NCBI GenBank assembly: GCA_965226875.1
Contig: OZ245439.1
Span: 488,570 to 552,569 of the forward strand
Direction of reading: 5' to 3'
Source of the DNA: Dehalococcoidia bacterium
Lineage (GTDB): Bacteria; Chloroflexota; Dehalococcoidia; Lucifugimonadales; UBA3495
Length of the DNA stretch: 64,000 nt
The notes beneath the pieces are model-generated. The model searched no databases. It saw only the letters and a list, made by a program, of their open reading frames with translations, and was not told the origin of the DNA. Below, in pieces: positions 1 through 64,000 of this stretch. The stretch's first letter is position 1; every line of letters starts with the position of its first letter. Both the position numbers and the translations under genes were made by a program.

Positions 1-186
1 GACTAGGCTCACCCGCCGCCACCACCGGCCTCTCGCGCCTGCGGATGCGCCGTACCGCCACGGGAAAACTTAAACTTGAATTCTGGAGCCAACAGGAGTA
101 GAACAGATTAATCGGATGATATCTCCAGCGCCCCTCAAAGCGCCCTCCGGCAGTCGAAGAGAACCGATGCGGCAGAGAAGGTAACG

Positions 187-1800
187 ATGGACACCGCCCT
201 CGCAGTCCTGCCCTGGATTCTGCCCCCGCTGCTTGGCGCAATCATCGGTTACGTCACCAACCGTATCGCCATCAAGATGTTGTTTCGTCCACTGAACCCC
301 AAGCGGTTTCTTGGCGTGCGCGTTCCGCTGACCCCCGGGGTGATACCCCGCAACCGCTTCGACCTCGCCAGTACCATCGGGCGCATGGTTTCGGAACAGT
401 TGCTGTCTCCCCAGGCGCTCCGGGAGCAACTGGACACCCCGGATTTCCGCGACAGCCTGAAGCGCTGGGTCGGCGAGCGCCGCCGCGCCCTGATGCAGCG
501 GCCCATCAACCTGCCGTCGGGCAACGGACGCACCAACGGGCATGATTCCGACAACGGCGGCGGCCCCTCCTTTCCCGAGGAGCTGCTGGAGGAATTGCTT
601 GGAGCGTTCCTCAAGTCGCCCCAGTGCGCCGGCATGGTGCAGTCCCTAGCGGAACAGGTTGCGCACGAAGTTGGCGGAAAGCGGATTTCGGACATCACCA
701 GTGCCGAGCAGGTGGCGGCCTTCGTGCATGGCAGCGTTCTGCCTGCACTGAGAAACGAGGAGCTGAGCAACACCGCTTCCGAGTTCGTCAATAACTGGAT
801 CCGAGATCAGTTCAGCCAAAACAAAAGACTGAAGGAATACCTGACACCGGAAAACCTGGAAGCGGTGCAGCAGCTCATCCGCAACAATATGCCCACGGCA
901 ATCTGGCTGATATTTAACTGGCTGCGCCAGCCGGACATGTCGGAAAAGCTGGTGAAGATCGTTCAGGACCTGGTCGAAGACACCGTAAGCCACCAGAGCC
1001 TGATGACCCGGTTCATCCTGAGCCTCAGCGGCAAGAAGGAAGAAGCCATCCGGGATATGCCCAACATCATCGGCAAGGTGATCGACGACGCCGAGCAGGC
1101 CCTGAACACCCCGGAGATGCAGGCCTTGGTCTCCGATGCCGTCGGTGTGGCACTGGACCGTATATCAGGCAGGCGGATCAGGTGGCTCATAGGCCGCAAC
1201 GAGCAGACCATCTACTGGATGGCTGACCAGTCGACCCGCCATGCGATTACGGCCCTTTCGGAAACGTCCGAATCCAGGGTACGGGAGGCCGCGAGCCGGT
1301 TCTACGAAATGAACTCCAATGCCACCTTGGGCGAATTCGCCGAGCGCACCCTGGGCGTCCGAACTGCGGCGGTGTCGGGCGTGACCGCCAACCTGATGGT
1401 GAACTACCTCGCCGACCCGGCAACTCCCGCCAACATCAGCAGGCTGGCCCGCCAGCTGGGAACAAGCGGGAATGGCGACGGCGATCCCATCACCGATCCC
1501 ATCACCGATCCCATCACCCTGGAAGCGCTGGTCCCGCTTTCCGACGAAACGGCGGAGCGGTTGGACGAATACCTGGGCGAGCAGGTCATCGGGTTCTTGA
1601 GCGACCAACTGCCGGAATTGAGCGGGATACTAGACGTAGAGGCCATGGTCACCAGCCGGATTAACAGCTTTGACGTCAAGGAAGTTGAGCAACTGGTGAT
1701 GTCAATTTCAGGCAAGCACCTCCGCTGGATCAACTGGTTCGGGGCCGGTTTGGGCGCCATAATCGGACTGATACAACTGGCACTGAATCCACCGCTGTAG
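187..1800 (+). CDS. DUF445 (YheB-like) family membrane-anchored protein
   Basis: N-terminal 'GAIIGYVTNRIAIKMLFRP...TPGVIP' and C-terminal 'LRWINWFGAGLGAIIGLIQ' typical of DUF445. Confidence 0.85.
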   Translation: MDTALAVLPWILPPLLGAIIGYVTNRIAIKMLFRPLNPKRFLGVRVPLTPGVIPRNRFDLASTIGRMVSEQLLSPQALREQLDTPDFRDSLKRWVGERRRALMQRPINLPSGNGRTNGHDSDNGGGPSFPEELLEELLGAFLKSPQCAGMVQSLAEQVAHEVGGKRISDITSAEQVAAFVHGSVLPALRNEELSNTASEFVNNWIRDQFSQNKRLKEYLTPENLEAVQQLIRNNMPTAIWLIFNWLRQPDMSEKLVKIVQDLVEDTVSHQSLMTRFILSLSGKKEEAIRDMPNIIGKVIDDAEQALNTPEMQALVSDAVGVALDRISGRRIRWLIGRNEQTIYWMADQSTRHAITALSETSESRVREAASRFYEMNSNATLGEFAERTLGVRTAAVSGVTANLMVNYLADPATPANISRLARQLGTSGNGDGDPITDPITDPITLEALVPLSDETAERLDEYLGEQVIGFLSDQLPELSGILDVEAMVTSRINSFDVKEVEQLVMSISGKHLRWINWFGAGLGAIIGLIQLALNPPL

Positions 1801-1830
1801 CAACCAGTGTAGCAACCAGGTAGCAACCAG
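1797..1830. repeat. 3 copies of GTAGCAACCAG starting at the DUF445 stop codon
   Basis: Copies at 1797, 1809 and 1820. Confidence 0.85.
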
Positions 1831-1866
1831 CCTGCTAATGCAAACCGAAACGGTCCTCGTTCGCGC

Positions 1867-3378
1867 TTACTGCGGGAACTCCGGAGACCGTAACAGCGCC
1901 TTCACCACCAACAGGGCGCTGCCCAGAAGTTCAGGCTGCACGAATTCCAGGCGGTCTTCCGGCGTGTGAATCCGGGAAACATCGGGCCCGTAGAGAAGCA
2001 AGACCGGCACGCCCGCGCTCACGAAATGCTGGTGGTCGCTGGAAGCCCACCGCGGCAGGGGCCGGGATTCGGCTTCCAAGCCAAGGTCTTCAGCAATTCG
2101 AAGCGCCAGGTCCGCGAGTTCTTCTTGGCCTGTCACTGCCAGCAGCGGACCGCTCGCCACCGCGTCGAGGTTCAGCATCGCCACTATGCGCCCCAACTCA
2201 GCTTCGCTCAGCGATGCAACGTAGCGGCTGCTGCCGTACAGCCCGAGTTCTTCAGCCCCGAAGGCCATGAATCGAACGGAGAAGGGCAGGGTCTCCCCGG
2301 CCAGCGCCTCCGCCAGTGCCAGCACCAAGGCAATGCCGGAGGTGTTGTCGTTGACCCCCGCTTCCGTCTGGGGAACAACGTCGTAGTGGCCCCCCACAAT
2401 GACCAGGTTACCGCCTTCCCCTTTCAGCTCGGCGACCACGTTCCGGGACTCCAATTCCTGGGTCTCTATCATCACCGACAGGATTACTTCTCCGCTTTGC
2501 GACGCCGCCTGAAGCTGAGCACCGGTCTCTGACTGGAGGAGGATCAGGGCGGGGATTTCGGACGGAGCTGCCAGTAGGGGTACGTATTGCTCCATGCCCG
2601 AGATGTTCCCGGAAATAACGGCGGCGATCGCCCCTGCCGCGCCGGCGCTGTTGGCCTTTTCCAGCAAGGCCGGCAGGGTCTGCGGGTCGTTCAACGCGAT
2701 GTCTCCGGGCTGTATCAGGACGACCTTCCCTACCAGCCCATCCGCCGGAAAGTCCTCGCTGCGTCCCTGGCCCACGGGCACCATGGGACCATTCTGCTTT
2801 CCGCCCTTGGGCGTCGAACTTAAAAGCAACCCGGGCAACTGAATCTCTATGGGCGATTCGACGATGACCTTCGCTGTTTCCCCGCGGGTTTGGAGGTAAC
2901 GCTGGACATCAAAGTGCTCGATGGTGAACGACTGGATTTCGGCCGAGTAACCCATCGCGTCCAGCCGCTCCTTGATATACTCGGCGGCGAGGAGTTCCTC
3001 ATGGGTGCCCGCTTCCCTGTGCCCCAGTTCCTGCACCAACTCCTCAACAAGGTCGAACACTCGCTCTGAAGCTGCCTCGTGTTCGTCGGAAACGAACGGA
3101 CTGACCGTGGGCGGCGGTGGCACGAAAGTGGCCGTGGAAGTCGGCGGAGGCGGTGGTGCGGCTGTGGCTGTGGGATTCAACGACGGGCTTGTGGGCGCTA
3201 TCGTTGGCTCAGCCGTGGGAGTCGGCGGCGTCGCCGTTGCCGTTGCAGCGGCAGTCGGCGGCGCCGTGGTGGGCGCTACCGTTGGCGCGTCCGAGGAACA
3301 GGCAATGAGAACGATCAGAATCAGAGAAATCGTAAAGATGCAAAGCCAGCGACCGGCTTGATGGAGCGATGGAGCCAT
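1867..3378 (-). CDS. M28 family aminopeptidase, lipoprotein with Pro/Thr linker and PA domain (start uncertain)
   Basis: LIAC lipobox; motifs GGHYD, GVNDNTSG, FGAEELGLYGS, SSDH, IHTPED. Confidence 0.85.
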   Translation of the reverse strand: MAPSLHQAGRWLCIFTISLILIVLIACSSDAPTVAPTTAPPTAAATATATPPTPTAEPTIAPTSPSLNPTATAAPPPPPTSTATFVPPPPTVSPFVSDEHEAASERVFDLVEELVQELGHREAGTHEELLAAEYIKERLDAMGYSAEIQSFTIEHFDVQRYLQTRGETAKVIVESPIEIQLPGLLLSSTPKGGKQNGPMVPVGQGRSEDFPADGLVGKVVLIQPGDIALNDPQTLPALLEKANSAGAAGAIAAVISGNISGMEQYVPLLAAPSEIPALILLQSETGAQLQAASQSGEVILSVMIETQELESRNVVAELKGEGGNLVIVGGHYDVVPQTEAGVNDNTSGIALVLALAEALAGETLPFSVRFMAFGAEELGLYGSSRYVASLSEAELGRIVAMLNLDAVASGPLLAVTGQEELADLALRIAEDLGLEAESRPLPRWASSDHQHFVSAGVPVLLLYGPDVSRIHTPEDRLEFVQPELLGSALLVVKALLRSPEFPQ

Positions 3379-3447
3379 GGAGATACTTCCAATCCAATTG
3401 TGGCAAACCGGATAGTCGGGGGACAAGCCGCTACGGACCTGGATTAA

Positions 3448-3590
3448 GAGACTATCTCAAAACGTGGCGCGGCACCCAACCCGTCATTCCCGCGGCACCC
3501 AACCCATAGATTCCCGCGAAGGCGGGAATCTATGGGCTTTGGTCGCGATGCCGGTACATCAGGAGGGACAGTTGATTTTGAGGTAGTTTC
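3448..3590. mobile_element. MITE-like element (IS5/IS1182-like ends) with internal REP palindrome
   Basis: TIR GAGACTATCTCAAAA (3448-3462) / TTTTGAGGTAGTTTC (3576-3590), 13/15 match; TAA on both flanks; internal GATTCCCGCGAAGGCGGGAATC. Confidence 0.65.
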
Positions 3591-3852
3591 TAAGGGGACA
3601 ATGCAACCATCCCACCTGGAGCGTTGCAAGACAACTTCCTCGGTGAATATACAATGTAATTTCGGGCATGTCGAACTACCGGCGCGGCGGTAAGGTTGTG
3701 GCAGGGCCGCAGACCAGCACGTTTTCCGTCACACCATTGACAGGGGCAGGTCTACAAACATAGGATTACCATAAATGCGCATTGCGCGGGATTCCGCGCT
3801 CCGCGCTTGGTGTCTTTGGATTTCCAGACCCGTAATTTCAGGGGGGTCTTTT

Positions 3853-5256
3853 ATGCCTGACAAAGAACGGATCGCACTCATGGGCCACCTCATGCGCCGT
3901 GCCGGTTTCGGCGCACCGTATGAAGAATTGGTGGCGCGCGCCGCCAAAGGATACGAGGCCACAGTGGAGGAACTGCTCCATCCCGAAGAGCAGGAGCCAG
4001 TGGATGCCGAGCTGCTCTACCGCTTCATGCCCGGCTACGAGGGCGCCCTCGGCCCGCCCCTGAACCAGGCCGAGTGGGTCTACCGGATGATCAACACGCA
4101 GCGGCCGCTGGAAGAAAAGATGGCCCTCTTCTGGCACCAGCTTTTTGCCACCGGCAACTCCAAGGTGGACAACCCGCCGGAACTGACCCAGCAGATTGTC
4201 ATGTTCCGCGAGCACGGCATGGGCAGCTTCCGCGAACTGCTGGTGGAGCTGGCCCGCAACCCGGCCATGATTTTCTGGCTGGACAATAACGGCAACCACC
4301 GGGGCGCCATCAACGAGAACTGGGGCCGGGAGCTGCTGGAACTGTTCTCCATGGGAGTGGGCAACTACTCGGAGGACGACATAAAGGAAGCGTCCCGCGC
4401 CTTCACAGGCTGGACCATTGGCCCGAAGATTCCACGCAACCCGCTGGGCCGGTTCTACTGGAGCTTCGAGTACCGACCGGAAGACCACGACGACGGCGAG
4501 AAGACCTTCCTGGGCCAGACTGGCGCCTTCAACGGCGACGACATTATCGGCATCGTGGTGAACCAGCCGGCCACCGCCCGGTTTTTGGCCCGCCACCTGT
4601 ACAATTTCTTCGTGGCCGACGAGCCGCAGGTGCCAAGCTGGAACATCACCCCGCCCAACGACCCGGCGGCCGTCGACGCGCTGATCGACACCTACAATCA
4701 GACCGGCGGCGACGTGCGCGCGATGCTGCGGACGCTGTTAAACTCAGACTTCTTCAAGGCAGCCCGGTACTCGCGGGTGAAGAGCCCCGCCGAGTTGGTG
4801 GTTGGCACCGCCAAGCTGGTGGGCAACTATCAGGGGCCGCGGCCCGGCTTCAACCAGCTTGCCTTCGAGTGCGCCTACCAAGGCCAGGAGTTGTTGAACC
4901 CGCCCAGCGTGGAAAGCTGGCACACCGGCGCAGAGTGGATTGACGGCGGCGCGCTGGTGCGCCGGGTCAACTTCGCCGCCGGACTGCTGGGCAACACCTC
5001 CCTGCCCGGCGTGCAGTCCATCATCGGCAACCTGCAAGAGCGCGGGACCATGACCCCTGCGCAGTTGGTCGAGGCCTGCCTGGAGTTGGCCGGACCGGTG
5101 GAAGTCGGCGAGGCCACCTACTCCGAATTGCTGGCGCAGGCCAGGGAGGGCGGCGATGTTCGCTGGGACAACGAGGACGACCTGGCTGGGTCCGAGAAGC
5201 GCGCCGGCCTAATGCTGACCCTGATCGCCGCATCCCGGGATTTCCAGTTCGCCTGA
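3853..5256 (+). CDS. DUF1800 domain protein
   Basis: HLMRRAGFG, LEEKMALFWH, NENWGRELLELFSMG, RVKSPAE. Confidence 0.9.
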   Translation: MPDKERIALMGHLMRRAGFGAPYEELVARAAKGYEATVEELLHPEEQEPVDAELLYRFMPGYEGALGPPLNQAEWVYRMINTQRPLEEKMALFWHQLFATGNSKVDNPPELTQQIVMFREHGMGSFRELLVELARNPAMIFWLDNNGNHRGAINENWGRELLELFSMGVGNYSEDDIKEASRAFTGWTIGPKIPRNPLGRFYWSFEYRPEDHDDGEKTFLGQTGAFNGDDIIGIVVNQPATARFLARHLYNFFVADEPQVPSWNITPPNDPAAVDALIDTYNQTGGDVRAMLRTLLNSDFFKAARYSRVKSPAELVVGTAKLVGNYQGPRPGFNQLAFECAYQGQELLNPPSVESWHTGAEWIDGGALVRRVNFAAGLLGNTSLPGVQSIIGNLQERGTMTPAQLVEACLELAGPVEVGEATYSELLAQAREGGDVRWDNEDDLAGSEKRAGLMLTLIAASRDFQFA

Positions 5257-5277
5257 CGGCTCTCGTCTTTAAGAGAC

Positions 5278-5313
5278 GCCCTCACCCCATCCCTCTCCCA
5301 CAGGGAGAGGGAG
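5278..5313. repeat. REP-like family A (CCCTCACCC..CCCTCTCCC..GGGAGAGGG); related copies near 10828, 11460, 11957, 13585, 16143, 28333, 32601, 48766
   Basis: Recurrent intergenic GC-rich palindrome visible at these positions. Confidence 0.75.
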
Positions 5314-5341
5314 TAAGACATACAAACCGCGGAGGAGCGCA

Positions 5342-6478
5342 ATGGCTACGACAAAGAAGGACCCGGTGGTGGTGGTGCTGCAAATGACCGGCGCCAACGA
5401 CTACCTGAATACCATCATTCCCTACACCAGCGGCCACTACCGTGACGCCCGCCCCAGGGTCGGCATCCCCGAAGACCAGGTGCTGCCCATCGACGGCGAG
5501 TTGGCCTTCAACCCCAACATGGCGCCCTTCAAGAAGCTGTACGATGAGGGAAAGGTCGCCATCATCCACGGCATCGGCTACGAAAACTCGCCCCGCTCGC
5601 ACTTCCGCTCCATGGACATCTGGCACACTTGCGAGCCGGACATCGTCGGCACCGAGGGCTGGGTCGGCCGCGTCCTCCGCGAACTTGACCCCAACTCCGA
5701 GAATGTGCTGAAGGGCGTCAATTTCGGGCAGGGCCTGCCCCGCGCCCTGGCGCTGCGCGGCGTGCCGGTGACGTCGGTCTCCAGCCTGGAGTCCTACGGT
5801 GTGCTGTCCAGCGTGCCAGGCGTGTCGGCAGAGGCCGAGCGCGCCCAGATCCTGGACCGCTTCGCCCGGATGTACGCCCCTGCGGTAGGCACCGGCGCGG
5901 TAATGGACTACCTGGGCCAGACCGGCCGCGACGCGTTGCAGGGCGCCGATATCATCCGCAGCGCCCCGGAGCGCTACTCCTCCACCGTAGAGTACGCCGA
6001 GACTCCCATCGCCAAGTTCCTGCGCGACATCGCCCAGGTCTACTTGGCCGACCTGGGGACGCAGGTGTTCTACACCCAGAACGGTAGCTTCGATACCCAC
6101 TTCAACCAGCCGCCGATGCACACCAAGCTGTGGATTGATATGTCCCGCGCCATCAGCGACTTCTTCGACGACCTGAAGGAGCACGACGCGGGCGACAACT
6201 TGGTAATGATGCTGTTCACCGAGTTCGGCCGCCGGGTCAGGGACAACGGCACCGGCACCGACCACGGCGCGGGCGGCGCAGCCTTCGTGATCGGCAACCA
6301 GGTCAAGGGCGGGATGTACAGCCAGTACCCGTCCCTCAAACCCGAGGACCTGCAACAGGGCGATCTGGCCCCCAACTACGACTTCCGGGGCTTCTACTCC
6401 ACCATCATCGACCGCTGGCTGGGCCTCGACCCGGTGCCTATCGTCGGCGGCAAGTACGAGCAACTGGACTTCGTGTAA
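5342..6478 (+). CDS. DUF1501 domain protein
   Basis: GANDYLN, RSHFRSMDIW, FDTH, TEFGRRVRDNGTGTDHG; canonical partner of DUF1800. Confidence 0.9.
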   Translation: MATTKKDPVVVVLQMTGANDYLNTIIPYTSGHYRDARPRVGIPEDQVLPIDGELAFNPNMAPFKKLYDEGKVAIIHGIGYENSPRSHFRSMDIWHTCEPDIVGTEGWVGRVLRELDPNSENVLKGVNFGQGLPRALALRGVPVTSVSSLESYGVLSSVPGVSAEAERAQILDRFARMYAPAVGTGAVMDYLGQTGRDALQGADIIRSAPERYSSTVEYAETPIAKFLRDIAQVYLADLGTQVFYTQNGSFDTHFNQPPMHTKLWIDMSRAISDFFDDLKEHDAGDNLVMMLFTEFGRRVRDNGTGTDHGAGGAAFVIGNQVKGGMYSQYPSLKPEDLQQGDLAPNYDFRGFYSTIIDRWLGLDPVPIVGGKYEQLDFV

Positions 6479-6506
6479 GCGCGAACAGTCCCTCAGAATT
6501 GGCGAC

Positions 6507-6530
6507 GGGGCGCACGTCTGTGCGCCCCTA
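6507..6530. repeat. GTAG-type REP-like hairpin (GGGGCGCAC..GTGCGCCCCTAC); related copies near 35985, 45267, 53258, 57600
   Basis: Recurrent short intergenic hairpins, some with GTAG/CTAC foot. Confidence 0.7.
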
Positions 6531-6551
6531 CATCAATCGGGAGGTGCAGCA

Positions 6552-7565
6552 ATGCTGACGACAGTGGCCGCAGGCAGGGTGTTCGATTACAGCTTCTGCC
6601 TGGGTATGTACGGAATGTCGGGGCAAGGGTTCTGGACACCACAGGACATGGCCCTGGCCCCGGGGTCCAACGGGGATGCGGATGTGGTCTACATCATCAA
6701 CCGGGGCGCGGAGGAGCTGGGGCAGCGCATCAGCCGGGTCACCCTCGACCACCAGTTTCTTGGTCAGTTCGGGGGCTACGGGCGCGGCGACGGGCAGTTT
6801 GTATGGCCCCGGTCCATCGCCCTGGATGGCGACAACAATGTCTTCGCCACCGACGATTTCCTGAATCGCGTCTCGGTATTCGATTCCGAAGGCGCGTTCC
6901 TCTCGACTTGGGGCGAGCCGGGCAGCGGCAAGGGGCAGCTCAACGGCCCGTCGGGCATAGCGTTCGACGCCGACGGAAGCGTGGTCATGGTGGACAGCCT
7001 GAACCACCGCGTCCAGCGCTTCACCCGTGACGGCGAATACTTGGGCGGGTTCGGTAGCCATGGCAGCAGCGACGGGCAGTTCGATATGCCCTGGGGCCTC
7101 TGCATCGATTCGGATGGCGCCATTTACGTGGCCGACTGGCGCAACAGGCGGGTGCAGAAGTTCGACGCCGATGGCAACCTGCTGCTCAAGTTCGAGGCGT
7201 CCGCCTCCGGCATCGGCGCGCTGGAGGGACCGACGGGGGTGGCCGTGGACTCCGAGGGCGACGTGTACGTCACCGACTGGGGCAGCCACCAGTTGCAGAT
7301 TTACGACGCCGACGGGCGCTTCATCGCCACGCTGGTGGGCGACGCGCAGCAGCCCTCGCCCTGGACACAGACCTACATTGACGCCAACCCCGACATCATC
7401 AAGGCCCGCCGCCGGGTCAACCTGGAGCCGGAGTGGCGCTTCCGCCGCCCCGTGGCGGTGAAAGTGGACGAGCACGATCGCATCTACGTGCTGGAGGCGG
7501 CCCGCCACCGCCTGCAAGTCTACGAAAAGGTCCAGGACTACGAGGAGCACCCGCTGAATCTGTGA
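6552..7565 (+). CDS. NHL-repeat beta-propeller protein
   Basis: Repeated 'GQFxxPxGIAxD..xYVxDxxNxRVQxF' units. Confidence 0.9.
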   Translation: MLTTVAAGRVFDYSFCLGMYGMSGQGFWTPQDMALAPGSNGDADVVYIINRGAEELGQRISRVTLDHQFLGQFGGYGRGDGQFVWPRSIALDGDNNVFATDDFLNRVSVFDSEGAFLSTWGEPGSGKGQLNGPSGIAFDADGSVVMVDSLNHRVQRFTRDGEYLGGFGSHGSSDGQFDMPWGLCIDSDGAIYVADWRNRRVQKFDADGNLLLKFEASASGIGALEGPTGVAVDSEGDVYVTDWGSHQLQIYDADGRFIATLVGDAQQPSPWTQTYIDANPDIIKARRRVNLEPEWRFRRPVAVKVDEHDRIYVLEAARHRLQVYEKVQDYEEHPLNL

Positions 7566-7604
7566 TTCGGCGCGACAGGGCAATCCTCTTCGTGGCGTCG
7601 CCAA

Positions 7605-7718
7605 TCAGGCGTCGCCACAATCATTTTGGGCGGCAGCTGGCCTTTCCCGGTCAAACAGGTCCTTGACCCGCCCCCGCATTTCGACGTCGCTGACCAGCAT
7701 GAGTTTCCAAGGCTGCAT
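7605..7718 (-). CDS. 37-aa small ORF (possible gene remnant) immediately downstream of the cobalamin riboswitch
   Basis: ATG at 7718, MQPWKLMLVSDVEMRGRVKDLF...; only positional support. Confidence 0.25.
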   Translation of the reverse strand: MQPWKLMLVSDVEMRGRVKDLFDRERPAAAQNDCGDA

Positions 7719-7757
7719 GAATCCCACCGAGGCCCCTGATGGGCGGCCCGGACGATG

Positions 7758-7960
7758 CGCGGCAGGTCTCCTGACTGATGGATCAGCGTCCTTCGGCGCC
7801 TTCCCGCCCATAGTCGGGCAGTGGCCGGATACACCAATCCGAAGGACTCCCCAATTACAGTGGTGGGCCCGTGCCGGAATTACACCGGCTTCAATTACAC
7901 TGGGTTCCCCATTCTCCCCGCTGCCCGGCGTAACGGGACAACAGAGCACCGCACACTATT
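7758..7960 (-). promoter_or_regulatory. Cobalamin riboswitch
   Basis: Minus strand reads GGTGC-hairpin-GGGGAA..GCCGGTGTAATTCCGGCACGGGCCCACCACTGT..GCCACTG..GGGAAGGC..AGTCAGGAGACCTGCC (B12 box). Confidence 0.85.
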
Positions 7961-8150
7961 CGGTTTGCACCGCCCACAATTGGGGCAGCAGGCGGCAACT
8001 GTCAACACAGCGGCCCCGGGCCCTACATTCGCCCAATCCCTCGAGGGAAATGCCTGGGGCCTCTCTTTTCCCAATCCCTCTGGGAGAGGAACTTTCCGAC
8101 CCTCTCCCAAGGGGAACATGGAACTTCACTGACAAAAAGTTGGCCAGCAG

Positions 8151-9563
8151 CTACGCCGACCGCTCCGGCCATACCGGGTCGTGGTAGCCAAGAGGCACCG
8201 TCGGCCTGGTCCAGTGGGGCCGAGTCTCCGAGAGTTGCAACGTCGGCGCCAGGTGGCTCAACCGCCCTGCCGGAACGTCACTGGCCGTGGACCACCGCCG
8301 TAATTCCTCGGCGGTGAACTCCTCCGGCACGTCCCGCAGTTCTGCTTCCGGCACCTGGCCGCGATCCACCAGCCAGCGGCCTGTCTGCGCCAGGGACGCG
8401 CGGACCAGCCAGCTTCCACCTTCGCGGACGCGCCGGGCGAGGGCCACCATCGCGCCGAAGGCCATCAGGTAGCCGGTCAGGTAGTCAATGGCCGACACTG
8501 GGTAGAACTGCGGCCCCGGCTCCGCGCCGGGGAACAGCTCGCCCTGCCGGTGGGTTATGCCGCTGACTGTCTGCACCACGGTATCGAAGCCGCGCCGTTC
8601 GGCCCACGGCCCCACGCGGCCGAAGGCGGACAGGGAGACGTAGACGATGCCCGGACGGAGCTTGGCCAAATCCTCCGGTGCGAGTCCCCGCTGCGCCAGA
8701 GTTCCCGGACGGTAGCCCTGCGAGAACACTTCAGCTTCACGCGCCAGCTCACGCAGGGTTTCCACCTCCCGGCTTTCCCGCAGGTCTATGTGGGTGGAGA
8801 GCTTGCCGTGCCCGGTGTCCAGTTCCTGGGTCGGGCTGAAGGGTAGATGGGAGCCACTGATTTTCATCACGTCCGCCCCGTGTTCGGCCAGTGTGCGGGC
8901 ACAACTCGGCCCTGCCAGCACCCTGGTCAGGTCCAAGACACGTATCCCCGACAGGGGCCGGGAGCCCTCGGGCATCGGCTCCGGCGGGCTGTCGCCGATC
9001 TTCTCGATTTCCAGCAGGGGCAAAGACGCTACGGCGGCAGACTGAGGATGCTGTGCCCACTCGGCCATGGAGCGAACCATTCCGCCGGCGCCCCTGGCGG
9101 CGATGATGGCTTCCTCCAGCTCCAGGGCGTCCCAGCCGGCCACGACCCGGCGCACCGCCTCCTGGTCTTCCTCGACGCCCAGAACGCCCAGGGCCGCGTC
9201 GCGGTGGTTGGGGAAGTTGCAGTGCAGATAGCTCCAGCGGCCGTTTTTTGCCGGATACACACCCATCACCGGGGTGCGCTCGGCGGCCACCGGCGTCCCG
9301 TCCATTGCCAGGTACTTGCCGCTGCGCAGCGAAGCCGTGGCCTGCCGGGCATCTATCCCGACCTCCTGGCGTCGTCCGGTGCGCAACTCCCAGAGGTCCG
9401 AAACGGCAAGCCCGACGGCGGCCAGGCTGGCGGATGCGGTGTCCCCGATGCGGAAGGGCGTCGGCAGAATGGGGTCCGGTCCGCCGGTGATTTGCGCTTC
9501 GGCGGCGCGGGCCGTGTCCCAGCCCACGGTTGAGAGGATTGTTGCCAGTGTCTGCTCACTCAC
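8151..9563 (-). CDS. Class III CoA-transferase (CaiB/BaiF family)
   Basis: PLSGIRVLDLTRVLAGP, QGYRPG, RRGFD motifs. Confidence 0.9.
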   Translation of the reverse strand: MSEQTLATILSTVGWDTARAAEAQITGGPDPILPTPFRIGDTASASLAAVGLAVSDLWELRTGRRQEVGIDARQATASLRSGKYLAMDGTPVAAERTPVMGVYPAKNGRWSYLHCNFPNHRDAALGVLGVEEDQEAVRRVVAGWDALELEEAIIAARGAGGMVRSMAEWAQHPQSAAVASLPLLEIEKIGDSPPEPMPEGSRPLSGIRVLDLTRVLAGPSCARTLAEHGADVMKISGSHLPFSPTQELDTGHGKLSTHIDLRESREVETLRELAREAEVFSQGYRPGTLAQRGLAPEDLAKLRPGIVYVSLSAFGRVGPWAERRGFDTVVQTVSGITHRQGELFPGAEPGPQFYPVSAIDYLTGYLMAFGAMVALARRVREGGSWLVRASLAQTGRWLVDRGQVPEAELRDVPEEFTAEELRRWSTASDVPAGRLSHLAPTLQLSETRPHWTRPTVPLGYHDPVWPERSA

Positions 9564-9599
9564 TGTTGTACCACTCCTCCTGATTCGTCGTTGCGAACC

Positions 9600-10745
9600 T
9601 TACCACAGCTCTTGGGAGGCCAGCCGGGTGCCCTCTACCATGGAGGCCAGCTTGGCCCAGGCGATTTGAGTCTCGACCTTTCGACCCCAGGCCGAGGTGC
9701 CGAAACCGCAGTCGCTACTGGCCATCACGTTTTCCCGGCCCACGGCGTTGGCGTAGTTGGCGATGCGCTGGGCGATCAGCTCCGGATGCTCAATGAAGTT
9801 GGTGGTGGTATCCAGCACGCCGGGGATCAATAGTTTGCCGTCGGGCAGGTCTATGTCTTCCCACAGCTTCCACTCGTGGGCATGGCGGGGATTGGCGCCC
9901 TCGAAGGACAGGCCGAGGGGCCGCGCCTTCAGCACCATGTCGACGATTTCCTTGAGCGGGATGTCATGATGATGCGGGCCCTCGGTATTCCCCCAGCAGA
10001 GATGCAGCCGCATCCGCTCCGGGTCGATGTCCTTCAGGGCGTAGTTGATGACCTCGACGTGCAGTTCCACCACCTTCTTGAATTCTTCCTCGGTCAGGTG
10101 GGAGAACTGGGAGACGCGGGTCATGGCAAGGTCGGGGCAGTCGATTTGAAGGAGGAGTCCCGCAGCGACGATGGCGTTGTACTCGTCCTTCATAACCTCT
10201 GCCAGGGCGTACAGGTAAGCCTCCTCTGTGGGGTAATACTCGTTGGGAAGAAAGTTGGCGATGACCCCCGGCGACGCCGCGGTCATGAACACTTCCTCCG
10301 CCGATGTGTTCGCCGACACCTCTTTCAGGGTTGCGATGTCCCGCTCCACCGCTGGCCAGTCCTTCCAGGCGATGGGGCCGGTACAGGCCGGTTGAGGCAT
10401 ATTGCGCGAGGAGAAATGCACCTGCGTCGCGGCGAAATCGGGGAAATCGGAGTCGTCCAGGCGCGGGCGGGCGCGCACCAGCCGCTCCCCCTCGAACCCC
10501 GTCAGGCGCTCTTTCACATAGGTGGCGTACTGGGAGCGGCCCTGCTCGCCGTCGTTTACCACGTCGATGCCGATGCCCTGCTGCCTGGTCACCACCTCGG
10601 ATACTGCTTCACGCACACCGGCGGCGAGCTGCCCGGAGTCGAACCCGGCCCGATCCTCGCGCTCCCGCAGGAGTTCCTGGAGGTGGGTCGACCGTGGCAG
10701 GCTGCCGGTGTGGGTGGTGAGAATCCTGGATTCGCTTCTCTTCAT
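9600..10745 (-). CDS. Cobalamin-independent methionine synthase II-like (MetE C-terminal/EaCoMT-like) protein
   Basis: ILTTHTGSLPR, NDGE, HLCWGN, SSDCGF Zn-ligand motifs. Confidence 0.88.
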   Translation of the reverse strand: MKRSESRILTTHTGSLPRSTHLQELLREREDRAGFDSGQLAAGVREAVSEVVTRQQGIGIDVVNDGEQGRSQYATYVKERLTGFEGERLVRARPRLDDSDFPDFAATQVHFSSRNMPQPACTGPIAWKDWPAVERDIATLKEVSANTSAEEVFMTAASPGVIANFLPNEYYPTEEAYLYALAEVMKDEYNAIVAAGLLLQIDCPDLAMTRVSQFSHLTEEEFKKVVELHVEVINYALKDIDPERMRLHLCWGNTEGPHHHDIPLKEIVDMVLKARPLGLSFEGANPRHAHEWKLWEDIDLPDGKLLIPGVLDTTTNFIEHPELIAQRIANYANAVGRENVMASSDCGFGTSAWGRKVETQIAWAKLASMVEGTRLASQELW

Positions 10746-10992
10746 GGTTCCTCCCGCTATCCAAAGCCTCTGGAGATTATATGCACCCGGAGACTTTGAT
10801 GCCAACGCGGGCGAGGTCTTTGATTGTTCCCTCTCCCTCCAGGGAAGGGGAGAATCGAAAGGCCCTGGAACCCGAGGCCGCCGGGGTTGCCTGTCGGCGC
10901 AAATAACGATATATTAAAGTGGATTACGAAATTCATAAGGCGGGTGTCGGAGCATCCGCCTTGGTGGTGGCAGCGCCGCCCCGGAGCAGTCT

Positions 10993-11454
10993 ATGTTGAC
11001 ACAGCAGGAGTTGGTAGACCGGATGCGCGAATGGGCCGTCCGGGTTACTCCGCAGCGGCTGGCCATCGCCGAAGTGGTATTGAACTCGCAGGACCACCCG
11101 ACGGTGCAGCAGATTTACGAGCGGGTGCGTGGCCACTTCCCTTCGATGACCCTGGCCACCATATACTCGACGCTGGGAGTGCTGCAAAAGAGCGGCCTGA
11201 TTCAGGAGCTCCCTTTTCAGCGGATGTCGCGCTACGAGCCCAACATGGAGCCGCACGTCAACCTGGTCTGCATAGAGTGCGAGAACGTCATTGACGCCGA
11301 TACCGCCAGCGAAGTCCACGACTTGGTGGTGAGCCTGCGAAACAGCATCGCCAACAGCACCGACTTCGAGGTGGGGTGGCAGCGGGTGGACTTCTACGGT
11401 CTGTGCCCCCGTTGCGTCGCCGCCAAGCGTAGGGGAGAACTGGCGGAGGTCTGA
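10993..11454 (+). CDS. Fur/PerR family transcriptional regulator
   Basis: RVTPQR, HPT, LATIY, CIEC...CPRC. Confidence 0.9.
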   Translation: MLTQQELVDRMREWAVRVTPQRLAIAEVVLNSQDHPTVQQIYERVRGHFPSMTLATIYSTLGVLQKSGLIQELPFQRMSRYEPNMEPHVNLVCIECENVIDADTASEVHDLVVSLRNSIANSTDFEVGWQRVDFYGLCPRCVAAKRRGELAEV

Positions 11455-11526
11455 ACGGGCCTTCCCTCTCCCTCCGGGGGACGGTCAGGGTGAGGGCGCA
11501 ACAGTCAGTCCTGCGAAAGTAATGAA

Positions 11527-11559
11527 GAAACCGGCCGGTGTTCCGCACTGGCCGGTTTC
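11527..11559. terminator. Probable intrinsic terminator hairpin
   Basis: GAAACCGGCCGG..CTGGCCGGTTTC followed by GTTTT. Confidence 0.5.
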
Positions 11560-11579
11560 GTTTTGCGGAGGTTCCAGCG

Positions 11580-11936
11580 ATGATTACGGGAGTGGTGGGC
11601 GTCACCTTCTGGACCGACGACCTGGAGCGGATGTTCCGCTTCTACAACGATGTGCTGCAACTGCCGCTGCATTCCCGGCATCCCGACTTCATCGCCTTCG
11701 AGCTGGGCGAGGTGCGCTTCAATATCGGGCAGCACGACCGGGTCTCGGGGGCGTCGAAAGACCCCTTCCGTTTCATGCCCCACCTGGGCGTGGCCGACAT
11801 CCACGCCGTCGCGGCGCGGCTGGCCGAGGCGGGGGTGGAGTTCATACGGCAACCGGAGCAGGAGAGTTGGGGAGGTTGGGTCGCCACCTTCCGCGATCCT
11901 GACGGAAACACGCTGCAACTGCTGCAACTTGTATAA
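11580..11936 (+). CDS. VOC/glyoxalase family protein
   Basis: DLERMFRFYNDVL...WGGWVATFRDPDGN. Confidence 0.85.
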   Translation: MITGVVGVTFWTDDLERMFRFYNDVLQLPLHSRHPDFIAFELGEVRFNIGQHDRVSGASKDPFRFMPHLGVADIHAVAARLAEAGVEFIRQPEQESWGGWVATFRDPDGNTLQLLQLV

Positions 11937-12019
11937 TTCGCATAGTGCAGGGTATGCCCTCACTCTTACCTTCTCCCAGAGGGAGAGGGAACCTGATCAT
12001 TCGCTTTGGAGGTCCCGTA

Positions 12020-12814
12020 ATGGCCCAACTGAGCAAGGCGGAAAGAGCGGCCCGGCATCTTTTCGAGGCCCACCGCGACCGGCAGCCCTACCAGCCGCTA
12101 CCCGATGACATCTCGCCCGCTACTATCGAGGAAGCCTACGATATGCAGGAGGCGTTTCAGTCGTTGCTGGCGCCGGAGCGTGGGGTAATCGCCGGTTACA
12201 AGATCGCGCTCACCACCCCGGTGATGCAGGCGATGGTCGGGTTCGACGCCCCCTGCGCCGGCGCGGTCTTCGAGAGCGGCGTCCACCACTCACCGGCGGC
12301 GGTGAAGGCCGCCGACTACGTCCGGCTGGGCGCGGAGTGCGAGGTCGCAGTGCGCCTGCAATCGGGCCTGCCCGCCGGTGGCGCACCCTACGGACGCGAC
12401 GGCGTGGCGGCGGCGGTGGGCGCGCTGATGCCCGCCTTCGAGCTGGTGGACGACCGGGGGGCCGATTACAGCAGCCTCTATTTCCTTGGCGTCGCCGCCG
12501 ACAACGCTTGGAACGCCGGGGTGGTACTGGGGCAGGAGCAGGCGGACTGGCAAAACCTCGACCTGGAAGGCTCCAAGGGCGCGATGACCATCAACGGGCA
12601 GCCCGCCGGAGAGGGCTACGGGCGCGACGTCTTGGGGCATCCACTGGACGCGCTGGCCTGGCTGGCCAACACCCTGGCCGGGAGAGGCAAGGAATTGCAT
12701 TCGGGAATGCTGGTGATGACCGGCAGCATTGTAAGCACCAAGTTCCTGAACCCCGGCGACGAGGCGGCCTTCACCTTCGAGGGCCTCGGCGACATCCGCC
12801 TGAACGTCGGCTGA
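12020..12814 (+). CDS. 2-keto-4-pentenoate hydratase-like (FAH superfamily)
   Basis: GYKIALT, ECEVA, ADNAWN, GHPLDALAWLAN, MTGS. Confidence 0.88.
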   Translation: MAQLSKAERAARHLFEAHRDRQPYQPLPDDISPATIEEAYDMQEAFQSLLAPERGVIAGYKIALTTPVMQAMVGFDAPCAGAVFESGVHHSPAAVKAADYVRLGAECEVAVRLQSGLPAGGAPYGRDGVAAAVGALMPAFELVDDRGADYSSLYFLGVAADNAWNAGVVLGQEQADWQNLDLEGSKGAMTINGQPAGEGYGRDVLGHPLDALAWLANTLAGRGKELHSGMLVMTGSIVSTKFLNPGDEAAFTFEGLGDIRLNVG

Positions 12815-12862
12815 ACGGCTGCGATTTATCCGAAGGCCGCCCGACAGGCCAGCCCGACCCGG

Positions 12863-13966
12863 CTACGCAATCAGCATGGCGTCGCCGAAGCTGTAGAAGC
12901 GGTAACGCCGCCGGATAGCCTCGGCGTAGACGCCCAGCATCATCTCCCGGCCCGAAACGCCTGCGCCTGCGCCGTGTTCGGCGAAGGCCGAGACCAACAT
13001 CAGCAGGGTCGAGCGGGGCAGGTGGAAGTTGGTGATCATCGCGTCCACGCAGCGGAAGCGGTGCCCGGGGAGGATGTAGATGCCAGCGTCGTCCTCCACT
13101 GGCGCGAAGACTGCCCGGCCATCCGCGACGGCCTGCTCCAGCACGCGGACGCTGGTGGTGCCGACGGCGATGATGCGGCGGCCCTCGACGCGGGCACGGT
13201 TCAGCGAATCGGCGGCGTCTGCGTCCAGCGAGTAGTGCTCCGTGTGTATGCTGTGCGCCGCCGGGTCTTCCTCTTGTACAGGGCGAAAGGTATCCAGCCC
13301 GACGTGCAGTGTGACGAACGCGGTCTCCACTTCAGCGGCGCGGATGCGGGAGAGCAATTCCGGCGTGAAGTGCAGGCCGGCGGTGGGGGCGGCGGCGCTG
13401 CCGGGCTGGCGGGCGTAGACCGTCTGGTAGCGCTCCGGGTCTTCCAGCGTCCGGCGGATGTAGGGCGGCAGCGGAGTATGCCCCATACGCTCAATTGCGT
13501 CCTCCGACGATAGCCGAACGATCTTTGTGCCGTTGGGCCGCGACTCTAGGATTTCGACGGTCAGCGTCGCGTCCTTTCTATCTTCCTCTCCCTCCAGGCG
13601 AGGGTTGGGGTGGGGGCCTTCCCTGCCGGGTGGGGTTACCGTAACCGTTGCGCCAGGGCGCAGGCGGCGGCCCGGGCGGGCCAGCGCCTGCCATAGGCCC
13701 TCGGCTTGGCGGCGGAGCAGCAGCAACTCCACCCGCCCGCCGTTGTCGTCGCGGACTCCGAGCAGCCGGGCGGGAATCACCCGGCTCTGGTTGAATACCA
13801 TCAGGTCGCCGGGGCGCAGATAGTCCGGAACATCGGTAAAGTGGCGATGTTCCGTTCTGCCGGTGGCCCGGTCCAGCGCCAGAAGGCGGGACGAATCACG
13901 CGGCTCCACCGGCGTCTGGGCAATGAGTTCGGAGGGCAGTTCGTAGTCGAAATCGCTGGTTCGCAC
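12863..13966 (-). CDS. queA: S-adenosylmethionine:tRNA ribosyltransferase-isomerase
   Basis: FDYELP..IAQ, PLPPYI, YQTVYA, AAPTAGLHFT, TNFHLPRST, YRFYSFGDAM. Confidence 0.97.
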   Translation of the reverse strand: MRTSDFDYELPSELIAQTPVEPRDSSRLLALDRATGRTEHRHFTDVPDYLRPGDLMVFNQSRVIPARLLGVRDDNGGRVELLLLRRQAEGLWQALARPGRRLRPGATVTVTPPGREGPHPNPRLEGEEDRKDATLTVEILESRPNGTKIVRLSSEDAIERMGHTPLPPYIRRTLEDPERYQTVYARQPGSAAAPTAGLHFTPELLSRIRAAEVETAFVTLHVGLDTFRPVQEEDPAAHSIHTEHYSLDADAADSLNRARVEGRRIIAVGTTSVRVLEQAVADGRAVFAPVEDDAGIYILPGHRFRCVDAMITNFHLPRSTLLMLVSAFAEHGAGAGVSGREMMLGVYAEAIRRRYRFYSFGDAMLIA

Positions 13967-14000
13967 GGGCAAATCCGGTTGCCTGAAATGCACGGAGCGG

Positions 14001-14891
14001 CTAATGCCCGTGGATGCTGATGCGGGCGGCGGTGAGGGTGTTGACCAGCAGCATGGCGATGGTCATGGGGCCGACACCGCCGGGGACGGGCGTGATGGCC
14101 GCGGCCTTTTCGGAGACCGCCTTGAAATCCACGTCGCCCCTCAGCCGGTAGCCGCGCCGGGCCGAGTCGTCGGGGACGCGGTTGATGCCCACGTCGATTA
14201 CCACTGCGCCATCCCTGACCATATCGGCCGTAATCGCCGCTGGCCGCCCAATCGCCGCCACCAGTATGTCGGCGTTGCGGGTGACGTCGCCCAGGTCGCG
14301 GGTGCGGGTGTGGCAGACGGTGACCGTGGCGTTGCCGCCGCGCCCTCGCTGCATCAGCAGGGCCGCCAGCGGCTTGCCCACGATGTCGCTGCGCCCGCAT
14401 ATCACCACGTTCGCGCCGTCCGGGTCGTGACCGTTTCGCAGCAGCAGTTCGACGATGCCGGCGGGGGTGCAGGGGGCGAAGTCGGGGCGGCCCTGGAGCA
14501 GCTTGCCCAGGTTGTAGGGATGTATGCCGTCAACGTCCTTGTACGGGGCGATGGCTTCGACTATGAGGTGCTGGTCAATGCCGCCGGGCAAAGGAAGCTG
14601 CACCAGGATGCCGTGAATTCGCGGGTCTTCGTTGAACCCCCTGACGGCGGAAAGGATTTCATCTTCGGCCGCCGTGCCAGGCAGGTGAACGGAATCGCTG
14701 AACAGTCCGGCCTGCTGGCAGGCTTTCTGTTTGTTGGCGACATATACCGCAGACGCCGGGTCGCCGCCCACCAGCACCACCGCCAGACCGGGCGTTACGC
14801 CGTGCTTCTCCTGCATCTCGACGACACCGGACGCGACTTCGCCGCGTATCTCAGCCGACAGGTCTCTCCCGGACAGAATCTTGGCCGCCAC
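14001..14891 (-). CDS. folD: Methylenetetrahydrofolate dehydrogenase/cyclohydrolase (start approximate)
   Basis: HGILVQLPLP, KDVDG, PCTP, GRSDIVGKP, TPVPGGVGPMT. Confidence 0.97.
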   Translation of the reverse strand: MAAKILSGRDLSAEIRGEVASGVVEMQEKHGVTPGLAVVLVGGDPASAVYVANKQKACQQAGLFSDSVHLPGTAAEDEILSAVRGFNEDPRIHGILVQLPLPGGIDQHLIVEAIAPYKDVDGIHPYNLGKLLQGRPDFAPCTPAGIVELLLRNGHDPDGANVVICGRSDIVGKPLAALLMQRGRGGNATVTVCHTRTRDLGDVTRNADILVAAIGRPAAITADMVRDGAVVIDVGINRVPDDSARRGYRLRGDVDFKAVSEKAAAITPVPGGVGPMTIAMLLVNTLTAARISIHGH

Positions 14892-15197
14892 CGGCACGTC
14901 TCCCAATGCACCTTATGCCAGGAATTGTAACATGGGACTGCATCGGTGAGCGGTTAGGCGCGGCAGTACATAGTGAACTGCTGGAGCCAACTCTAGACAA
15001 ATTGGAAACAGTCGCAGACGCCTCCGAACTGTTCGTGCGGTCGGCAAAACTGGTGAGTCTGCGGAAAATGACGGGAGCGCGCCACACCATACTCCACACC
15101 TTCAATTTCGCAATGGTCAGCCCATGACCTGCCATTGCCTTGTATGCCGCTGGCGCGTGGAATTATACTGGCCGTACTCTGCGATGAGGGGTGCTCC

Positions 15198-16121
15198 ATG
15201 CGTATCTGCTCTCTGCTTCCCAGCGCTACCGAAATGGTGTTCGCCCTAGGGTTGGGCGACGACTTGGTGGGCGTGTCCTATGCCTGCGACTACCCCGACG
15301 AGGCGGCATCGCGCCCGGTGGTCAGTCACAGCTTGCGGAACATCAAGCACCTGGACAGCGGAGAGATTGACGCGCTGGTGCAACAGGCCCGCGCCAACAA
15401 TAACCCGATGTACTGGATCGACGAGGAGTTGCTGGCCCGGCTGCGTCCCGATCTGATAATCACGCAGGAACTCTGCGAAGTCTGCGCCATCGCCAGCGGC
15501 TCGGTCTTCGAGACGGCGGCCAGGGTGCTGGACTACCAGCCGGAGATACTGACCATCCGTCCCAGCGGGATCGAAGACATCCTGCAAAATATCACAAACC
15601 TCGCCGACGCCGCCGGAGTCTCGGAGCGGGGCAGCGAGCTACGCGAGTCGCTGAATGCGCGAGTCGAGAAGGTAATGGGCGGAGTGCCCCCGGACACTAC
15701 GCGCCCCCGTGTCGTATGTCTGGATTGGCTGGACCCGCTGCGCAATACCGGGCAGTGGCTGCCGGAGATTTCGGAAATGGCCGGGGGCGAGGAAGGGCTG
15801 GCCACTCCGCGCGGACACTCCCGAGAGCTGTCATGGGACGAGGTGCGGAATTACGCGCCGGAGTACCTGATGATTATGCCCTGCGCCTTCGGCCCGGAAC
15901 GCTCGCGGCAGGAAGCCGAGGACAAGCTGACGGTGCTGCCGGGCTGGGATGACCTGCCGGCAGTGCGCGACGGACGGGCCTACGTGTTCGACGGGCGCAT
16001 CCCCAGCCGTCACGGGCCGCGTGTCGTAGATGTGCTGGAAGGGCTGGCCGAAGTCCTGCACCCGGAGCGCTTTGAGGGTCTGGCCCCGCCCGGAATCTTC
16101 GACCCGCAGCCCTTCAGATAA
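15198..16121 (+). CDS. BtuF-like cobalamin/Fe-siderophore binding protein, no obvious signal peptide
   Basis: MRICSLLPSATE, CDYP, PDLIITQELCEVCA, SRHGPR. Confidence 0.8.
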   Translation: MRICSLLPSATEMVFALGLGDDLVGVSYACDYPDEAASRPVVSHSLRNIKHLDSGEIDALVQQARANNNPMYWIDEELLARLRPDLIITQELCEVCAIASGSVFETAARVLDYQPEILTIRPSGIEDILQNITNLADAAGVSERGSELRESLNARVEKVMGGVPPDTTRPRVVCLDWLDPLRNTGQWLPEISEMAGGEEGLATPRGHSRELSWDEVRNYAPEYLMIMPCAFGPERSRQEAEDKLTVLPGWDDLPAVRDGRAYVFDGRIPSRHGPRVVDVLEGLAEVLHPERFEGLAPPGIFDPQPFR

Positions 16122-16248
16122 AAATCTTCGATCATAAAAGTCCCCCCTCTCCTCTGGGAAAGGGTTGGGGTGAGGGCGTTCCCGGGAATCCATTGCCATT
16201 TTCATAGCGTATCCATCAACGAGCACTCCATCAGCAAGTGGTGGCCAA

Positions 16249-17148
16249 GTGGCTGTAAGTGAAAGGTATTTTGCAGGTCGGGGGCGCACCTGGACGGTAA
16301 CGATCCTGGTCGCGGCGGCGGCGCTGGCTGTGGCTGTTGGCGGCGCGTTGGCGGCCGGCAGCGGAGGTGGGATTGACCCGGTCAATCTGTTCGTCGATGG
16401 TAAGCTGTCGGGGAATTCGCAGGAGTTTCTGGGCGGGCTGATTGGCGGCACTGCGCTCTTCGCATTCGCTGCGGGAATGGCTTCGGCGGTCAATCCCTGC
16501 GGGTTTGCCATGCTCCCCGCCTACCTGGGCCTGTACCTTGGCTCCAACCTGGCCGAGGAGGAGCGCCCCGGGCCGGTGGCCGCGATACTGCGCGGTCTCG
16601 TGGTGGGTGGTGCGGTGTCTGCCGGGTTCATTCTGCTTTTCGGAGTTGTCGGCGGCGCGGTGGGACTGTCGGCATCATTCATCAGCGACCTGCTGCCCTG
16701 GCTCGGCCTGATAATCGGCGCGGCGCTGGTGGGGGCGGGGGCCTGGATGGTGGCGGGCGGCAAGCTCTACACCGGCATCGCCGCCCGGGCCGCCGACCGC
16801 TTGGGGAACCCCAACACCGTGAGCGTCCGCAGCTTCTTCACCTTCGGCCTGAGCTATGGCACTGCGTCATTGAGCTGCACTTTGCCCATCTTCATCGCCG
16901 TGGTGGGCATTGGCAGCGCCACCGACTCGCTGTTGCAGGTGGTGGGTAACTTCTTCCTCTATGCCTTCGGAATGGGGCTGGTGATATTGGTGATGACCTT
17001 GGGCATGGCGATATTCAAGGGCGCCATGGTGCGCGTGATGCGCCGCGCCCTGCCCTACATCCAGCCCATCGCCTCAGCATTCATGGTGATCGCCGGAGCC
17101 TACATCGTCTTTTACTGGTTGACCGTTGGGCGCGGCAACCTTTTTTAG
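16249..17148 (+). CDS. CcdA/DsbD-like transmembrane electron transporter
   Basis: NPCGFAMLPAYL and SLSCTLP Cys motifs, multiple TM helices. Confidence 0.85.
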   Translation: MAVSERYFAGRGRTWTVTILVAAAALAVAVGGALAAGSGGGIDPVNLFVDGKLSGNSQEFLGGLIGGTALFAFAAGMASAVNPCGFAMLPAYLGLYLGSNLAEEERPGPVAAILRGLVVGGAVSAGFILLFGVVGGAVGLSASFISDLLPWLGLIIGAALVGAGAWMVAGGKLYTGIAARAADRLGNPNTVSVRSFFTFGLSYGTASLSCTLPIFIAVVGIGSATDSLLQVVGNFFLYAFGMGLVILVMTLGMAIFKGAMVRVMRRALPYIQPIASAFMVIAGAYIVFYWLTVGRGNLF

Positions 17149-18538
17149 CCGCGTCGGTCGGCCCAGTGTCCTGGCCGGCTTAATGCTGGCCGCCCTCAGC
17201 CTGCTGGCGCTGGCCTGCGTCGGAATCGGCCTTCCGCCCGGGGATATTCCAACCACCACACCCGCAGCTACCCAAAACGTCCCGACTGCCGAGGCTAACC
17301 CTACTGCAACCTCGACGGCGGCGCCCCGGCCCACGGAGCGGACCATGACGGCTGCCCCTGCGACAGCCACCGCCGATCAGCCAACGGCAGAGCCATCGGC
17401 CACTGCTGCGTCCTCCGCCGCCACAACCACAGGTTCGGACTGGCCCGTCCCGATGGTGGAACCGGACCCGGACTTTCAGAACGCCCTCGACTCGGCCCGG
17501 TTCGGCCGAGGGCGGTGGCTGACCAACTTCAGCCTGCACACCGTCCCCTACGATGAGTTCCTGTCCGGGGGCGTCCCCCGCGACGGCATCCCGCCGCTGG
17601 ACGATCCCAAGTTCGAGAGCATCGTTGACGCCGACGGCTGGCTTGAGGATGTGCAGCCGGTGGTCGCGCTGGAAATCAACGGCGCGGCCCGGGCCTATCC
17701 CCTTGCGATACTGACCTGGCACGAGATTGCCAACGATACGCTGGGCGGGGTGCCGGTGTCGGTCACCTTCTGCCCGCTGTGCAACTCGGCGGTGGCCTTT
17801 GACCGGCGGGTGGGCGAGGCGACGCTGGACTTCGGCGTATCGGGCAACCTGCGCCACAGCGACCTTGTGATGTGGGACCGGCAGACGGAGAGCTGGTGGC
17901 AGCAGCTTACAGGCGAGGGAATCGTTGGAGCCTACGCCGGCTACCAACTGGACCTGCTTCCCGCGCAACTGGTCTCGTGGCGGGACTTCAAAGCGGCCTT
18001 CCCCGACGCCGACGTGCTGTCGCGGGATACAGGCCACAACCGTGACTACGGGCGCAACCCGTACAGCAGCTACGACCGCGCCGACCAGTCTCCGTTCCTC
18101 TTCAAGGGCCGTCCCGACGAGCGCCTGCTGCCCATGGAGCGAGTGGCCGCCCTTCTGCTCGACGGGCAACCTCTGGCCTTCCCCTTCCTGCTGCTGGAGG
18201 AGGAGCGGGCCGTCAACTACCCGGCGGACGGGCGGGACATCGTGGTGCTGTTCCAGCCAGGCACCGCCTCGGCCCTCGGCCAGTCTCGCATCGCCGACTC
18301 CAGGGACGTTGGCTCCACCGGCGTATTCGAGGCCGCGCTGGACGGGCAGACACTGACATTCCGCGCCGAGGGCGACGGCTTCGTCGACGAGCAGACCGGC
18401 TCTCTCTGGAATGTCCTGGGGCAAGCCGTCGGCGGGCCATTGGCTGGAAAGTCCCTGGCGCCCATAGTCCACGGCAACCACTTCTGGTTCGCCTGGGCCG
18501 CCTTCGCCCCGGAGACGTGGGTGTACGGCGGCGGGTAG
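17126..18538 (+). CDS. DUF3179 domain lipoprotein (CxxC); start may be 17183
   Basis: GVPRDGIPPLD, AYPLAILTWHEI, TFCPLCNS, WDRQTESWWQQ, FWFAWAAF. Confidence 0.85.
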   Translation: MGAATFFSRVGRPSVLAGLMLAALSLLALACVGIGLPPGDIPTTTPAATQNVPTAEANPTATSTAAPRPTERTMTAAPATATADQPTAEPSATAASSAATTTGSDWPVPMVEPDPDFQNALDSARFGRGRWLTNFSLHTVPYDEFLSGGVPRDGIPPLDDPKFESIVDADGWLEDVQPVVALEINGAARAYPLAILTWHEIANDTLGGVPVSVTFCPLCNSAVAFDRRVGEATLDFGVSGNLRHSDLVMWDRQTESWWQQLTGEGIVGAYAGYQLDLLPAQLVSWRDFKAAFPDADVLSRDTGHNRDYGRNPYSSYDRADQSPFLFKGRPDERLLPMERVAALLLDGQPLAFPFLLLEEERAVNYPADGRDIVVLFQPGTASALGQSRIADSRDVGSTGVFEAALDGQTLTFRAEGDGFVDEQTGSLWNVLGQAVGGPLAGKSLAPIVHGNHFWFAWAAFAPETWVYGGG

Positions 18539-18968
18539 TAGCGACAACCGTCAGAACTGTAACTTCAGCTGGTGGGGATGGTGTTTATGGATAAAGGCCC
18601 ACACCACCGGGATATCAACTGATATATCCAGCCCTCGCACGCTTCGGACGCCCGACAGCCACAGTCGCGAGCCGGGTTCCATCTGCCGTTCTGGGGCTCG
18701 GGCTTGTATGGGGATGACCAAGAGCGGCAGATAGCGAGCCCATACTCGAATGGCGAAGCCAAATTGTGTATGCGCTATTGGCTCTATGACCTCAACGAGG
18801 CAAGGGTCAGGCAAGCCATTGCGGTGGTAGACGGCGAAAGACGCCGATGATACCATACACATTACTCTCCTACGTGGGGGGAGTCGGGGCCTTGGCCGGG
18901 GCTGGAAATCCGCCGAGGCCCCTTGTTTATTGTATGTTGTGTCTCGTATTCTGTCTACAGTATATGAG

Positions 18969-19127
18969 CTAGGGCGTGCTTGCAAACTATGATCCAGAGC
19001 AAAATCGGACTGGTCTCACCATGTTCAGTCAGCCATCTGCCTCCACTTTGTCCTTGTCGGAGACGCTTCGGCCTCGCTTGATATGGTCGGTTTCAGGACA
19101 CGTTGGGAGTTTGCAAACACGCCCTAG
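18969..19127. mobile_element. MITE-like element (IS5-like ends) inserted at CTAG
   Basis: CTAGGGCGTGCTTGCAAACT (18969-18988) and AGTTTGCAAACACGCCCTAG (19108-19127) are 19/20 inverted. Confidence 0.75.
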
Positions 19128-19594
19128 TGTTTGGCTCTGTAGGTGCCCCGACTGACGCGCTCTAGGCGGTCGTCGCTGGAAAAGCGAGCCAATAGGGTGC
19201 TAGCTGGGTCCTTACCCGTTACAACTACCCCTTGGGCCATCATTGCCTCGTATATATCGCGGAAATGTCGCGCTTCCGGATAGATGCTATCCATGAAGGC
19301 GACTACTCGTTCGGCGTACTCAGTTGCGATTCCACTGTTTTTTCTGACTACGGACTCAGAGCCAACCAACATTTTCTTCTCACCTTCGGGGTGATAGTCT
19401 TCAGGGGACCGTGGTTCATATGGGACGCCTTTGGATTCAAAGATTTTCTCGTATGCGTCAAGCAAGTCAGCCAGATCCTTTTCTCGTTGTTGAGATTCCA
19501 AGATGCTCTTCTTAACCCGACTGTGCTCCTCCAGCGTTTTGCTGTACTCAGTGGCTAGGTCGACAAGAACCGGATTGCAATTCCCGGTTTCCAT
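19124..19594 (-). CDS. Hypothetical protein: coiled coil plus probable C-terminal winged HTH (HARE-HTH-like)
   Basis: GGAGGG RBS before ATG 19594; C-terminus 'HFRDIYEAM..GKDPASTLLARFSSDDRLERVSRGTY'; lower-GC segment. Confidence 0.6.
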   Translation of the reverse strand: METGNCNPVLVDLATEYSKTLEEHSRVKKSILESQQREKDLADLLDAYEKIFESKGVPYEPRSPEDYHPEGEKKMLVGSESVVRKNSGIATEYAERVVAFMDSIYPEARHFRDIYEAMMAQGVVVTGKDPASTLLARFSSDDRLERVSRGTYRAKH

Positions 19595-19899
19595 TTTGCC
19601 CTCCGTAATTCTTTCTAAACACAGCATACAATACACGATGACAACACACAACTAATTGAGTGCCCCGATCCAATGAAGTTCTTCTATCAGCATCTTGCTG
19701 GGGGCTTAAAAGTCCGCAAAATGTTTGCTGCATTGTTTCTGGGACGCTCTTTGGAAGTCTCTATACATTAATTCCAACCACTACTTTTCTTACCTAGACT
19801 TGTTCTTGTTGCCGGACCCGCCCAAGCGGATCAGTTGCATTGTCAGCCCTTGGCGCACCTGTGTAGAATGCCCGCATCCGCCAGCCGCAGGAGGCAGTC

Positions 19900-20775
19900 A
19901 TGGCCAATCCCCGCGCCGAGTTCTCGCCCATCTTCCACCGTCCGCCGCTGAAGTTGCCCAACAACGCCCGCGTCGCCGTCTGGCCGGTCATCAACGTGGA
20001 GGAGTGGGACATCAACGAGCCGATGGCCCGCACCGTGCTGCCCACTCCGCAGGGCGTCACGACCATCCCGGACATCCCCAACTTCGGCTGGTTCGACTAC
20101 GGACTGCGAGTGGGTTTCTGGCGGTTCAAGCAGGTGCTGGACAAATACGGTATCCGGGCCACGGTCAGCCTCAACGCCTCGGTATGCCTCAGCTACCCGA
20201 TGCTGGTGGAGGAGTGTCTCAAGTCGGGATGGGAGATGCTGGCCCACGGCTTCATCCAGCGGGTGATCAACCGCGAGCCGGACGAGCGGGCCGTCATACG
20301 CCGCGCCATCGACACCATCGCCGAGGCCACCGGCACAGCTCCCCGCGGCTGGATGGGCCCCGGCCTGGCCGAGACTTTCGACACCCCCGACGTGCTGGCC
20401 GAGGAGGGCATCGAGTACATCGCCGACTGGTGCAACGACGACCAGCCCTACGAGATGAAGGTAAAGTCGGGACGCATGGTGGCCCTGCCCTACACGGTGG
20501 AGCTGAACGACATCCCCATTTACCTGATCCAGAACCACCGCTCGCCGGAGCTGTTCGAGCGGGCCAAGGACCACTTCGACACGCTGTACCGCGAGGGAGC
20601 CGACAGTGCCCGCGTGATGTGCATCTCCACCCACCCCTACATCACCGGCGCGGCCCATCGCATCAAATATTACGACGCGATCTTCGAGTACCTCAGCCGA
20701 TTCGAGGGCGTGGTCTTCATGACCGGCAGCGAGATTCTCGACTGGTACAATAGTGAAACCGCAAACTCCGAGTAA
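19900..20775 (+). CDS. Polysaccharide deacetylase family, PuuE/allantoinase-like
   Basis: NVEEW, DYGLRVGFWR, WEMLAHG, PRGWMGP, DDQPY, STHPYITG. Confidence 0.85.
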   Translation: MANPRAEFSPIFHRPPLKLPNNARVAVWPVINVEEWDINEPMARTVLPTPQGVTTIPDIPNFGWFDYGLRVGFWRFKQVLDKYGIRATVSLNASVCLSYPMLVEECLKSGWEMLAHGFIQRVINREPDERAVIRRAIDTIAEATGTAPRGWMGPGLAETFDTPDVLAEEGIEYIADWCNDDQPYEMKVKSGRMVALPYTVELNDIPIYLIQNHRSPELFERAKDHFDTLYREGADSARVMCISTHPYITGAAHRIKYYDAIFEYLSRFEGVVFMTGSEILDWYNSETANSE

Positions 20776-20814
20776 CCACTCAAGACAAGAGAATCGAGAG
20801 CAGGGATTCCAACG

Positions 20815-20876
20815 GCCGGGAATCAAACCGGGAATCAAACCGGGAATCAAACCGGGATTCAAATCAGGAATCAAAC
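20815..20876. repeat. 12-bp tandem repeat CCGGGAATCAAA x~5, degenerating
   Basis: Direct reading. Confidence 0.85.
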
Positions 20877-21088
20877 AAGTACGCGGAAATGAGCCGCTGG
20901 TCAACCGGCGAGGCGGACAGCTACTCTTGGACAGGCGGCAATGCAGCTGAGGTCTTGGACTGCGTGGATCTCGATTAAAGTCCTGCCGTTGCCTTGCCGC
21001 TTCTGAAACGTATGTGGGTAGCACGCCAAGGAATGAAATAAAGTGCGACACGGCACACATCTTCAAAACGACTGTTGGAAGTAGAGAT

Positions 21089-22123
21089 ATGGCAACCTAC
21101 CAACCCGGCATCATCACCACCGTTGTGGGCACTGGCGAGCGGGGCTACCACGGCGACGGCGGACTGGCCACAGTGGCGCAGCTCAGCGAGCCGTTCATGT
21201 GCGCCTTCGACCGTGTCGGCAACCTGTACATCGCCGAGGCCATGAATCACTGTATACGGAGGGTGTATCGGGACTCCGGCGTCATCGTCACAATCGCCGG
21301 GACAGGGGAGGAGGGCTATTCCGGCGACGGAGGGCCGGCGATACACGCGACGTTCAACCAGCCCTATTCGTTGCAGGTGGACACCGACGGCGACATTTAC
21401 ATCGTTGACCGGCTCAACTACGTCATCCGCAGGATTGAGGCGGGTACCGGCATAATCTCCACCGTCGCGGGTACCGGCGAATCGGGTTACGGCGGCGACG
21501 GCGGCCTGGCAACGCGGGCGCAGTTCCGAGAACCCAACGACTGCTACCTCGACGGGCGCGGCGGGCTGCTGATTGCCGATGTGCAGGACCAGCGCATCAG
21601 GCGACTGAACCTGTCGTCGGGCGTCATCGCCACCTTTGCGGGCAACGGTGAGAAGGAGCGCGGCGGCGACGGGAGCTTGGCGCTGGAAGCCAGTATCCTC
21701 GGCGCGCGGGCGGTGTGCATGGACGGCGCGGGAAACACCTACATCGCCGAGCGCGAGGGCAACGGCATTCGCAAGGTAGACGCCCACGGCGTGATGCACA
21801 CGCTGGCGGGGACGGGAGAGTTCGGATACACCGGCGACGACGGCCCCGCGCTGGAGGCCACTTGGGGCGGCCCCAAGGCCATACGCTGTGACCACGCGGG
21901 CAACCTGCTGGTGGTGGACACCGAAAATCACGCCATCCGACGCATCGACGCCGACACTGGCATAGTCACCACCATCGCCGGAGGGCGATTGGGCGGCGAG
22001 GGCGACGGCGGCCCTGCCGATAAGGCAGCCATGGACCGCCCCCACGGCGCGGATGTGGACGCCCATGGCAACATCTACATCGCCGACAGCAACAACCACC
22101 GGGTGCGTGTGGTGGGCGTTTAG
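21089..22123 (+). CDS. NHL-repeat (teneurin-like) protein
   Basis: Six 'TxAGTGExGYxGDGGPA' repeats. Confidence 0.9.
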   Translation: MATYQPGIITTVVGTGERGYHGDGGLATVAQLSEPFMCAFDRVGNLYIAEAMNHCIRRVYRDSGVIVTIAGTGEEGYSGDGGPAIHATFNQPYSLQVDTDGDIYIVDRLNYVIRRIEAGTGIISTVAGTGESGYGGDGGLATRAQFREPNDCYLDGRGGLLIADVQDQRIRRLNLSSGVIATFAGNGEKERGGDGSLALEASILGARAVCMDGAGNTYIAEREGNGIRKVDAHGVMHTLAGTGEFGYTGDDGPALEATWGGPKAIRCDHAGNLLVVDTENHAIRRIDADTGIVTTIAGGRLGGEGDGGPADKAAMDRPHGADVDAHGNIYIADSNNHRVRVVGV

Positions 22124-22125
22124 TT

Positions 22126-22203
22126 TTCAACACAGAGCGCACAGAAACCCCGGAGGAATGATGGGATTAGAACTCTGTGCGCTCTGTGTTCTCTGCGGTT
22201 AAT
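22126..22203. repeat. CACAGAG-type palindromic repeat; second copy at ~26440-26530
   Basis: AACACAGAGCGCACAGA..TCTGTGCGCTCTGTGTT inverted arms. Confidence 0.7.
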
Positions 22204-22236
22204 TAACCGGCACTTAACCCGGCGAGGGACAATGGC

Positions 22237-22806
22237 CTAGTCGTCGGCCAGCACCGCTTCCAGCGGGTCGGGTTGGACTTCGCGGACGAAGACCGGCTCG
22301 CCGTTGCGGATTTCGATGGACCGCTCGAACCGCTCCTGGAAGGTCACGTCGTCGTCGGTGCCGATGTCGCGGGTCAGGCAGCAGTATTCCAGCGAGATGC
22401 CGTTGGGGTCGGTGAAATAGATGGACATGGCCCATTCATGGTCCACAATGTCGGTCACCTGAACGCCCTTGCCGATAAGCTCCTCGCGCTTGGCGTTCAG
22501 CGCGTCCACGCTTCCGGCTTCGAAGGCAAAGTGGTAGAAGACTCCGGGGATGCCCAGACCCCGGTTGATGCCGGTGTCGAAGTCCGCGGGCAGAGCGGAA
22601 ATGTCGTTGGGTTCCATGAAGGCGATGAGCTGGTCGCGGCCCACGTCAACGAACATGTGCCGGATGTGGCCGCCCTGCCGTATCTTGATGATGTCGCACC
22701 GCACGACATCAAAGCCGAGAACATTCTCGTAGAAGTCGCGGGTGGCGTCTAGATCATGGGTGGAGAGGCCGATGTGCGAGAATCCCTTGTTCGACATCAC
22801 TGTCAC
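22237..22806 (-). CDS. VOC/glyoxalase family protein
   Basis: SHIGL..DFYENVLG, YHFAF, SIYFTDPNGISLE. Confidence 0.88.
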   Translation of the reverse strand: MTVMSNKGFSHIGLSTHDLDATRDFYENVLGFDVVRCDIIKIRQGGHIRHMFVDVGRDQLIAFMEPNDISALPADFDTGINRGLGIPGVFYHFAFEAGSVDALNAKREELIGKGVQVTDIVDHEWAMSIYFTDPNGISLEYCCLTRDIGTDDDVTFQERFERSIEIRNGEPVFVREVQPDPLEAVLADD

Positions 22807-22874
22807 CTCCTGTTCCTTTCCCGCTTCCGCGAGGGCAAACTCTGCGCCTGATGCTCAATTCTAACACCTGGCGT

Positions 22875-23768
22875 CTAACACCTGGCGGGCAAGTGCCGCT
22901 GATACCAGTCCATGGTGTGCTTCATAACCTGGCTGAAGGCCGGCTCCTCGTAGACCTCGTAGTGGCCCACGCCTTGGAGCATGACCAGCTTCTTCGGCTC
23001 GCCGGCGTGGGCGTATAGCTGCTCCGACTCCTCCGGCGGCACCAGGCGGTCCTGGTCGCTGGTGATGAACAGCACCGGGCGCGGCGAGATGTGGCCCACC
23101 ACCCACTCCGGGTTGAACCCCAGGGTATCGTCGATGTACTCGACGGGTATGGTCATAACGGCGTTGGGGTTATTGGCCCGCTGCGCGGCGGCCAGAGCGG
23201 CCGACTGGCGGTCGGGCAGCAGGATTTCGCCGCGCTCGACCATATCGGATTTGCCGGTCATGGCGCGCTGGATGCGGTCGTCCTTGGAGCGGTTCAGCAG
23301 GTCGAACCACTCGTCCATGCGGCGCACACGGCTCATCCAACGGGCGCCGTGGCCGATGCCCACCACGCTGACCACGCACTTGGCCCTCTGGTCGATGGCG
23401 GCGGTCCAGCAGACGGTGGCGCCGCCGTAGCTGGTGCCGTAGATCCCGATGCGGTTCTCGTCAACCTCGGGCTGCTCGCCCAGGAAGGTCATGGCGGCCT
23501 GCACGTCGGAGACGCGGCTGTGGGGCGCCAGCCGCAGCGGCGAGACGCCCTCGCTCTGCCCCCAGCCCTTGTAGTCGAAGGCCATGGCCACGTAGCCCGC
23601 TTCGTTCAGCACCCGGGCATTGTCGGGCAGGTACAGGTCCTTGACGCCAGTGTAGCCGTGGCACAACAACACCGCGGCCCGCTGTTCGCCGGGGGCCAGG
23701 TCGTCGGGCGTGTAGACATCGCCCTGGAGCTTGAATCCCTCGCTGTAAAACTCGACCGCTCGCTTCAT
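22875..23768 (-). CDS. Alpha/beta hydrolase
   Basis: CHGY, FDYKGWGQS, GTSYGG nucleophile elbow, D and H triad residues. Confidence 0.88.
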   Translation of the reverse strand: MKRAVEFYSEGFKLQGDVYTPDDLAPGEQRAAVLLCHGYTGVKDLYLPDNARVLNEAGYVAMAFDYKGWGQSEGVSPLRLAPHSRVSDVQAAMTFLGEQPEVDENRIGIYGTSYGGATVCWTAAIDQRAKCVVSVVGIGHGARWMSRVRRMDEWFDLLNRSKDDRIQRAMTGKSDMVERGEILLPDRQSAALAAAQRANNPNAVMTIPVEYIDDTLGFNPEWVVGHISPRPVLFITSDQDRLVPPEESEQLYAHAGEPKKLVMLQGVGHYEVYEEPAFSQVMKHTMDWYQRHLPARC

Positions 23769-23858
23769 TAGCAAATCTCCTGCGATTTTGGGGCGGGCTG
23801 AGCGCCAGATTCAGCCACGGCTAACTGCCAAAAAGGCGGTCACCGCTACCATCCCTTG

Positions 23859-24302
23859 TTACCATCTCTTGTAGGGCAGGAATTTCCCGGACATAGTGAC
23901 CTTTACCCGGTCGCCGTAAGGGTCCTCTTCTTTTTCCACATTCAGCGTGAAGTCTATGGCGCTCATTATGCCGTCGCCGAACTTTTCGTGGATTATCTCC
24001 TTCAGCGGCATACCATAGACCTGCATTATCTCGTAGAACCTGTAGATGAGGGGGTCCGTGGGAACAACGGGACCGAGACCCTTCAGGGGCGGCTCTGTGA
24101 GCTCCTCGGCAATATCGCAGTCGAGTCCCAGCGTAGCGGTCAGCTTGACGGCCTCGTCCCGTTCTGCGCTGGCTTGGCGATAGACCAGAGCCGCCACCCA
24201 CACCTCATCGCGTCCGATAGCCTCTCCCAGCTCGGCGAAGCTAAGTCCCTTGGCCCTCTTGGCGGCCAGGAGTTTCCGTGTCGTTTCTCCCGTTTCCAAC
24301 AT
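23859..24302 (-). CDS. cynS: Cyanase (cyanate hydratase)
   Basis: [30 protein letters not shown]. Confidence 0.96.
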
Positions 24303-24380
24303 CCCCCTCCGTTCTCTGCTGCAGGAAATTCCTGCGTCCGGGTGAGAATATCACACTGTGAAGGGTTTTGCGGGCAGACG

Positions 24381-25259
24381 CTATCGCCCGGGTCCGATCA
24401 GCCTCGCGCTCATATCCCACAGGTCGGCGGCCAGCTCCGCATCATAACTGAGGGCGGACGATGGCACGGCCCGGCAGTCCACGAAATACCTGCCGGACAC
24501 CCCACCCACGTCGGGCGACGAGGCGAGGTACACCAGCGTCTCCGCGCCCCGCTCGGAGTCCACGCCGCGAGCGCCGATGAAGCCGTTAACCACGCGGCCG
24601 AGGATGCCGTTGTTCCGCGCGATGTTGGTGCGCACCAGGCCGGGATGCAGGGCGTTTACGGTCACCCCCGTACCTTCCAGCCGCCGCGCCAGCTCGTAGG
24701 TGAACAGGATGTTGCAGAGCTTGGAGCGTCCATAGGCGCGATAGCCCCGGTTGCCGCCGGGTTTGGGCAGGTCCTCCAGCCGGAACTTTCCCGGCGAGCC
24801 GTGCGAGCTGGACGACACGTTGATAATCCGGGCCGGGGCCGACGCTTGGAGCCGCTCCAACAGCAGGCCGGTCAGCAGAAAGTAGCCCAGGTGGTTAAGG
24901 GCAAAGGTCATTTCGATGCCGTCGGCGCTGCTCCGGTTGGACAGGAAGATGGCCCCGGCGTTGTTCAGCAGCACGTCCAGCCTTGGCAACTGTCTCCGCA
25001 CGTCGGAGGCCAGGCGGCGCACATCGCGCTGCGATGACAGGTCGGCCATCAGGCAACGCACCGCGGAGTTGCCGGTCTCGTCGATGATTCGCTCCACGGC
25101 GGCATCGGTCTTGATGGCGTTGCGGCCCACGATGACCACCTGCGCACCCATGCGGGCCAGCTCGCGGGCGGCGACGTAGCCGATGCCGTCGCTGGCTCCG
25201 GTAATCAGACAAGTCTTGTCCTGCATGGAATTTGCCTTACCGTTGCTCTCGGCACTCAT
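24381..25259 (-). CDS. SDR oxidoreductase (retinol dehydrogenase-like)
   Basis: ITGASDGIG, NNAG, NHLGYF, YGRSK, LHPG. Confidence 0.9.
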   Translation of the reverse strand: MSAESNGKANSMQDKTCLITGASDGIGYVAARELARMGAQVVIVGRNAIKTDAAVERIIDETGNSAVRCLMADLSSQRDVRRLASDVRRQLPRLDVLLNNAGAIFLSNRSSADGIEMTFALNHLGYFLLTGLLLERLQASAPARIINVSSSSHGSPGKFRLEDLPKPGGNRGYRAYGRSKLCNILFTYELARRLEGTGVTVNALHPGLVRTNIARNNGILGRVVNGFIGARGVDSERGAETLVYLASSPDVGGVSGRYFVDCRAVPSSALSYDAELAADLWDMSARLIGPGR

Positions 25260-25334
25260 CACTGCATCACCCGGAATCCATCTGCGGCTACCCATTGCAA
25301 GGTTAGCATACGCCAGCGGGCTTTTGAGTACCTT

Positions 25335-25386
25335 ACAAGCAGGAACGACAAGCAGGAACGACAAGCAGGAACGACAAGCAGGAACG
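25335..25386. repeat. Perfect 13-bp tandem repeat ACAAGCAGGAACG x4 in a divergent promoter region
   Basis: Copies at 25335, 25348, 25361, 25374. Confidence 0.9.
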
Positions 25387-25460
25387 GCGGGCGGCTGTTA
25401 AAATTGGGGCGTCATTCGCCCCCTTCGGCTTCGGCCAAGGAAAGGCCTAGGAGAGTCGGC

Positions 25461-26411
25461 ATGAGCGCCAGCATCACTTTCGGGTGCAGCCTGAGCGTCG
25501 AGGATTACTGGGATGTCCCCGCCTTCGCCCGGCGCGCCGAGGAGCTTGGTTTCCGGCGCATCAGCATGGGCGAGCACATCATGGACGGCAACCCGCCGCG
25601 CCCTACGGTGTTGAACCTGCCCGCTATGGCCGCCGCCGCCGGGGCAACGCAAAACCTGCGAGTAATGACCGGCATCGTCATCGTGCCGCTGTACCACCCG
25701 GTGATGCTGGCCAAGCTGGTAGCCAGCGTGGACCAGGTATCCGGCGGGAGGCTGGACTTCGGCATCGGCATCAGCGGTCAGCGCGGCACCCACGTCGAGT
25801 TCGACGCCCTGGGCATCTCCACCCGCACCCGCGGGCGGCGCACTGACGAGATGCTGGAGGTGATGAAACGGCTGTGGACGGAGGAACACGTTTCTCACCA
25901 GGGCCGGTTCTTCGAGTTCAACGACGTTACCCTGCTGCCCCGGCCGGTGCAACGGCCGCACCCGCCCATCTGGGTGTCGGGCCGAAGCGAAGCGGCGATG
26001 CGCCGCGCCGCGCTGCACGGCGACGGCTGGTATCCGTACCTCTTCACCAACCGCCGCATCAAGTGGAGCAACGACATGGTGCAGCAGTTCGCCGCCGAAG
26101 CGGGGCGCGAACTGGGCGGGTTCCACTGGGGCCTGAACCAGCCCACGGCCATCTCCCTGAATGGCGACGAGGCCCTGGGGCTGGCGGTGCGCAACGTGGG
26201 CGAGCGATACGTTACGCCGGAACGCAGCGCCGAGGACATCGCCCGCGCCCTCTGCGTCGCCGGCACCCCCGACGACTGTGCCCGCGAGATGGAGGCGAAG
26301 ATCGAGGCCGGAGCCGAGCACGTCAACGTGGGGTTCCTTTCGGATGACTCCGATGGCCTCTACCGTCAGATGGACCTCTTCGCCGAGCGGGTCATGCCGC
26401 ACTTCAACTAG
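25461..26411 (+). CDS. LLM class flavin/F420-dependent oxidoreductase
   Basis: AEELGF..GEH, SVDQVSGGRLDFGIG, PRPVQRPHPPIWVSG. Confidence 0.9.
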   Translation: MSASITFGCSLSVEDYWDVPAFARRAEELGFRRISMGEHIMDGNPPRPTVLNLPAMAAAAGATQNLRVMTGIVIVPLYHPVMLAKLVASVDQVSGGRLDFGIGISGQRGTHVEFDALGISTRTRGRRTDEMLEVMKRLWTEEHVSHQGRFFEFNDVTLLPRPVQRPHPPIWVSGRSEAAMRRAALHGDGWYPYLFTNRRIKWSNDMVQQFAAEAGRELGGFHWGLNQPTAISLNGDEALGLAVRNVGERYVTPERSAEDIARALCVAGTPDDCAREMEAKIEAGAEHVNVGFLSDDSDGLYRQMDLFAERVMPHFN

Positions 26412-26550
26412 ACCAGGTTAATTATAGACCAGGTTAATTAACCATAGAGAGCACAGAGATGGACATATAGTAGGTTTAATCAAGAAAACCTCTGTGCTCT
26501 CCATGAACTCTGCGGGTACTCTGTGGTTAGCAAATTTAGGAGGGTGAGCC

Positions 26551-28296
26551 ATGCCAGATTCGGTCTCGGTCAAGGTGGAAACCAACCTGGCCGCCGCCAT
26601 GCGCGACGGCACTACGCTCTACGCCGACGTTTACCGGCCCGACGGCCCCGGCCCGTTCCCCACCATCCTGCAGCGCACCCCTTACGACAAATCGGCGTCG
26701 CTGGCGTCGCAGATGCTCGACCCCATCAAGGCGGCCAAAGCCGGGTTCGCGCTGATTATCCAGGACACCCGCGGACGCTTCACCTCCGGTGGGGAGTTCT
26801 ACTGCTTCACCGACGACATCAACGACGGATACGACACCGTGGAGTGGGCCGCCTCGCAGCCGTGGTCCAGCGGCAAGGTCGGCATGATTGGCGCGTCCTA
26901 CGTCGGCGCCACCCAATGGCTGGCCGCCACCACGCGGCCGCCGCATCTGGCCGCCATCGCGCCCAACGTCACCGCCTCCAACTACCATGACGGCTGGACC
27001 TACCAGGGCGGCGCCTTCGAGCTGGGCTTCAATGTTTCCTGGACGCTCCTTCAGCTCACCCTGGCCAACTTCAAGACGCATTCCGGCATAAGGAGCATCC
27101 CGCAGGCCCGCCAGGGCGACCTGCTTAAAGCAGTGGACGGGATGACCGACGCCTTCCTGCACCTGCCGCTGAAGGAAATGCCACACCTCAAGGGCGGGCT
27201 GGCCGACTACTTCTACGACTGGCTGGAGCATCCGGGCTTCGACGACTACTGGAAGAAGCTGTGCATCGAGGAGCAGCACTCCAACATCAACGTGCCGGCG
27301 CTGAACATCGGCGGCTGGTACGACATCTTCCTTCGCGGCACCATCCGCAACTACCTGGGAATGCGGAAGAACGCGGCCACCGAGGAGGCCCGGAGGGGCC
27401 AGAAGCTCATCATCGGCCCCTGGCCGCACAGCTCACGGGGCACCAGCATGGCGGGCAGCCACTATTTCGGCGTGGCCGCCGACGCCCTGGCCCTGGGCCT
27501 GGACGAGATGCACCTGCGCTGGTTCCAGCACTGGCTCAAGGGCGATGACACCGGAATGCTGGACGAGCCGCCGGTCAAGATTTTCGTCATGGGCGACGAC
27601 GTATGGCGCGACGAGCAAGAATGGCCGCTGGCCCGCGCCCAGGCCACCAACTACTACCTGCACAGCGGCGGCAACGCCAACACCCTCCACGGTGACGGTG
27701 AGCTGAGTCCGGCGACGCCGGCAGACGAGTCGCCCGACGTGTTCCTGTACAACCCCGGCAACCCGGTGCCGACCCGGGGCGGTCAACTGTGCTGCAACCC
27801 CTACTTCGCCACCAGCGGGGCCTTCGACCAGAACGAGATAGAATCGCGCCCCGACGTGCTGGTCTATTCCACGCCGCCGCTGGAGCGGGACACGGAGGTC
27901 ACAGGACCGATCACCGTAACACTGTGGGCGGCAACCTCGGCCACCGACACCGACTTCACCGCCAAGCTGGTGGACGTGTGCGAGGACGGCTGCGCCCGCA
28001 ACCTGACCGACGGCATCATCCGCGCCCGCTACCGCGAGTCGATGTCCACCCCGTCGCTGCTGGAGCCGGGCCGCGCCTACTGCTACACCATCGACCTGTT
28101 GGCCACCAGCAACGTGTTCAAGGCGGGACATCGCATCCGGCTGGAAGTGTCCAGCAGCAACTTCCCCCGCTTCGACCGCAACACCAACACCGGCGGAGTC
28201 ATCGCCGCCGACACCGAGTTGAAGCCCGCCGTCCAGACCATCCTGCACGACTCGGCCCACCCGTCCCACGTCACCCTGCCCATCGTGCCGCGCTAG
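26551..28296 (+). CDS. CocE/NonD family hydrolase
   Basis: MRDGTTLYADVYRP, RTPYDK, GASYVG, GWYD, IGPWPH, SSSNFPRFDRN. Confidence 0.93.
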   Translation: MPDSVSVKVETNLAAAMRDGTTLYADVYRPDGPGPFPTILQRTPYDKSASLASQMLDPIKAAKAGFALIIQDTRGRFTSGGEFYCFTDDINDGYDTVEWAASQPWSSGKVGMIGASYVGATQWLAATTRPPHLAAIAPNVTASNYHDGWTYQGGAFELGFNVSWTLLQLTLANFKTHSGIRSIPQARQGDLLKAVDGMTDAFLHLPLKEMPHLKGGLADYFYDWLEHPGFDDYWKKLCIEEQHSNINVPALNIGGWYDIFLRGTIRNYLGMRKNAATEEARRGQKLIIGPWPHSSRGTSMAGSHYFGVAADALALGLDEMHLRWFQHWLKGDDTGMLDEPPVKIFVMGDDVWRDEQEWPLARAQATNYYLHSGGNANTLHGDGELSPATPADESPDVFLYNPGNPVPTRGGQLCCNPYFATSGAFDQNEIESRPDVLVYSTPPLERDTEVTGPITVTLWAATSATDTDFTAKLVDVCEDGCARNLTDGIIRARYRESMSTPSLLEPGRAYCYTIDLLATSNVFKAGHRIRLEVSSSNFPRFDRNTNTGGVIAADTELKPAVQTILHDSAHPSHVTLPIVPR

Positions 28297-28396
28297 GCGA
28301 CTGTTCCCTCAACCCCTTTCAGCCATAACCAACCCCCACCCTAACCCTCTCCCGCAGGGAGAGGGTTAGGGTGGGGGCGTCTCCACGGAGGCCCCG

Positions 28397-28915
28397 ATGC
28401 CCCACGAATCCACCCCCGACTCCAACGAGCCGCCGGACCCGCTGCGGGACTGGTACGTCAACGAGATATGGGGCCGCCAGGCCACCGACGACGACGCGCT
28501 GTTCGAGGTGATGAGCCTCCAGGTCTTCCAGGCCGGATTGACGTGGAAGATGATTCTGGACAAGCGCGACGCCTTCCGCCGAGCCTTCGCCGGGTGGAAG
28601 ATCGACGCCGTGGCCGACATGGGCCCGGACGACGTGGAGCGGTTGCGGCAGGACGGAGGCATCGTCCGCAATCGCCTGAAGATCGAGGCGGTCATAGAGA
28701 ACGCCCGGCGTGTCCAGTCCCTGCGCGACGAGCACGGCAGCTTCTGCGGCTGGTTCTACGACACGCTGGAAGGCCGCGAATACCCCCCGCTGTCCCAGGA
28801 ATTGCGCCGCAGCTTCAAGTTCATGGGGCCGGAGATAGCCCGGATGTGGCTGATGGCCTCGGGCCGCATAACCCGCGAAGAGGGCGACAAGTACCGGCCC
28901 CGCAACGCCAACTGA
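28397..28915 (+). CDS. DNA-3-methyladenine glycosylase I-like (divergent)
   Basis: FQAGLTW..KRDAFRRAF, IVRNRLKI, FKFMGP. Confidence 0.85.
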   Translation: MPHESTPDSNEPPDPLRDWYVNEIWGRQATDDDALFEVMSLQVFQAGLTWKMILDKRDAFRRAFAGWKIDAVADMGPDDVERLRQDGGIVRNRLKIEAVIENARRVQSLRDEHGSFCGWFYDTLEGREYPPLSQELRRSFKFMGPEIARMWLMASGRITREEGDKYRPRNAN

Positions 28916-28932
28916 ACGTATCGGAGACCGCC

Positions 28933-29145
28933 ATGTGTCGCAGCATCAAGGTCCTGCGCAATCCGGAATCGCCCGCCACGGACGCCGAGGTCGAGGCGGC
29001 GGCGTTGCAGTTCGTCCGCAAGATCAGCGGCTACCGCCAGCCGTCGCAGGCCAACGCCGAGGCGTTTGACGCGGCTGTCGTCGAGGTTGCCGAGGCGTCG
29101 CGGCTGCTGCTGGCTCAACTAACATCGCGCCAGAAAGGCGGGTAA
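28933..29145 (+). CDS. DUF2277 family small protein
   Basis: MCRSIKVLRN..AAALQFVRKISGYRQPSQAN; GGAG RBS. Confidence 0.85.
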   Translation: MCRSIKVLRNPESPATDAEVEAAALQFVRKISGYRQPSQANAEAFDAAVVEVAEASRLLLAQLTSRQKGG

Positions 29146-29177
29146 GGCCCGGTTGGCCGCTTATTGATGGAACATTT

Positions 29178-29343
29178 TAGGGAGTGCCGTCATATTCACC
29201 GTCATTCCCGCGAAAGCGTGAATCCAAAGGCCATTGGCAGCAAATGCGTATTTGCCAGCTACCGAATTCTGGGTTCCCGCTTTCGCGGGAATGACGAAAC
29301 AGACGCTTGGAGACCGATATTCTTAAATTGACGACACTCCCTA
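29178..29343. mobile_element. MITE-like element with two inverted internal REP palindromes
   Basis: TAGGGAGTGCCGTCA (29178-29192) / TGACGACACTCCCTA (29329-29343), 14/15 inverted; internal CGTCATTCCCGCGAAAGCG and CGCTTTCGCGGGAATGACG. Confidence 0.75.
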
Positions 29344-29445
29344 GAGGGGCAGGTTAGCGATGTAGACCACCTCTCGGCCACATGGGCCACGTCGAAGCAG
29401 GGGTTCTGGGTGGATGTTGCCTGTGGATTGGAGGATGCCTCTTCA
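29341..29445 (-). pseudogene. Degraded, frameshifted copy of the 3' part of the SDR at 30413-31174
   Basis: GAGGGGCAGGTT..TGGGCCACGTCGAAGC..TGGAGGATGCC shared with ~30476-30570; translates 'FDVAHVAE'. Confidence 0.7.
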
Positions 29446-29503
29446 GGCTGTCGCAGCGCCTTTATGCTCCAGGACGTTGGCAATCTTCCTCGGTCTAGCG
29501 GGT

Positions 29504-30406
29504 CTACCGCACTCTCACGTACTTGGTTCCCAGGCCTTTGGTGGCATCCGTTGCTCCGCCGCTGACCAGGTAGATGTTCCCGTGGACATCGGGCCAAATC
29601 TGGTGGCTGCGCGGTGTCGTCCAACTGGCCAGCACGCTGCCGGCGCTGTCGCGCACAGTCAGCAGGTTCTCCGTTGCCTCGTTGCTCTCCCGCTCCGCGA
29701 GGTAAAACAGCCCGTCCTGCCCGATGTGCAGGTCGGTGGGGAGCTGCACGTTGGTCCACTGGGTGACGAACTCTCCACTGGGGTCGAAAATCTGGATGCG
29801 GTTGTTCTTGCGGTCACAGACGTAAATCAGGCCCTCGTTGTCTACCCAAAGGCAATGGGGCGAAAAGAACGCGCCTGGCCCGTCGCCGCCGGGCCGTCCC
29901 CAGGATGCGATGAATTGCCCGTCGGCGGCGAAGCGGTGCACCCGGCAGTTGCGGTAGCCGTCGGATGCGTACAAGTCCCCTGACGGCGAAGGCGAGAGCC
30001 TGGTGGGGCGGTTGAACGGGCCGCCCGCCCGCGGCACGACTCCCTCGTCCTCGAAGCATCCGGTATCCGAGGGTTGGCCCCTGTTGCCGACTTCCAGCAG
30101 GACCTCTCCGTTCACCGAGAGCTTCATCGCCACATGAGCGCCCCGGTCGGCAAGGTAGATCACGTCGTCGGGCCCTATGTACATCGTATGAGGCTCCACG
30201 ACGTAGCCGGTCCCCCAGGAGTCCAGGAAGTTTCCGTTCCGGTCGAACACCAGCACCGGTGGGTCCTGTTGCTGCTGGCAGAGATAGACCCGGTCCTGCG
30301 AGTCCGCCACCACGCCGGTTACGACGCCCGCAGCCATACCGTCGGGCAAGCGGCCCCAGCTTTCGTCAACGTCAAACCTGAAATCGCCAGCTTCGATCAA
30401 AGCCAT
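29504..30406 (-). CDS. NHL-repeat protein (peptidylglycine lyase-like)
   Basis: FNRPT, SDGYRNCRVHRF, PH..VCDRKNNRIQIF. Confidence 0.88.
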   Translation of the reverse strand: MALIEAGDFRFDVDESWGRLPDGMAAGVVTGVVADSQDRVYLCQQQQDPPVLVFDRNGNFLDSWGTGYVVEPHTMYIGPDDVIYLADRGAHVAMKLSVNGEVLLEVGNRGQPSDTGCFEDEGVVPRAGGPFNRPTRLSPSPSGDLYASDGYRNCRVHRFAADGQFIASWGRPGGDGPGAFFSPHCLWVDNEGLIYVCDRKNNRIQIFDPSGEFVTQWTNVQLPTDLHIGQDGLFYLAERESNEATENLLTVRDSAGSVLASWTTPRSHQIWPDVHGNIYLVSGGATDATKGLGTKYVRVR

Positions 30407-30412
30407 GGTGAA

Positions 30413-31174
30413 TCACCCCCTTCCGATGTAGGGCATCTTGGTAGCCATGATGGTCATGAACTGGACGTTGGTGTCGAGGGGCAGGTTGGAGATGTAGAGT
30501 ACCTGCTCGGCGACGTGGGCCACGTCGAAGCGCGGTTCCGGGATAACATAGCCGGTGGGCTGGAGGATGCCCCGCTCCATGGGCGCGGTCATGTCGGTGG
30601 CCGCGTTGCCGATGTCTATCTGGCTGCACGCGATGTTGTACTTGCGCCCATCCAGCGACGTGGCCTTGGTCAGCCCCATGACGCCGTGCTTGGTGGCGGT
30701 GTAGGGGGCGCTGTTGGGGCGCGGCACGTAGGCCGAGATGGAGCCGTTGTTGATGATGCGCCCTCCCATCGGGTCCTGGTCTTTCATAATTCTGATGGCT
30801 TCCTGGGTGCAGAGGAAGGTGCCGGTCAGGTTGGCGTTGACCACGGTCATCCACTGCTCGAAGGTCAGGTCCTCCATGTTGACCGGGGGCGAGGAGCTGC
30901 CCGCGTTGTTGAATAGCACGTCAAGTCGCCCCCCGAATGCCTCGCGGGTGCGGGCGAAGAGTTCGCCCACCGAGCCGGGGCTCCCAACGTCGGTGGGGAC
31001 GGCGATGGCCCGCTCCCTCGCTTCTTCGGCCTCCGCCAGCGACGCCTCCAGCGTTTCTATCCTGCGACCCGCCAGCGCCACCGAATAGCCGTCGCGCAGC
31101 AGGGCCAGGGCCGAGGCTCGTCCCACGCCGGAGCCTGCCCCGGTAACGATGGCAACCCGTCCCAGTGAATTCAT
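30413..31174 (-). CDS. SDR oxidoreductase
   Basis: [33 protein letters not shown]. Confidence 0.92.
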
Positions 31175-31329
31175 CTTTTTCCCTCCTTGTTTAACCCGGC
31201 GTTTAACACCGCTTGCTTTGTGTGCCAGTTTAACCCCGCGAGGGCAGAATGTGGAATGTGAAAACCTGAAACTGTCGTCTGCGGCTGGAGCGGCTATACT
31301 TTGACCAATCAACCCCAGCGAGGTGTCTC

Positions 31330-32349
31330 ATGCGAGCGGCAGTGTACAAGGGCGAGCAGGTCTTGCAGGTCGAGGACATTCCCGACCCGACTCCCGGCCC
31401 CGGCCAGGTGGTGATGCGGGTGAAGTATTCGGCCATCTGCGGGACCGATGTCCACGCCTTCATGTATGACCTGGCCCAGCCGGGAACGGTGATGGGCCAC
31501 GAGTACACCGGAACCATCGTGGACGTGGGCGAAGGCGTTTCCCGCTGGAAGAGCGGCGACCGCGTGGTGGGCGGCGGTGGGCATCCTCCCGCCGGGGCGG
31601 GCCCCTCAACTCGGACGAATCCAAGATTCAACTACCGGACTATGGGCTTCCAGCACAACCCCCGCCCTCGCGGTTATGCCGAGTATGTGCTGCTGGACGA
31701 GTGGGAACCCACCCCGGTTCCGGACGAAGTGACCGACGAGCAGGCGGCGCTCTGCGAGCCGTGCGCCGTCACCGTCCATGCCGTGCGGCTGTCAGACATC
31801 AAGCTGGGCGACGCCGTTGTGGTGCTGGGCGCTGGGCCCATCGGCCTGCTGTGTATGCAGACGGCGCGGGTCGCCGGGGCGACCACGGTGATAGTGTCGG
31901 AGCCGGCCCCCGGACGAGCGGAAGCGGCCCGGCAGTTGGGCGCGGACGCCGTGTTGAATCCGCTGGAAGGCGACCTGGAAACCAAAGTCATGGAGCTTAC
32001 CGGCGGGGCCGGGCCGCAGGTGGTGTTCGAGTGCGCCGCCGCGCCATCCACCCTCGAACAGGCCCTCGACCTGTCGGCGCGGGGCGGGCAGGTGGTGATG
32101 CTGGCCATCGCCTGGGAGCCGACCCCGGTGCTACCTCCCAACTGGATGGCGCGGGAAGTGCGGATGCAGTCGTCCTTCGGCACCCTGCCGCAGGACTGGC
32201 GCATCGCGCTGGAGCTGATGCGCACCGGGCGGGTTTCGGTGGACCATATGCTGAACGCCACCAACTTCGTGCCGCTGGACGGAATCCAGGGAGCCTTCGA
32301 GTCCCTGTGCCGACCCTCCAGCGAACTTCAGATGGTGGTGGAACCGTAG
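31330..32349 (+). CDS. Zinc-binding (MDR) dehydrogenase
   Basis: ICGTD, GHE, GAGPIG. Confidence 0.9.
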   Translation: MRAAVYKGEQVLQVEDIPDPTPGPGQVVMRVKYSAICGTDVHAFMYDLAQPGTVMGHEYTGTIVDVGEGVSRWKSGDRVVGGGGHPPAGAGPSTRTNPRFNYRTMGFQHNPRPRGYAEYVLLDEWEPTPVPDEVTDEQAALCEPCAVTVHAVRLSDIKLGDAVVVLGAGPIGLLCMQTARVAGATTVIVSEPAPGRAEAARQLGADAVLNPLEGDLETKVMELTGGAGPQVVFECAAAPSTLEQALDLSARGGQVVMLAIAWEPTPVLPPNWMAREVRMQSSFGTLPQDWRIALELMRTGRVSVDHMLNATNFVPLDGIQGAFESLCRPSSELQMVVEP

Positions 32350-32416
32350 GGCCGCGAAGGGCGCAGTTGCAGGAGGAAACGGAGGCCGGGTGGGGAGAGG
32401 TCGCAAGGCAAAAATA

Positions 32417-32491
<75 letters not shown>

Positions 32492-32766
32492 TCGCATCGC
32501 CATTGGAAAGTCAAGACTTTCCGTGCAGCTTGAGATTATTATAGCAGATGCTCTCCGGTGTTTGTATACACCCCGAAGCCGCGACAGGGTGCTTGATACT
32601 CCCTCTCCCGGGGGGAGAGGGAACAATCGGAAAACTCCGGTGCCATGCAATTCCGGTGCAGCAGGTTGCTCCCCCCGGAGACAGCGCGAGATTCTTCTGA
32701 AAGGCCGACAGCCCGGAGCCGAGCGCTGGATGACGGGCAAGAGGGCGACAGGGATGGAAGGCACAT

Positions 32767-35700
32767 ATGAACTGCCGTAGCTGCGGTCGTGCGGCAACGG
32801 CCAGCGACCGCTTTTGTCCCTGGTGCGGCGCGCCTGCTCCCCTTTCGGATGAAACGGACATTTCGCCGTCTGCGGAAGATACCGGCGGGCCCGAATATGG
32901 GCCATCCGACCCGGCGGATGAGGAGTTGCGGCAACTCCGTGCCGCCGTGACCTCCATGACCAACGAACTGGCCCGCTTGTCGCTGCGGCTGTCAGTGCTG
33001 GAAGGAGAACGCGGCTCCTCCGGCGCACCGCAGCAGGCGCGACCATCCGCTCCGCCATCGCCACCAGCGGCAGCGGCTCCTTCCGCTCCACGGCGGCCCT
33101 CGCCTGAGCCGGAGAGCGTACCCGCTCCGTCTTCCTCCGCGGCTGCGACTCCGGCCATCCCGTCCCAGGTCGGACAGGCTGACGCCGCCTTGGGACGGGC
33201 GGGCGCACGAACCGGCCAGTACTCGCCTTCTGAGGCAACGACGTCTCCCGCGGGTGGTGGAATCGGATTGCCCACTGGGCTATCTCTGCCATCGGTGGAC
33301 TTCTCCAACTGGAACTGGGAGTGGCTGCTGGGCGGCAACTGGCTGGCCCGCATCGGAATCGTGGCGCTGATATTCGGCGTGGCGTTCTTCATCAGCCTGG
33401 CCATCGACCGGGGCTGGCTGGGAGAGATTGAGCGGGTGGCGCTGGGTGTCGCCGGTGGGCTGGCCTTCCTCGGCGCGGGTGAATACTGGCGCAGGCGATA
33501 CGCCGTCTGGGCGCAGACGGTCACCGGCGGCGGGCTGGCAATCCTCTACCTGTCGGTGTACGGGGCATTCGCCCTGTACGAGCTGATTTCGCCTTGGGCC
33601 GCTTTCGGCTCCTTTTCCTTGATTACGCTGGCCGGGGCCGTGCTGTCGCTGCGCCATGAGTCGGTGGCCGTCGCCGGTCTCTCCATCTTCGGCGGATTCG
33701 CCACTCCCCTGTTACTTCAGGAACGGTTGCCCGACCAGCGGGCGCTGCTGGGGTACGTGCTGGTGCTGGACGTGGGAGTGCTGGCGCTGGCCAGCTTCCG
33801 CAACTGGCGCTGGTTCACCCTGCTGGCTTGGGTGGGGTCGCTGGTCCTCTTCGGGTTCTGGCAGCAGGAGCTGGAACCGTCGACAGCGTTGGCGCAGATT
33901 GGCATTACAGCCATATTCCTCATATTCGCCGGGGCGACCGTGGCTTTCCATGTGGCGCGGCAACAGGCGTCGGGAATAATCGACCTGGCCTTGATTACGC
34001 TGAACGCGGCGGCCTACTACGGCATCAGCTACTGGCTGATATACGATGAATACCGCCCCTGGATGGGCGGCTTCACCGCATCGCTGGGCGCCTTCTATGC
34101 CCTGCTGGCCGTCGGCTGCCGCTGGCGGGGAGAGGCGCAATTCAACCTGACGCTGTTTGCGGCGGGGCTGGCCGTGGTGTTCGCTGTCCTGGCCGTGCCG
34201 ATACAGTTGGGCGGGCCGTGGATCAGCGTGGCCTGGGGCGTCGAGGGCCTAATTCTGGTGTGGATGTCCTTCCCGCTTCGAATGCGCGAGCTGCGCTGGG
34301 CCGGCTATGCGATGTTTGTCGTATCGGCCGTGTGGTTGCTGGCCCTCGACACGCCGGGCGCGTTCGGCAGAGAGCTAACGCCCTTCTTCAACGAATACAT
34401 GATCAGTTACGGTTCGGCGGTCATCCTGCCTGCGCTGGCCGGCTACCTGCTGCACCTTCGCCGCAACGACCTGAACTCGCGGGAGCAGGTGGCCATTCCT
34501 GTGTTTGCCCTGCGGGCCGCCATCTTTGCCGCCGTAGTGGTTCCCATACAGGTTGACGGTGTCTGGATCCCCATCGGCTGGGCCGTGGAAGCGGCGCTGC
34601 TGCTTTGGCTGTCCTTCCCCCTCGGGATCCGGGAGCTGCGCTGGTTCGGCTACGTGATGTATGTCGTATGCGCGGCGTGGCTCATTTCGGTGGACTCCCC
34701 CAAAGCGTTCCGAAAGGAACTGACGCCCTTCCTGAACCTCAATATGCTGGGGTATTTGGCGGTAATCCTGTCCGGTATTCAGTCCGCCTGGCTGCTCTGG
34801 TACAAACGCGACAGGCTGGAAGGGTACGAGCAGGCGGCCTATCCGGTGTTCGCAGTGGCAGCGGCCGCCGCCGGTGCCGTAGCCGTCCCGATCCAGTTGG
34901 AGTGGCCATGGATAACCGTGGCGTGGGCTGTGGAGGCTCTGCTCCTGCTGTGGCTGTCCTTCGCGTTGCAAATTCGTGAGATACGCTGGTTCGGTTACCT
35001 CCTGTTCGCAGCCTCCGCCGCCTGGCTGCTGGGGTGGGACACGCCACGCGCGCTGGGGGAGGACTTTACCTTCTTCCTCAACTGGCACATGATGAATTTC
35101 GGTGTAGCCGTCAGCTCCTTCATCCTGGCCGGCTATCTTCTCTGGCGGCGCCGGGACTCCCTGGTACGTCAGGAACAGCAGAGCTATATCGCCTTTGCGC
35201 TGGCCGCCTGCGCCTGCGCCGCCGCCGCCGTTCCCGTGCAGGTGGATGGCGTCTGGATTGCTGTGGCGTGGGCGGCGGAAGCCGTGCTTCTGCTGGGTCT
35301 GTCGGAGAGGTTGGCAATCAGGGAAGTGCGCTGGATTGGCTACGGCCTGCTGGCCGCGATGCTGCTCCGGCTTCTGGCGTTGGACACCTTTGACGTGGAT
35401 TTGGAGACGTTCCGCCCGGCGTTGAACTGGCGGTTCCTGGCGTTTGCCGCAGGCATTGCGGCCCTGTACTCGGCGGGATGGCTGGCATTCCGCCGCCCCG
35501 AAGACTCGGCCAACCCCATAGAGGATACTGAAAGGCGGGCGGCCCTGCCGGCCCTGTTGGCGCTGGGCAATCTGGTTACGCTCTGGCTGCTCTCGGCGGA
35601 AGTCATCACATCGGCCAACAGCGACTTCCTCAATCTGCCGTTCGAGGCCAGGGAAGACGCAGCGAGCCTGGGGTTGAGCCTGCTGTGGGCCGTTTACGCC

Positions 35701-35925
35701 GCCGCGCTGATCGTGCTGGGCGTGATCCGAGGGTGGCGGTGGGTGCGGCTGGCGGGACTGGCGGTGCTGGCGGTGCCGGTAGTCAAGCTCTTTGCCTTCG
35801 ACTCTCTATCGCTGGAGCAGGAGTACCGGGTGATAGCCTTCCTGGCGCTGGGGCTGATCTTGGTGGCGGGCGGTCTGCTCTACCAGCGATACAGCCGCGT
35901 AGTCCGGGGGTTTCTCTTCGAGTAG
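32767..35925 (+). CDS. DUF2339 family large membrane protein with N-terminal zinc ribbon
   Basis: CxxC..CxxC at start; 'EWLLGGNWLARIG', 'GGFATP'; many TM helices. Confidence 0.85.
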   Translation: MNCRSCGRAATASDRFCPWCGAPAPLSDETDISPSAEDTGGPEYGPSDPADEELRQLRAAVTSMTNELARLSLRLSVLEGERGSSGAPQQARPSAPPSPPAAAAPSAPRRPSPEPESVPAPSSSAAATPAIPSQVGQADAALGRAGARTGQYSPSEATTSPAGGGIGLPTGLSLPSVDFSNWNWEWLLGGNWLARIGIVALIFGVAFFISLAIDRGWLGEIERVALGVAGGLAFLGAGEYWRRRYAVWAQTVTGGGLAILYLSVYGAFALYELISPWAAFGSFSLITLAGAVLSLRHESVAVAGLSIFGGFATPLLLQERLPDQRALLGYVLVLDVGVLALASFRNWRWFTLLAWVGSLVLFGFWQQELEPSTALAQIGITAIFLIFAGATVAFHVARQQASGIIDLALITLNAAAYYGISYWLIYDEYRPWMGGFTASLGAFYALLAVGCRWRGEAQFNLTLFAAGLAVVFAVLAVPIQLGGPWISVAWGVEGLILVWMSFPLRMRELRWAGYAMFVVSAVWLLALDTPGAFGRELTPFFNEYMISYGSAVILPALAGYLLHLRRNDLNSREQVAIPVFALRAAIFAAVVVPIQVDGVWIPIGWAVEAALLLWLSFPLGIRELRWFGYVMYVVCAAWLISVDSPKAFRKELTPFLNLNMLGYLAVILSGIQSAWLLWYKRDRLEGYEQAAYPVFAVAAAAAGAVAVPIQLEWPWITVAWAVEALLLLWLSFALQIREIRWFGYLLFAASAAWLLGWDTPRALGEDFTFFLNWHMMNFGVAVSSFILAGYLLWRRRDSLVRQEQQSYIAFALAACACAAAAVPVQVDGVWIAVAWAAEAVLLLGLSERLAIREVRWIGYGLLAAMLLRLLALDTFDVDLETFRPALNWRFLAFAAGIAALYSAGWLAFRRPEDSANPIEDTERRAALPALLALGNLVTLWLLSAEVITSANSDFLNLPFEAREDAASLGLSLLWAVYAAALIVLGVIRGWRWVRLAGLAVLAVPVVKLFAFDSLSLEQEYRVIAFLALGLILVAGGLLYQRYSRVVRGFLFE

Positions 35926-36052
35926 GATTCAGGTCGAGCAGGATGCAGCCGCGAATAGCGGGGCGGCTTCTCCCCAAAACCCACGGGGCGCACAGCCGTG
36001 TGCCCCTCTTCACGCATTCACGACGCATTCACGCGGTGAGCTTGGCCTGTCT

Positions 36053-37126
36053 CTATCCTGTAAAGCGGCTGGTCACCGGCTGATGGCCTGCGTTTTCCGT
36101 GTACGGCTCTTCCCGATAGAGGGCCAGGTCCTTCATCACGGGGATGTCTTGGATGGAGAACAGCACGGCCTCCCTGACCGAGTCGTTGGCGTGCTCGTGC
36201 CAGGCCCACGGCGGCACCACGAAGAAGTCGCCTTCGCTCCAGTCGAACCGCTGGCCGTCGATGACGCTGTATCCCTCGCCCTGGTACACCTGGTAGACGG
36301 CGCAACTGGTCTGGCGGTGCGCCTGGGTGCGGATGCCGGACCGGATGAGCTGGGCCCAGCAGGTCATGGAACGCAGCACCGGCCCGCCGGTCACCGGGTT
36401 GCTGAACTCCATCGCCACATCGTCGAAGGGGCTGGCGTCAACCTCCGCCAGGCGTTGCAGGGCCTCGTAGGTCTTGTCCCACTTGTAGTGCCACAACGGA
36501 GAGTAGGGCGCGCTGGGACTCTCCCACGCCGGACGCAGGGTGCCGGAGGCGAACTTCCTCTCCGACTCGGCCACGCCGACGATGGGCTGCTGGTCTTCGG
36601 GATAGGCCTCGTAGAAGTTGGCCCTGAGATAGCGCACCAGGGGAACGTCCAAGCCGTCCAGCCAGATCATCGGCTCTGAACCCTCGTTGTTGTGGTCGTG
36701 CCAGGTCCAGGACGGGGTGAGAATCAGGTCGCCGGGCTCCATGTAGCACTTGTCGCCCTCGACAGTGGTGTAGGCGCCCTGGCCCTTCAGCACCCACCGG
36801 ATGGCCGTGGGGGTGTGGCGATGGGCGGGGGCGTTCTCGCCGGGAAGCAGAAGTTGGAGGGCCGCGGTAATGGTGTGGGTGGTGCCCCGGTCTATCCCCG
36901 GAGTGGCCAGGCGCAGGGTGCGCCGCTCCACGTCCCGGTCGGGGGTCACCAGCTCGCCGCTCTTCAGCACCAGCGGCTCCACCTGCGACCAGCGCCACAA
37001 GAAAGGTTCTATTTCGGGCATGGGTTGACCCTCTCCCTGCATCCAGCCGGGCTTGATGCGGATGCGGTCGGCGGCGTCGTAATACTCCTGGGCCTCTTCC
37101 ACGCTGACCTGTTCCGGTACTGCCAT
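36053..37126 (-). CDS. Gentisate 1,2-dioxygenase-like bicupin
   Basis: LQLLLPGE.APAHRH, TPSWTWHDH, WLDGLDVP, VPPWAWHEH. Confidence 0.88.
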   Translation of the reverse strand: MAVPEQVSVEEAQEYYDAADRIRIKPGWMQGEGQPMPEIEPFLWRWSQVEPLVLKSGELVTPDRDVERRTLRLATPGIDRGTTHTITAALQLLLPGENAPAHRHTPTAIRWVLKGQGAYTTVEGDKCYMEPGDLILTPSWTWHDHNNEGSEPMIWLDGLDVPLVRYLRANFYEAYPEDQQPIVGVAESERKFASGTLRPAWESPSAPYSPLWHYKWDKTYEALQRLAEVDASPFDDVAMEFSNPVTGGPVLRSMTCWAQLIRSGIRTQAHRQTSCAVYQVYQGEGYSVIDGQRFDWSEGDFFVVPPWAWHEHANDSVREAVLFSIQDIPVMKDLALYREEPYTENAGHQPVTSRFTG

Positions 37127-37297
37127 CGGACTGCCTCCTCGGTGAGATTGGGTTCAGGGATTCAGTAGATTGCCCTCTGCTACTGTTGCGGGTGAGGCAT
37201 TGTTATCGCCAGGGACTGCGAGGGAATTTTAGCCTTTTCCCGCTGGAAAACACGCTCAAGGCAGTATAGCGTCAGGCGGCGCTGGCCGCCCGGCGGC

Positions 37298-38287
37298 TCA
37301 CAGCCACAGGCGGTAGACGCCGTCGGCCATCATCGCGCCGAACAGCAGGGCCAGGTAGAGCAGGGAGTAGAGGTACAGGTTGCGGGCCTTCTGCCGGCTC
37401 TGCACTCGCAGCAGCCGCCAGGCTCCCCAGATGAAGGCTGCGCCCAGACCAACCGCCGAGAACAGGTAAATGGCGCCCACCGTTCTGGTGGCGGCGAACA
37501 CCAGGGTCAGGGCCACCAGCACCAGGGAGTAGGCGAAGATGTTGCCCACCGTCTTCTCCAGCCCGGCCACCACCGGCAGCATCGGCACCCCAGCGCGCTC
37601 ATAGTCCTGCTGTATCAGCAGCGACAGCGCCCAGAAATGGGGTGGCGTCCAGAAGAAGACGATGGCGAACATATAGAGCGCGGGCAGGTCGAAGCTCCCG
37701 GTCACCGCCACCCAACCCACCACGGGCGGGATGCTGCCCGCCGCGCCGCCGATGACGATGTTCTGCGGCGTGGTGCGCTTGAGCCAGCCGGTGTATACCA
37801 GCACGTAGAACAGCGTCGCCGCCAGAGTCAGCACCGCCGCCAACAGATTCACCCCGTAGAACAGCACGGCGAAGGCGGCCACGTTCAACGCGATGCCGAA
37901 GGCCAGCGCCATCAGCGGGCGAATCCGGCGCCCCGGCACCGGACGCTGCGCCGTCCGGGACATCAGCGCGTCGATGTCCTGGTCAAGGTAGTGGTTAATG
38001 GCGTTGGCGCCCCCGGCCCCCAGGGCGCCGCCCACACAGACCAGCAGCAATGTCAGCAGATCGGGAACTCCCGATCCTCCGACGTGCCTGGAAGCCAGGA
38101 ACATCCCGCCGATGGCGGTCACCAGCAGCAGCGAGATGATGGGCGGCTTGGTCAGGGCCAGGTAGTCGGCCAGAAGCCCCGTAAGCCCGCTCCGCTCCCG
38201 TCGCCGGGTTTGGGGGTGGGAATCTGCGGCGGCATCCGTGGCGGGGTTTTCCGTTTCTATCTCTATATGTCCGGCTTGGTCAGCCAT
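37298..38287 (-). CDS. ctaB: Heme o synthase (protoheme IX farnesyltransferase)
   Basis: LTKP, NHYLDQDID.LMSRT..RP, LKR.TPQNIVIGG, WTPPHFWAL. Confidence 0.95.
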   Translation of the reverse strand: MADQAGHIEIETENPATDAAADSHPQTRRRERSGLTGLLADYLALTKPPIISLLLVTAIGGMFLASRHVGGSGVPDLLTLLLVCVGGALGAGGANAINHYLDQDIDALMSRTAQRPVPGRRIRPLMALAFGIALNVAAFAVLFYGVNLLAAVLTLAATLFYVLVYTGWLKRTTPQNIVIGGAAGSIPPVVGWVAVTGSFDLPALYMFAIVFFWTPPHFWALSLLIQQDYERAGVPMLPVVAGLEKTVGNIFAYSLVLVALTLVFAATRTVGAIYLFSAVGLGAAFIWGAWRLLRVQSRQKARNLYLYSLLYLALLFGAMMADGVYRLWL

Positions 38288-38288
38288 T

Positions 38289-39314
38289 TCATCCTGAGCC
38301 AGTGGAAGGACTCGATTCGCGGGAGTAGCTCAGCGTGGCCAGCGCGGCGGCGCAAGCCCAGACCCCGGAGGCCAGCGCCAGGTGCAGCGCCCGCAACTCC
38401 ACGTCGCGGCCGAACCCGGCCCAGATTACCCCGGCCCCGGCCAGAACCTGCGCGGCGAACAGCGCCAGCGCCGCCACAGACAGCAATCGTACCACGGGCG
38501 GCTGCCGCTGTCCTGAGCCAGTGGAAGGGCGCCGGAACCCCAGATGCAGGGCATATATCACCAGAAGCCCGGCGATCAGGGCCACGTAGCGATGCGCCAT
38601 GTGAATCATCGCCAGCTTACCGCCGGGGAACACGCCGCCCCATTCGTTGCTACAGAGCGGCCACGACGGGCAGGCCCAGGTGGCCGAGGAGGTGTTGGTC
38701 AGGTAGGAACCCGACAGCAGCAGCAGAAACAGCGCTCCCGCCGCCGCCAGAGACAGCGGCGGAAAGAGCCGAGCCTTGCCCACAGCCCACGGCGGCGATT
38801 CTGACTGCATCCCGCCACGGTAGGACATGACCAGGATCAGCACACAACAGGCCAGCGTCAATTCGCCCACGGCCAGGTGCGTTATCACGGTATGGGCCGA
38901 AAGCTCGGTCGCCACGGTCAACGCGCCCAGCAGGGCCTGCACGATGACCAGGACCAGGGCGGCAAGGGACGGCCAGAATATCCACGGCTCCCCTCGGTAG
39001 CGCACCCAAGCCCCGACAAACGTCGCGGCAACCAGCGGCCCCACCAGGAACGAGGCCGCGACTCGGTGGGCGTACTCGATGATGGACTTTGTTTCCAGTG
39101 GCGGCAGCCATTGGCCGGAACACAGCGGCCAGTCGTCGCCGCAGCCCAGGCCCGACTCGGTGACCCGCACCACGCCGCCGAGGATCAGCATGGCGAAGAC
39201 CGATGCCACCGTGGCCCAGGCCAGCCGCCGAAACCAGCCTTCCGCGCCGACGCTGCCCGCCCGGAACCGCCTGCCCACGGCTACCGCCACGAGAGTCCCC
39301 CATATATGAACCAA
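38289..39314 (-). CDS. ctaA: Heme A synthase (COX15/CtaA); start uncertain
   Basis: GGVVRVTESGLGCGDDWPLC, EYAHR, CPSWPLC, HMAHR. Confidence 0.92.
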   Translation of the reverse strand: MVHIWGTLVAVAVGRRFRAGSVGAEGWFRRLAWATVASVFAMLILGGVVRVTESGLGCGDDWPLCSGQWLPPLETKSIIEYAHRVAASFLVGPLVAATFVGAWVRYRGEPWIFWPSLAALVLVIVQALLGALTVATELSAHTVITHLAVGELTLACCVLILVMSYRGGMQSESPPWAVGKARLFPPLSLAAAGALFLLLLSGSYLTNTSSATWACPSWPLCSNEWGGVFPGGKLAMIHMAHRYVALIAGLLVIYALHLGFRRPSTGSGQRQPPVVRLLSVAALALFAAQVLAGAGVIWAGFGRDVELRALHLALASGVWACAAALATLSYSRESSPSTGSG

Positions 39315-39739
39315 ATGGAAAGCAACTTTCCCCCAGGCAACAGACTGGGGTCAGGAAGGGAAGGCGAAGGCGGAAAGATACGGAGAAGGCCCATGGACAG
39401 CCGACGGCAGACGCTCCTGACCGGGGTTGAATGGCGCTCCGCCCGGCCTGTTCATGAAGGATGCAGTGGTAATCCGGCGGCGTCTCGTTTCGCTCCTGCA
39501 AAACGCCCGCGCACCAGTCAGCCAACGAAAAACGTACCATCGCCTGAGCCGGATTGTCAATCGGAGCGCGACGCGGCGATAGCGTTCCGAATTAGGTGGT
39601 CGAGACGGGTAGCCGACATTAACACCCACTACCCTTGGATTCCCGCTTTCGCGGTAATGACGGACCGTAAGCTGCCATATGGGGTGGCGCGATGCCACAG
39701 TCGGCCGAGAGCTTTCATGCCCTGGCGGGGGCGTCCCAG

Positions 39740-40073
39740 CGAGGGTGCGCTCGGCAACGCCGGTGTCTCGGGCGGCCTGGGCTAGGGACTGGGCGAGGGC
39801 AATCCTGGGGAGGGCGGCCTGCTGGCGGAAGGTGAGTTTGGAAATTTCGATTTCCCGGCCATTTCCGGTCATTTCGGGCCGTTGAATCTGACCGTCGGAG
39901 GCGGGTGTAGTGTCGGAGTTGGGTTTGGAAATTTCGATTTCCCGGCCATTGGCGGCCATTTCGGGCCATTGTATCTGACCGTCGGAGGTGGGTGTAGTGT
40001 CGGAGTTGGGTTTGGAATCGGGGTTGCGCTTGGGGAGCCTGGCGCAGGGAGTCTTCTTTTGGTTTTCAGGCAT
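39740..40073 (-). pseudogene. Truncated ORF: two 29-aa tandem repeats plus start of an HTH
   Basis: 87-bp period (39840/39927); 'LTFRQQAALPRIALAQSLAQAARDTGVAERTL' HTH-like segment, then non-protein-like sequence. Confidence 0.55.
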
Positions 40074-40148
40074 CAAACATCGCGTGGCCTCAGTGGCTTT
40101 GTGGTTTTGGCCCTGGTGATATGGGGAGCGGGGGGCCATGTGTTTATA

Positions 40149-40177
40149 ATAGTACACCTGTTCGATTAACTTGGCAA
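40149..40177 (-). promoter_or_regulatory. Sigma70-type promoter overlapped by a LexA-type SOS box
   Basis: TTGCCA-N17-TACTAT on the minus strand containing CGAAC-AGGT-GTAC. Confidence 0.6.
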
Positions 40178-40409
40178 GTGGGAGGAGGCGATAGCCTTCC
40201 GAATTAGGTGGTCGAGACGCGTACCCGCCATTAACACCCACTATCCTTGAATTCCCGCTTTCGCGGGAATGACGGACCGTAAGCTGTCATACTACCTAAA
40301 TTAGAACGCTACCGCGACGCGGCCAAGGGCTGTCCCAAGCGCTACAAGCCCCCGGCCATTAATCCCGTGCCTGCCGGAGGACGGGTCTGCGGGAACGCCT
40401 GTTCCCCGT

Positions 40410-40841
40410 CTAGTGACCGTGCTGGGCCAGTTCTATCAGGACGCCATGGGCCGCCGACGGGTGCATGAAACCAATGTCTCCTCCCATGAGGCCGGTGCGC
40501 GGCACCTTGTCTATCAAGCGGACGCCGAGGTCGTCCAGGGTCTTCAGCTTGTCGGCGATTCCCTCCACCTCGAAGCAGACGTGGTGCAGGCCCTCGCCCC
40601 GCTGCGCGATGTGGGTGGTGATCAGGCTGTCGGGGCCGGTGCCTTCCAGCAGCTCCAGGTTGGTCTCGCCAACCGGCACGAAGCAGCCGCGTACACCGAT
40701 GTCCTCGCGGACGATTATCTGTCCGGGCTTGAAGCCGAACAGGCCCCGGTAGAACTCGATGCTCTCGTCCAGGTTGGCGACGGCGATGCCGATGTGATGC
40801 ACCAGGTCGGTGGCAACCGGCGGTGTTCCGGGCAGTGTCAT
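40410..40841 (-). CDS. mce: Methylmalonyl-CoA epimerase (VOC family)
   Basis: HHIGIAV, LELLE, RGEGLHHVCFEV, FMHP..HGVLIEL. Confidence 0.85.
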   Translation of the reverse strand: MTLPGTPPVATDLVHHIGIAVANLDESIEFYRGLFGFKPGQIIVREDIGVRGCFVPVGETNLELLEGTGPDSLITTHIAQRGEGLHHVCFEVEGIADKLKTLDDLGVRLIDKVPRTGLMGGDIGFMHPSAAHGVLIELAQHGH

Positions 40842-41012
40842 ACTCCCTCCTTGATATTTGTTTTTTACATGGATGCACTGGATGTACAGGATATTTTTAG
40901 CTGCGCCGTATTCTAACACCGAAGGTTGCCTTCACATGCCCACGCATCTGCAACGCCCACCATGGAGTATACTGGGGCGCTATCTGAACACAACGAAAAT
41001 GGGAGGGCAACG

Positions 41013-41789
41013 ATGAGCAGTCGAGAGGAACTCCGGCGGAAGGGCAATGAAATACGGGAGCGCCTACAGCACGGCACATACCCGGCCCGGGAGCGGCCCA
41101 GGGCAGTCGCCGGTATCCCCGGACTCAGGAATTACACCGGAGAGGCAATCTTCGGAGCGGTTTGGTCCCGTCCCGGCCTGGACATTCGCTACCGAATGCT
41201 GGCGACCCTTTCCGTACTGTCCTCACTGCAACGCCTCTCCCAGTTTCAGACCTACGTCCACAGCGCGTTGAACATGGGCTTGGGCGCGGAGGAGATACAG
41301 GAAGTGCCCATACACTGCTCCCTCTATGCCGGGTTCCCGTCGGCGGTTAACTCGTTGGAGTTGGTCCACGAGGCCTTCCGCGAGAGGGGCATTGAGGTGC
41401 CGCAGACGGAGGTGCCCGAAGTCAGCCTGGAAGAGATGGAGCGACGGGGCCGCGAGCTCCGGGAACAGCTGTTGGGCACTCAGGACCGGGGCGGCTATGC
41501 CAACGCCCTGGTGGACCTCGCGCCGGACCTGAGGACGCTCACCCTCCAGTTCGCTTTTGGGGAGATCTTTTTCCGTCCGGGCCTAGACTTGAAGTCCAGG
41601 GTGGTGTGCTCCACCGCCGCCCTGACGGCCCTGCGAGCCGATGGCCCGCTCCGCAACTTCCTACAGGCCGGCCCCCGCGTGGGGCTTTCCAAGGATGAAG
41701 TTGTGGAAGTCCTTATGCAGACCGGAGGATACGCGGGCTATCCGGCAGCACTGAACGCGATCTCCATCGCGGCTCAAGTCTGGGAATAA
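41013..41789 (+). CDS. Double-domain carboxymuconolactone decarboxylase family protein
   Basis: Two 'FGxxxxRPGLD...YAG[FY]P' units. Confidence 0.88.
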   Translation: MSSREELRRKGNEIRERLQHGTYPARERPRAVAGIPGLRNYTGEAIFGAVWSRPGLDIRYRMLATLSVLSSLQRLSQFQTYVHSALNMGLGAEEIQEVPIHCSLYAGFPSAVNSLELVHEAFRERGIEVPQTEVPEVSLEEMERRGRELREQLLGTQDRGGYANALVDLAPDLRTLTLQFAFGEIFFRPGLDLKSRVVCSTAALTALRADGPLRNFLQAGPRVGLSKDEVVEVLMQTGGYAGYPAALNAISIAAQVWE

Positions 41790-41897
41790 GGGACACGACA
41801 GGGGCCGGACACAGGCCCGGCCCCTGAAAACGCCCGGCGGGTCGGGGCCTCGGCCTGAGCGCTGCGGGTCATGCGAAGAAGCCGCCTGGAATGGACC

Positions 41898-43682
41898 TCA
41901 GAACCCCCCGGTGGCCCATGGGCGTGACCGGGCCATTTCCCGGACGCCCTGGGGCGTGGTGATGGGGGCGAGGCAACGGTCTCCCATGCAGGCGTACAGC
42001 GCCGCCTCCCGGTTCGGCGGGAAACCCAATTCCCGGATTTGTTCGGCGTCGCGCTCCGAGTCCAGCGGCTGGACGACCCGGTGGGGAGCGTAGGCTCGCA
42101 AAGCCGCACGGTGCAGCCGACGATAGGCCGGCGCCGACGAATCGCCCACCAGCACCAGGCTCACTGCCCCGTTGGTCTGCATATCCCGGGCTCGCCCCCA
42201 GGCCGAGCCCGCCGGCAGGAACAGGGCTTCTTCGTCTTCCTCCATGCGGCGGGAGAGATGGGCGCCGAGGTAGCTCTTCCCCGGAACTACGGACTCAAAA
42301 ACGTCCAGCGCGGAGGCGGCCCGCTGCGAATATCCAGCGTCGCCAGTCAGGTGATACAGGGCCAGCAGAGCCTCGGCCCAACAACCATTATTCCCCGCCG
42401 GCTGCTCCCGGGGAAGCAGACTTGCCTCGAAAGAGCGGGGCGGCGTGGTGTCGTAGCAGCCGCCATTGGGTGCGCCGAACAGCCGCTCGACGGTTCCGGC
42501 GACCTCGACCGCCCGCGCCAGGCACTCCGGCTCGCCCGTGGACTGATACAGGGCCAGCCAGGCCCGCAGGAAGTCCACCTGGTCGGACAGGATGGGCGTG
42601 GCGTCGCTCAACTCGCCCGCGCGCCGGGGCAAGCCTCCTGCGGAGGTCCAGCTCTCCCGCCACAGCCTTTCCAGAATACCGGAACCGCGCCGCCGGTAAT
42701 CCGGGCTGCCCAGCACGTTGGCCGCCTGAATCAGGGAGTGGGCGGCCAGGGCGTTCCATCCGGCGTAAAAGGTGCGGTCAACGGGCGGCGGCGCAAGGGC
42801 GTCGCGGCCCTTCCAGGACATCTGGTAGAAGGGCTCGTCGGCGTCCTGGCTGGCGAAGAACAACGCCTTAGCCGGACTGAACAGGGTGTTCAGCAGGTAG
42901 TGCAGGATGCCTTCGGCGGCGGACCTGTAGGCTGCCTTGCGGGTAATCTGGAATGCCTCCAGGTAGACCATTGCCAGGCTGGCGTTGCTGACCAGCATTT
43001 TTTCGTAGTGCGGCACCTTCCAGTCGCGGCTTACCGCGTAGCGGAAGAACCCCTGGTTCTTCCGGTCGTAGATGCCGTGCCACATACCCTGTAGGGTGGT
43101 TTCGACCATTGCCATGATGGACCGGTCGCCGGTGAGTCCGTAGCGTACGGTGAGGAATTGCAGTGCCTCCCACGGCGGCTGCTTGGGTTCCAGTCCGAAA
43201 CCGCCGAATTCCTCGTCGTAAAGCTCTGTCAGCCGGGCCAGCACCGCATCGACCGAGGCGCCGGCCCCAGTGCGGCGCGGCGATGGCGTGCCATTGTTAG
43301 CGTATACATCGTCCGGGGAAACCTCGCCGCTGGATACCTGCTCCAGCAGGGCGGCCATCTCGTCCGGTGGTGTGTAGGGCCTGCCGGTCAGGAATTCGCC
43401 GTCCCCGGTCAGGAAGGCCACCGACGGGAACCCGCCCTGGTTGTACCGCAGCGATATGTCGGGCCGCTGGTCAACATCCACGCGCACCGGGATGAACCGG
43501 GAGTTCACCAGCTCGATGACACGCTCGTCTGAGTAGGAAGTCTGGTCCATGACGTGGCACCAGTGGCACCAGGTGGCCCCCAGGGTAAGCAGCACCGGCT
43601 TGCCCTGGGACTTGGCGGACTCGAAGGCTGCCTCATTCCAATCCCGCCAGGAGATGGCGTTGGCGCCGTCATGTTGGCTCAT
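41898..43682 (-). CDS. DUF255/YyaL-like thioredoxin-domain protein
   Basis: WCHWCHVM, RPDI, GGFP, VPHYEKML, ASQDAD. Confidence 0.9.
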   Translation of the reverse strand: MSQHDGANAISWRDWNEAAFESAKSQGKPVLLTLGATWCHWCHVMDQTSYSDERVIELVNSRFIPVRVDVDQRPDISLRYNQGGFPSVAFLTGDGEFLTGRPYTPPDEMAALLEQVSSGEVSPDDVYANNGTPSPRRTGAGASVDAVLARLTELYDEEFGGFGLEPKQPPWEALQFLTVRYGLTGDRSIMAMVETTLQGMWHGIYDRKNQGFFRYAVSRDWKVPHYEKMLVSNASLAMVYLEAFQITRKAAYRSAAEGILHYLLNTLFSPAKALFFASQDADEPFYQMSWKGRDALAPPPVDRTFYAGWNALAAHSLIQAANVLGSPDYRRRGSGILERLWRESWTSAGGLPRRAGELSDATPILSDQVDFLRAWLALYQSTGEPECLARAVEVAGTVERLFGAPNGGCYDTTPPRSFEASLLPREQPAGNNGCWAEALLALYHLTGDAGYSQRAASALDVFESVVPGKSYLGAHLSRRMEEDEEALFLPAGSAWGRARDMQTNGAVSLVLVGDSSAPAYRRLHRAALRAYAPHRVVQPLDSERDAEQIRELGFPPNREAALYACMGDRCLAPITTPQGVREMARSRPWATGGF

Positions 43683-43768
43683 CCGGTTACCCCCGGCTCC
43701 AGGCGGCGACACCGCCGCCCGGAGATGATTCATGCGCAGGGTGCAGTTTAGACTTTCGCAGCCCTTTT

Positions 43769-43813
43769 TTACAGACGGAAACATTACAGGCGGAAACATT
43801 ACAGGCGGAAACA
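43769..43813. repeat. 15-bp tandem repeat TTACAG(G/A)CGGAAACA x3
   Basis: Direct reading. Confidence 0.85.
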
Positions 43814-44105
43814 GACAGGGGGAAACAGATGGAGGGCGCGAATAGGACGGAGCCGTTTGTGGTGCTTGCTCCGGCAGTTGCGCTGCATGACGCTTATGCT
43901 TCCACAATCTGCCCCCGTCCCGCCGCTGCCGATGGGGGAATTCCCTCTCTCGGCCATCCCCTTAAGCCTCAATCAATTGCATCCACTATGGTAAACTGAT
44001 CTGGGTTGGCTGCCTCAAGCGTTTCATGTAGGGCTTGCCCAGCGTGAAGAATGCTTGGGGTTGCGAATTCTCATCTGCAAAGCTACGGAGAAGAGAGGGA
44101 GAGCT

Positions 44106-45227
44106 ATGGTTCTTGGCAATATCGGCAGGACCATAAGAGACACGATATCCGGGACTATCAGTGGGGCCGGGGACGTATTGGAGAATACCATATCGGCGGC
44201 GCGAGGAGTCACCGTCGGGGCGTTTTCCGGGTCCCGGGAGACATTTAACGAGTTCCAAGGCTTGGTCGTGGATGTGATGAAGGGCACCATACAGGCCACC
44301 GGCGGCGTGGGGGCTGAACTTGGCTCCACCGCCAAGGGCGCGGTTATTGGCGTCATACGCGGCGTGGGCGAGGTAACGACGGTGACCGTAGGCGTCTGTA
44401 GCGACACGGTGCGAGCCGCCATCAAGGGCACCAGCGAAGTGGGCGGCGATGTAGCCACCGTGGCCCGCAGCGCGGTGGAAGGCACGTTGGAAACCACCAA
44501 GAGTGTCGGCCTGCGGGCCGAGGATACCGTGTTCAGCGTCACGCGCGGCGCAATCCAGGGCACCCGCGATGTGGGCGGCGACCTCGGCTCCACGGCGCGG
44601 GACGCCGCCAAGGGCGCGGTCACTGGAACCGCCGAGGTGGGCGGCAACGTGCTGCAAGCCGTCGAGGACAGCACCCGCGGCCTGATACAGGGGGCCGCCG
44701 AGGTGGGCGGCGACCTGGCTTCCGTCACCCGCAACGCCGTGGAGGGCGCCATCGAGGCCACCAGCGGCGTCACCGTCCGCATACAGGATGCCGCCTTCAG
44801 CGCGGCGCGCGGCGCGATTCACGGCACCCGGCAGGTGGGCGGCGACCTGGGGGCCACGGCCCGCGACACCATCGACGGCACAGTTACCGGGGCCAACCAG
44901 ATTGGCGGCAACGTGTTGCAGGCCATCGAGGACAGCGCCCGGGGCTTGGTCAAAGGCACCGCCGAGGTGGGCGGCGACGTAGGCGGCGTGGCTCGCAACG
45001 CCGTTGAACAGTCCATTGAGTCCGCCAAGCGCATCGGCCTGCGGGCCGAGGATGCGGCATCGGCCGTTGCCAACGGCGCGGTGAGCGCCGCCGGCTCCTT
45101 CGGGGAGGCCACCACCACCGCTGTCACCGAATCCGTCGGCGGCGTTGTCGGCGGGGTTTCAGTCGTCCTGCGAGCTCCCTTCCGCGCCGAGCAGCAGAAG
45201 GACGAGGAGAAGCAGGACGGCTCGTAA
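44106..45227 (+). CDS. Hypothetical Gly/Ala/Thr/Val-rich 22-aa tandem helical repeat protein
   Basis: GGGAG RBS; repeats such as SEVGGDVATVARSAVEGTLETT. Confidence 0.8.
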   Translation: MVLGNIGRTIRDTISGTISGAGDVLENTISAARGVTVGAFSGSRETFNEFQGLVVDVMKGTIQATGGVGAELGSTAKGAVIGVIRGVGEVTTVTVGVCSDTVRAAIKGTSEVGGDVATVARSAVEGTLETTKSVGLRAEDTVFSVTRGAIQGTRDVGGDLGSTARDAAKGAVTGTAEVGGNVLQAVEDSTRGLIQGAAEVGGDLASVTRNAVEGAIEATSGVTVRIQDAAFSAARGAIHGTRQVGGDLGATARDTIDGTVTGANQIGGNVLQAIEDSARGLVKGTAEVGGDVGGVARNAVEQSIESAKRIGLRAEDAASAVANGAVSAAGSFGEATTTAVTESVGGVVGGVSVVLRAPFRAEQQKDEEKQDGS

Positions 45228-45316
45228 GAGATGGCCTTCCTGTTGGCACAGGCACAGCAAGACGGAGGGGCGGGCTTCAAACCCGCCCCAGCTATTTCAT
45301 TTATAGTTATTGCGCT

Positions 45317-46369
45317 ATGCTGATACTTCCGGCACGCCTCAAATCAACGCTGACCGCCCCTTTCGCGCGGTTCCGGGCGAGGGTGGCGCGCAACCGCGAC
45401 TACCTCAAAGTCCGCGTGCGCGCCCGGCGGTTCTGGAGGCGGTTGCTCGATATGCCCGCGATAGGTCTGGTGTACCGGACAGTGCGGGAGATGGGCGCCG
45501 ACGACGCAACGCACATGGCGGCTGGGGTGGCCTACTATGCAGTCCTCTCCCTTTTCCCGCTCACCGTCGGGTTGATCAGCCTGCTGGGCCTCGTGCTGAA
45601 CTCGGAGGTTCTGGAGGGGGAGATTTTCGGCTTTTTCCAGTTCTACCTGCCTGGCTCTAAAGAGCTGCTGGCCTCCAACGTGGAGGCCAGGGGCAGCATC
45701 CGCGGCTTTCTGGGTATTGTCAGCTTTCTCGGCCTGTTCTGGTCGGCCAGCCTGTTGTTCGGCGCCATCAGCAGAGCGGTCAACCGGGCTTGGGACATAC
45801 ACCAGGACCGGCCCTTCTATATAGACAAGCTGCGCCATCTCCTGATGGCATTCAGCGTCGCCCCCCTGTTCCTCATGTCCATCGGCACCACAGCGGCTCT
45901 GCAATTTCTGGGCAATCACGAATTGCCGGTAATAGGGCGCTTCGATTTCCTGGACCATGACGTAATCAACCTGCTAACTCGCCCGTTGCCCTTCCTGTTC
46001 TCACTGACCATATTCCTGCTTATCTACAAGTTCACGCCAAACACCCAGACGCATTGGCGTTATGTCTGGCCGGGCGCGCTGCTGGCAGCGGTGATGTTTG
46101 AGGTGTTCAAGAGCGCCTTCGTCTTCTATCTGGACCACTTTGCCCACTACGAGGAGGTCTACGGCTCCTTGGCCTCGGTTATCGTGCTGCTGGCCTGGAC
46201 CTACTTCTCCGGCCTAATACTCATTGCCGGGGCCGAATTCTCCTCGGAGTATGAGCGAATGCGGTTGGGCGTGGAACGGGGCCGGGTCATTGTCAACCGC
46301 CATCCTATTCGCCGCCATACCAAGGAGGCGTCACAGGGGACATCGCCACCCCAGGACACCGGGGTATAA
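45317..46369 (+). CDS. YihY/virulence factor BrkB family membrane protein
   Basis: AAGVAYYAVLSLFP, WPGA, YGSLASVIVLLAW. Confidence 0.9.
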   Translation: MLILPARLKSTLTAPFARFRARVARNRDYLKVRVRARRFWRRLLDMPAIGLVYRTVREMGADDATHMAAGVAYYAVLSLFPLTVGLISLLGLVLNSEVLEGEIFGFFQFYLPGSKELLASNVEARGSIRGFLGIVSFLGLFWSASLLFGAISRAVNRAWDIHQDRPFYIDKLRHLLMAFSVAPLFLMSIGTTAALQFLGNHELPVIGRFDFLDHDVINLLTRPLPFLFSLTIFLLIYKFTPNTQTHWRYVWPGALLAAVMFEVFKSAFVFYLDHFAHYEEVYGSLASVIVLLAWTYFSGLILIAGAEFSSEYERMRLGVERGRVIVNRHPIRRHTKEASQGTSPPQDTGV

Positions 46370-46404
46370 TTGACCAAGCCACAAGGTAGGGCCACGAGGT
46401 AAGG

Positions 46405-48759
46405 ATGGATGCCGCAGTGACCACACAGCCGCCAACGCAGTCCTATATCGGAGCGCCCATCCGCAGGCGGGAGGATGTCCGCTTTCTCACCGGGCGGGGG
46501 CAGTACCTGGATGACATACGCCTGCCGGGGATGCTGCACGCCGCCATCCTTCGCAGCCCTCACGCCCACGCGAGGGTGGGGAGCATCGACGCCTCAGCCG
46601 CCCTGGCCCTCGACGGCGTTGCGGCGGTGTTCACCTACGCCGATATCGCCGATCTGGCCAAGTCCATCCCCATGCGCGTGTTTCCCCTGCCGGGGTTGGA
46701 CAAATACCTGCAAACGCCGCTGTCCGCCGACACCGTGCGCCACGCCGGAGAGGCGGTGGCGGTGGTGGTCGCCGGGAGCCGCTACTTGGCCGAGGACGCC
46801 ATCGACCTCATCCTGGTGGACTACGAGCCGCTTCCGGCGGTAACCGACATTGCCGAGGCGCTGACCGATGCGGTGGTCGTGCATCCGGCCAACGGCACCA
46901 ATCTGGCCGGCTCCGCCGAAATCAGCGTCGGCGACGTTGAGGCAGCCTTCCGCGATGCCGACTACGTCCGCAGGGAGGAGTTCCGCACCAACCGGCACAC
47001 CGCCAACCCCATGGAGACAAGGGGCCTCCTGGCGAGCTACGACGCCGGGGACGGGCAGATGCGGGTCTGGGGGCCGACCAAGGTCTCCCACACCAACCGG
47101 GCGATACTGGCCCGCCACCTGGAGATCGAGGAAGAGCGCATCCACTTCATCGAGCCGGACGTGGGCGGCGGCTTCGGGGTGCGTGGCGAGTTCTACGCCG
47201 AAGACTTCCTGATCCCCTTCGCGTCGTTCAAGTTGGGGCTTCCGGTGAAGTGGGTGGAAGACAGGGTGGAGCATCTGGCCTCGGCCAATCACTCCCGCGA
47301 GGTGCTGTGCGAAGTGGAGGTCGCCGCCAAGAGCGACGGCACGCTGCTGGGCCTGCGAACCACGGTCTACGGCGACATGGGAGCATACATTCGAACCCAC
47401 GGCAGCGTCGTTCCGGCCCTGACCGCCGTGATGATGACCGGGCCGTACCGCGTCCCGAACTTCCACGCCTCGGTCAACTGCGTGATGACCAACAAGATGG
47501 GCGCAGGTACTTACCGCGCCCCAGGCTTCTTCGAGGGCACATTCATCCGCGAGCGGCTGCTGGACATGGTGGCCGGCGACCTGGGGCTGGACCCGGCGGA
47601 GTTGCGCCGCCGCAACCTGATCGCCGCCAGCGAGATGCCCTACGACGCGGGCCCGACGCGGCTGGACGGTCGCAACACGGTTTACGACAGCGGCGACTAC
47701 GCCAGCGCCTTCGACCGCGCCCTGGAGCAGATCGGGTACGAGGAACTGGCCGCGAGCCAGGGGCCGGACGAGCAGGGGCGGTATCACGGAGTCGGCATCG
47801 CGTCATACGTGGAACCCACTGGCTTCGGGCCTTTCGAGGGGGCGCGAGTGCTGGTCACACCCAGCGGCAGCGTGGAGGTCTATCTCGGCATCACCACCAT
47901 GGGGCAGGGCCACGAGACGGTGATGGCCCAGATCTGCGCCGACTCGCTGAGCGTTCCGATGGAGGACGTCAGCATCTTTCACGGCAGCACCGACTACCTG
48001 CCCGCCAGCATCGGCACCTTCGGCAGCCGCGCCTCGGTGATGGCAGGGAGCGCCATCCACCTGTCCTGCCAGACGCTGCGGGCGCGCATACTGTCGCTGG
48101 CCTCCAGCTATCTCGACACCGCGCCCGAGGCCCTTGATCTGCGGCACGGCGTGGTCACGGTCACAGACGACCACGGCAGCGGGCGGGAGTTGACGCTCAG
48201 GCAGGTGGCCGAGCTGGCCGAGACGCAACGCCGGTTCGATGACCCGGATACCGCGCTGGACGCCACGGAGTATTTCCGCATTGAGGAGTGGACCTACTCC
48301 TACGGCAGCCACGCCGCCCACGTTGCCGTTGACCCGGAGACCGGCAAGCTGGAGGTGCTGCGCTACGTGGTGGTGGAGGACGTGGGCCGCTGCATCAACC
48401 CGCTGACCATGCACGGCCAGTCGGTGGGCGGGGCGGTGCAGGGCATCGGCGGAACGCTGCTGGAGGAGCTGGTCTACGACGGCAGCGGCCAACTGCTCTC
48501 CGGGACGTTGATGGACTACCTGTTGCCCACCAGCCTGGACGTTCCCGACGTTGAAACGGTCATAACGGAGGAGGCCCCCTCGCCGCTGAACCCGTTGGGC
48601 GTAAAGGGCGCGGGCGAAGGCGCGATTCTCGCCACCGGCGCCGCCCTCGGCAACGCCGTGGCCCACGCCCTGGCGCCCTTCGGCATCCGGGTCAACAGCC
48701 TGCCCCTCAGCCCCGGCAACATCCGACGGTGGCTTGGGGAAGCGGACGGACACCCATAA
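46405..48759 (+). CDS. Xanthine dehydrogenase/CoxL-like molybdopterin-binding subunit
   Basis: RREDVRFLTG, DVGGGFG, GQGHET, GTFGSR, INP, KGAGE. Confidence 0.92.
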   Translation: MDAAVTTQPPTQSYIGAPIRRREDVRFLTGRGQYLDDIRLPGMLHAAILRSPHAHARVGSIDASAALALDGVAAVFTYADIADLAKSIPMRVFPLPGLDKYLQTPLSADTVRHAGEAVAVVVAGSRYLAEDAIDLILVDYEPLPAVTDIAEALTDAVVVHPANGTNLAGSAEISVGDVEAAFRDADYVRREEFRTNRHTANPMETRGLLASYDAGDGQMRVWGPTKVSHTNRAILARHLEIEEERIHFIEPDVGGGFGVRGEFYAEDFLIPFASFKLGLPVKWVEDRVEHLASANHSREVLCEVEVAAKSDGTLLGLRTTVYGDMGAYIRTHGSVVPALTAVMMTGPYRVPNFHASVNCVMTNKMGAGTYRAPGFFEGTFIRERLLDMVAGDLGLDPAELRRRNLIAASEMPYDAGPTRLDGRNTVYDSGDYASAFDRALEQIGYEELAASQGPDEQGRYHGVGIASYVEPTGFGPFEGARVLVTPSGSVEVYLGITTMGQGHETVMAQICADSLSVPMEDVSIFHGSTDYLPASIGTFGSRASVMAGSAIHLSCQTLRARILSLASSYLDTAPEALDLRHGVVTVTDDHGSGRELTLRQVAELAETQRRFDDPDTALDATEYFRIEEWTYSYGSHAAHVAVDPETGKLEVLRYVVVEDVGRCINPLTMHGQSVGGAVQGIGGTLLEELVYDGSGQLLSGTLMDYLLPTSLDVPDVETVITEEAPSPLNPLGVKGAGEGAILATGAALGNAVAHALAPFGIRVNSLPLSPGNIRRWLGEADGHP

Positions 48760-48809
48760 GAAATTCCCTCTCCCTTCAGGAGAGGGAATTTCTTGCCCCC
48801 ACGGTTCAG

Positions 48810-49199
48810 TTACTCAATAACGGCGATGGCCTCGATTTCCACGTCGAGGCCCGGCTCGGCGAGGGCGCTGATCTCGATGAGGGAGTTGGCCGGGTACTTG
48901 CCCTCGAAAAAGCGGGCGAAGAGTTCCGCCTGCTTATCCGGGTTGTTCTGCCAGTCGGCGATGCTGGTGACGAAGCAGGTAATCTTGGCGATGTCGCCGG
49001 GCGAGCCGCCCTCGGCCTTGACCACTCCCACGACCCGGCTTAGGGTGACCTCCAGTTGCTCCATCAGCGGCTTGCCCTGAGCGTCCGAGCCGCGGGCGGT
49101 GCAGCCAGACACGAAAAGCAGGTTGCCGGCTCGCGTGCCGCGGCTGTAGGTGGGCCCGGCGGGCGCGATGTCGGGGTAGTCTCGATGTTCAACAGGCAT
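48810..49199 (-). CDS. RidA/YjgF family protein
   Basis: YSRG..AGNLLFVSG, YPANSLIEI..VEIEAIA. Confidence 0.88.
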   Translation of the reverse strand: MPVEHRDYPDIAPAGPTYSRGTRAGNLLFVSGCTARGSDAQGKPLMEQLEVTLSRVVGVVKAEGGSPGDIAKITCFVTSIADWQNNPDKQAELFARFFEGKYPANSLIEISALAEPGLDVEIEAIAVIE

Positions 49200-49408
49200 T
49201 TTCTTTCTCCTCAGGCTGATTTCTATTGTATTATCAAAGACATTGAGCTTGCCGGACTCCGGCGTTGGGGACTGCGGCCCGCGGGCGGCATCCCAATTGC
49301 TCGTTCTCAGGGGGCAAGGGGAGCCGCGCAGACCGGGAGTCTACTTAATAATAGACGCAATTGCCCCGGTTTGGACCAGCGGCAGAGGATCGGAATTTCA
49401 GGCTTAGA

Positions 49409-51328
49409 ATGGAATTAGAGGCAAACCTGCAAAGTCACCTTTTCGTTGACTTGGTGACGGTTGTCATTGCCGCTTTCCTGGGCGGCGTCGCGGCTCGCGT
49501 TCTGCGGGCGCCGCCGGTGCTGGGCTATCTGGCCATGGGCATGATCATCGGCCCCTACGTGGCCGGGCGGCCGGGCGTCGAATGGCTCCACTTCGCCACT
49601 GTTGCCGACGTTGACACGGTACACAAGCTGGCCGAGATCGGTGTCGTCCTGTTGGTGTTCGCCATCGGCATCGAAATCTCCTTCCGTGAGCTGGTGAGCC
49701 TCGGCAAGGTGATAGTGGTCGGCGGAATCTTGCAGATTGCGGTGACTGCCGCGCTGCTGACGCCCATCGGCGTTATCCTGGGATTCGACATGACCACGGC
49801 GATCATCCTGGGGATGGTGGGGGCGCTCAGCAGCACCATGGTAGTGCTCAAGACGCTGACCGACCGGGGGGAGATTCACAGCCTTCACGGGCGGCTGCTG
49901 ACCGGCTTTCTGCTGATGCAGGACCTGGTGTTCATCCTGATGATCGCTATGCTGCCGGCCCTGGACGGGAGCGGCAGTGGGGCCAGCGTGCTGCGGGAAA
50001 TCGGGCTGGGTGTGCTCAAGACGGTGGTTATCATCGGCGGCGTGGCGCTGTTGGGCATCAAGGTAATGCCCTTGGTGATGAGCCGCATTACGCTGCTGGG
50101 GTCCCGCGAAGTGTTCGTGCTGATGGTGGTGGCCCTCGTGTTCGCTATCTCCGGCCTCACCAACTTCGTGGGGCTGTCGGCGGCCCTGGGCGCCTTCGTG
50201 GCCGGGCTGCTGCTGAGCGAGTCCGACATCGGCCACTGGGCGCTGGCAGAGGTGGCGCCGCTGCGCGACGTGTTCGCGGCGCTGTTCTTCGCATCGCTGG
50301 GTATGCTGACCGATCCGGTATTCATCGTGGACAACTACGCCAGCGTGCTTGCGGTCATTGGTGCGGCGGTGGCAATCAAGTTCATCGTCACCGCCATCAT
50401 CGTCCGCGTTTCGGGATACCTGCCCAGCACTGCGCTGTTGACCGGGGTGGGTTTGGGACAGATTGGTGAGTTCAGCTTCATCCTGGTAGCCAGTGCGCTG
50501 GCCCTGGGCGTGGTGGAGCAGTCGTTCCACTCGTTGATTGTGGTCTCCGCGGTACTGACTATGGCGTCCGGCCCTCCCATAATAACCGGGGGCACCAAGC
50601 TGGTGTCGGTGCTGAGCGGGCGATTCCGTGTGCTGCGGCCCTACCGAATCGGCGACCCTCACGGAGAGGAGCGTCCCCGGCAGATGTTCGGGCACGTGGT
50701 CATCTGCGGGTTGGGGCGGGTCGGCTCCCTGGTGGCCCAGGAGATGCGGGAACACAACGTACCCTTCACCGTCGTTGACCTGGACCCACGCACCCTGGAT
50801 GAGTGGCGGGCCAACGGGTACCAGACGGTTCTGGGTTCCTCGGACCGTGAGGAGGTGCTGCGGGCGGCCAGGGTGCCGCAGGCAGGGCTGCTGGTGGTCA
50901 CCACCGGCGACCCCGTGTCGGTGGAGATGACCGCCTACCGGGCCCTCCAGCTTCAGCCCGAACTGGATATCGTGGCGCGGGTGAGAGCGCGTTCCGAGGG
51001 CGAAGACTTGCAGAAAATGGGAGTGAATGAGGTGGTCTGGCCGGAGATGGAGGCAGGTCTCGAAATCGTGCGCCACTCCCTCTACCATTATCAGACTCCC
51101 GACTATGAGGTTGACCGGGTTATCTACCAGTTGCGGGAACGCCTCAGCTTCGTGGTATCCGACGAGTCACGTCGCGTCCCGCGCCCCGGCCGGGACGTAC
51201 GCCCGGGAACGGGCGGCTACGCTCCCGGCGGTGATGGGGCCTCCCCTCCCGATCCCGCCCCGGAGCGCGGCGGAAGCAACTCCAACCCCAGGCAGACACG
51301 ACCCGGTGCAAGGAGGCTGCGGGAATAG
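49409..51328 (+). CDS. CPA2 cation:proton antiporter with TrkA-N domain (Kef/YbaL-like)
   Basis: LAEIGV, LSSTMVV, QD, GQIGEFSF, CGLGRVG. Confidence 0.9.
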   Translation: MELEANLQSHLFVDLVTVVIAAFLGGVAARVLRAPPVLGYLAMGMIIGPYVAGRPGVEWLHFATVADVDTVHKLAEIGVVLLVFAIGIEISFRELVSLGKVIVVGGILQIAVTAALLTPIGVILGFDMTTAIILGMVGALSSTMVVLKTLTDRGEIHSLHGRLLTGFLLMQDLVFILMIAMLPALDGSGSGASVLREIGLGVLKTVVIIGGVALLGIKVMPLVMSRITLLGSREVFVLMVVALVFAISGLTNFVGLSAALGAFVAGLLLSESDIGHWALAEVAPLRDVFAALFFASLGMLTDPVFIVDNYASVLAVIGAAVAIKFIVTAIIVRVSGYLPSTALLTGVGLGQIGEFSFILVASALALGVVEQSFHSLIVVSAVLTMASGPPIITGGTKLVSVLSGRFRVLRPYRIGDPHGEERPRQMFGHVVICGLGRVGSLVAQEMREHNVPFTVVDLDPRTLDEWRANGYQTVLGSSDREEVLRAARVPQAGLLVVTTGDPVSVEMTAYRALQLQPELDIVARVRARSEGEDLQKMGVNEVVWPEMEAGLEIVRHSLYHYQTPDYEVDRVIYQLRERLSFVVSDESRRVPRPGRDVRPGTGGYAPGGDGASPPDPAPERGGSNSNPRQTRPGARRLRE

Positions 51329-51413
51329 CCGGGCGCCGAAACTGGCGGGAAATATCTGCCGGGGCTATAATTGATGGGATAGGGAGCCGCGCCGGTTCCC
51401 GGATCCGCCGAGG

Positions 51414-51487
51414 GCGGGCGTAGCTCAGTGGCAGAGCTCTAGCCTTCCAAGCTAGCCATGTGGGTTCGATTCCCATCGCCCGCTCCA
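51414..51487 (+). tRNA. tRNA-Gly (TCC)
   Basis: GCGGGCGTAGCTCAGTGGCAGAGCTCTAGCCTTCCAAGCTAGCCATGTGGGTTCGATTCCCATCGCCCGCTCCA. Confidence 0.96.
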
Positions 51488-51543
51488 ACCGCCTGACTCA
51501 GGCTTCCGCCTTCGGATGGTGGAGCGTAAACAGCGAACCAGAA

Positions 51544-51572
51544 AGGCCCCGGCATCGCAACTGCCGGGGCCT
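51544..51572. terminator. Hairpin terminator between tRNA-Gly and the convergent CDS
   Basis: AGGCCCCGGCA / TGCCGGGGCCT 11-bp stem. Confidence 0.6.
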
Positions 51573-51625
51573 CTTCATGGCCTCGTTATTGCAGTGAAGG
51601 CTTGTGGCCGGCGGCGTCCCCGGCC

Positions 51626-52087
51626 CTAGTTGGAGGCGGCCAGCAGCTCGCGGGCGGCCTGCCGGACGGACGGGGCATCCAGCGCCGCCTCCAGGAGCCC
51701 CTCCTCGTTGGGCTGGAAGACCTCGGGCTGGTGGAAAGTTTGCGCCAACTGCCGCACGGTTTCCTCCCGGTGAGCGTCGGGAATGGCGACCGGATCGCCG
51801 TCGTCCTCCAGCAGCCGGCCTATCTCGGCGGTAATCAGTTCCCGCTCCACGTGGTTGCGCTGAATCTCTGAAATCCGGCCCAGGTGCTTGCCGAGGTAGC
51901 ACCCGCCGAACTGCATAATCTCGCTGTTGCTTCCCTCGAAATCGCCGACGCGCTGGTACTTGGCTTCCAGCTCCCACTCGGTCATGTAGCCGCGCACTTC
52001 CTGGTCTTCGGAGTTGGGGGCTTCCAGGTCGAATACCAAGATGACCCGGTACATGAAGAACTCGGCGGGTTCGACCTTGATGAACAT
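51626..52087 (-). CDS. Hypothetical protein
   Basis: AGGAGG RBS, protein-like acidic composition. Confidence 0.7.
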   Translation of the reverse strand: MFIKVEPAEFFMYRVILVFDLEAPNSEDQEVRGYMTEWELEAKYQRVGDFEGSNSEIMQFGGCYLGKHLGRISEIQRNHVERELITAEIGRLLEDDGDPVAIPDAHREETVRQLAQTFHQPEVFQPNEEGLLEAALDAPSVRQAARELLAASN

Positions 52088-52186
52088 GGCTGCCCTCCTG
52101 TTGGGGCTAAAATGGATCCCCCTGCCGGGGAAAGCGCTTTGAGCCAGTGTGAGGGTTGACTTGGGTTCTTAGGAACTATCGCCGCC

Positions 52187-53236
52187 TCACCGCCCAGCGG
52201 CGCGCATGACGCGGTCGACGTGCTCCGGGCCTTGGGGCAGCACGCCGGCGTCCACCGCGCGCATGGCCTCAATTACGGCGTCGTTGAAGGGTGTGGGGAT
52301 ACCCACCTCACGGCCCTTGGCGGCCACCAGCCCATTCATAAAGTCTATTTCCGAGCGGCGGCCCTTGTGAGCGTCCTGGGCCATGGACGCCAGCCAGTTG
52401 ACGCGCCCGCCGCGGGCCGCCATGAATGCGTCCAGCTCCTCGTACACATCCCCCTTGTCGGCGTCGGCCCAGGTCTGGGTAGGCAGGCCATTGATGTCCA
52501 CCACGTTCAGGCCCATGGCCAACCCGACCTGCGCCCCTTCTTTGCATAGCTGGATGCGTATCGTGCGGCAGCGGGGGTCGTCGGCCATTTCCTGCGAGCC
52601 CAGGCCGGAGGAGGCGGATATGGCGTTGCCCATGGAGTTCTGGCAGAGTTTGGCCCAGCGTTCCCCGAACAGGTTATCGGAGGAATACGCCCCGTCTATG
52701 GTGTCGAGCAGTCCGGCGACCATTTCAGCCCGCGCCGTGACGCGCCCGTCCAGTTCGGCGACCCGGAATACGTGATGCCCGTGGTCGCGGCCCACCGCTC
52801 CGCCGCGCGTCACATGCCCCGGTTCCCACAGGGCCACCTCGATGTGGGATGCGATGCAGCCGATTGTCCGCTCCTCGCCCACGATGCCGCCGATAATGAC
52901 GTCGTTCCAGCAGTTTTGCAGCGACACGAAGAAGCCGTCATCCTTCACATATCGCTTGATGAAGTGGGTGGCCCACTCGGTGTCGTAGGACTTTACGGAG
53001 ATGAAGACGAAGTCGAAGGGTTCGGTGATGCCTTGGGCCTCGGTCAGGTGCATCGCCTTCACCGGCGCGGTAAACGGCCCCTGGCTGCCGGTTACGTGCA
53101 GGCCGTCGGCCCGCATCTTCTCCACGTGTTCCGGCCACATATCGATAAGGGTCACGTCCTCGCCCTCGCGGGACAGGAAAGCGCCGACGTAGCTGCCCAG
53201 AGCGCCCACGCCCATGATGCCGATTTTGTCTCCCAC
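52187..53236 (-). CDS. Ketopantoate reductase (ApbA/PanE) family protein
   Basis: GVGALG, VKSYDT, SLQN, WAKL..N, SMAQD, EIDFMNG. Confidence 0.88.
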   Translation of the reverse strand: MGDKIGIMGVGALGSYVGAFLSREGEDVTLIDMWPEHVEKMRADGLHVTGSQGPFTAPVKAMHLTEAQGITEPFDFVFISVKSYDTEWATHFIKRYVKDDGFFVSLQNCWNDVIIGGIVGEERTIGCIASHIEVALWEPGHVTRGGAVGRDHGHHVFRVAELDGRVTARAEMVAGLLDTIDGAYSSDNLFGERWAKLCQNSMGNAISASSGLGSQEMADDPRCRTIRIQLCKEGAQVGLAMGLNVVDINGLPTQTWADADKGDVYEELDAFMAARGGRVNWLASMAQDAHKGRRSEIDFMNGLVAAKGREVGIPTPFNDAVIEAMRAVDAGVLPQGPEHVDRVMRAAGR

Positions 53237-53304
53237 GATGCTCCTCCTATGTCTGTCGTAGGGGCGCATGATTTTGCGGCCCCTACGCGGGTGGGGTTTC
53301 GTTC

Positions 53305-54888
53305 CTATCCGGCCAGCATGGCGAGCCGGGCGCTTTCGATATGAGACAGCGCCCTGATTTCCTCCATCACATGAAGAGGAATCGGGTCGTCGAGGCCAAT
53401 GACCATCATGGCCTGGCCCCGGAGCCGGATGCGGCCTACGCCCATGAAGCTGATGTTGATGTTGTGGTGGCCGGCGATGGTGCCGACGGCGCCAATGGAG
53501 CCGGGCTGGTCCCGGTTGTCTACAAACAGCAGGTAGGGAGTGTTGGGAACTATGTCCATCCAGTAGTCGTTGAACTTGACGATGTGCGTCTCGTTGCGCA
53601 TGGAAGTGGCGGCGATGGTCAGGCTGCCCTCGGTGGTTTGCAGGGTGGCGGAAATTAGGCTGGCGTACTCTCGCGCCATCCGGTTGCTCTGCTCGGTGAC
53701 GCTCCAGCCCCGCTCCCTGGCCAGCACCGGGGCGTTGATGAGGTTGACGTTGACCGTGCTGACCGGCCCCAGCAGCCCGGCCAGCACCGCCGCCTGGAGC
53801 ATCCGGCAGTCGTGTTGGGCGATCTCGCCTTCGTAGCTGACGGTGATGCCAGTAATCTGCCCCTCGGACAGGACCCCCAGCAGCTTGCCCACCATGGAGG
53901 CGGCCGGAACGTAGGGCGCCAAAACCTCATGTACTTCAGGGGCGACGAAGGGGGCGTTGACGGTGTTGCGGGCCGGTTCGCCTTTCAGCACCGCCAGCAC
54001 CTGCTCGGCCGCCTCGATGGCGACCTCGCGCTGCGCCTCCCGCGTGGAGGCGCCCAAGTGCGGGGTGACGATGACCTTGGGATGCTCCAGCAGCGGGCCC
54101 TGCTCGGGCGGCTCCTGGGCGAACACGTCCAGCGCCACGCCGCTCAGGCGGCCCGACTCCAGACCCGCCAGAAGGGCGGCCTCGTCCACCAGCTCGCCGC
54201 GGGCCACGTTGATGACGCGGGCGCCGGGCTTGATGATCTCGATTTGCCGCATCCCCAGCATTCCGCGTGTGCCCTCGGTGAGCGGAGTGTGCAGGGTCAC
54301 GAAATCGGACTCGGCCAGCAGATCGTCCAGCGACAGCAACTCCACCCCAATGCGGCGGGCGTAGTCGGGCGCGACGAAGGGGTCGTAGCCCACCAGCCGC
54401 ATCCCGAAGGGCTGGGCGCGGCGGGCAACCTCGGTGCCGACCCTCCCCAGGCCACAGATGCCCAGGGTCTTGTCGCGCACTTCGATGCCCATGAAGGCGC
54501 TGCGCCGCCACTCGCCGGATTTTAGCGAGTGGTGGGCGCCGGGGATGTTGCGGGCCAAGGCCAGCATGAGGGCCAGGGTATGCTCGGCGGCGGCCACGGT
54601 GTTGCCGGTGGGAGCATTGACCACGGCGATGCCAGCGCCGGTGGCCGCTTCCAGGTCGATGTTGTCCACTCCGATGCCGGCACGGGCGATGACCTGCAAC
54701 TTCTTGCCGGCCTCGATAACGTCGCGGTTGACCTTGGTCTCGCTGCGCACCACCAGGGCCTCGTAGCCCCCGACGGTTTCCAGCAACTCGGCGGGCTTCA
54801 TGCCCGTCTTGACGTCTACGTCGGCCCCGGTCTCCAGAAGGGAAACCCCCTCCGGGCCGATGGGATCGGAAACTAGAACTCTGGGCAT
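53305..54888 (-). CDS. serA: D-3-phosphoglycerate dehydrogenase
   Basis: VVRSETKV, RAGIGVDNID, NVARG, TPHLGAST, C-terminal ACT domain. Confidence 0.96.
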   Translation of the reverse strand: MPRVLVSDPIGPEGVSLLETGADVDVKTGMKPAELLETVGGYEALVVRSETKVNRDVIEAGKKLQVIARAGIGVDNIDLEAATGAGIAVVNAPTGNTVAAAEHTLALMLALARNIPGAHHSLKSGEWRRSAFMGIEVRDKTLGICGLGRVGTEVARRAQPFGMRLVGYDPFVAPDYARRIGVELLSLDDLLAESDFVTLHTPLTEGTRGMLGMRQIEIIKPGARVINVARGELVDEAALLAGLESGRLSGVALDVFAQEPPEQGPLLEHPKVIVTPHLGASTREAQREVAIEAAEQVLAVLKGEPARNTVNAPFVAPEVHEVLAPYVPAASMVGKLLGVLSEGQITGITVSYEGEIAQHDCRMLQAAVLAGLLGPVSTVNVNLINAPVLARERGWSVTEQSNRMAREYASLISATLQTTEGSLTIAATSMRNETHIVKFNDYWMDIVPNTPYLLFVDNRDQPGSIGAVGTIAGHHNINISFMGVGRIRLRGQAMMVIGLDDPIPLHVMEEIRALSHIESARLAMLAG

Positions 54889-54985
54889 AGGCGGAAACCC
54901 CTTTGAACCCTGTTAAGTTTGCGCCAGGGCCGTAACAGCCCGGACGGCCAGGGCAATCGCGTCTTGATTTCAGCAGGTTGGGTCG

Positions 54986-55130
54986 GAGGAGCGGAGATTG
55001 CCGGTTGGCAGGGGCTGAGTTTTCGTTTTTCCGGTCATTTCCGGTCATTTCCCGCTATTCGGAGCAGCGGAGATTGCCGGTTTGCGGGGGCTGAGTTTTC
55101 GTTTTCCCTCTCATTTCCGCTCATTTCCCA
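54986..55130. repeat. Imperfect 76-bp-period tandem duplication upstream of serA
   Basis: GCGGAGATTGCCGGTT..GGGCTGAGTTTTCGTTTT..TCATTTCC at 54991 and 55067. Confidence 0.8.
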
Positions 55131-55474
55131 CCATTCCGGCAATTCCGGGGTGGCCGCTGGTTCAAGGCAGACCCGCCGGGATCTCAGGCTGGTTGTGTAT
55201 GCCATCCGTTGTAGACATAGCACTAATGTTAGAGAGGTGGCACCAGGCTTGGCAAGGGGCGAATGACGCCTCTTTTTCGTCCAAATGCGATTGCCCTGCC
55301 CGGACGGCGGATTTTCTTGACTTTGCTATCAAATATAGCACACGAGTTTGTAGCGGCGTGGCGGAGAGACGCGCCGCAAGCGGCGTTCCTTGACCCTCGC
55401 TAGGCGCACGGGTAGGATAGTTTACGGCGTGAAAATGCTGGAGTGGGGCGAACAGACGGCAAGGAGAACTCCTA

Positions 55475-56272
55475 TTGTTTGAGAGCACAGGCATCGCACG
55501 GTTAGGTTTACTCTTCACATTCATCATAATTGGTTTACTAGGTTGCTCCGATTCAGGTTCCGATGTCGATGCCACCACTCCTTTGTCTCAAGGGACTGTA
55601 GTGCCTGTACTAACTCAGACGGCAACACAGGTACCTACACCCACGCTATCGCCCACGGTTGCGCCAGAACCTACGCTCGCCCCGCTGCCCACAGCACAAC
55701 CGATGTCGACGCCAGAACCAACAGCCGAGTCTCAACCGACTGCTACACCTGAACTAACGGCCACTCCAACCCCCAAAGCTAATAAGATAGGTGTCGGCAC
55801 ACACATAGTGGGAACAGATATCGAACCCGGAATATATATGGGTCTTGCCGGAACTGAAGTGTTGGATTCCTGCTTTTGGAAGCGGTTAAGCGGACTTAGC
55901 GGAGAACTTTCCGACACCATCGCAAACGACAACTCGGTGGGTCCTTTCTATGTTGAGGTGTCACCTACGGACGTAGCACTGTCCACGCGATGCGAGTTGA
56001 TTGGGTTGGAAAGTGTGCCGGACAAGCAGGAGTACTTGACCCAATTGCCGCCCGGGACCTACCTCGTAGGTAGGGATATCGAACCAAGCATCTACGAAGG
56101 ACTGACTGGAACCGGGGTACTGGACTCATGTTATTGGGAGCGGCTGAGTGGCGTCAGTGGAGAGGTTTACGCCTTAATTGCCAACGACAATGCACAGGGT
56201 AGATACTTCGTACAGGTCAGTTCCACGGACTTTGCAGTTACGTTCGCTTGTGCTGTAACTAAAGTAAACTAG
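55475..56272 (+). CDS. Hypothetical lipoprotein with Pro/Thr linker and two repeated beta domains
   Basis: LLGC lipobox; 'GTHIVGTDIEPGIY..SCFWKRLSG' and 'GTYLVGRDIEPSIY..SCYWERLSG'. Confidence 0.75.
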   Translation: MFESTGIARLGLLFTFIIIGLLGCSDSGSDVDATTPLSQGTVVPVLTQTATQVPTPTLSPTVAPEPTLAPLPTAQPMSTPEPTAESQPTATPELTATPTPKANKIGVGTHIVGTDIEPGIYMGLAGTEVLDSCFWKRLSGLSGELSDTIANDNSVGPFYVEVSPTDVALSTRCELIGLESVPDKQEYLTQLPPGTYLVGRDIEPSIYEGLTGTGVLDSCYWERLSGVSGEVYALIANDNAQGRYFVQVSSTDFAVTFACAVTKVN

Positions 56273-56352
56273 AGACAAGAAAACCTTGCAACGCAAACGG
56301 AATCAATACCCAGTGCCAATTTTCGACCCTAATCGGATAGGAGACGAATGCG

Positions 56353-57570
56353 ATGTTCCTGATGCGGTTTACCGAGCGGGCCTATACCAATTACACGGAG
56401 GAGGATGTTCGCAACAGCCCCAACCAGGCTGTACGGCTTACCTTCTCCAACAGCAACTTCGACCCCATGGTCGGCGCTCGCCAGTACAACGAGTATTTGG
56501 ACGAGTATGAATACTGCGAAGAGGTGGGGTTCGACGGGCTGATGCTCAACGAGCACCACAACACGCCGACCTGCCTGGGCGCCACCATGAACCTGGAGGC
56601 TGCCATCCTCGCCCGCAACACCAAGACGCCCAAGATCGTGCTGCTGGGCAACCCCCTGCCGGTGTTCGACAACCCCCTGCGCCTGGCCGAGGAGCTGGCG
56701 GAGATAGACATGATCTCCGGCGGGCGGCTGGTGTCGGGCTTCGTGCGCGGCACTGGCGTCGAGAGCCTGGCGGCCAACGTTAACCCGCTGTTCAACCGGG
56801 AGCGGTTCGAGGAAGCCCACGACCTGCTCATCAAGACCTGGACCACCCCCGGCCCCTTCCGCTGGGAGGGCAAGCACTATCAATTCCGGGTGGTCAACCC
56901 CTTTGAGCGGCCGATCCAGCAGCCGCATCCGCCCGTCTGGATTCCCGGCCTGGGCAGCCCGGAGACGCTGGTCTGGGCCGCCGAGCGCCGTTACCCCTAC
57001 ATCTACCTCGAGACCGACCCGCAGGGCACCGAAGACATGATGACCATCTACACCGAGACCGCCCGCGAGAACGGCTACGAGCCCGGCCCGGAGAACTTCG
57101 GCTACCTGTGCCGCATCCATGTGCAGGACACCGATGAAAAGGCTTACGAATCCGCCAAAGGCTTCCTGACCGGCAACGTCGGCGTGGGTCGGGTGCCGAT
57201 GCCCCGCGACTACATGATGCCAATCGGTTATAGCGGCAGCGTCAAGGACCCCCGCGTCGCCCGCTATCAGGGTCGCGTCCGCAAGGACCCATTCCTCGGC
57301 CTGGGATTGGAAGAGGCCAGTTACGATGAAATTCTGGCCTCCAACCGCTGGATTGTCGGCAGCCCCGAAACCGTGGTGCGCAAGCTGCGCGACGTGCTGG
57401 GGCAACTGCGTCCCGGCATCCTCGGTGTCTGGACCAACGACGGCGACACGACCCACGCCGACACCATGAACTGCCTGAAGCTCATGGGCGAGGAAGTGCT
57501 GCCAGCCCTGCGCGAAATCGGCGAGGAGCTGGAGCTGACCGATCCGTTCCAGAAAATGCAGGCGGAGTAG
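56353..57570 (+). CDS. LLM class flavin-dependent oxidoreductase
   Basis: GFDGLMLNEHH, DMISGGRLVSGFVRG, QQPHPPVW. Confidence 0.92.
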   Translation: MFLMRFTERAYTNYTEEDVRNSPNQAVRLTFSNSNFDPMVGARQYNEYLDEYEYCEEVGFDGLMLNEHHNTPTCLGATMNLEAAILARNTKTPKIVLLGNPLPVFDNPLRLAEELAEIDMISGGRLVSGFVRGTGVESLAANVNPLFNRERFEEAHDLLIKTWTTPGPFRWEGKHYQFRVVNPFERPIQQPHPPVWIPGLGSPETLVWAAERRYPYIYLETDPQGTEDMMTIYTETARENGYEPGPENFGYLCRIHVQDTDEKAYESAKGFLTGNVGVGRVPMPRDYMMPIGYSGSVKDPRVARYQGRVRKDPFLGLGLEEASYDEILASNRWIVGSPETVVRKLRDVLGQLRPGILGVWTNDGDTTHADTMNCLKLMGEEVLPALREIGEELELTDPFQKMQAE

Positions 57571-57671
57571 TCTCACTGAAACGAGACGGCAAGCTAACAG
57601 GGGCGCACAGCTGTGCGCCCCGACATCGGCCAAGTCCATGTTGAAATCTGAGAATTAAGAGGAGAGCAGCC

Positions 57672-58457
57672 ATGCCCGCGTTTACCGAAGAAATTGTTGA
57701 TGTCGGCGGAGCCAAAGTCCACACGCTGAAGGGAGGCAGCGGCGATCCGCTGCTGTTGCTCCACGGCGCCGGGGGCAATTCGGGGTGGCTCCGCTATGTT
57801 GACGCCCTGGCCGAACATTATACCGTCTACTACCCGTCGCATCCCGGTTACGGTCAGTCTCCCCGGCCCGACTGGCTGGAAAGCATCCCCGACATGGCCG
57901 CCTTCTACACCTGGTACCTGGACGCCCTGGGGCTGGAAAGAGTCCGCACCATCGGCTTTTCAATGGGCGGCTGGATCGCCGCCGAGTTGGTTGCCACCTG
58001 CACCAACGCCATCGGGAAGCTGATGCTGGTGGGCGCAGCCGGCGTGAAGCCGCGCGAGGGCGAAATTGCCGACATCTTCATCATTAGCCCGGCCCAGGTG
58101 CTGGAGTTGCAGTTCCACGACACCAGCCAGGTGGCGGAATACGACGCCATCTACGGCCGGGAACTCTCGCCCGAGGAGCAGCTTACCTCCGACCTGAACC
58201 GCGAGATGGCGGTGCGGCTGACCTGGAAGCCCTATATGTACGACCCGCGGCTGGCCGGTGGCCTCCTCAAGCGCGTCAACGTGCCCACGCGCATGGTTTG
58301 GGGCCGCCAGGACCGCATCGTCCCGGTGGAGTGCGGCAGCGTCTACCTGGAGGCCATCCCCGGTTCCGAGCTGGTGGTCATCGAGAACTGCGGCCACTCC
58401 CCGCAGGTAGAGAAGCCCGACGAGTTCATCAAGACGGCGCTGGAGTTCCTGGCGTAG
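57672..58457 (+). CDS. Alpha/beta hydrolase
   Basis: LLHG, GFSMGG, WGRQD, CGH. Confidence 0.9.
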   Translation: MPAFTEEIVDVGGAKVHTLKGGSGDPLLLLHGAGGNSGWLRYVDALAEHYTVYYPSHPGYGQSPRPDWLESIPDMAAFYTWYLDALGLERVRTIGFSMGGWIAAELVATCTNAIGKLMLVGAAGVKPREGEIADIFIISPAQVLELQFHDTSQVAEYDAIYGRELSPEEQLTSDLNREMAVRLTWKPYMYDPRLAGGLLKRVNVPTRMVWGRQDRIVPVECGSVYLEAIPGSELVVIENCGHSPQVEKPDEFIKTALEFLA

Positions 58458-58460
58458 CTG

Positions 58461-59774
58461 ATGAAGACTAGCGGCGCTCCGGCGTCTTTAGGCGCCGGCC
58501 CTCTGCGATGTCTTGGTACGGTGGCGGTCTGCATCCTGCTGGCCGCCACCTTGCTTGCATGCGCCGCCGACCCGGATTCCGCCGTCGAGGAGCGAATGCT
58601 GGAGCTGGAGGCTAAGGCGCACTCACTGGAGGAGTCCCTGGAGTCCCTGTTGGTCGAGAACGCGAAGCTGAGAGACGAAATCGCCGCCCTCAGGCGGGAG
58701 CAGGCCGAATTCGAAGAAGTGCAGGAAGAGCAACTGGCCAACCTGGTAGAAGGACAGGCCCGAAACAATGATCGCCTCGAAGATGTGGATGTACGGTTGA
58801 AGGAACTGGAGAGGGCCGCGTCGGGGATCGAAGGATTTCTTCCTCTGCTGCGGGTTTGGTTCAACAAGCTGGAAGAGCGGCTGAGGGCGTTGGAAGGAAC
58901 CGTTCTGGAGCGAACCAGAAGGATGGCAGAAGCGGCCGGAGGCGAAGTCTACAACATTGATGATTTCCCTCCGGGGGTTGAAGACCGTTCAATACTGATA
59001 ATGCCCTTGGAAATCATCGAGGGAGAGACTCCTCTCATAGTTTCCATGCACGGCTACGGGGGCAATTCCGCCGACCACAGCTTGTATTTCCCCCTGCACG
59101 AACGAGTGAACGAGGCCGGGTTCGGGCTGCTGCTGGCCAACGGCACTATGGACGCAGAGGGAAACCGTTTTTGGAACCCCACGGACCGGTGTTGTGATTC
59201 CGGCAAGAGCAGCGCGGATGACGTCGCTTATCTGACCGAATTGGTAAACAGGGCCAAGAAGTTGAAGGACTTCGGGCCGGTGTACATTTTCGGCCACTCC
59301 AACGGCGGCTTCATGTCCTACCACATGGCCTGCAAGGGTCTGCCCGGCCTTCGTGCCGTGGCCAGCCTGGCCGGTACGAGCTACGTGGAGGACTCCAGCT
59401 GCGACGGCGCACCCCCCGTGTCCGTGTTGCACATCCACGGCACCGCCGACGGCGTGATCCAGTTCGAGGGCGAAGTTGCCGAGCCGGTCATGGAGGCCGA
59501 CAGCGAGTCGGCCTTCTATGCTGGCGCTCAGGAGATGGTAATGCGCTGGGGCCAGCGCGCCGGCTGCGACTGGCCCGAACACCCTGAGCCCTACGCCACC
59601 CTCGACCTTGACCAATATCTGCCGGGCCCCGAAACCTACACCTTCCGCATGGGATCTGGCTGCGCCGATGGCATCAATATCGAGCTTTGGATGGGCGAGG
59701 GCAGCGGCCACTCCCCCGGCTACGGCGACGACTTCGTGGACGCTCTGGTAGACTGGCTACTGTCGCAGAAGTAA
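58461..59774 (+). CDS. Lipoprotein: coiled coil plus LpqP/PHB depolymerase-like esterase
   Basis: LLAC lipobox, heptad region, HGYG, DDVAY, GHSNGG, HIHGTAD. Confidence 0.78.
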   Translation: MKTSGAPASLGAGPLRCLGTVAVCILLAATLLACAADPDSAVEERMLELEAKAHSLEESLESLLVENAKLRDEIAALRREQAEFEEVQEEQLANLVEGQARNNDRLEDVDVRLKELERAASGIEGFLPLLRVWFNKLEERLRALEGTVLERTRRMAEAAGGEVYNIDDFPPGVEDRSILIMPLEIIEGETPLIVSMHGYGGNSADHSLYFPLHERVNEAGFGLLLANGTMDAEGNRFWNPTDRCCDSGKSSADDVAYLTELVNRAKKLKDFGPVYIFGHSNGGFMSYHMACKGLPGLRAVASLAGTSYVEDSSCDGAPPVSVLHIHGTADGVIQFEGEVAEPVMEADSESAFYAGAQEMVMRWGQRAGCDWPEHPEPYATLDLDQYLPGPETYTFRMGSGCADGINIELWMGEGSGHSPGYGDDFVDALVDWLLSQK

Positions 59775-59861
59775 TCGCTTTTTACAACTTGCAAACGAAA
59801 CCAACTTGCAAACGAAACCTGAGAAGCGCCTGAACCCAATCTGGCAAACGGAGTTCACTCT

Positions 59862-60998
59862 ATGTCCTTTGAAGTCTTCTATTTCACCGAGTTCCCTTAC
59901 CCTGCCTTCCCAGAGTCGGTTGTTGACGACTATCCCTCCATGCGGCTGACGTTTCCCAACACCTACTTCGACCCCAGCACGGCCCACGACCTGTTCAAGC
60001 GTTATCTGGACGAATACCAGTATGCCGAGGAAGTGGGCTTCGACGGGCTGATGATCAATGAGCATCACAACACGCCGTCGTGCATGGACGTGGAGGTCAA
60101 CATCACCGGCGGCATCCTGGCCCGCGTCACCAACCGCGCCAAGATCCTGATGCTGGGCAATATGCTGCCCACCTCCGACAACCCGGTGCGTCTGGCCGAG
60201 GAAATCGCCATGCTGGACGTCATATCCGGCGGTCGCATCATCTCCGGCTTCGTGCGCGGCATTGGCATCGAAAGCTGGGCCAACAACACCAACCCGGTCT
60301 ATAACCGGGAGCGGTTCGAAGAATGCCACGACCTGATAATGAAGACCTGGAGTACGCCGGGGCCGTTCCGCTGGGAAGGCAAGCACTACCACTACCGGGC
60401 CGTCAACCCGTGGATGCTGCCCATCCAGCAGCCACACCCGCCGATATGGGTGCCAGGCACCGGCAGCCCCGAGACGGTCAAGTGGGCCGCCGAGAACCGT
60501 TACACCTACGCCGCCTTCCTGACCAAGATGGAGGTGGCCCGGGATCTGTTCGGCAACTATCGCAAGTTCGCCGCCGAGGACGGCTGGGAGCCGGGGCCGG
60601 AGAAGTTCGCCTTTATGATCTGCGCCCACGTCAACGACACCGACGAGAAGGCGCAGGAGTCGGGCAAGGCGTTCATGTGGCGCATGGGCCACCCGCTCAA
60701 GGGGCCGAAGGAATACTGGGCGCCCCCCGGATACTTCTCTGCCGCCGGAGCCGCCGCCAACGCCCTGCGCCGTCCCAAGCCGCTGAACGAGCTGTCCTAT
60801 CAGGAGTTGCAGGACGAACATCATCTCGTAGTGGGCAGTCCCGACACCGTCATCAAGAAGCTGCGTTACATCAAGGAAGAGCTGGGTATCGGCGCGCTGC
60901 TGCTGGAAGCCCAGGGCGGTCCCCTGTCCCACCAGGACACCATGCGCTCCCTGGAGCTCTTCGGCAAGGAAGTCATCCCCGCACTAAGGGAGGATTAG
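59862..60998 (+). CDS. LLM class flavin-dependent oxidoreductase (paralog of 56353-57570)
   Basis: GFDGLMINEHH, DVISGGRIISGFVRG, QQPHPPIW. Confidence 0.92.
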   Translation: MSFEVFYFTEFPYPAFPESVVDDYPSMRLTFPNTYFDPSTAHDLFKRYLDEYQYAEEVGFDGLMINEHHNTPSCMDVEVNITGGILARVTNRAKILMLGNMLPTSDNPVRLAEEIAMLDVISGGRIISGFVRGIGIESWANNTNPVYNRERFEECHDLIMKTWSTPGPFRWEGKHYHYRAVNPWMLPIQQPHPPIWVPGTGSPETVKWAAENRYTYAAFLTKMEVARDLFGNYRKFAAEDGWEPGPEKFAFMICAHVNDTDEKAQESGKAFMWRMGHPLKGPKEYWAPPGYFSAAGAAANALRRPKPLNELSYQELQDEHHLVVGSPDTVIKKLRYIKEELGIGALLLEAQGGPLSHQDTMRSLELFGKEVIPALRED

Positions 60999-61047
60999 CG
61001 CACTTCCACCCTTTTCGGAAAACAGACGGTTGCCACAGGAGCGGAAA

Positions 61048-62451
61048 ATGGACCAGCACGATATTCCCTTTCTGACCACGGCGGAGTTGTCAGATCTCAT
61101 CAGGAGGAGGGAGGTGTCGCCAGTTGAGGCGACCTCCGCCTACCTTGACCGCATCGACGCCCTCAACTTCAAGTTCAACTCCTACCTGACCGTCTGCCGC
61201 AACGAGGCGATGGCCTCCGCCGAAGAGGCGGAGCAGGCCATCGCCAGGGGCGAGTACCTCGGCCCGATGCACGGAATCCCGGTGGCGGTCAAGGACCAGA
61301 TCTGGACCAAGGGCATCAGGACCACCGTCGGCTCGCGGCTGATGGCCGATTTCTTTCCCGACGAGGACGCCACGGCTATCGCCAATCTGAAGAGGGCCGG
61401 GGCCGTCCTGCTGGGCAAGACCAACCTGACCGAGTTCGCCCTCGGCGCGTCCCAGCGCTACGGCTACAACCGCAACCCGTGGGACCTGGACCGCTTCACC
61501 GGCGGCTCCAGCGGCGGTTCCGGTTCGGCCACTGCCGCCTTCCTGTGCGCCACATCGCTGGGCGAGGACACCGGCGGGTCGATACGGCGGCCAGCGGCCT
61601 GGTGCGGAATCGTCGGACTGCGGCCAAGCTGGGGGCGGGTCAGCCGCTACGGAGTGGCCGCCGGTTCCTGGTCAATGGACCAGGTCGGCCCCATCTCACG
61701 GACGGTGGAGGACGCTGCCATTACCCTGGGAGCCATCGCTGGCCACGACCCCAAGGACTCCTACACTTGGGACGCGCCAGTCCCGGACTACCGCGAGGCC
61801 TTGGGCGGAGGACTTGCCGGCCTGCGGGTGGGTGCGATCAGGGAGCTGATCGAAAGCGACATCGTTGACCCCGAAGTGCGCGAGGGGATTATCGCCGCGG
61901 GCGCGGTGCTGGAAGAGCTTGGCGCGACGGTGGAGGATGTTTCGTTGCCCCTCACCGTCCACGGCGGAACGCTGGCCGCGGCCCTCATCAACACGGAAGC
62001 GTCGGTGACCTATCGCGACTGGATCCGTGAGCGGCTCCACGAATTCGGCCACTCCAATCAGGTGGGACTGCTCACCGGAAGCATCATGCCAGCCCAAGCC
62101 TACTACAAGGTTCAGAAACTGCGGGAGTTGGTGCGCCGGGAAGTGCTTGGAGCCTTGGCCGACTACGACGTGCTGATCCTGCCCACATCCAAGAGCTGCG
62201 CCCCGCTGGTGGGTCAAGACCCCGTCATCACGTCCAAGGAAATGGCCCGCGACCTGCCGCCGGTAATGACCCGGCCCTTCAACCTCGCTGGCGCGCCCGC
62301 CATCTCCATCAACTGCGGCTTCAACTCCGAAGGACTGCCCATCGGCCTGCAAATCGGCGGCCGCCCATTCGACGAGTCAACGGTGCTGAAGGTGGCCCAC
62401 GCCTACGAGCAGCACACCCCCTGGCACACCATGCGCCCGCCCCATGCGTGA
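61048..62451 (+). CDS. Amidase signature family (GatA-like)
   Basis: GIPVAVKD, GKTN, GGSSGGS, DTGGSIR. Confidence 0.92.
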   Translation: MDQHDIPFLTTAELSDLIRRREVSPVEATSAYLDRIDALNFKFNSYLTVCRNEAMASAEEAEQAIARGEYLGPMHGIPVAVKDQIWTKGIRTTVGSRLMADFFPDEDATAIANLKRAGAVLLGKTNLTEFALGASQRYGYNRNPWDLDRFTGGSSGGSGSATAAFLCATSLGEDTGGSIRRPAAWCGIVGLRPSWGRVSRYGVAAGSWSMDQVGPISRTVEDAAITLGAIAGHDPKDSYTWDAPVPDYREALGGGLAGLRVGAIRELIESDIVDPEVREGIIAAGAVLEELGATVEDVSLPLTVHGGTLAAALINTEASVTYRDWIRERLHEFGHSNQVGLLTGSIMPAQAYYKVQKLRELVRREVLGALADYDVLILPTSKSCAPLVGQDPVITSKEMARDLPPVMTRPFNLAGAPAISINCGFNSEGLPIGLQIGGRPFDESTVLKVAHAYEQHTPWHTMRPPHA

Positions 62452-62463
62452 GGAGACTTTCGC

Positions 62464-63021
62464 TCAGGAGTCATGGTCCCACAGGCTTGCGACACCGTTC
62501 AAGAAGACTGCGAAGCTGCGGGAGCGGTTACCCTCGCGGGTCATGCGTTCTGCCATCCTGCGGGCGCCGTCAGTTTTCTGGAAGCTGGGGATAAGTTTCC
62601 GAATATCGTCCGAAGGATTAGCCCGCAATTCCGGGTTACGGTAGCGCGCCTGCCTCCCGATATTCCGAAGTCGCTCATCACCAAAGGCAGCGGCCAACGC
62701 AGGGGGTTCGCTCAAATACCACGTCTCCAGTTCCAGGCACACTATTCTGATCAGTGTGTCTTCACGTTTACCCTGTCGGCAAAGCTGTCTAAGCCTGTCC
62801 TTCAATGCGAGACAATCAGCGCTGTCGTTATCGCGCACAACGACGAACCTGACTCCAGGCTCCTTCCAATCTCGTAGAATCTGAGGAATATTGCTCTCCA
62901 AGTCATTCTTACCGCCGTGCGGCACACAGTGAAAGTGCAAGTCTGGGAAAATGCGAGGCAGAAGACCATCCAACAGATTTCGCATGGAAGGTTCCTCAAG
63001 AAGGAAAATCACTCTGCCCAA
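62464..63021 (-). CDS. DUF4276 family (TOPRIM-like) protein
   Basis: FLLEEPS, HGGKNDL, VRDND, ELETWYL, NRSRSF. Confidence 0.82.
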   Translation of the reverse strand: MGRVIFLLEEPSMRNLLDGLLPRIFPDLHFHCVPHGGKNDLESNIPQILRDWKEPGVRFVVVRDNDSADCLALKDRLRQLCRQGKREDTLIRIVCLELETWYLSEPPALAAAFGDERLRNIGRQARYRNPELRANPSDDIRKLIPSFQKTDGARRMAERMTREGNRSRSFAVFLNGVASLWDHDS

Positions 63022-64000
63022 GTTAGTCCTGCCCCCTCAAAGAGGTTATGACTCCACAAATATCCAGGCAATGAACTAGCTGAAAGCCTTCGCAAGAGTT
63101 CGCTGTCTGAAGCTCGTTTGATAGTGCTAAAACCGTTCTGTTTGACCAACCAATAGATTTCGTTAAGTTCAGTGCCGTTCAGGAAATCAGGAGAATGCGT
63201 CGATACAAACACCTGTCCCCCTCGCTGTGCATACGCCCGGAACTCTTCGGCCAATTCCTGCAAAAGTTCGGGATACAGTTGGTTCTCCGGCTCTTCGATG
63301 GCGAGCAGAGGGTGAGGCTTGGCATCGTAGAGCAACACCAAATACGCAAACATTTTTATGGTGCCGTCGGACACGTATCGGGCGATGAATGGATCTTTGA
63401 AACTCCCATCCTGAAACCGCAGTACCAATCTTCCATCGTCCGTGGGCCTTGCTTCTACACCAGTTACTCCTGGAACGTGACGGCTCATCGCCTCCAAAAC
63501 CTGCTCGAAACGGTCTTTGTGATTTTCGAAAAGAAACTGAGCAACTTGTGCGACATTGTCTCCGCGAGTTGACAGATGCTCGGCATAACCTGCTTCTGAA
63601 CTGGGGCGGGCGTCGGCGATGTGAAAATCCGAAATGTACCAATTCTCAATCAGGCTACGAAATTCTGAGACGACGCGAAACTCGCGAAATTGGCCTAGAC
63701 CCTTAATCGCGAGGATGCTTGGATCGTCCAGAACGTATTCGGCGCGTACTTCTTCAGCGTCTTTCTGACCATAAGCCGATTCGTTGGTAATTGCGGTTCC
63801 CATGCCTTTGCTAAAGTCCACAAATCGCCAGGGCTGGCCGCGCTGCCCTCGGCGATAACGCAACACCTCCCGCTCTACCACCGCCCTTCCGCTTTCGGAG
63901 CCAACCACCAATTGATAGGTGACTAACCGCCCGCCACTTTCGCGGAACTTGATGGTGAGTTCGATTGGTCCGGTGGTGTCGCGGCTGACCAGTTCGTGGA
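63009..64000 (-). CDS. ABC-type AAA ATPase (AAA_21-like), 5' end outside the window
   Basis: SDGT signature, IEEPENQLYP Walker B, STHSP; frame open to the window edge. Confidence 0.88.
   Translation of the reverse strand, partial: HELVSRDTTGPIELTIKFRESGGRLVTYQLVVGSESGRAVVEREVLRYRRGQRGQPWRFVDFSKGMGTAITNESAYGQKDAEEVRAEYVLDDPSILAIKGLGQFREFRVVSEFRSLIENWYISDFHIADARPSSEAGYAEHLSTRGDNVAQVAQFLFENHKDRFEQVLEAMSRHVPGVTGVEARPTDDGRLVLRFQDGSFKDPFIARYVSDGTIKMFAYLVLLYDAKPHPLLAIEEPENQLYPELLQELAEEFRAYAQRGGQVFVSTHSPDFLNGTELNEIYWLVKQNGFSTIKRASDSELLRRLSASSLPGYLWSHNLFEGAGLTWAE

Follow-up and report, generated by a model that had tools for sequence, protein, structure and literature searches.

The element upstream of ctaA-ctaB in the 64,000-nucleotide stretch analysed here (the window), part of a metagenome-assembled genome of an uncultured, sponge-associated Dehalococcoidia symbiont, is probably, on comparative evidence, derived from a small insertion sequence (IS) whose targeting appears to be oriented and guided by −35 hexamers; it is non-autonomous and carries cargo. 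The parent is a 1,065-bp IS with 22-bp inverted ends and a 9-bp target-site duplication (TSD). Its two reading frames, joined through a −1 frameshift at an A7 stretch, give a transposase that combines a zinc finger, a helix-turn-helix (HTH) and a Mutator/IS256-like DDE domain. In a single originating event, two 124-bp miniature inverted-repeat elements (MITEs) in the same orientation would have bracketed a resident cassette of two genes behind a LexA-type promoter: ORF1, for a phage-type HTH protein that contains 29-aa repeats, and ORF2. Transposition would then have used the outer A-end together with the far B-end, the transposase acting in trans, and internal deletions would have given rise to short forms, such as the window copy, that still transposed afterwards.

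The target choice would place the A-end, in one orientation, 16–17 bp before a TTGAC(A)-like hexamer and the TSD 7 bp from it. Because this hexamer matches the −35 consensus of sigma-70, the copies that survive lie just upstream of intact host promoters and are co-directional with the host gene, which at the window copy is ctaA-ctaB. As a tentative extension, it is quite possible that the small IS and its MITEs measure 16–17 bp, in one orientation, from TTGACA, either as DNA or as sigma-bound polymerase. This would amount to a general promoter-upstream safe haven in bacteria, with an inward-firing LexA-type promoter spread before some twenty unrelated operons as a by-product, a mobile device coupling housekeeping genes, for example ctaA-ctaB, to DNA damage.

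Architecture and boundaries of the element

Sequence inspection and a repeat finder agree with the sequence-only reading in placing the 736-bp element proper at 39578-40313 (Table 1). Both also recovered what that reading had described: two direct modules of about 100 bp, each with a REP-like palindrome, a single closing end, and flanking copies of GCGACGCGGC that match perfectly over 10 bp. The modules lie within a 115-nt direct repeat of 90% identity (39565-39679 and 40177-40291), the palindrome reads ATTCCCGCTTTCGCGG(T/G)AAT in both, and the closing end ACTACCTAAATTAGAACGCTACC (40291-40313) is present in the right module only. The terminal inverted repeats have arms of 22–25 nt in the window copy (at 25 nt, 39576-39600 and 40291-40315, 80% complementary), and between the two consensus ends 2 of 22 positions are unlike; the A-end corresponds to the end of the intact IS that lies downstream of the transposase gene. 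Between the modules, the two full units of a tandem repeat (39830-39916 and 39917-40003) are 91% identical and are followed by a partial third from 40004. When 16 copies are aligned, the majority identity amounts to 0.91–0.98 within the element and about 0.5 just past both ends, a collapse that independently confirms the boundaries.

The earlier proposal that the unit was built from two MITEs held in part. The right 124 bp form a complete MITE and the left module is the same MITE, but the latter lacks its inner end, and both MITEs are complete in only 2 of the 29 copies described below. A composite transposon has both flanking elements complete, and the window copy does not. Its features are those of a non-autonomous transposon with terminal inverted repeats (TIRs), of the class of MITEs and mobile insertion cassettes (MICs): inverted ends, TSDs, no internal transposase, an autonomous partner and an empty site (for one other copy). 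The composite itself we infer to have originated from two MITEs.

Table 1. Features of the element and its surroundings (window coordinates).
Feature	Position	Strand	Remarks
ctaB (UbiA)	37298-38287	-	gene call
ctaA (COX15-CtaA)	38289-39314	-	gene call
Cargo gene fragment ORF1', open frame	39354-40073	-	ATG at 40073; two 29-aa repeats; HTH LTFRQQAALPRIALAQSLAQAARDTGVAERTL at 39741-39836
Host promoter-like site before ctaA	39531-39560	-	TTGACA (39560->39555), 18-nt spacer, TACGTT (39536->39531)
TSD, left copy, GCGACGCGGC	39568-39577		identical 10-mer directly outside left end
Outer terminal inverted repeat, A-end, GATAGCGTTCCGAATTAGGTGG	39578-39599	+	22-mer; 0-2 mismatches at all copies and in the 1,065-bp IS
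Left MITE module, without inner B-end	39578-39679	+	90-92% identical to 40190-40291; palindrome 39639-39658
87-bp tandem repeat, two units and partial third	39830-40017		repeat finder; encodes the 29-aa repeat of ORF1
Cargo promoter, TTGCCA-17 nt-TACTAT	40149-40177	-	promoter scan, 1 site against 0.3 expected
LexA-type box GAACAGGTGTAC	40152-40163	-	AGAAC-N4-GTAC form; overlaps cargo -10
Complete 124-bp MITE	40190-40313	+	internal A-end 40190-40211, palindrome 40251-40270, B-end 40292-40313
TSD, right copy, GCGACGCGGC	40314-40323		identical 10-mer directly outside right end
Glyoxalase/VOC-family gene	40410-40919	-	gene call

A family of copies and its autonomous partner

A transposase-less cassette moving as a unit had been proposed, together with a search for other cargo-bearing copies having TSDs of their own. 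Such copies exist: the genome holds the same architecture at 29 places, and 16 of the 22 complete copies have their own TSD of 9–10 bp with at most one mismatch (seven are perfect), while two further complete copies show a TSD matching at 8 of 10 positions. Among the three copies for which relatives were compared for an empty site, the copy at 3173884-3174852 has a clean one in G015, with a single GTGATAT(A/G)G. An identical 11-nt junction between the cargo −35 and the internal A-end is found in 28 of the 29 places. Since the copies have this one junction in common, the composite was formed once and later amplified, which does not support the view of it as an ad hoc local assembly. The number of tandem repeat units varies, with one unit in 16 places, two in nine, three in two and four in two.

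The IS with matching ends, for which a search had likewise been suggested, was found in three congeners (G035, G012 and G004). It is autonomous, has the same 22-bp ends, measures 1,065 bp and makes a 9-bp TSD; full-length copies number 11 in G012, two in G004 and one in G035, most of them with the 9-bp TSD. The G035 element (L059, 340-1404) has the same ends, the TSD CTTTACACG, an A7 slippery site and the orfA/orfB arrangement. In the genome that carries the window, the transposase is represented only by orfB residues 253–291, 92–97% identical and abutting an A-end at 3590678, and none of the 29 places holds any of it beyond this remnant. Given the loss of all but the last 37–39 codons, the copies in this genome are probably immobile relics.

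All 82 end-like 22-mers of the genome lie inside or within about 100 bp of the 29 places, and no autonomous partner was found among them. The same scan detected no solo 124-bp MITE in this genome despite the intact internal A-end, a lack that simple trans-mobilization does not predict. Solo MITEs of the same kind do occur in G043, at 111–180 bp and with a 9-bp TSD. A pair of ends 1.48 kb apart in that genome (L056), considered as a possible autonomous element, brackets a host gene, Ada-like as judged by eye, and is no such element.

The cargo and its promoter

The element's passenger is a truncated copy of a cassette that encodes a phage-type HTH protein and ORF2; this copy is drifting neutrally. 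Full-length ORF1 (287 aa) is confined to longer copies; in the window, the frame continues past 39741 across a deletion junction, through the left module and into host DNA. Variable sites fall 15/11/17 over the three codon positions, as expected of neutral drift among the copies. ORF1 gave only weak matches, namely HTH_Tnp_1_2 and, in PHROG, families annotated as terminase small subunit, and a sequence search of the PDB gave none. Its neighbours in a protein atlas are small phage-associated HTH proteins, which we treat as a lead only. ORF2 is a 120-aa helical protein (predicted model all-helical, pLDDT 82) with no match in Pfam, NCBIfam or PHROG and no PDB structure match at E≤0.001. An Rfam search over the region returned no structured RNA at E≤0.1.

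The earlier reading gave the element an SOS-type promoter and a piece of an HTH gene as passengers; a promoter carrying a LexA-type box and the gene fragment are both supported here. The promoter is retained in 28 of the 29 places and in TIR-less cassettes of other species. In 27 of the 28 copies with the promoter found, the half-sites GAAC/GTAC are kept and the 3–4 spacer bases vary; the window box, with GTAC rather than GTTC as its right half, is one half-site base away from GAAC-N4-GTTC. LexA of this bacterial class presumably uses the Gram-positive-type box, and a lexical literature search found no paper on Dehalococcoidia LexA boxes. Outside the elements the genome has only 12 matches, and these include AGAAC-N4-GTTYT sites at three genes: lexA, a gene for a Y-family polymerase and a paralog of ORF1. 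The gene recA carries AGAACATTTGCAC. LexA may bind the cargo box, and cargo transcription may read through into host genes.

Could the copies, then, have been kept for an SOS-linked function of the cargo, whether through ORF1 and ORF2 or through the spread LexA-type promoters, for example by damage-inducible read-through into about 20 operons or by titration of LexA? The conserved half-sites with variable spacers and the occurrence of like boxes at lexA and the polymerase gene would fit, as would a cargo that is always directed into the host promoter, with no intrinsic terminator in the region scanned, and an ORF2 family that is real and diverse (367 representatives, and an ORF1-ORF2 fusion). 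We nevertheless consider this unlikely, because ORF1 drifts neutrally and is truncated in most copies, and because conservation is even across the element (91–98%), with no better-kept segment. The expression side consists of RNA-library contigs, which span the A-end junction in two studies and cannot show transcription.

Position of the copies relative to −35 hexamers

The position of the copies relative to host sequence is strongly biased. Of 25 copies, 16 have a TTG-type hexamer whose offset from the A-end is 16–19 (random expectation 0.032, P ~2e-18), and 15 have a hexamer followed by a −10 at 16–18 nt (random expectation 0.0018, P ~3e-35); column 18 is T in 23 of 25. At the B-end, the corresponding count is 0 of 22. 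In G043, 8 of the 17 solo MITEs have the same hexamer, and among the intact IS copies it is found at 6 of 14. As it is missing at part of the copies (9/25 here, 9/17 G043 MITEs and 8/14 intact IS copies), the rule is a strong preference and not an absolute one.

At the window copy, the ctaA-side hexamer begins 17 nt from the A-end and is a perfect −35; the accompanying −10 is weak, falling below a stricter promoter scan, and the first possible ctaA start lies about 210 nt downstream. In G043, a MITE has inserted independently at an orthologous promoter, with a different TSD, and this promoter is conserved in seven relatives that lack the element. A co-oriented open reading frame of at least 90 aa starts 51–399 nt away in 22 of 25 copies, and the ten downstream frames tested belong to ten different Pfam families.

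Taken at the level of sequence, the bias points to an insertion preference read from DNA, that is, an oriented, −35-guided choice of target. One IS copy of G012 (L079) lies inside an EamA gene, as Pfam matches in its flanks show, and has TTGCCA at the customary distance, which favours the DNA motif over a working promoter as the cue. Exact TTGAC occurs at the same offset in 5 of the 14 intact IS copies, two of which (L076 and L077) have no recognizable −10. Homing on promoter-bound RNA polymerase holoenzyme, through sigma region 4 or the alpha C-terminal domain (alpha-CTD), and not on hexamer DNA, would account for a TSD situated about 7–16 bp upstream of the −35, which in promoter geometry is the UP-element/alpha-CTD zone, and for the correctly spaced −10 at 15 of 25 flanks here. 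The two TTGAC copies without a −10 and the one within the EamA coding region make this explanation rather improbable.

Improbable, too, is that promoter proximity arose by selection after random insertion, copies elsewhere having been lost and harmless or useful ones left. It could draw on the prevalence of co-oriented downstream genes and on a full-promoter signal that peaks among this genome's old, diverged copies and is weaker among the intact IS (3 of 14). Harmlessness, however, fixes neither a distance of 16–17 bp nor an orientation that distinguishes the A-end from the B-end, and exact TTGAC beside intact IS copies, in two cases lacking a −10, and an IS copy within a gene are equally at odds with it.

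An origin of the composite by MITE homing on the cargo's own promoter fits inexactly: the internal A-end lies 12 nt, not 16–17, from the cargo −35. A lexical search of literature listings turned up neither −35-guided insertion by any IS or MITE nor a target preference of this kind in the IS256, ISH6, ISKra4 or ISLre2 families.

Affinities of the transposase

By sequence comparison, the transposase, whose zinc-finger, HTH and DDE parts are split between frames joined at the A7 run, is a distant relative of IS256/ISH6, unlike IS4. Its matches are weak: 38 bits to NCBIfam IS256, 33 to ISH6, 26 to ISKra4 (orfA) and 16.6 to PF00872, so that no named family's curated cut-off is reached (38.3 against 150 bits for IS256; 16.6 against 21 for PF00872). 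PF00872 (Transposase_mut) is also precomputed on several homologues. A target duplication of 8–9 bp is typical of the IS256 family, and most of the 14 intact copies have one of 9 bp; the family's curated score is not reached.

The previous assignment to IS4/IS231 finds no support in these matches, which are to IS256, ISH6, ISKra4 and Transposase_mut and not to DDE_Tnp_1/IS4. It is accordingly very improbable that a local composite of two MITEs was mobilized by an IS4-family transposase of the IS231/MIC type: the 10-bp TSD and the two direct modules are real, and a few copies do have both MITEs complete, but the IS with these ends has other affinities, one internal junction is common to all copies, and no IS4-family element with GATAGCGTTCC... 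ends was found among the 82 end-like matches in the genome. The sole DDE_5/IS701-like gene near a copy belongs to a 1.4-kb insert in the copy at 2024478-2026598; considered as a possible partner, it proved to be an unrelated IS interrupting that copy.

The window locus

Gene calls uphold the placement of the element upstream of ctaA-ctaB in the same orientation. Among relatives, synteny is kept only in the closest, G015, in which the region before ctaA is conserved; where an empty ctaA-mce site was looked for, exactly at the element's spot, G015 has an unrelated insertion of 2.38 kb whose transposase, judged by eye, is IS1595-like. The assembly at the window locus is sound. No contig of the public runs joins the element's flanks without the element, and an assembly artefact or collapsed repeat has a negligible chance: short-read contigs do end within the element, but contigs of four public runs from three studies cross from each flank into the element (38900-39604 and 40257-40795 or beyond) with 0–1 differences, a TSD is present, and the 28 other places have independent flanks.

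Relation to known systems

Cargo-bearing, transposase-less IS derivatives are known, and as such the element is ordinary; what is unusual is the rule for its targets, which sets both distance and orientation with respect to the most common element of promoters. MICs, such as MIC231 of IS231 in Bacillus cereus, consist of IS-type ends around passenger DNA and are moved by a transposase acting in trans. The present unit resembles them in that IS-type inverted ends bracket passenger DNA and the whole would move, with a TSD, by a transposase in trans. It differs from MIC231 in that its parent is not IS4/IS231, in that one end is duplicated internally so that a whole MITE lies inside, and in its passengers, a promoter and a regulator fragment in decay; its insertion, moreover, is oriented and measured from a −35-like hexamer. 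Within the IS256/ISH6/ISKra4/ISLre2 group, the weak but consistent transposase matches and the 9-bp TSD are familiar, whereas scores far below the cut-offs, a length of only 1,065 bp and a two-frame transposase joined at A7 set the parent IS apart.

Targeting at a fixed distance is known from Tn7, through TnsD at attTn7, and from Ty3 at Pol III promoters, both of which rely on dedicated selector proteins. As in these systems, distance and orientation are set from a recognized feature and the adjacent gene is spared; unlike them, with one site or gene class each, the small IS appears to use the generic hexamer of many promoters. If this targeting is intrinsic to the transposase of about 325 aa, it would explain how dozens of IS copies persist without broken genes, would constitute a natural means of rewiring, at many promoters simultaneously, the DNA immediately upstream, and would offer a compact enzyme for placing DNA beside promoters. 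Such targeting could also build a composite automatically, two co-directional promoters each drawing a MITE.

Correia/NEMIS elements of Neisseria are short, multicopy TIR elements that carry promoters and make a TA duplication. The present copies are likewise short, multicopy, transposase-less and intergenic, with TIRs and a potential to feed transcription into neighbours, but their TSD is 9–10 bp and their offset from the −35 is fixed; we know of no report of a fixed distance to host promoters for Correia elements. The palindrome ATTCCCGC-N4-GCGGGAAT, present once per module, occurs 173 times in the genome, 122 of these outside the elements. It is a short GC-rich palindrome dispersed in intergenic DNA, of the REP/BIME type, and as ATTCCC-N8-GGGAAT it resembles the core of neisserial dRS3.

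The element upstream of ctaA-ctaB and its family

The features listed in the sequence-only reading, namely two direct modules, a palindrome in each, a single closing inverted end and a flanking 10-mer, were all recovered by sequence inspection and repeat finding. To the left of the element lie ctaA and ctaB and to its right a glyoxalase/VOC gene; the three genes are encoded on the minus strand. Both junctions with the flanks are spanned by contigs from four public runs in three studies, which rules out an assembly artefact at this locus, and no allele without the element was seen among the public-run contigs examined. The runs containing this stretch include sponge metagenomes.

Features of the window copy and of related cassettes (window positions unless a locus is named)
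Feature	Position	Strand	Description
Direct modules	39565-39679 and 40177-40291		115 nt, 90% identical
Palindrome ATTCCCGCTTTCGCGG(T/G)AAT			one per module
Closing inverted end	40291-40313		only one
Flanking repeat GCGACGCGGC	39568-39577 and 40314-40323
Element proper	39578-40313		736 bp
87-bp tandem repeat			inside element
Cargo promoter TTGCCA-17-TACTAT	40177..40149	minus
Reading frame	start 40073	minus	encodes two 29-aa repeats and HTH
Complete MITE, A-end to B-end	40190-40313		right 124 bp
Left module			same MITE minus B-end, left 102 bp
End-less ORF1-ORF2 cassette, G048	L025 7100-8400
End-less ORF1-ORF2 cassettes, G051	L031, L032 3625-4965/4987

BLAST of the unit against its own genome (4.03 Mb, single contig) identified 29 places with an identical order of parts: end module, HTH remnant, one to four 87-bp units, promoter, second end module and closing end. 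Together they make up 0.56% of the genome. The 22-nt end, searched with up to four mismatches, has 82 matches in the genome, all inside these places or within about 100 bp of them. Alignment of 16 copies shows identity of 0.91–0.98 across the element; positions 39578 and 40313 are the exact points where it drops to about 0.5. Direct repeats of 9–10 bp with at most one mismatch flank 16 of the 22 copies that have both outer ends (7 perfectly); two further copies have flanks matching at 8/10 positions, and the remaining four have no flanking duplication. Three of these four have one flank sequence in common, which suggests recombination between copies. Of the copies 193548, 1013812 and 2805745, one has the flank CTTCGCAGGG on its A side and the other two have it on their B side. 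At two of these loci a further ~80 bp is also common and terminates in a solo end, suggesting that copies have recombined or undergone segmental duplication.

Both MITEs are complete in 2 of the 29 places. Where the internal A-end meets the cargo −35, 28 of the 29 places have an identical 11-nt junction; the composite therefore arose a single time and then spread. No solo 124-bp MITE was found in this genome, even though each copy holds an intact one, and dozens exist in the relative G043. The palindrome ATTCCCGC-N4-GCGGGAAT is a REP-like repeat with 173 genome copies, 122 of them outside the elements (in the window also at 3510, 29204 and 29273), and the MITE simply includes one. One copy, 2024478-2026598, is split by a 1.4-kb IS (L004 1110-2471, minus strand) encoding a 453-aa DDE_5, IS701-like transposase (PF13546, E 7e-35) and unrelated to the family's own IS.

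The parent insertion sequence

Of the 40 genomes of the genus, 22 contain the end motif. G043 alone has about 118 ends, mostly in solo MITEs of 111–180 bp with 9-bp duplications. An IS with matching ends, which the sequence-only reading had proposed to look for, does exist. In the relative G035, a pair of ends spaced 1,065 bp apart and flanked by CTTTACACG encloses orfA, a 98-aa Zn-finger frame, and the overlapping orfB, a 291-aa HTH/DDE frame, which join at an A7 run via a −1 shift. We count 14 full-length copies (11 in G012, 2 in G004 and 1 in G035), all of 1,065 bp and most with 9-bp duplications. Relative to the transposase gene, the downstream end (..CCGAATT..) is termed the A-end and the upstream end (..CCAATTT..) the B-end.

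OrfB shows weak but coherent matches to IS256, ISH6, ISLre2 and PF00872, and orfA weak matches to ISKra4 and ISH6, all under curated cut-offs; homologues form 180 unnamed clusters, some with PF00872. In kind, the element is a cargo-bearing non-autonomous IS derivative that works like a mobile insertion cassette or a promoter-carrying MITE. It does not qualify for the IS4/IS231 group to which it had been assigned, and belongs instead with a small unnamed Mutator/IS256-like IS. In the window's genome, only the last 37–39 codons of the transposase persist (92–97% identical), directly beside the outer end of copy 3589993-3590678. Since the transposase has been lost, the copies at all 29 places are now probably immobile.

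Preferred position and orientation of copies relative to host −35 hexamers

Reading outward from the A-end, the 9–10 bp duplication is followed by 6–7 unconserved bases and then a TTGACA-like hexamer. We scored TTG-type hexamers at offsets 16–19, alone or together with a −10 at 16–18 nt. In the window's genome the hexamer is present at 16 of 25 A-ends (random rate 0.032), with a −10 at 15 (random rate 0.0018), as against none of 22 B-ends; column 18 is T in 23 of the 25 A-end flanks. Intact IS copies show the hexamer at 6 of 14 A-ends (5 exact TTGAC; 3 with a −10) and at 1 of 14 B-ends, and the solo MITEs of G043 at 8 of 17 A-ends (5 with a −10). In the window copy a perfect TTGACA starts 17 nt from the A-end, followed by a poor host −10 (TACGTT).

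These hexamers are host DNA. The sequences between −35 and −10 vary among copies, a co-oriented ORF follows 22 of the 25 flanks, and the 10 ORFs tested fall into ten different Pfam families (ctaA, aminotransferase and PdxS among them). Moreover, the promoter at copy 3535909-3537502 is conserved in seven relatives that do not have the element, and in an eighth, G043, an independent solo MITE sits at equal distance from the same promoter with a different duplication.

The evidence for this pattern of offset and orientation is strong, and its mechanism is probably a choice of target made by the transposition complex. Among the intact IS copies, two show TTGAC and no −10. A third (L079, G012:C1:4187139-4188911) interrupts an EamA-family transporter gene at a point between the two EamA domains and has TTGCCA where the hexamer is usually found; the IS does enter coding DNA where the hexamer is present. 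These cases favour recognition of a DNA hexamer over that of an active promoter. Polymerase tethering is a less likely source of the targeting cue. Selection for harmless sites, by contrast, would not give a fixed offset with a single orientation, which argues for target choice by the transposition complex. We know of no oriented, −35-measured insertion in the IS literature, and none was found in a lexical search of openly accessible articles.

This hexamer matches the −35 consensus, and insertion leaves both host promoter boxes, −35 and −10, undamaged. Copies in front of genuine promoters therefore survive, which would account for the stronger promoter signal at the older copies in the window's genome. 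By the same rule, the cassette promoter and the next host promoter, firing the same way, could each attract a MITE in one orientation, and two co-oriented MITEs around the cassette would yield a composite with an outer A-end and an outer B-end. The two-MITE origin fits imperfectly, as the internal A-end lies 12 nt from the cargo −35, not 16–17.

A candidate LexA-type operator in the cargo promoter

Of the 29 places, 28 have the cargo promoter, and 27 of these conserve the half-sites GAAC and GTAC around a variable spacer. In the window's genome, only 12 matches to AGAAC-N4-GT[TA][CT]T fall outside the elements. One is in the promoter of lexA itself, another in the −35/−10 spacer of a Y-family polymerase gene beside copy 3637264, and two are a single palindrome, read on both strands, before an ORF1 paralog at 230469; recA has AGAACATTTGCAC. 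Together with the half-site conservation, these boxes make a LexA-type operator in the cargo promoter plausible. Its right half-site, GTAC, deviates, perhaps owing to overlap with the −10. Each copy directs a promoter that looks LexA-type towards a host promoter. For the window copy, the inward-pointing predicted promoter, with no intrinsic terminator found in the region scanned, makes read-through into ctaA-ctaB possible. RNA-library contigs from two studies cross the A-end/host junction, although contigs cannot prove transcription.

The paralog (G000:C1:230469-231100) is a diverged 180-aa frame behind the perfect palindrome AGAACATAAGTTCT, the best LexA-type box seen outside lexA. The polymerase gene is of the impB/mucB/samB family, and its host promoter (G000:C1:3637174-3637264, beside copy 3637264-3637721) has AGAACATTTGTTTT between −35 and −10, so that a probable SOS gene was itself a target of the element.

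The ORF1-ORF2 cargo

Longer copies reveal the original cargo. In the 1,594-bp copy 3535909-3537502, ORF1 encodes 287 aa comprising four 29-aa repeats, an HTH and a helical tail, with weak matches to PF13022 and to PHROG families labelled terminase small subunit. The overlapping ORF2 (120 aa) matched no named family; its structural model is confident and all-helical, with no match in the PDB. The ORF2 family has 367 representatives at E≤0.001, including a natural ORF1-ORF2 fusion, P0042 (312 aa), which joins an ORF1-like HTH domain (PF13022, weak) to an ORF2 domain and supports a joint function of the two proteins. ORF1 of the window copy breaks off after '...AERTL', from where the frame continues through the left module. 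Variable sites among the copies in this genome fall at codon positions 1, 2 and 3 in numbers of 15, 11 and 17; ORF1 is therefore drifting, and the earlier description of the HTH cargo as a gene fragment is apt.

The cassette and the same promoter (TTGCCA-17-TAC(T/G)AT with a GAAC-N4-GTAC box) are multicopy in species without these ends, such as G048 and G051. A pair of copies in G051 shows 93% identity across ~1.35 kb, and neither inverted ends nor a duplication could be seen there. In G043, the cassette was captured between ends in a different geometry. Given also the absence of solo MITEs from the window's genome, the cassette may be more than a passenger.

Occupied and empty sites in relatives

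Among the Dehalococcoidia MAGs compared, the closest relative, G015 (~93% identical), lacks copy 3173884-3174852: its empty site there is clean, with the duplicated 9-mer present once. No empty site for the window copy was found among the 31 genomes searched, of which only G015 keeps ctaA adjoining the VOC gene. There, a different, 2.38-kb insertion occupies the very point matching 39577/40312 (G015:C2:2008700-2012900, L014), which may mean that insertions recur at this hot spot or that one of them took the place of an earlier one. The insertion encodes, by eye, an IS1595-type transposase (334-aa frame) and is flanked on both sides by diverged copies of the window's 10-mer. Elsewhere in G015, a diverged ORF2 homologue (L102 1159-1449, C2; 38% identity) lies just upstream of the orthologue of the gene beyond the B-end of copy 2881831-2883085, a locus that may have held a cassette before the ends came.
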